Shown here: one piece after another, positions 1-26,008 of the stretch
How the letters are laid out: each line of letters opens with the position of its first letter
Position numbering within the stretch: position 1 is the first letter of the stretch
Assembly: GCA_016936785.1 (NCBI GenBank)
Contig: JAFGXE010000065.1
Span: forward strand, 1-26,008
Source of the DNA: Alphaproteobacteria bacterium
GTDB taxonomy: Bacteria; Pseudomonadota; Alphaproteobacteria; Rs-D84; NBLK01
Direction: 5' to 3'
Length of the DNA stretch: 26,008 nt
The notes under the pieces: generated by a model
What the model was told of the DNA's origin: nothing
What the model saw: only the letters and a program-made list of their open reading frames with translations
Databases searched by the model: none
Made by a program: the position numbers and the translations under genes

Positions 1-7450: not shown

Positions 7451-8576
7451 TTATATCTGCGATTTTATTCCCGCAGGTTTCAAAGTCTTTTTCTGTCCAA
7501 CCGTGTGTGGTCATGGCAGGGGAGCCTAATCGAATGCCAGACGGTTTTGTTGGAGGCGCGGTATCAAACGGCAATCCATTTTTATTGCAGACAATGCCTT
7601 CTTGTTCAAGTGCCTCTGCGACAGTGTTTCCTGTGAGATTGAGTGGGCGCAAATCAACAAGCATGAGATGTGTTTCTGTCCCCCCACCGCTGAGTGTTAA
7701 TCCCCGAGATTGAAGTGTCTTTGCAAGTGCTTGTGCGTTCCGAATGATTTGTTGTGCATACATTTTAAAAGCAGGTTGAAGTGCCTCTTCAAAAGCAACG
7801 CCTTTTCCTGCAATCATAGGAAGAAGAGGGCCTCCTTGTGTGCCTGGGAAAACAGCAGCGTTAATCTTTTTTGCGAGAGCCTCATCATTTGTTAGAATGA
7901 GTCCACCGCGTGCACCGCGGAGTGTTTTGTGTGTGGTTGAGGTGACAATGTCTGCGTAAGGAAACGGTGATGGGTGAACGCCTCCTGCAATAAGTCCTGC
8001 GATATGCGCAATATCTGCCATCAGAATTGCACCGACAGAATCAGCAATTTCTCGAAATTTTTTAAAGTCAATTTGAAAGGGATAGGCTGATCCACCTGCG
8101 ATAATCAGTTTTGGTCTTTCTTTTTTTGCCTGTTCCAAAATTGCGTCATAATCAAGGCGTAATGTTTCAGGGTTGAGTGTATAAGGGACTGACCGGAAGT
8201 ATTTTCCTGAGATGTTTGGATGTGAGCCGTGGGAAAGGTGTCCGCCTGCTGACAGATCCATTCCCATAACAGTTTCTCCAGTTTTGAGGGTCGCTAGGAA
8301 AACAGCGAGATTGGCATTTGCACCACTATGAGGTTGGACATTTGCAAAGGCACAGTTAAAGAGTTTTTTTGCACTTTCTATTGTTTCAGATTCAATTTGA
8401 TCAACGAATTCACAGCCTTGATAATAACGGGCATACGGATATCCTTCTGCGTATTTATTTGTGAGGACAGATCCTTGTGCTTTTAGGACATTGTCTGAAA
8501 CAAAATTTTCTGAGGCAATGAGGTTGACAGTGTCTTTTTGACGGATTTCTTCTTTGTGAATTAAATCTAAGATCAT
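7425..8576 (-). CDS. glyA: Serine hydroxymethyltransferase
   Basis: [40 protein letters not shown] (PLP lysine), FPGTQGGP and SGIRLGSPA. Confidence 0.97.
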
Positions 8577-8601
8577 CTGTTTATTCCTTTGCTTTTTTAG
8601 A

Positions 8602-8632
8602 AATATATGCTAGAAAACTTGTCATGACAAGT
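8602..8632. promoter_or_regulatory. Divergent glyA/folD control region with a perfect 16-bp palindrome
   Basis: glyA promoter TTGTCA-N17-TATATT on the minus strand (8602-8630). ACTTGTCATGACAAGT (8617-8632) is centred on the folD start codon. Confidence 0.55.
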
Positions 8633-9469
8633 CTTAAAATTATTGATGGTCGCGCACTTGCTTCAGAAATTCTTACTTCTGTAAAGTTGCAGATTGATCC
8701 GAACAATCCTCCGTGTTTTGCTGTAATTCAAGTTGGCGGAAATCCTGTATCTAATGTTTATATTCGACATAAGTTTAAAAAAGCAATCGCATTGGGCATA
8801 GAGCCAAAGCATCTCCATTTTGCAGAGGACGTTTCTGAAGAAAGAATTGAAAAAGAAATTAGACGGCTTAATAAGGATAAAACGATTCATGGTGTCATGA
8901 TTCAAATGCCTTTGCCTGAAAATCTTAATGCACGAAAACTGATGGATTTGATTGCTTCCGATAAAGATATTGACGGACTTCATTCGCGTAATCTCGGGCG
9001 TTTGATGGTTGGCGAAAAGGGGCTTTATTCTTGTACGCCTCAGGGGATTATGTATGCGATTCACTCTATGAAAAAAGATCTTACCTCACTTCATGCTGTT
9101 GTTGTTGGGCGTTCTAATCTTGTGGGAAAACCGGTTGCTCAGATGCTTTTAAATGCCAATTGCACAGTTTCAATTGTGCACTCAAAAACACGCGATATTA
9201 AATCGATTACACAAAAAGCGGATATTCTTGTTGTGGCTGTGGGGCATGCAAATCTTGTTAAAGCAGATTGGGTTAAAGATGGGGCGATTGTAATTGATGT
9301 TGGGATTAATCGTCTTGGAGATGGGATGCTTGTTGGAGATGTAGATTTTGAGAATGTAAAAGAAAAAGCGTTTGCCATTACACCTGTGCCAAAAGGGATT
9401 GGTCCTCTGACGATTGCCTTTTTAATGAAAAATATAATGGATGCATGGGAGATACAGAATGATAAATAA
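8624..9469 (+). CDS. folD: Bifunctional methylenetetrahydrofolate dehydrogenase/cyclohydrolase
   Basis: IQMPLP, KDIDGLH, CTPQG, GRSNLVGKP, VIDVGIN and ITPVPKGIGPLT. Confidence 0.97.
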   Translation: MTSLKIIDGRALASEILTSVKLQIDPNNPPCFAVIQVGGNPVSNVYIRHKFKKAIALGIEPKHLHFAEDVSEERIEKEIRRLNKDKTIHGVMIQMPLPENLNARKLMDLIASDKDIDGLHSRNLGRLMVGEKGLYSCTPQGIMYAIHSMKKDLTSLHAVVVGRSNLVGKPVAQMLLNANCTVSIVHSKTRDIKSITQKADILVVAVGHANLVKADWVKDGAIVIDVGINRLGDGMLVGDVDFENVKEKAFAITPVPKGIGPLTIAFLMKNIMDAWEIQNDK

Positions 9470-10733
9470 ACCTGAACTTCTTGTGCCTGGTGGATCGTTG
9501 GATAAGATTAAAGTAGCGTTGATGTATGGGGCGGATGCTGTGTATGCAGGTGTGCCAGATTTGTCTTTGCGTGAGAAAGCAAAGATGACTTACGAAGAAG
9601 TTGAAGAAGCCATTAACCTTTCTCATCAAATGGGAAAGAAGATGTATCTTGCGTTTAATATTTTTTCTCATAATAAAGATTTGCCGAAGGTGCCTAAGGT
9701 TGTTGAGATGATAAAAAGATTGAACCCAGATGGATTGATTATTTCTGACCCAGGGATTTTCATGATGGTGCATAAAGCATTGCCAGAGATGCCTCTTCAT
9801 GTATCAACTCAGGCGAATGTGTGTTCTTATGAAACAATTAATTTTTGGAAAGATATGGGCGCAAAGTTATGTGTGCTTGCGCGGGAAGTTTCTTTTGAAG
9901 AAATTAAAGAAATTCGTGAAAAGGTGCCAGATATTCGTCTTGAAATGTTTATTCATGGCGCAATGTGTATGAGCTATTCGGGACGGTGTTTGTTGTCAAA
10001 TTATATGACAGGACGTGGTGCGAATCAGGGGAATTGTGCACAAAGTTGTCGCTGGAAATATCGCGTACATGAAAAGAAAGATGAAGCACAGTTTTTTCTC
10101 GAAGAAGATAGTCGAAAAGGTGAATACATGCCGATCATTGAGAATGATCGCGGGACGTTTATTATGTCGTCAAAAGATATGTGTTTAATGCCTCGTTTGC
10201 CTGAATTGGTTGAGTCTGGGATTGATGTATTTAAGCTCGAGGGACGGAATAAAAGTGCCTATTATGTTGCGACTGTGACACGCGCATATCGCAATGCGAT
10301 TGACGCGTATTTTGAGAATCCTGAGGCATTTGATTTTGAACCATTTCAAGCAGAGCTTGATACACTTCAAAATCGCGGGTATACATTTGGGTTCTTTGAT
10401 GGCGTGCCGGATGGTGGCGCGCAGACGTATGAGTCGACGCGGTCTGATGGAAATTGGCGAACGGCCGGTCTTGTGGTTTCACTATCATCAGATGGTCTTC
10501 AGTTGGAGCTCAAAAATGCTGTGGCTAAAGGGGATAAAATTTTCCTTCTGTCTCCGAGTCGTTTTGATGCCTATGAAATTATCTTAAAAGATCTCGTTGA
10601 TTTTAATTCTGGCGAAGAAAAAGATATGTTTTCAGCAGGGCAAAACCAAAGTATTTTGATTAAGAAAGAATGGTTGCCAGAAAATTGGCAAACTCTTTTT
10701 CCAAGATTGACGATGGCACGCAAAAAGATTTAA
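9459..10733 (+). CDS. trhP: Peptidase U32 family Fe-S protein, TrhP/YegQ-like tRNA hydroxylation factor
   Basis: KPELLVPGG, GADAVY, HVSTQAN, HGAMCMSYSGRCLLSNY...NQGNCAQSCRWKY and KLEGRNKS. About 424 aa with a C-terminal extension. GGAGA precedes ATG 9459. Confidence 0.8.
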   Translation: MINKPELLVPGGSLDKIKVALMYGADAVYAGVPDLSLREKAKMTYEEVEEAINLSHQMGKKMYLAFNIFSHNKDLPKVPKVVEMIKRLNPDGLIISDPGIFMMVHKALPEMPLHVSTQANVCSYETINFWKDMGAKLCVLAREVSFEEIKEIREKVPDIRLEMFIHGAMCMSYSGRCLLSNYMTGRGANQGNCAQSCRWKYRVHEKKDEAQFFLEEDSRKGEYMPIIENDRGTFIMSSKDMCLMPRLPELVESGIDVFKLEGRNKSAYYVATVTRAYRNAIDAYFENPEAFDFEPFQAELDTLQNRGYTFGFFDGVPDGGAQTYESTRSDGNWRTAGLVVSLSSDGLQLELKNAVAKGDKIFLLSPSRFDAYEIILKDLVDFNSGEEKDMFSAGQNQSILIKKEWLPENWQTLFPRLTMARKKI

Positions 10734-10814
10734 AAGAAATTAATTCTATTGGTGCTTATTTAATTTTTCCAAATTTTTTTTGGCTCTATTTTATTGTTTC
10801 ACTTAGTTGAGATG

Positions 10815-10878
10815 GAGATCCCGACCTGCGTCGGGATGACAAAAGAGATGACTGGATCCCCGCTACGTGAGGATGACA
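10815..10878. repeat. REP-like palindromic repeats: copy 2 (10815-10842) and a degenerate copy 3 (10854-10878)
   Basis: An exact 28-nt match to 3021-3048, followed by GGATCCCCGCTACGTGAGGATGACA, which shares the GATCC...GGATGACA frame. Confidence 0.85.
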
Positions 10879-10893
10879 GAAAAAGTGGATTTT

Positions 10894-12129
10894 CTAGAAA
10901 AGTCCCTCTTGTTTTGGTTTTGTGTTCAGGAGGATTTCACCATCATGGAAGATGATTTTTTCGGGTGGATTTGTTTGTGCTTTTTCAGCTGAGGAAATGA
11001 CGGAATCATTTTTTCCCTTCACAATTGCGAAACCGCGTTGGAGCACTTTTTTAAATGAATAGCTCTCAAGAAGGCGGGAGAAATTTTCGACTTTTTGTGT
11101 TGCAAAGGTGAGGCGATAGGTCATTTTTTCTTTAAGATTTGTCGTGCGATCATCGAGGCGACGGATTTGATCTTCGACAAGTCGCATTGGGGTCAAAATT
11201 TTTCCTGCTTGCGTATCCAATTGCATTTTTTTTGTTTGAAGAAAATTATGAATATTGCGCGTCAAACGGAGTTGTTTTTCTTGAAGTGCTTGAAGCAGAT
11301 CACTTCGCACGGGAACAGCTTTTTCGGCGGCACCTGTTGGTGTGGGTGCGCGTAAGTCAGACGCATAATCAACGAGTGTGGTATCTGTCTCATGTCCGAC
11401 TGCTGAAATGATCGGAATTTTAGAGTTGGCAACAGCACGGACAACATTTTCTTCATTAAAGGGCATGAGGTCTTGGAGGCTTCCACCACCACGCGCGAGA
11501 ATAAGAAGGTCTGGTTTTTCTGAATCGGGAAGCGCATTAAACCCATCAATTCCTGCTGTAATAAATTTATCCGCGCCATCACCTTGAACGGCACATGGCC
11601 ATAATACAACATGAACTGGAAAACGTTCTGAAATTCGGTGAAGAATATCTCTGAAAACAGCGCCTGTTGCAGAAGTGATAACACCTATTTTTTGAGGGAG
11701 AAAGGGCAGTGGCTTTTTGCGTGCGGAATCAAATAATCCTTCAGCTTGGAGTTTTTTCTTTCGATCTTCGATTTGTTTGAGAAGAGCGCCTTCACCTTCG
11801 ACTTCAACGGCTTCGATGGTGATTTGATAACTGGAACGCCCGGCGTAAGTTGTGATTTTCCCTGTCGCTACAACTTCCATGCCGTCTTTTAAGTCGATGT
11901 TAAGCGGAGTCCATTTCCAAATGACCCCATTGAGAATAAAATCTCGTCCGCCCGATTTTTCTTTCAAATCGAGGTAGATATGACCGCTCGTGTGTTTTTT
12001 GAGACCATGAATTTCTCCTTTGACTTTAATGCGCGTAAAAGCAGTTTCAACAACGCCTTTGAGAAGTTCTGAAAGAAGACTGACGGAAACAACATTTTCC
12101 ATGTTTAAAATTGGATTAGGTTTTTGCAT
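10894..12129 (-). CDS. xseA: Exodeoxyribonuclease VII large subunit
   Basis: [58 protein letters not shown] and [10 protein letters not shown]. Confidence 0.97.
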
Positions 12130-12130
12130 T

Positions 12131-13144
12131 TTACTTTATCTCTTCTAGGTTTTTACGGGGGTAAGCCGTTGCGGACATGTCGCTGAATTTTTTCAAGCGT
12201 GCGCGTTCGTAGCCTGCCCAAGCGATCATGACACCATTGTCTACACACAGAGAAGGTGTCGGCACAAAGAAAGGGATCTTTTCTTTTGCGCAAAGTGTTT
12301 TAAGGCGTTCGCGGAGAAAGGTATTACGGGCAACGCCACCGGCAAAAGCAACGCCATTGAGTTTGAGGTTTTTTGTTTGTTGAAGCACTGTTTCGAGGCG
12401 ATCTTCAACTGTTTCACAAACGGCTTCTTGAAAAGAGGCGCAGATGTCATTGATTTCTGTTTCTGAGAGACTTTCTTTTTCTTGAGCGATTCGACGAACA
12501 GCAGACTTCAAGCCTGAGAAAGAAAAATTCGGTTCTATTTTTCCTTTCATCGGACGGGGGAAATTATATTTTGTTTTGTCACCAAATTTTGCGTTTTTGT
12601 CGACTTCAGGGCCTCCTGGGTAAGGAAGATTAAGAAGTTTCGCGACTTTATCGAACGCTTCTCCAAGGGCATCGTCGAGTGTTGTGCCAAGAATTTTATA
12701 ATCTCCGATTCCATTCATTAAAATGAATTGGGTATGTCCGCCTGAGGCAAGAAAAACAAGATGTGGAAAGGGAATCTCATTTTCAAAACGTGGCATAAGC
12801 GCATGGGCTTCGAGGTGGTTAATTCCAATAAAAGGTTTGTCGAGTGCATAAGCGAGTGCTTTTCCAAATGTAAGACCAACATTCACACCACCGATGAGGC
12901 CTGGCCCTTGAACGGCAGCAATAACATCAAGATCAGAAAGAGAAATGTGTGCATCTTCTAGCGTTTGTTTCAGGAGAATATCAACTTTTTCAATATGTGC
13001 GCGCGAGGCAATCTCGGGGACGACGCCACCATAGATTTGATGGAGATCAATTTGTGTAAAAAGTGTATGCGCAATAAGGCGACGATCTTTTAAAATCGCA
13101 ATGCCTGTTTCGTCACAACTGCTTTCGATACCCAGTACGTACAT
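12131..13144 (-). CDS. tsaD: tRNA N6-threonylcarbamoyladenosine synthesis protein TsaD
   Basis: [58 protein letters not shown] and DNGVMIA. Confidence 0.97.
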
Positions 13145-13171
13145 CGCTTTCCTCTGTTATTATTTTAAGAA

Positions 13172-13200
13172 ACAGTAACGTGTTTTTTCTCGTGCGTCAA
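13172..13200 (-). promoter_or_regulatory. Sigma70-type promoter for tsaD-xseA
   Basis: TTGACG-N17-TACTGT on the minus strand. Confidence 0.5.
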
Positions 13201-13283
13201 TTTGTAATATTTTGTAATATTTGAATTCTTTTTTTTGAGGAGTGAGGATGTTATCTTTGGAACAAACAGAAAAAGGAAAAAAG

Positions 13284-14129
13284 ATGCAAGTTGCACAACT
13301 CCATACTCAAACAAATATTCATCGGACGGCTCAGATCCATCCGACATCAGTTGTTTCTGCAACGGCACGTATTGCAGCGAATGTTAAAATTGGTCCTTTC
13401 TGTGTGATTGGTGATAACGTTGAGTTGGCTGAAAATGTTGAATTAAAATCTCATGTTGTTGTTGATGGCGAACATGGCGGTGCGTATATTGGTGCTGGAA
13501 CAAAAGTTTATCCATTTGCTGTGATTGGTATGATTTCTCAGGATATGAAATATTATCATTCTGAAGAAGCGACAGGTCTAACAATTGGTAAAAACAATAT
13601 TATTCGTGAACATGTGACGATTCATATGGGAACACCTGCGTCTAATGGAACGGTTGTTGGAAATAACAATCTATTCATGGTTGGTGTTCATATTGCTCAT
13701 GACTGCAAAGTCGGAAATAATATTTATATTGCAAATAATACCCCACTTGCAGGTGAAGTTGAGATTGATGATTTTGCGATTATTGGCGGGAATAGTGCCA
13801 TACAACAATTTGTCAAAATTGGAAAATATGCGTTTGTTGGCGGGATGACTGCTGTTGATCAAGATATTCTACCATATAGTCGTGCGATTGGGGCACGTCC
13901 TGCGACATGGGAAGGTTTGAATGTTATTGGTCTCCGTCGTAAAGGATTTACAGGTGGACAGATTGAAACAATCAACGAAGCTTATCGTATTCTATTTTCA
14001 GATCTTCTGTTAGTGAAACGTATTGAAGCGTTAGAAGTTCTTGCAAAAGATGCTCCTGAAGTTCAGATCGTTTTGAATGCAGTGAAAGATCGCTCAAAAC
14101 ATTCTTTTGCAATACCACGTAAAAAATAA
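13284..14129 (+). CDS. lpxA: UDP-N-acetylglucosamine O-acyltransferase
   Basis: Hexapeptide repeats, [21 protein letters not shown] and [16 protein letters not shown] precedes ATG 13284. Confidence 0.95.
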
Positions 14130-14154
14130 CAAGACATTTTAGTTAAAGTCAGTT

Positions 14155-14973
14155 ATGTTGGTGCTTATGGATATTCAAAAAGTTGGTGTAATCGCAGGAC
14201 GTGGAGATCTTCCACATTTACTTAAGCAAAAATTTATTGCTCACAAAATGCCTCATTTTTTTCTTGGGATTAAAAGTGTTGTGAATGAAAACATTTGCGA
14301 TATTGTTTTACCTATTGGACAACTCGGAAAAGCAATTAGAACTTTTCAGAAAGAAAAAGTATCTCATGTTATTTTTATTGGAGGACTCGATCGTCCTGCT
14401 CGTGATCAAATTAAACCTGACTTAAAAGGGTGGATTTTTCTTTTGACTCATGCGTTTAAGATTAAAGGTGATAACAGCCTTTTGCTTTCTCTTGCGACTA
14501 TTTTTGAAAAAGCAGGAATGACTGTGATTGGTATTGATGATGTGATCCCAGAGTTGCTGGTTGAGGAAAAATGTTATACAAAGTCAAAACCGTCTGTAAA
14601 AGAAAAGAAAACAATCTTGTATGGTTTTGGCCTTGCTCAAACTCTTGGGCAAATGGATGTTGGGCAGTCAGTTGTTGTTCAAGGAAGTTTATGTCTTGGA
14701 CTTGAAGCGATTGAAGGGACAGACAATCTCATTCAACGTTGTGAAAAACTGAAAAGAGGGAAAGAAAAGCCAATTCTTGTAAAAGTTAAGAAGCCAACGC
14801 AAGATCGGAGATTGGACTTGCCAACAATTGGGTTATCTACGATTAAGAATATTGTAAAGGCAGGGTATCGTGGCGTTGCTGTTGATGCAGGACATGTTCT
14901 TTTTTCTGAAAAAGATAAAGCGATTGCGTATGCTAATGAACATCGTGTCTTTATTATTGGTGTCAAAAGATGA
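14155..14973 (+). CDS. lpxI: UDP-2,3-diacylglucosamine pyrophosphatase LpxI
   Basis: GVIAGRGDLP, DVGQSVVV, EAIEGTDNLIQR, KPTQDRRLDLPTIG, directly after lpxA. The start may be 14167. Confidence 0.92.
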   Translation: MLVLMDIQKVGVIAGRGDLPHLLKQKFIAHKMPHFFLGIKSVVNENICDIVLPIGQLGKAIRTFQKEKVSHVIFIGGLDRPARDQIKPDLKGWIFLLTHAFKIKGDNSLLLSLATIFEKAGMTVIGIDDVIPELLVEEKCYTKSKPSVKEKKTILYGFGLAQTLGQMDVGQSVVVQGSLCLGLEAIEGTDNLIQRCEKLKRGKEKPILVKVKKPTQDRRLDLPTIGLSTIKNIVKAGYRGVAVDAGHVLFSEKDKAIAYANEHRVFIIGVKR

Positions 14974-15200
14974 CTTCCGAGATTATTGGTTTTATTGGCG
15001 TTTCCTTTGTCGTTATTTCTTACGGTTTGCTTCAGTTCAAGAAAATTAAATCAGGTTCAATCTCTTATGATCTTTTAAATTTGATTGGCGCCTCAATGAT
15101 TCTGTATTCACTCTTTTTCAACTGGAATTTTCCTTCTTTTGTTATTCAAGTCATTTGGATTTTGATTTCAGTTTATTCTCTTTTTCATTCAAAAAAATAA
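14970..15200 (+). CDS. Small membrane protein, CBU_0592-like
   Basis: Three short hydrophobic segments, with 'YGLLQ', 'LLNLIGASMILYSL' and 'SFVIQVIWILIS'. ATGA overlap with lpxI. Confidence 0.65.
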   Translation: MTSEIIGFIGVSFVVISYGLLQFKKIKSGSISYDLLNLIGASMILYSLFFNWNFPSFVIQVIWILISVYSLFHSKK

Positions 15201-15281
15201 TTTTTTTCAAAAAGTGCTTTTTTTGATCTTGATTTTATGATACTATTCAAAATGAAAAGAGAAACTATGGGAGATCTCAAT

Positions 15282-17942
15282 ATGAAAAAAATACTTTTAT
15301 TCTCAGCAATTCTAATGGTTTTAGGTTTTGTGAGTTTGTCAGATGCAGAAGCTCAGCGTCGTTCAGATCAAACAACAACACGTAGCACATCTGCACGATC
15401 AGGTCGTGGAACAGCGACACGCGGGACATCTGCACGATCAGGTCGTGGAACAGCGACACGTGGGACATCTGCACGATCAGGTCGTGGAACAACAAGTGCA
15501 GCGCCAGCACGTGCTGTATCAAGAGAATCTGCAGGAGCAGAAGAAGTATATGAAGAAGAATATTATGATGACGCAGAATATGATGCACCTGTTGCTGTAG
15601 CACCTGCACGTTCGGGTCGTGGAACATCTTCTGTTAGAAGTGGACGTACGCGTGGAAGTGGTGGTCTGTCACGTTCAGCGGGTGTAAGTTCTTACGCAAC
15701 ACCAACAGTTGCTACATCATCTTCTGTAGCGGATTCAGAAGTTGAAACACCAGTAGAAGAATATGTTGATTTGGATAAACTTAAAGTAAAATCAAGCCAG
15801 GTTCTCGAATGTCAGTCTACATTTTCACAATGTATAAAAGAAAGTGGATGTTCTGCACCGAACGCAATGGCTTCAATTGTCGCAAAAGAAAAGCTAGATG
15901 GAATGCACCTTTGCTACTGTTCACCGCAATATGTGACTTTTAAGAAAAAAGAAAAAGAGATTTTTGATCTTGATGCAAAAATTTTCCGTGGCATGGCTGA
16001 AGGAAAGAACTATGCAACGATGAGTACTGAAGAACGAAGTATTTTTGATGATTTGAAACAAAGTATTGCAAAGCGTGGCTCAAATAATGATACAAAGGCT
16101 TATGATGACCTTGAGGAAGAACAAGATGTTTCTATTCAAGATATGATGGCTGAGATTGAGAGTCTAACGGCAAGTATGGATACGGATGGCAGTAGTTCAG
16201 AGAAATCAGGAAAAGCATTATTTGATGCTGTTGTAAAAAACTGTGAATCAATTGCTGAAACATGTGCCCCTGCCTTTGGTGGGACAAAAGAAGGTGCGTT
16301 AAAGGCGTTGACTGCACATGTCGCAAGTCAAACAGGTGTTGCTTGTCGTGCGTACGATGATGTTTTACGTAAAGAATATCAGAAAAAACAACTTGTTTTT
16401 GATAAAGTTCTTGGAACTGCAGCTCTTGCAAAAATTAAACAAGAAAGAAGCAAACTTGATAATACTGCTTGTATTATTTCATTGAAACAACAAGCGCAAG
16501 TGCCTGAGCTTTGTGGAGAAGGCTTTGCAAAATGTATGAGTTGTGATATTGAAGATGCGGGTGGAAAAAGCTGTTCACAATATAATAAAGATATGCTTCG
16601 TAGTCAAAAAGCAATGTTTGAAGGTGTTCTTGAAAAATGTCGTACGGGTAAGGGGACTGAAGTATTTGAAGCTTTCTTAACTGATGTGGGTCGCATTATT
16701 GATCGTTTTGCAATTCAAGCAAAATATGCTCAAGCAAAAGATGGTGTTCAAGCATTTGCAGAGTCTCAAAAAGCATGTAAGCAGACACTTGGTGAATGTG
16801 TATCAAATCTTTGTGGAAGCAAAAGCACAGGTTGGATTAACTGTGCCAAAAAAGATCTTCTTGAAATGACTTTGTCTCAAGGAAGTAAAACATATTATCA
16901 AAAAGATGATACAGGGCAAGATTTGACAGATGCAGATGGAAATAAGATTGAACTTTCTCTTGGCCAACTTGTTTCAAATGTGATTGATGTGGATAAAGCA
17001 TACGAAGCATGTGCTTCTGAGCGATCAATGTGTCAAAGTGGACTCGCCTTGTTGACAAAGAATCCATATATTGATCAAGATGTTGTTTCTCAAATTGAAG
17101 CAGATGGGGGTGAAGCACTTTCAAAGAGTATTTTGGAACAAGTTTTCACAACAATCCAAGAGAATGCAAGTAGCAATATTGAAAAACAACGCGGTAAGCT
17201 TGTTGCAGAACAAATTGCACATCTTGAACAAATGACAAATATGTATGAAACAACAAAAGCAGCTGAAATCACAAAATATAAAATGGATGGCGAAGTCGTT
17301 GCACAAAAAGCCGAAGTTGATTCAGATGTTATAGTGCGTAGTAATACAGCTGATTTAACTGCTTATCAATCTAGCTCAGATCTTTCTGTTAACAAAGAAA
17401 AAATTGATACAAAAGAAGAGATAACAAAGCAAATTTTAGCAGAAGCAAAAGAGTTTGCTGAAAAGCGGCCAAAGCTTGAAAAAATTTGTCGTGGTTTAGG
17501 CGGAACTTTTGAAACTGTTGAAATCGCGACAGATGGAACGGAATCAGGAGAAGAAAAGGTTCCAGCAGGTGGTGTTTGCCGTCTAGATGTTAAAGGTCTT
17601 GGAAAAGTTACAAGTTCTTCAGCAAGACGTGGTAGCTGGTGGTGGAAAAGACAAACAGATATTAAGTCTTCTCCAACTGAGGGAGCAACACAGGTTCTTG
17701 TTTCGACAGATTCACAATATAATTTCGACTGTCAGATTCAAGGGGATTATTCTTACTCAAATGATGGTAAATTCTTAGGCTATAAAAGCTCTTCGACAAG
17801 TACAACTACAGAGAGTTGCCAGCTTCCAAATGGTCAGAAACTCACAGCTGTTTCTTGTGTGATGCCAAGTTTAATTCAGATGATGGATAATACAATGCCA
17901 GAGAATTCTTGTCTTCCTGTGACAGAAGCATCTGGAATGTAA
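15282..17942 (+). CDS. Large secreted Cys-rich protein (886 aa) with Arg/Ser/Gly tandem repeats
   Basis: GGAGA RBS and a signal peptide (MKKILLF...AEA). SARSGRG repeats and an acidic patch are followed by 26 cysteines in recurring C-x3-[YFL]-x2-C...CG...C modules. Confidence 0.85.
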   Translation: MKKILLFSAILMVLGFVSLSDAEAQRRSDQTTTRSTSARSGRGTATRGTSARSGRGTATRGTSARSGRGTTSAAPARAVSRESAGAEEVYEEEYYDDAEYDAPVAVAPARSGRGTSSVRSGRTRGSGGLSRSAGVSSYATPTVATSSSVADSEVETPVEEYVDLDKLKVKSSQVLECQSTFSQCIKESGCSAPNAMASIVAKEKLDGMHLCYCSPQYVTFKKKEKEIFDLDAKIFRGMAEGKNYATMSTEERSIFDDLKQSIAKRGSNNDTKAYDDLEEEQDVSIQDMMAEIESLTASMDTDGSSSEKSGKALFDAVVKNCESIAETCAPAFGGTKEGALKALTAHVASQTGVACRAYDDVLRKEYQKKQLVFDKVLGTAALAKIKQERSKLDNTACIISLKQQAQVPELCGEGFAKCMSCDIEDAGGKSCSQYNKDMLRSQKAMFEGVLEKCRTGKGTEVFEAFLTDVGRIIDRFAIQAKYAQAKDGVQAFAESQKACKQTLGECVSNLCGSKSTGWINCAKKDLLEMTLSQGSKTYYQKDDTGQDLTDADGNKIELSLGQLVSNVIDVDKAYEACASERSMCQSGLALLTKNPYIDQDVVSQIEADGGEALSKSILEQVFTTIQENASSNIEKQRGKLVAEQIAHLEQMTNMYETTKAAEITKYKMDGEVVAQKAEVDSDVIVRSNTADLTAYQSSSDLSVNKEKIDTKEEITKQILAEAKEFAEKRPKLEKICRGLGGTFETVEIATDGTESGEEKVPAGGVCRLDVKGLGKVTSSSARRGSWWWKRQTDIKSSPTEGATQVLVSTDSQYNFDCQIQGDYSYSNDGKFLGYKSSSTSTTTESCQLPNGQKLTAVSCVMPSLIQMMDNTMPENSCLPVTEASGM
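15387..15491 (+). repeat. In-frame 39-bp tandem repeat, about 2.7 copies
   Basis: ACATCTGCACGATCAGGTCGTGGAACAGCGACACGYGGG starting at 15387, 15426 and 15465. It encodes TSARSGRGTATRG. Confidence 0.95.
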
Positions 17943-17962
17943 TTGGAAAAGTTAATATTGAA

Positions 17963-17991
17963 AAAAAAAGCCCTTTCTTAGGGCTTTTTTT
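17963..17991 (+). terminator. Rho-independent terminator
   Basis: AAAAAAAGCCC-TTTCTTA-GGGCTTTTTTT. Confidence 0.9.
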
Positions 17992-18023
17992 GTGTTTAAA
18001 AATATGATATACTCGTGAGTGAG

Positions 18024-19817
18024 ATGAGAAATTTAGCTATCCTTTTGTCTTTTTTCGTATTCACACTCGTGCAAGGATCTGATGGTTTTGCGCGTGTTGC
18101 GGATCGTTCCGAAGCTTCTGCACGTTCGGGGAGTAGAACGTCTACGCGTGATCGTAGTTCTTCGCGCGATAATACATCTCAATCATCAAGTGAAAGACGC
18201 GGTCGCTCAGTAAGCGGTGGAGGCACACAAGGGCGCCAACGTGTTGCTGGAAGTCGCACGGAAGCAGTCGTCAAAAAGGCAGTTGCAGAAGATATTGAAC
18301 CTGAAACGGAGGAAGCTGAAGAATCGCCTTCTCTTTCTGAAATGAAGAAAACTGTTCAATACGAAAAGATAGGAACAGATCTTGCCGATTTTATTTCTCA
18401 AGCACAATCTCGTCATTCAAAAGTAGGTCTTGGGATTAAGGACTATTCAATGGCAAACGGAGAATGTATTTCGAGTTATTCCGACTGCGCAAGTCAGGCA
18501 TCAATTTGTGGTACGAATTATAAAAACTGCTATGATGCAAGTCCCCTTGAGATTGAGGAGTCAACCTATTTTTGTTTCAAAAGTTTATTACCTAAATGTC
18601 ATCCTGATATACACGATCAAATGTTTGAGTCGCTTCTTAAAAATATAGAGATGTCACAGAAAGAAAAAATTCAAGGGGATCGTCCTGTTTACCAAAAGCA
18701 GTTAGGGGATTGTATTAGAAGAGAGTGTCCGGATGGAAACTATCCTTTCGAAAGTTGTTATCAGAGTGGATTAGAGGAAGCGAAAAAAGCATGTGGAGAT
18801 GTGATCAGTCATTGTAATCTTTTTTATCCGGACATGTTGAGCGAATTTGAAAACACATATAAAGTCATTCGAGAAAAAGCGCTCGATGAAGAAGCGATTT
18901 ATGCATTGGCTTGTCAAAATGCAGGTGGTTTTATGTCTCAAGGTCTTTGTAAAAAATCTTATGAAATACGGTATATTAAGGGGAATGATTTTAAGTCTAT
19001 GAAGCGTGTTTCAAAAATGAATCTTTCAAAGGAGTCTTATGAACTTGTTCTTTCTGAAAATCCAACAGAATATGTTTGTGGGATGAACACTGAAGCGATT
19101 ACGGAATTGAATAATGTGGCTGAAAAACAGTCAAAAAGAAAATTTATTGCAACGTCTGTTGGTGGTGTGGCGGGAGCTGCTGTTGGTGCTTACTTCGGGG
19201 CACAATTCCTTCCTGTTGGCATGGGGGGACTTGGAGGTGCAAGTAAATCACGGATTGATAAGGTTAAGGCAAGTATAGATGAGGCCGAAACTGAAGAAGA
19301 AAAGATTGAAAGACAAGCTAAGTTTGATGCACTAGAAGAAAAACAGGCTAGTTACATTAAAAACAACAAATCTTATAGGAAGTATGCTAAGAAAAAAGGG
19401 ATGAGAGAAGAGCTTATTGAAGAAAGTGAGCTTGATGCAATCTTAGAAGAAAAAAGTAATGTAATGCCAAATAAAGATATTATCAAAAATTATGTAGATA
19501 AATTTAAAGATAAAAATAATGATGTAAATGATGTTTATAATTCTTGTGTTAGTGATTTATCTGAGAAGACATGTAATATGTTAGTTGAAAAGCTAAATGT
19601 TATATTGTCCGATAATTCAACAGAGATCGATATTCAAGAAGAAATAACATGGGATGTTGAGGATTTTGATCTTTCATCTGCAACAGAAGATAACAGGGAC
19701 GAATTGTTGAGTGAGATTGATTTGTATTGTGATAAATTTGGTGATGAAAAAGAAGCTTGTTTGGTTGCTTTAGGAAGTGCGTTGGAAGATAAGATTCTAG
19801 AAAATTCTACAGATTAG
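18024..19817 (+). CDS. Secreted Cys-rich protein (about 597 aa), paralog of the upstream gene, with a glycine zipper
   Basis: Signal peptide, a SARSG/R-S-rich N-terminus, 18 Cys (CISSYSDC...ICGTNYKNC; ACQNAGG...LC), and GGVAGAAVGAYFG. An extended -10 (TGaTATACT) lies at 18005-18013. The start could be GTG 18015. Confidence 0.8.
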   Translation: MRNLAILLSFFVFTLVQGSDGFARVADRSEASARSGSRTSTRDRSSSRDNTSQSSSERRGRSVSGGGTQGRQRVAGSRTEAVVKKAVAEDIEPETEEAEESPSLSEMKKTVQYEKIGTDLADFISQAQSRHSKVGLGIKDYSMANGECISSYSDCASQASICGTNYKNCYDASPLEIEESTYFCFKSLLPKCHPDIHDQMFESLLKNIEMSQKEKIQGDRPVYQKQLGDCIRRECPDGNYPFESCYQSGLEEAKKACGDVISHCNLFYPDMLSEFENTYKVIREKALDEEAIYALACQNAGGFMSQGLCKKSYEIRYIKGNDFKSMKRVSKMNLSKESYELVLSENPTEYVCGMNTEAITELNNVAEKQSKRKFIATSVGGVAGAAVGAYFGAQFLPVGMGGLGGASKSRIDKVKASIDEAETEEEKIERQAKFDALEEKQASYIKNNKSYRKYAKKKGMREELIEESELDAILEEKSNVMPNKDIIKNYVDKFKDKNNDVNDVYNSCVSDLSEKTCNMLVEKLNVILSDNSTEIDIQEEITWDVEDFDLSSATEDNRDELLSEIDLYCDKFGDEKEACLVALGSALEDKILENSTD

Positions 19818-19833
19818 TTTTTAGAGAGGAAAA

Positions 19834-20133
19834 ATGCGGTATTTATTTTTAATTTTTTTTGTAATGAGCCATTCTGTTTTTGCCCAATTAGGCGGTGCTT
19901 TGATTGGTGGTGCTGCTGGTGGTGGGATTGTTGGTGGGCTTACAAATTTTGTGACAAAAAAGATACAGGATAAACGTCAAGATACGATGGAAGAACGAAT
20001 TGGATGTTATGAGCCTAAAACAGGTCAAAAAATAGCGAAAATAGAGGAAGTTATTTCTTTGCCTCAATTAGATCTTGAGCGGGCAAGGAAAGAATATTAT
20101 GCCACAAAACATGGAACGGGCTTGATTCCATAA
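19834..20133 (+). CDS. Small secreted glycine-zipper protein (99 aa)
   Basis: GAGGA RBS, a signal peptide ending VFA, GGALIGGAAGGGIVGG, and a single Cys. Confidence 0.75.
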   Translation: MRYLFLIFFVMSHSVFAQLGGALIGGAAGGGIVGGLTNFVTKKIQDKRQDTMEERIGCYEPKTGQKIAKIEEVISLPQLDLERARKEYYATKHGTGLIP

Positions 20134-20150
20134 TTAATTTAGTTTAGGCT
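20122..20150 (+). promoter_or_regulatory. Putative promoter for lpxC, leaderless geometry
   Basis: TTGATT-N17-TAGGCT, 7 nt before ATG 20158. Confidence 0.45.
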
Positions 20151-20157
20151 TAATTTT

Positions 20158-21012
20158 ATGTTTGAACAGACACTTCAAAAATCTTTTAGTCTTGAAGGCA
20201 TTGGTCTCCATTCTGGGAAATCGGTGAGTATGGAAATTTTTCCACGCGAGAACGGTGGGATAATCTTTTCTCGTTCGGATATACCCTGTGCGCCTCTCAT
20301 TCTTGCGCGATATGATAGTGTCGTGGATACAACAATGTCGACTTGTATTGGGACTTCTGAAAAAAATCGTGTTTCTACGATTGAACATCTCATGGGCGCG
20401 TTTTATCTTGCAGGCGTCGATCATGCTTTAGTTGTTTTAAATTCAGAAGAAATTCCAATCGGTGATGGGTCTGCGAAGCAGTTTCTTGAGAAGATTAATG
20501 AAGTTGGTTTGTATCGTCTAACAACAAAACGCAAAGTTCTAAAGATTCTTAAAGAAGTGACGTTTGAAAATGAAAAAGCATCAGTTTTGATTAAACCCGC
20601 GGTTTCGTTTATTATTCAACAGGAAATTGATTTTCCTGAGAAGTTGATTGGTAAGCAAGTTTGTCGATTTGATATCCATAGTGATTCAATCCAAACAGAT
20701 GTTTCTTCTGCGCGGACATTTGGGAATATTGCAGATCATGAAAAACTCAAAGCAATGGGGTTGGCGCGTGGGGCATCTCTTGATAATTTGCTTGTTTATA
20801 ATGATTCTAAAGTTCTTTCATCAGAAGGGCTTCGATTCGATAATGAATGGGTGCGTCATAAAGTGCTTGATACAATTGGGGATCTTTCAACATGTGGGAT
20901 GCGAATCGCAGGCGAATATGTTTCTAAAAAAGGCGGGCATTTTCACAATAATCAACTTTTAAAAGCCATTTTTTCTGATCGCCAAGCCTTTGAAATTATT
21001 GAAGAGTCTTAA
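20158..21012 (+). CDS. lpxC: UDP-3-O-acyl-N-acetylglucosamine deacetylase
   Basis: GIGLHSG, STIEHLM, PIGDGSA, ARTFG, HKVLDTIGDL and GGHFHN. Confidence 0.97.
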   Translation: MFEQTLQKSFSLEGIGLHSGKSVSMEIFPRENGGIIFSRSDIPCAPLILARYDSVVDTTMSTCIGTSEKNRVSTIEHLMGAFYLAGVDHALVVLNSEEIPIGDGSAKQFLEKINEVGLYRLTTKRKVLKILKEVTFENEKASVLIKPAVSFIIQQEIDFPEKLIGKQVCRFDIHSDSIQTDVSSARTFGNIADHEKLKAMGLARGASLDNLLVYNDSKVLSSEGLRFDNEWVRHKVLDTIGDLSTCGMRIAGEYVSKKGGHFHNNQLLKAIFSDRQAFEIIEES

Positions 21013-21029
21013 AAATAGTAATTTTTCAC

Positions 21030-21058
21030 TTGAAGACAATTTTTAAATGCGGTATCCT
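21030..21058 (+). promoter_or_regulatory. Promoter for the M23 operon, leaderless geometry
   Basis: TTGAAG-N17-TATCCT, 6 nt before ATG 21065. Confidence 0.55.
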
Positions 21059-21064
21059 ATTGGC

Positions 21065-22423
21065 ATGAAGAAAAAAATATCAAAACACCATGTAATATCA
21101 GGCGGGCTCTTCTTTTGCGGGCTCATTTTAGGAATCTTTTTAATTGTTGGTCAATCAAAGGAATCTCGAAGTAGTGCCTATGTCCAAGCAATTAATGGAG
21201 ATGAAACTGTTTCTAGTCGGGAATATGCCAAAACAATTGAACGTTCTGTTGTCGATTTATTTACTGGGGTTCATCGTATTGAATTAAATGTCCAGTCTGG
21301 AGATACTCTTTCTGCTCTTCTTGAAAAAGCAGGTGTTCCTTATAATCAACGTCAGGCAGTTATTGCTTCTTTCAAAGATACATTTGATATTCGGACGTTG
21401 CGTCCCGATACAAAACGTCGCAAGGGAGATCGTCTTCGTCTGCATTATAAAGACGGTGGCAAAGAAGGCTTGATTTCTTTAGAAAAGCTTGAGGTTTATC
21501 GTTCTTCTATTCAGCGTTTTTATTCAGAACGCAAAGGAGATGGTTATAAATCTTGGGAAGAAACTTTTGATCCTGCAGTTAAGGTCGTGCGTCGAGAAGG
21601 TGTGATTGGAGAAGGACAGAGTTTTATTGCTGTCGCTCAGGCACAAGGAATTCCTTATAACATTATTGATCAATTTTATGATATTCTTGGTTTTGATCTC
21701 GACTTTGAACGCGACATCCGTGCAGGTGCTAAATTTTCTGTCTTGTATGAAGAAAAATATGGTCCTGATGGAAAATATATTGGGGATGGTGCTTTTCTTT
21801 TTGGTGAATTTAAGAATTCCGGTTGCGATTTGAAGATTTATCGTCATGAAATGGCAGATGGTAAAATTGCTTACTACAATGCAGAAGGAAAAGGTGCGCA
21901 AAAAGCTCTGCGTAAAACGCCTATCAATGGTGCGCGTGTCTCTTCTCCCTTTGGGCTAAGACGTCATCCAATTTTAGGATACACAAAAAAACACCAAGGT
22001 GTTGATTTTGCAGCATCTGCAGGAACACCAATTCCAGCAGCAGGTTCAGGACGGGTTGTTTTTGAAGGTAAAAAAGGTGGCTATGGGAACTATATTAAAA
22101 TTCGTCATAATGGGATGTATGAAACAGCTTATGCACATTTAAGAGGATTTAAAAAAGGTGTTCATGTTGGATCAACAGTAAAACAGGGTGAAATTGTTGG
22201 GTATGTTGGATCAACAGGACGATCAACTGGACCACATCTTCACTATGAGATTCTTAAAAATGGAGTACATGTCAATCCGCTGACTGTGAAAATGCCTTCA
22301 GTTGAAAATCTTGATGGAAAAGAGCTTGTTCGGTTTAAAAGAAATAAGGAGAAGGTTGATGTGCAATTTGCGCTTCTTGAAGAAAATATGAAGAAGTATG
22401 CACAGAATCTATTAAAAGATTAA
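21065..22423 (+). CDS. M23 family peptidoglycan endopeptidase (MepM-like)
   Basis: N-terminal TM, a LysM-like segment (VQSGDTLSALL), 'SSPFGLRRHPILG...HQGVDFAA' and 'GRSTGPHLHYE'. Confidence 0.92.
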   Translation: MKKKISKHHVISGGLFFCGLILGIFLIVGQSKESRSSAYVQAINGDETVSSREYAKTIERSVVDLFTGVHRIELNVQSGDTLSALLEKAGVPYNQRQAVIASFKDTFDIRTLRPDTKRRKGDRLRLHYKDGGKEGLISLEKLEVYRSSIQRFYSERKGDGYKSWEETFDPAVKVVRREGVIGEGQSFIAVAQAQGIPYNIIDQFYDILGFDLDFERDIRAGAKFSVLYEEKYGPDGKYIGDGAFLFGEFKNSGCDLKIYRHEMADGKIAYYNAEGKGAQKALRKTPINGARVSSPFGLRRHPILGYTKKHQGVDFAASAGTPIPAAGSGRVVFEGKKGGYGNYIKIRHNGMYETAYAHLRGFKKGVHVGSTVKQGEIVGYVGSTGRSTGPHLHYEILKNGVHVNPLTVKMPSVENLDGKELVRFKRNKEKVDVQFALLEENMKKYAQNLLKD

Positions 22424-22566
22424 TGTTTTTTGTTTGGGCGTTTCTTGGTTTTCTTTCTTTGTATGTCAGTCATCATCACCCTCATGATATGACCGAGGTT
22501 CTTGCGCAGAAACGTTTTTATCTTATTCTTGGTCTGGCGTTTCTGTCGATTGGATTTTTTGCCTAA
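22423..22566 (+). CDS. Small membrane protein (47 aa) with a His-rich loop
   Basis: MFFVWAFLGFLSLYVSHHHPHDMTEVLAQKRFYLILGLAFLSIGFFA*. It fills the gap exactly, with TAATG overlaps at both ends. It is below the ORF-track size cutoff. Confidence 0.75.
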   Translation: MFFVWAFLGFLSLYVSHHHPHDMTEVLAQKRFYLILGLAFLSIGFFA

Positions 22567-22988
22567 TGAGTATTCTAGGCATTGATTACGGTGAAAAAAG
22601 AATTGGTTTTGCTGTTTCGGATGAGTTTAATTCAATTGCACTCCCTTTAAAACAAATCGAAAATAAAGGTCATCAGGATCTTGTAAAAGAAATTAAACAG
22701 GTTTCCGATGCTTATAAAATCAAAGAAATTGTTTTAGGTTTACCTCTTACGCTTGAAGGGCAAGAACGTTCTCTTTCTGAAAAAATTCGACGCCTTGCAA
22801 TACTTCTGGAAAAAGAAATCTCTTTAAAAGTGCATTTTGTGGATGAGCGTTTCTCAAGTAAAGAAGTTTCTTCTGATTTAATCAAGCGAGCAGATCTTTC
22901 AAGAGGAAAGCGCAAAAAGGTTCTTGATAAACTTGCTGCGACAAAGATTTTACAGACTTTTTTGGATATTCGAAGAAGTGTTTCTTGA
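22566..22988 (+). CDS. ruvX: Holliday junction resolvase-like protein / pre-16S rRNA nuclease (YqgF)
   Basis: LGIDYGEKRIGFAVSD, VLGLPL, DERFSS and DKLAATKILQTFL. Confidence 0.95.
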   Translation: MSILGIDYGEKRIGFAVSDEFNSIALPLKQIENKGHQDLVKEIKQVSDAYKIKEIVLGLPLTLEGQERSLSEKIRRLAILLEKEISLKVHFVDERFSSKEVSSDLIKRADLSRGKRKKVLDKLAATKILQTFLDIRRSVS

Positions 22989-23013
22989 ATTGATCCTATT
23001 TTTATGATAAAAT
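22985..23013 (+). promoter_or_regulatory. Sigma70-type promoter
   Basis: TTGAAT-N17-TAAAAT with an extended TG. It favours ATG 23024 over 23012. Confidence 0.5.
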
Positions 23014-23023
23014 GTTTATCGTC

Positions 23024-23842
23024 ATGAAAAAATATAACACTTTTATTCTTTGGGGAACGTATGGTTTCTTTGGGTTTTTATGGGCACGCTATGTTTTTAT
23101 CTCTTTACCGAAGAATCTTAGTTTTCTAAGTTATGCGGGTGTTGAAACACTTGCGATTCAAGATATTTTTATTTTGGCGTTTGTGCCGTTGTTCTTTTTT
23201 GCCTTTCTTACCTCATTTATTCAAAAGTCGCTACATGATAACGATTTTAAAACCCTTGTTTTTCGTCTTTCTCGCGGACATCAGGTGACACTCGGAAATT
23301 TAGAAACAATTAGTAAAAAATTGATTGAGCTGAATAAGGTTGACTATGCAACGCAGTTCTTTTCTCTTTTGCCAACGGTTTACCAAGATTTTTATGAAAG
23401 TCTTCGAAAGATTTTAAGGCATATCGTTCTTGCAGATGTGCCATCGCTTGATAAACGTCCTGAGTCACAAGATTTGTGGATTCTTTGTCGGCAGTTTATT
23501 TCTCAGGCATCTCGAGATCCAGGTGTTCTTGAGGATGTGCGTCGGACTTTTAAAAAGAGTGAAGGGATTGCAAAAGAGTTTGCGAATTTCAAATTGCGTT
23601 ATGATAATTTTCTGAAAACACTCAAAATACATGATCCAGATAGTCTGATTTTTGGATTTATTCAAGAAGGACCTCTCGGACAAACACAAGCTGTTCTTGG
23701 ACACATTTATACGCGTGCATTCGAAAAACCAAAATCAATTGCGGATCTTCAGGTGGAAAGAAAAGCTGTTTCTGAGGATCAAGAACAAAATACACCGTCG
23801 CTTCTTCAAGGGCTTTCGATTGGAAAAGTAGAGAAAAAATAA
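23024..23842 (+). CDS. Hypothetical membrane protein (2 TM plus a helical domain)
   Basis: Long ORF with host-like codon usage and two N-terminal hydrophobic helices. Confidence 0.7.
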   Translation: MKKYNTFILWGTYGFFGFLWARYVFISLPKNLSFLSYAGVETLAIQDIFILAFVPLFFFAFLTSFIQKSLHDNDFKTLVFRLSRGHQVTLGNLETISKKLIELNKVDYATQFFSLLPTVYQDFYESLRKILRHIVLADVPSLDKRPESQDLWILCRQFISQASRDPGVLEDVRRTFKKSEGIAKEFANFKLRYDNFLKTLKIHDPDSLIFGFIQEGPLGQTQAVLGHIYTRAFEKPKSIADLQVERKAVSEDQEQNTPSLLQGLSIGKVEKK

Positions 23843-23843
23843 C

Positions 23844-23872
23844 TTGAAGAACAGATAAAAATAGAGTACAAT
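23844..23872 (+). promoter_or_regulatory. Promoter for the pilin-like gene
   Basis: TTGAAG-N17-TACAAT, with an AAGGA RBS downstream. Confidence 0.6.
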
Positions 23873-23899
23873 CGGTTACAATAATTAAAAGGATTTAAA

Positions 23900-24214
23900 A
23901 TGTTGTCAATCATTACAAAGAATTTAGCGGGCTTCTTAGCTGTTTTTTGCGTCGTTTTCTTTGCGAGTCAAGGAGCGTTTGCTGATGTTTCTGATATCGT
24001 GACTCAAGCGAGTGCAATTTTTACAAAGATTAAGCCTTTGATTTTTGTGGCAGCTGCAATCTGGCTTGTGTATACGGGAATAAAAGGTGTTATTGCAGGA
24101 ACGATCGATTGGAATGAGGTTTTAAAAGTGATTGGTCCATTATTCCTTGTTCTTATTGCTGGATATCTTGTTGAAATATTTTCTGGTGGTAAAGCAGATG
24201 TTTACTTCGAATAA
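23900..24214 (+). CDS. VirB2/TrbC-like pilin
   Basis: 104 aa. A long signal peptide (GAFA|D) is followed by two hydrophobic helices separated by 'G...AG..DW', the VirB2/TrbC architecture. Confidence 0.65.
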   Translation: MLSIITKNLAGFLAVFCVVFFASQGAFADVSDIVTQASAIFTKIKPLIFVAAAIWLVYTGIKGVIAGTIDWNEVLKVIGPLFLVLIAGYLVEIFSGGKADVYFE

Positions 24215-24232
24215 GAATATTAAAGATTTTAT

Positions 24233-24262
24233 AAAAGAGAGACATTGTCTCTCTTTTTTTTT
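24233..24262 (+). terminator. Rho-independent terminator after the pilin-like gene
   Basis: AAAAGAGAGAC-ATT-GTCTCTCTTTT followed by a T-run. Confidence 0.9.
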
Positions 24263-24266
24263 CATC

Positions 24267-24295
24267 TTGAAGATAAAATTTAAATTCGGTATAAC
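24267..24295 (+). promoter_or_regulatory. Promoter for lpxL-like/addA, leaderless geometry
   Basis: TTGAAG-N17-TATAAC, 6 nt before ATG 24302. Confidence 0.65.
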
Positions 24296-24301
24296 AAGGG
24301 T

Positions 24302-25375
24302 ATGTTTATAATAAGTCTTATTTTTTCGTTGTTTCCTGCTTATGTTTGGTGGGTGAAGCGTTGGGATTTCCTTAAGATTGGTCTTGGAGTCTCCTTTTTT
24401 ATTCTCGCAATATCTTTTTTGATGCCAATTGGAAGCGTCATTGGTTTGGGAATAGGGCTTATGCTTCTTCCATTCCAAGGTGAACCTTCCTTGCATCCGC
24501 ATCGTTCAAATCGAATCATGAACCGTTGGGTGAAGTATCCATTGGAAGGTCTTGGAATATGGTTTTTTTATCTTGTATTCAAATTGCTTCCTCTTAGCGT
24601 GGCTTCAAATTTTGGAGGATGGCTTGGAAAACAAATCGGTAAACGTCTTTCAAGTCGGAATCGTCTTGCACTGAAAAATATGGCGTATGTGATGTCTGAT
24701 CGGAAAAAAGATTTTCCAACTATTTTAGAAAAGATGTGGGAAAATTTTGGACGGACAGTTGGAGAAGTTGCTCATTTGAAAAAAATTGGATCTGAGTATT
24801 TGAAAATTGAAGGACTTGAAAACCTCAAAAAACTGCAAGGAAAGCCTTTTTTGATTGCGAATGCACATATCAATAGCATTGGGCTAATTTCTATGCCATT
24901 TGGGAAGGTTAATCAGCCAACTGCTGTGTTCTTTCGTCCACCGAATAACCCATTATCTTTTCCTGCTCTTTTAAAATTATTTGGGAATGACCTTTCAACA
25001 GTTTCTTTTCTCCCGAAAGGAAGAGAGGGAATGATGCAGGCGATTAAGAGTTTGCGAGACAACATTCCAGTGTCTATTACATCTGATCTACATATTGATA
25101 CGGGAGATCATTTGAAATTCATAGGAAAGCCGGCACAGACATCAACGGCTCTCTCCCGTTTATCTGCAAAGTTTAATTGTCCAATCTTGCCTATTCAAAT
25201 GGTGAGAGAAAAAGGTTTTAGACATCGGGTTATTATTCATTCTCCTATTTTGCCTTCTTCTGGAAAAGAAGAAGATATTCTACTGAATATGCAAAAGATA
25301 AATGACATAATTGGGGGATGGGTTAAAGACTATCCTGAACAATGGTTTTGGATCAATAATCGTTGGAATTTATGA
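24302..25375 (+). CDS. Lipid A late acyltransferase (LpxL/HtrB family) with an extra N-terminal membrane segment
   Basis: 'ASNFGGWLG', 'ALKNM', 'MWENFGRT..E', 'IEGLE', 'FRPPNNP' and 'YPEQWFWINNRW'. Confidence 0.85.
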   Translation: MFIISLIFSLFPAYVWWVKRWDFLKIGLGVSFFILAISFLMPIGSVIGLGIGLMLLPFQGEPSLHPHRSNRIMNRWVKYPLEGLGIWFFYLVFKLLPLSVASNFGGWLGKQIGKRLSSRNRLALKNMAYVMSDRKKDFPTILEKMWENFGRTVGEVAHLKKIGSEYLKIEGLENLKKLQGKPFLIANAHINSIGLISMPFGKVNQPTAVFFRPPNNPLSFPALLKLFGNDLSTVSFLPKGREGMMQAIKSLRDNIPVSITSDLHIDTGDHLKFIGKPAQTSTALSRLSAKFNCPILPIQMVREKGFRHRVIIHSPILPSSGKEEDILLNMQKINDIIGGWVKDYPEQWFWINNRWNL

Positions 25376-26008
25376 AGCAACATCTTATTCAAAAAGCGAC
25401 GGCTATTCAATCACAGGCGACTTTGCCTGAGCAATCTTTTTGGGTATCTGCCTCTGCTGGAACAGGAAAAACAACAATACTTGTCCGTCGGCTCGTGAGA
25501 TTGCTTTTGGATGGTGTAAAGCCCTCTCAAATTCTATGTTTAACATACACAAAAGTGGCTGCGAATGAAATGACAGAGCGACTTTTAAAAACACTCAAGT
25601 CATTTATTCTTTTATCCGAGGAAGCTCTTATCACGGAGTTGTTTCAATATGTTGATTGCCCTCATGACTATTTGAAAAGGGCTCGGACACTTTTTGTAGA
25701 AGTTCTTGATGAGCTTCATACGGTGAAAATACAAACAATCCATGCTTTTTGTCAGACAGTTCTTAAAAAATTCTCAGCAGAGGCAGAGCTTGATCCGAAT
25801 TTTTCAATGTTAGATGAAACTCAAGAACGTTTTTTTATTCAGAGAAGTTATGATCAACTGTTAGCACGGGCGTATAGTCCTCAGACTCAAGCTGATTCTC
25901 AACTGAGAGAGGCGTTTGAGCATATCTCTGGAGAAATGAGTGCATTTGCTTTTGAAACCTATAAGCGCGCGATTTTGTCAGAGCGTCGTCACTTTACACG
26001 GTTAGTAA
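25372..26008 (+). CDS. addA: Double-strand break repair helicase AddA, partial; runs off the window
   Basis: Hand translation: WVSASAGTGKT, ILCLTYTKVAANEM, IQTIHAFCQ..L..F..EA.LDP.F. Open to the window end, with an ATGA overlap with the lpxL-like gene. Confidence 0.9.
   Translation, partial: MKQHLIQKATAIQSQATLPEQSFWVSASAGTGKTTILVRRLVRLLLDGVKPSQILCLTYTKVAANEMTERLLKTLKSFILLSEEALITELFQYVDCPHDYLKRARTLFVEVLDELHTVKIQTIHAFCQTVLKKFSAEAELDPNFSMLDETQERFFIQRSYDQLLARAYSPQTQADSQLREAFEHISGEMSAFAFETYKRAILSERRHFTRLV

Follow-up and report, generated by a model that had tools for sequence, protein, structure and literature searches.

Two cysteine-rich, putatively exported proteins of a tiny alphaproteobacterial genome belong to an undescribed superfamily that appears confined to the order Rs-D84

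Animal guts and sediments are commonly inhabited by bacteria of the alphaproteobacterial order Rs-D84, which are uncultured and have genomes of less than 1 Mb. One such tiny genome (0.76 Mb, 80% complete), from a freshwater or sediment habitat, encodes two large cysteine-rich proteins (A and B) followed by a small glycine-zipper protein (C). This raises the question of what these proteins are, and what use a cell with so few genes may have for them. An earlier note on this DNA had described a tandem locus of an unrecognized, secreted, modular protein family, serving as surface proteins or adhesins, or as pore-forming effectors possibly presented by a dispersed type IV secretion system (T4SS). 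The Rs-D84 group is probably partner-dependent: a published genome analysis proposes such a lifestyle, describes many hypothetical membrane proteins, and finds the lineage to be anaerobic, with respiratory chains absent from its genomes (PMC12306168).

Within the window—the whole stretch of 26,008 nucleotides that was analyzed—the genes, coordinates, cysteine counts, quoted motifs, the common plan of both proteins, and the glycine-zipper gene downstream are all present in the translations as the earlier note had described them (Table 1).

Table 1. Features of the A–B–C locus, in positions of the window.
Feature	Position	Strand	Basis
Gene A, putatively exported Cys-rich protein, A-type subfamily, 886 aa, 26 Cys	15282..17942	+	ORF
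A, putative Sec signal peptide, 24 aa, ends AEA; mature end QRRS	15282..15353	+	hydrophobic N-terminus
A, polybasic S/T/A/R/G low-complexity region, SARSGRG repeats	15354..15731	+	translation
A, acidic Tyr-rich patch interrupting the polybasic region	about 15540-15585	+	translation
A, putatively Cys-stapled helical body, residues about 174-600, five C-x6-C	15801..17081	+	AlphaFold2, profile alignment
A, C-terminal C-x3-GG...C module and beta-rich domain, residues about 736-886	17487..17939	+	model, alignment
Gene B, putatively exported Cys-rich protein, B-type subfamily, 597 aa, 18 Cys	18024..19817	+	ORF
B, compact, putatively Cys-stapled helical core, residues 140-320	18441..18983	+	predicted structure, profile alignment
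B, glycine-zipper hydrophobic segment, residues about 374-405	19143..19238	+	hydropathy, conservation
Gene C, putatively exported glycine-zipper protein, 99 aa, one conserved Cys	19834..20133	+	ORF, GAGAGG ribosome-binding site

Gene A has orthologues in the relatives G001, G002, G011, and G007 (E 1e-274 to 8e-206 with the family profile). Because these share the MKK start at 15282, translation is taken to begin there, and a longer start at 15237 was rejected. The N-terminal A-x-A followed by Q-R-R recurs in the A orthologues. Tat export was rejected, since the arginine pair comes after the hydrophobic core and not before it. Basic residues directly after the signal-peptide cleavage site hinder Sec export in E. 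coli, and hindrance of this type counts against a Sec-export model of A and B. In the AlphaFold2 model the body consists entirely of helices, the longest spanning 55 residues, with a pLDDT mostly of 80–95, and it aligns to positions 99–374 of a profile of proteins from the gut genus Candidatus Enterousia. The C-x3-GG...C module can be aligned throughout the A family; the β-strands associated with it occupy model residues 593–712, that is, protein residues 742–861 (pLDDT 45–91). A itself contains no anchor. The gene lies beside tsaD, a position that is kept in G001 and G002, where lpx genes are absent; an envelope-specific gene context is limited to the window.

Orthologues of gene B are found in G001 (E 2e-35), G002 (E 3e-35), and G011 (E 3e-9). 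As far as about residue 310, the core of B is predicted with a pLDDT mostly of 75–95, which is at its lowest in the 230s–240s and drops toward 320. The core aligns to Enterousia profile positions 258–403; C148, C162, C169, and C192 are invariant among 22 sequences. Hydropathy peaks at residue 374, the zipper segment with its G-x3-G-x3-G motif is conserved in B orthologues, and the protein carries a long acidic tail. Gene C starts 16 nt downstream of B and has a zipper of the form G-x3-G-x3-G, with G21, G25, G29, and G34 invariant together with C58. In G001 and G011, orthologues of C either follow B-type genes or lie between them, and the B–C neighborhood is conserved in two families of Rs-D84. 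A complex prediction for B(285–425) with C(17–99) scored 0.07, which gives no verdict either way. In G007, the C orthologue stands beside a gene that, read by eye, encodes a putative small outer-membrane β-barrel.

Are A and B related to each other? A direct BLASTP comparison is borderline: E is 0.002 for the basic low-complexity stretch and 0.036 over the cysteine modules, the latter in the register proposed in the earlier note. Profiles, unlike this weak direct comparison, link both. A superfamily HMM built from 33 family proteins excluding B matches B at E 7e-15, and in hhalign the A family aligns with the Enterousia family over 268 columns (98% probability, E 2.9e-13) and the B family with the same Enterousia region over 143 columns (93.7%, E 2e-7). 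Hence, the kinship of A and B is significant, and the mutual similarity claimed for them stands. The 13-nt word CTGCACGTTCGGG, which had been noticed in both genes, does occur at 15604 and 18118, and only there; it encodes the common ARSG peptide, and about 0.07 chance matches of 13 nt are expected between random stretches of these lengths (hand arithmetic). The word is thus within chance, not significant alone, and was rejected as a sign of recent exchange.

The hallmark of the family is C-x6-C. It is enriched over shuffled sequences in both proteins (five in A, P 2e-4; four in B, P 1e-3), and a spacing of seven is the dominant one, accounting for 241 of the 938 adjacent cysteine spacings in the family; neither CxxC nor a His-rich metal motif predominates. 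Of 38 family proteins, 31 have an even cysteine count; among the seven with an odd count, several are cut by the end of a locus, split, or uncertain in their start. Common to the family alignments are hydrophobic N termini with A-x-A/Q-R-R, followed by S/T-A-R-S-G/A repeats, and a basic tail of the same kind is present in relatives across Rs-D84, including Enterousia (T-A-R-S-A repeats). Glycine zippers recur as well, internally in B and C-terminally in a paralogue (C90) and in the Enterousia relatives.

There are six members in the window genome, incomplete as it is, and about 12–14 in complete Enterousia genomes. A and B are neighbors, as the term tandem locus implies, but they are not isolated: they are two of six or more such genes in the genome and part of an order-wide superfamily. 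The family takes up roughly 1.5–3.5% of the DNA in Rs-D84 genomes; in G051, its open frames amount to about 35 kb of 1 Mb (summed by hand), or roughly 3.5%. It was detected in 42 of 61 Rs-D84 genomes, with 0/4 in the group f2 and 4/19 in f3, and a class-level search with the A4 profile did not find it in 199 other alphaproteobacterial genomes. Only seven relatives of A were found among 1.84 billion representative proteins. A profile search of genome contigs returned a single locus, indistinguishable from the A-orthologue locus of G002, and word-index searches found almost nothing, with low-complexity tails swamping the matches. Judged by these profiles, A and B appear to be old, divergent paralogues of a large undescribed superfamily confined to the order Rs-D84. 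What is new herein is an environmental, non-gut lineage of the family, two new subtypes, and a conserved B–C gene pair.

No match in Pfam, NCBIfam, PDB, or the fold libraries explains A or B, which bears out the description as an unrecognized family without a named domain. When A, B, C, and 17 relatives were scanned with Pfam and NCBIfam, no match passed the threshold, and searching PDB sequences with a profile yielded only E values above 0.3. With the models of A and B, Foldseek found no match in the PDB at E 0.001 or better. VIA-align wide reached Z scores of up to 7.7 for A and 6.1 for B, all of them with generic three-helix bundles and under the noise level that the tool gives for helical proteins; the N-terminal helical bundles of the streptococcal adhesin BibA (Z 6.7) are among these weak matches. 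The AFDB clusters contain two unnamed or automatically named matches to A, probably family members, and none to B, and the ESM Atlas gave no match by shape or by features. The one database match is that of the zipper of B to TraT (PF05818; E 0.011), which at 15.9 bits does not reach the gathering threshold of 31. What these results show is a set of real and conserved genes that are kin to one another and to the Enterousia family, have expanded, are restricted to the order, and encode proteins of no known fold.

The closest known proteins are exported, cysteine-rich helical proteins of Enterousia, which are unpublished and annotated as 'hypothetical protein'; they are profile-level homologues of both A and B. 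They share the signal peptide, the basic T/S-A-R-S-rich tail, C-x6-C in register, helical bodies, and glycine zippers. However, A and B come from another Rs-D84 family and from freshwater or sediment instead of the gut, and they contain fewer cysteines (26 in A and 18 in B, compared with 33–43). A ends in a β-rich domain and lacks the zipper. In B, the N-terminal C-x6-C-M-D-x-F-C head is missing, the zipper sits in the middle of the protein, and the tail is long and acidic; B is also paired with a small zipper protein from a gene of its own.

Other systems share some features with A and B. The chlamydial proteins OmcB and OmcA (PF03504, PF03503) are alike in outline only, being exported cysteine-rich envelope proteins found in a host-dependent bacterium whose genome is small, and the basic N-terminal stretch of OmcB is reported to bind host glycosaminoglycans. 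OmcB is β-rich, whereas A and B are predicted to be helical, and neither Pfam family matched A or B at E up to 1 or the relatives at E up to 0.1 or 1. CHCH hairpins with twin Cx9C or Cx3C motifs (PF06747) follow the same principle of cysteine pairs placed fixed helical turns apart and presumably cross-bonded. A and B, however, have a Cx6C spacing, much larger domains, and a bacterial export pathway; twin Cx9C spacing is not found, and neither is a Pfam match to PF06747. Glycine-zipper outer-membrane proteins, such as SlyB/PCP and the Rickettsia 17-kDa antigen (PF05433) or TraT, are likewise exported envelope proteins with hydrophobic G-x3-G-x3-G segments. The zippers of the present family differ in being attached to, or encoded beside, large cysteine-rich bodies; the lipobox cysteine is absent in B and C, and PF05433 and PF13488 gave no Pfam match at E up to 1, possibly owing to the composition filter of HMMER. 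The Helicobacter proteins HcpA–E (Sel1-like, PF08238) are secreted, helical, disulfide-bridged repeat proteins from a host-associated bacterium, but the cysteine pattern of A and B, in which disulfides are predicted, is a different one. No Sel1 match was found in Pfam, and no Sel1 or TPR structure is among the fold matches.

One DsbA-like protein is encoded in the window genome; it has a CGHC site and a membrane segment at its N terminus. Five of five near-complete relatives likewise carry a DsbA-family gene of about this size. DsbB and VKOR were found neither in those five nor in the window genome, and the DsbA/DsbB expansion that the earlier note had raised is not seen. As respiratory chains are lacking too, the oxidized state of the cysteines is not assured.

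The location, disulfides, and role that we infer for A and B run as follows. The proteins would be exported by Sec via a cleavable signal peptide, as their sequence suggests. The membrane-anchored DsbA-like oxidase would then oxidize the even-numbered C-x6-C cysteines and thereby pin the helices into stiff bundles or rods, a step to which cysteine parity, conservation, and the helical models point. Retention in the envelope may be brought about by glycine zippers—internal in B, C-terminal in C90 and the Enterousia relatives, and contributed separately by the small protein C encoded beside B. More speculatively, the polybasic SARSG tail at the mature N terminus, variable in repeat length, could tether the protein electrostatically to a polyanionic surface, which may belong to a partner cell or be the LPS or peptidoglycan of the cell itself. 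Six or more paralogues together would build a disulfide-reinforced envelope or attachment layer. That A and B are Sec-exported, disulfide-stapled helical proteins of such a lineage-specific layer, from an order-restricted superfamily, has in our estimate an even chance of being right.

The readings that compete with this layer differ in where the proteins end up and in what the cysteines do. Rather unlikely is a set of surface adhesins or a variable coat, in which A and B would cross the outer membrane, for instance, via a secretin, and bind a host or partner cell with tails and rods; the paralogue set and changes in repeat length would then give binding diversity. Large paralogue families do occur in partner-dependent tiny genomes (PMC12306168), the window genome encodes a secretin, and the basic tail of A contains a near-perfect 39-nt tandem repeat (15387–15491, 2.7 copies, 98% identity) that is present in many more copies in the paralogue C48. 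A orthologues are 28% identical between genera, compared with 67% for TsaD, and the BibA bundles mentioned above would fit as well. Yet an outer-membrane translocation domain is absent, and the fold matches, BibA included, are generic helical bundles below the stated noise. Close strains in other samples, moreover, diverge by a few percent both in the housekeeping genes that flank A/B and in A/B themselves, and at the very low depth available no obvious excess divergence is seen in A/B. Contigs of four runs contained only such close strains at very low depth, with no informative variation or expression, and the only metatranscriptome from the source study covers almost nothing of the locus.

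Glycine-zipper motifs are known in some pore formers, and some T4SS substrates, such as pertussis toxin, start through Sec. With the zippers of the family and with VirB2-like and VirB8-like genes in the same window, A and B might accordingly be secreted effectors or pore-forming toxins, possibly delivered by the dispersed T4SS, whose zippers would insert into a target membrane; we consider this quite improbable. VirB4 is present in 61 of 61 Rs-D84 genomes, compared with 42 of 61 for the family, the proteins carry predicted classical Sec signal peptides, and the orthologue neighborhoods reveal no conserved adjacency to T4SS genes, A orthologues adjoining tsaD instead; the tie to the T4SS is hence unsupported. 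No toxin or enzyme domain emerged from Pfam, NCBIfam, or the fold search, and six to fourteen large, structural-looking paralogues are atypical of toxins. Of the functions suggested earlier, a surface or envelope role thus stays plausible, while pore formation finds no support beyond the glycine zippers. Highly improbable, finally, is that the cysteines are ligands or redox buffers for metal or sulfide in an anoxic habitat and the proteins periplasmic stores or sensors. The lack of a detected DsbB or VKOR, the sediment or freshwater habitat, and an anaerobic lineage without respiratory chains (PMC12306168) would suit that reading. Against it stand the DsbA-like oxidase, which all genomes checked retain in spite of their extreme reduction, the prevalence of even cysteine numbers, and the i, i+7 spacing along the helix, which suits staples between helices, with no CxxC or His-rich motif dominating.

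For the family, these results mean that its age and range exceed those of the gut genus Enterousia, that the basic tail and glycine zippers are its constant accessories, and that a small zipper protein accompanies one subtype. The confidently predicted helical cores, about residues 170–600 of A and 140–320 of B, may be a new fold. A biochemical question is posed as well, namely, how dozens of disulfides would be made in an anaerobe that keeps DsbA without a known reoxidase. In tiny genomes almost every gene that is kept matters, yet these bacteria spend up to a few percent of their DNA on this family, which makes it a prime candidate structure for attachment or protection of the cell. The boldest version of the disulfide-stapled layer—a new helical fold class forming an attachment organelle or armor of Rs-D84, with zipper-anchored rods whose polybasic tips, variable in their repeats, grip a partner cell by its anionic surface—is unlikely. 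If true, the organelle would physically underlie the epibiotic or parasitic life of a reduced lineage of alphaproteobacteria, and DsbA would carry out oxidation without DsbB or VKOR in anoxic habitats.

The genes A, B and C are oriented in the same direction and are packed between lipid A genes. On their 5' side lie tsaD (on the minus strand), lpxA, lpxI and a small membrane protein of the CBU_0592 family; on their 3' side lpxC, an M23 peptidase, ruvX, a VirB2-like gene, an LpxL-like gene and a UvrD-type helicase. The intergenic gaps measure 81 nt (A–B), 16 nt (B–C) and 24 nt (C–lpxC). Because of the short gaps, B, C and lpxC at minimum probably form one transcript. Promoter and terminator scans at the locus stayed at background level.

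Genes of the A-B-C locus, further family members in the genome of the window (G000) and other genes named in the text. G001 and G011 are relatives in order Rs-D84; L-numbers are loci on genome contigs.
Feature	Location	Strand	Description
EF-hand protein	window 4881-5270	-	129 aa; two clear EF-hand calcium-binding motifs (Pfam E 5e-14)
CBU_0592-family membrane protein	window 14970-15200		76 aa; between lpxI and A; NCBIfam E 1.3e-26
Gene A	window (contig 11) 15282-17942	+	886 aa, 26 Cys; family member
Gene B	window (contig 11) 18024-19817	+	597 aa, 18 Cys; family member
Gene C	window 19834-20133	+	99 aa, 1 Cys
Paralogue	G000 contig 90		870 aa; C-terminal glycine zipper
Paralogue	G000 contig 48, L052:2786-4333	-	at least 516 aa; contig end falls inside long SARSGRG repeat array
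Paralogue	G000 contig 86		at least 480 aa; contig end cuts gene
Paralogue	G000 contig 110		gene of about 290 aa
Secretin-family gene	G000 contig 56: 1989-2525	-	375-aa frame (PF00263, E 1.6e-15); adjoins Omp85-family gene
DsbA-like protein	G000 contig 63, L056:1486-2334	-	282 aa; N-terminal membrane segment, CGHC site
Lys-/Cys-rich gene	G001 contig 6, L058:1071-2183	-	371 aa; between B and C orthologues
Split B-type gene	G011 contig 36, L013:720-2907; L060		two overlapping frames, 404 aa and 332 aa

The earlier note had described A and B as sharing one plan. This holds, with their mutual similarity being significant at the profile level only. All motifs that it quoted are found in the two translations, and its pairing of the modules is matched by BLASTP (CIISL...CGEGFAKC with CISSYSDC...CGTNYKNC, and CKQTLGEC... 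with QLGDCIRREC...). Compared directly, the two proteins are only weakly similar: their low-complexity basic tails align at E 0.002 and their cysteine modules at E 0.036. The shared 13-nt word, located exactly at 15604 and 18118, codes for an ARSG peptide common to both proteins; it adds nothing by itself, since two random stretches as long as these would, by our own arithmetic, share about 0.07 such words by chance.

Judged by sequence profiles, the kinship of A and B is settled. An alignment of A-type proteins (n=8) matches one of relatives from Candidatus Enterousia (n=4) with 98% probability and E 2.9e-13 over 268 columns, corresponding to A residues 174-516. Against the same four Enterousia proteins, the B-type alignment reaches 93.7% and E 2e-7, with 143 columns aligned (B residues 121-269). 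The two footprints overlap at Enterousia positions 258-374. In addition, when all stop-to-stop ORFs of G000 were searched with an HMM of 33 family proteins that included no B-type sequence, B was recovered at E 7e-15. The signature of the family is C-x6-C, the corresponding spacing of 7 making up 241 of 938 adjacent cysteine spacings. Such pairs occur five times in A compared with about 0.7 in shuffles (P 2e-4), and four times in B compared with about 0.5 (P 1e-3). Of 38 family proteins, 31 have an even number of cysteines; among the seven with an odd number are several that are split, truncated at a locus end or uncertain in their start.

Both A and B begin with a predicted signal peptide of the classical type. 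In most A-type proteins the mature N terminus reads Q-R-R-S or a close variant directly after A-x-A (window 15354-15365); this motif may mark the protein for sorting or processing, or provide a pyroglutamate cap. The Enterousia relatives show P-Q-Q-R-R-G at this place. Basic residues just past the cleavage site normally hinder Sec export in E. coli. The signal peptide is followed by a basic, S/T/A/R/G-rich low-complexity tail and then an acidic patch. Within the tail of A, a 39-nt repeat is present in 2.7 copies of 98% identity (window 15387-15491). Enterousia proteins carry the same kind of tail, with T-A-R-S-A repeats, and the tail is thus a constant part of the family and not noise. The contig-48 paralogue contains at least eight similar SARSGRG-type units. 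These repeats probably broke the assembly there, and cells may differ in how many copies they carry.

The window is contig 11 of a genome of 0.76 Mb in 110 contigs (80% complete), and the relatives all have genomes of about 0.5-1.1 Mb. An EF-hand protein, as encoded in the window, is uncommon in a bacterial genome so small. The source metagenome is from freshwater or sediment, and the sister genus includes a MAG filed as 'Rickettsiaceae bacterium 4572_127'; hence, the lineage is an environmental branch of Rs-D84 and not a gut one. Two other samples (X2 and X3; one is a 2025 run of unstated origin, the other an aquatic metagenome) hold fragments of window 12100-22500 that are 95-99% identical to A, B, C and flanking genes, meaning that close strains of the organism occur in other waters. 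A protein of one relative bears the NCBI name Candidatus Enterousia onthequi, which identifies the order as GTDB Rs-D84. For Rs-D84 alphaproteobacteria, a fermentative metabolism without respiratory chains has been described and a partner-dependent lifestyle proposed (PMC12306168).

A single reduced lineage contains the family, which has expanded there. Only seven relatives of A were found among 1.84 billion representative proteins. The HMM-based paralogue count envisaged in the earlier note gave six members in G000, and the A profile detects the family in 42 of the 61 genomes of the order: by group, 2/2 in f1, 32/32 in f5, 2/2 in f6, 1/1 in f4, 4/19 in f3 and 0/4 in f2. The cysteine module of B alone found 113 of 151. 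A one-contig Enterousia genome (G051) contains about 14 members, whose open frames sum by hand to about 11,600 codons or roughly 3.5% of 1 Mb; those that have a name are all 'hypothetical protein'. An Enterousia profile had no match in 199 genomes sampled evenly from the rest of the class.

Pfam and NCBIfam scans of A, B, C and 17 relatives gave nothing above threshold, in agreement with the earlier note, which recognised no named domain. No PDB sequence is related to the family. The suggested AlphaFold and Foldseek comparison gave no PDB match at E 0.001 or better; exhaustive structural alignment returned generic helical bundles only, with maximal Z values of 7.7 (A) and 6.1 (B), both under the noise level that the tool gives for helical models. 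Among AFDB clusters, A retrieved two proteins of about 820 aa, unnamed or named automatically, that are apparently members of the family; the ESM Atlas gave no matches. On testing, the proteins did not belong to OmcB/OmcA, Sel1-type Hcp, CHCH or TraT, the last being the best Pfam/NCBIfam match (15.9 bits over the B zipper against a cut-off of 31). For the glycine-zipper lipoprotein families the signs are divided: the motif occurs in B and C, but they match no model and have no lipobox. In the literature library searched, no paper describes the family. It resembles in general kind the cysteine-rich exported envelope proteins of host-dependent bacteria, but the described ones show no homology to it. 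This is an orphan family with a fold without known match, whose function we infer.

For A residues 150-886, AlphaFold2 (33-sequence alignment, mean pLDDT 75.6) predicts an entirely helical body, whose longest helices reach 55 residues, and a β-rich C-terminal domain. In the B model, confidence is high for a helical core at residues 140-320 (pLDDT mostly within 75-95 as far as about residue 310) and for a helical hairpin at the C terminus, and low elsewhere. A glycine-zipper segment at about 374-405 is kept in B orthologues; C-terminal zippers occur in the 720-aa Enterousia relatives and the contig-90 paralogue. C combines a predicted signal peptide with an invariant G-x3-G-x3-G-x4-G zipper and one invariant cysteine. 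In G001 the C orthologue lies 3' of the B orthologue, and in G011 it stands between two genes of B type, so that two families of the order retain the B–C pair. In a third relative, G007, the C orthologue adjoins a gene read by eye as a putative small outer-membrane β-barrel. The 371-aa gene of G001 has an acidic N terminus, no obvious signal peptide and no counterpart in the window. On contig 36 of G011, a 413-aa Cys-rich gene, a C-type gene and a second B-type gene stand in a row; the split of the B-type gene there may reflect a frameshift, an error in sequencing or two separate genes.

The genes are real, conserved and paralogous, and their products have export signals, even, patterned cysteines, helical bodies and recurrent zipper segments. 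From these features a working can be proposed, wherein the proteins would be exported by Sec, their cysteines oxidised by a membrane-anchored DsbA-like protein, and the helices pinned by disulfides into stiff rods; zipper segments or protein C would retain them on the envelope, and the basic tail would act as an electrostatic tether. That the family forms such an envelope-bound scaffold or attachment layer has, in our estimate, an about even chance of being right. A candidate oxidant is encoded in G000, and five of five near-complete relatives retain a DsbA-family gene of comparable size. No DsbB or VKOR that would re-oxidise DsbA in these anaerobes was detected in G000 or in five relatives that are 97-100% complete, which leaves room for a redox or metal role of the cysteines, a reading we consider barely probable.

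The proteins might more specifically be truly surface-exposed adhesins, which is unlikely though worth serious thought. This requires an outer-membrane route, for which the secretin gene of G000, which could belong to a type II secretion, type IV pilus or Tad system, would be a candidate. A orthologues are 28% identical between genera compared with 67% for TsaD, which fits an interaction surface but also a loosely constrained scaffold. While the earlier note's unrecognised secreted Cys-rich family stands, its proposal of T4SS-delivered or pore-forming proteins fares poorly and is very improbable: VirB4 is present in all 61 genomes of the order as opposed to 42 for the family, A orthologues stay beside tsaD without T4SS neighbours, and nothing apart from the zippers points to a pore.

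To the envelope-bound family as proposed here, the window adds its occurrence in an environmental, non-gut branch of Rs-D84, the A-type architecture with a β-rich end and no zipper, and the B-type architecture with no N-terminal head, a mid-protein zipper and an acidic tail. It further adds the conserved polybasic tail and the B–C gene pair.
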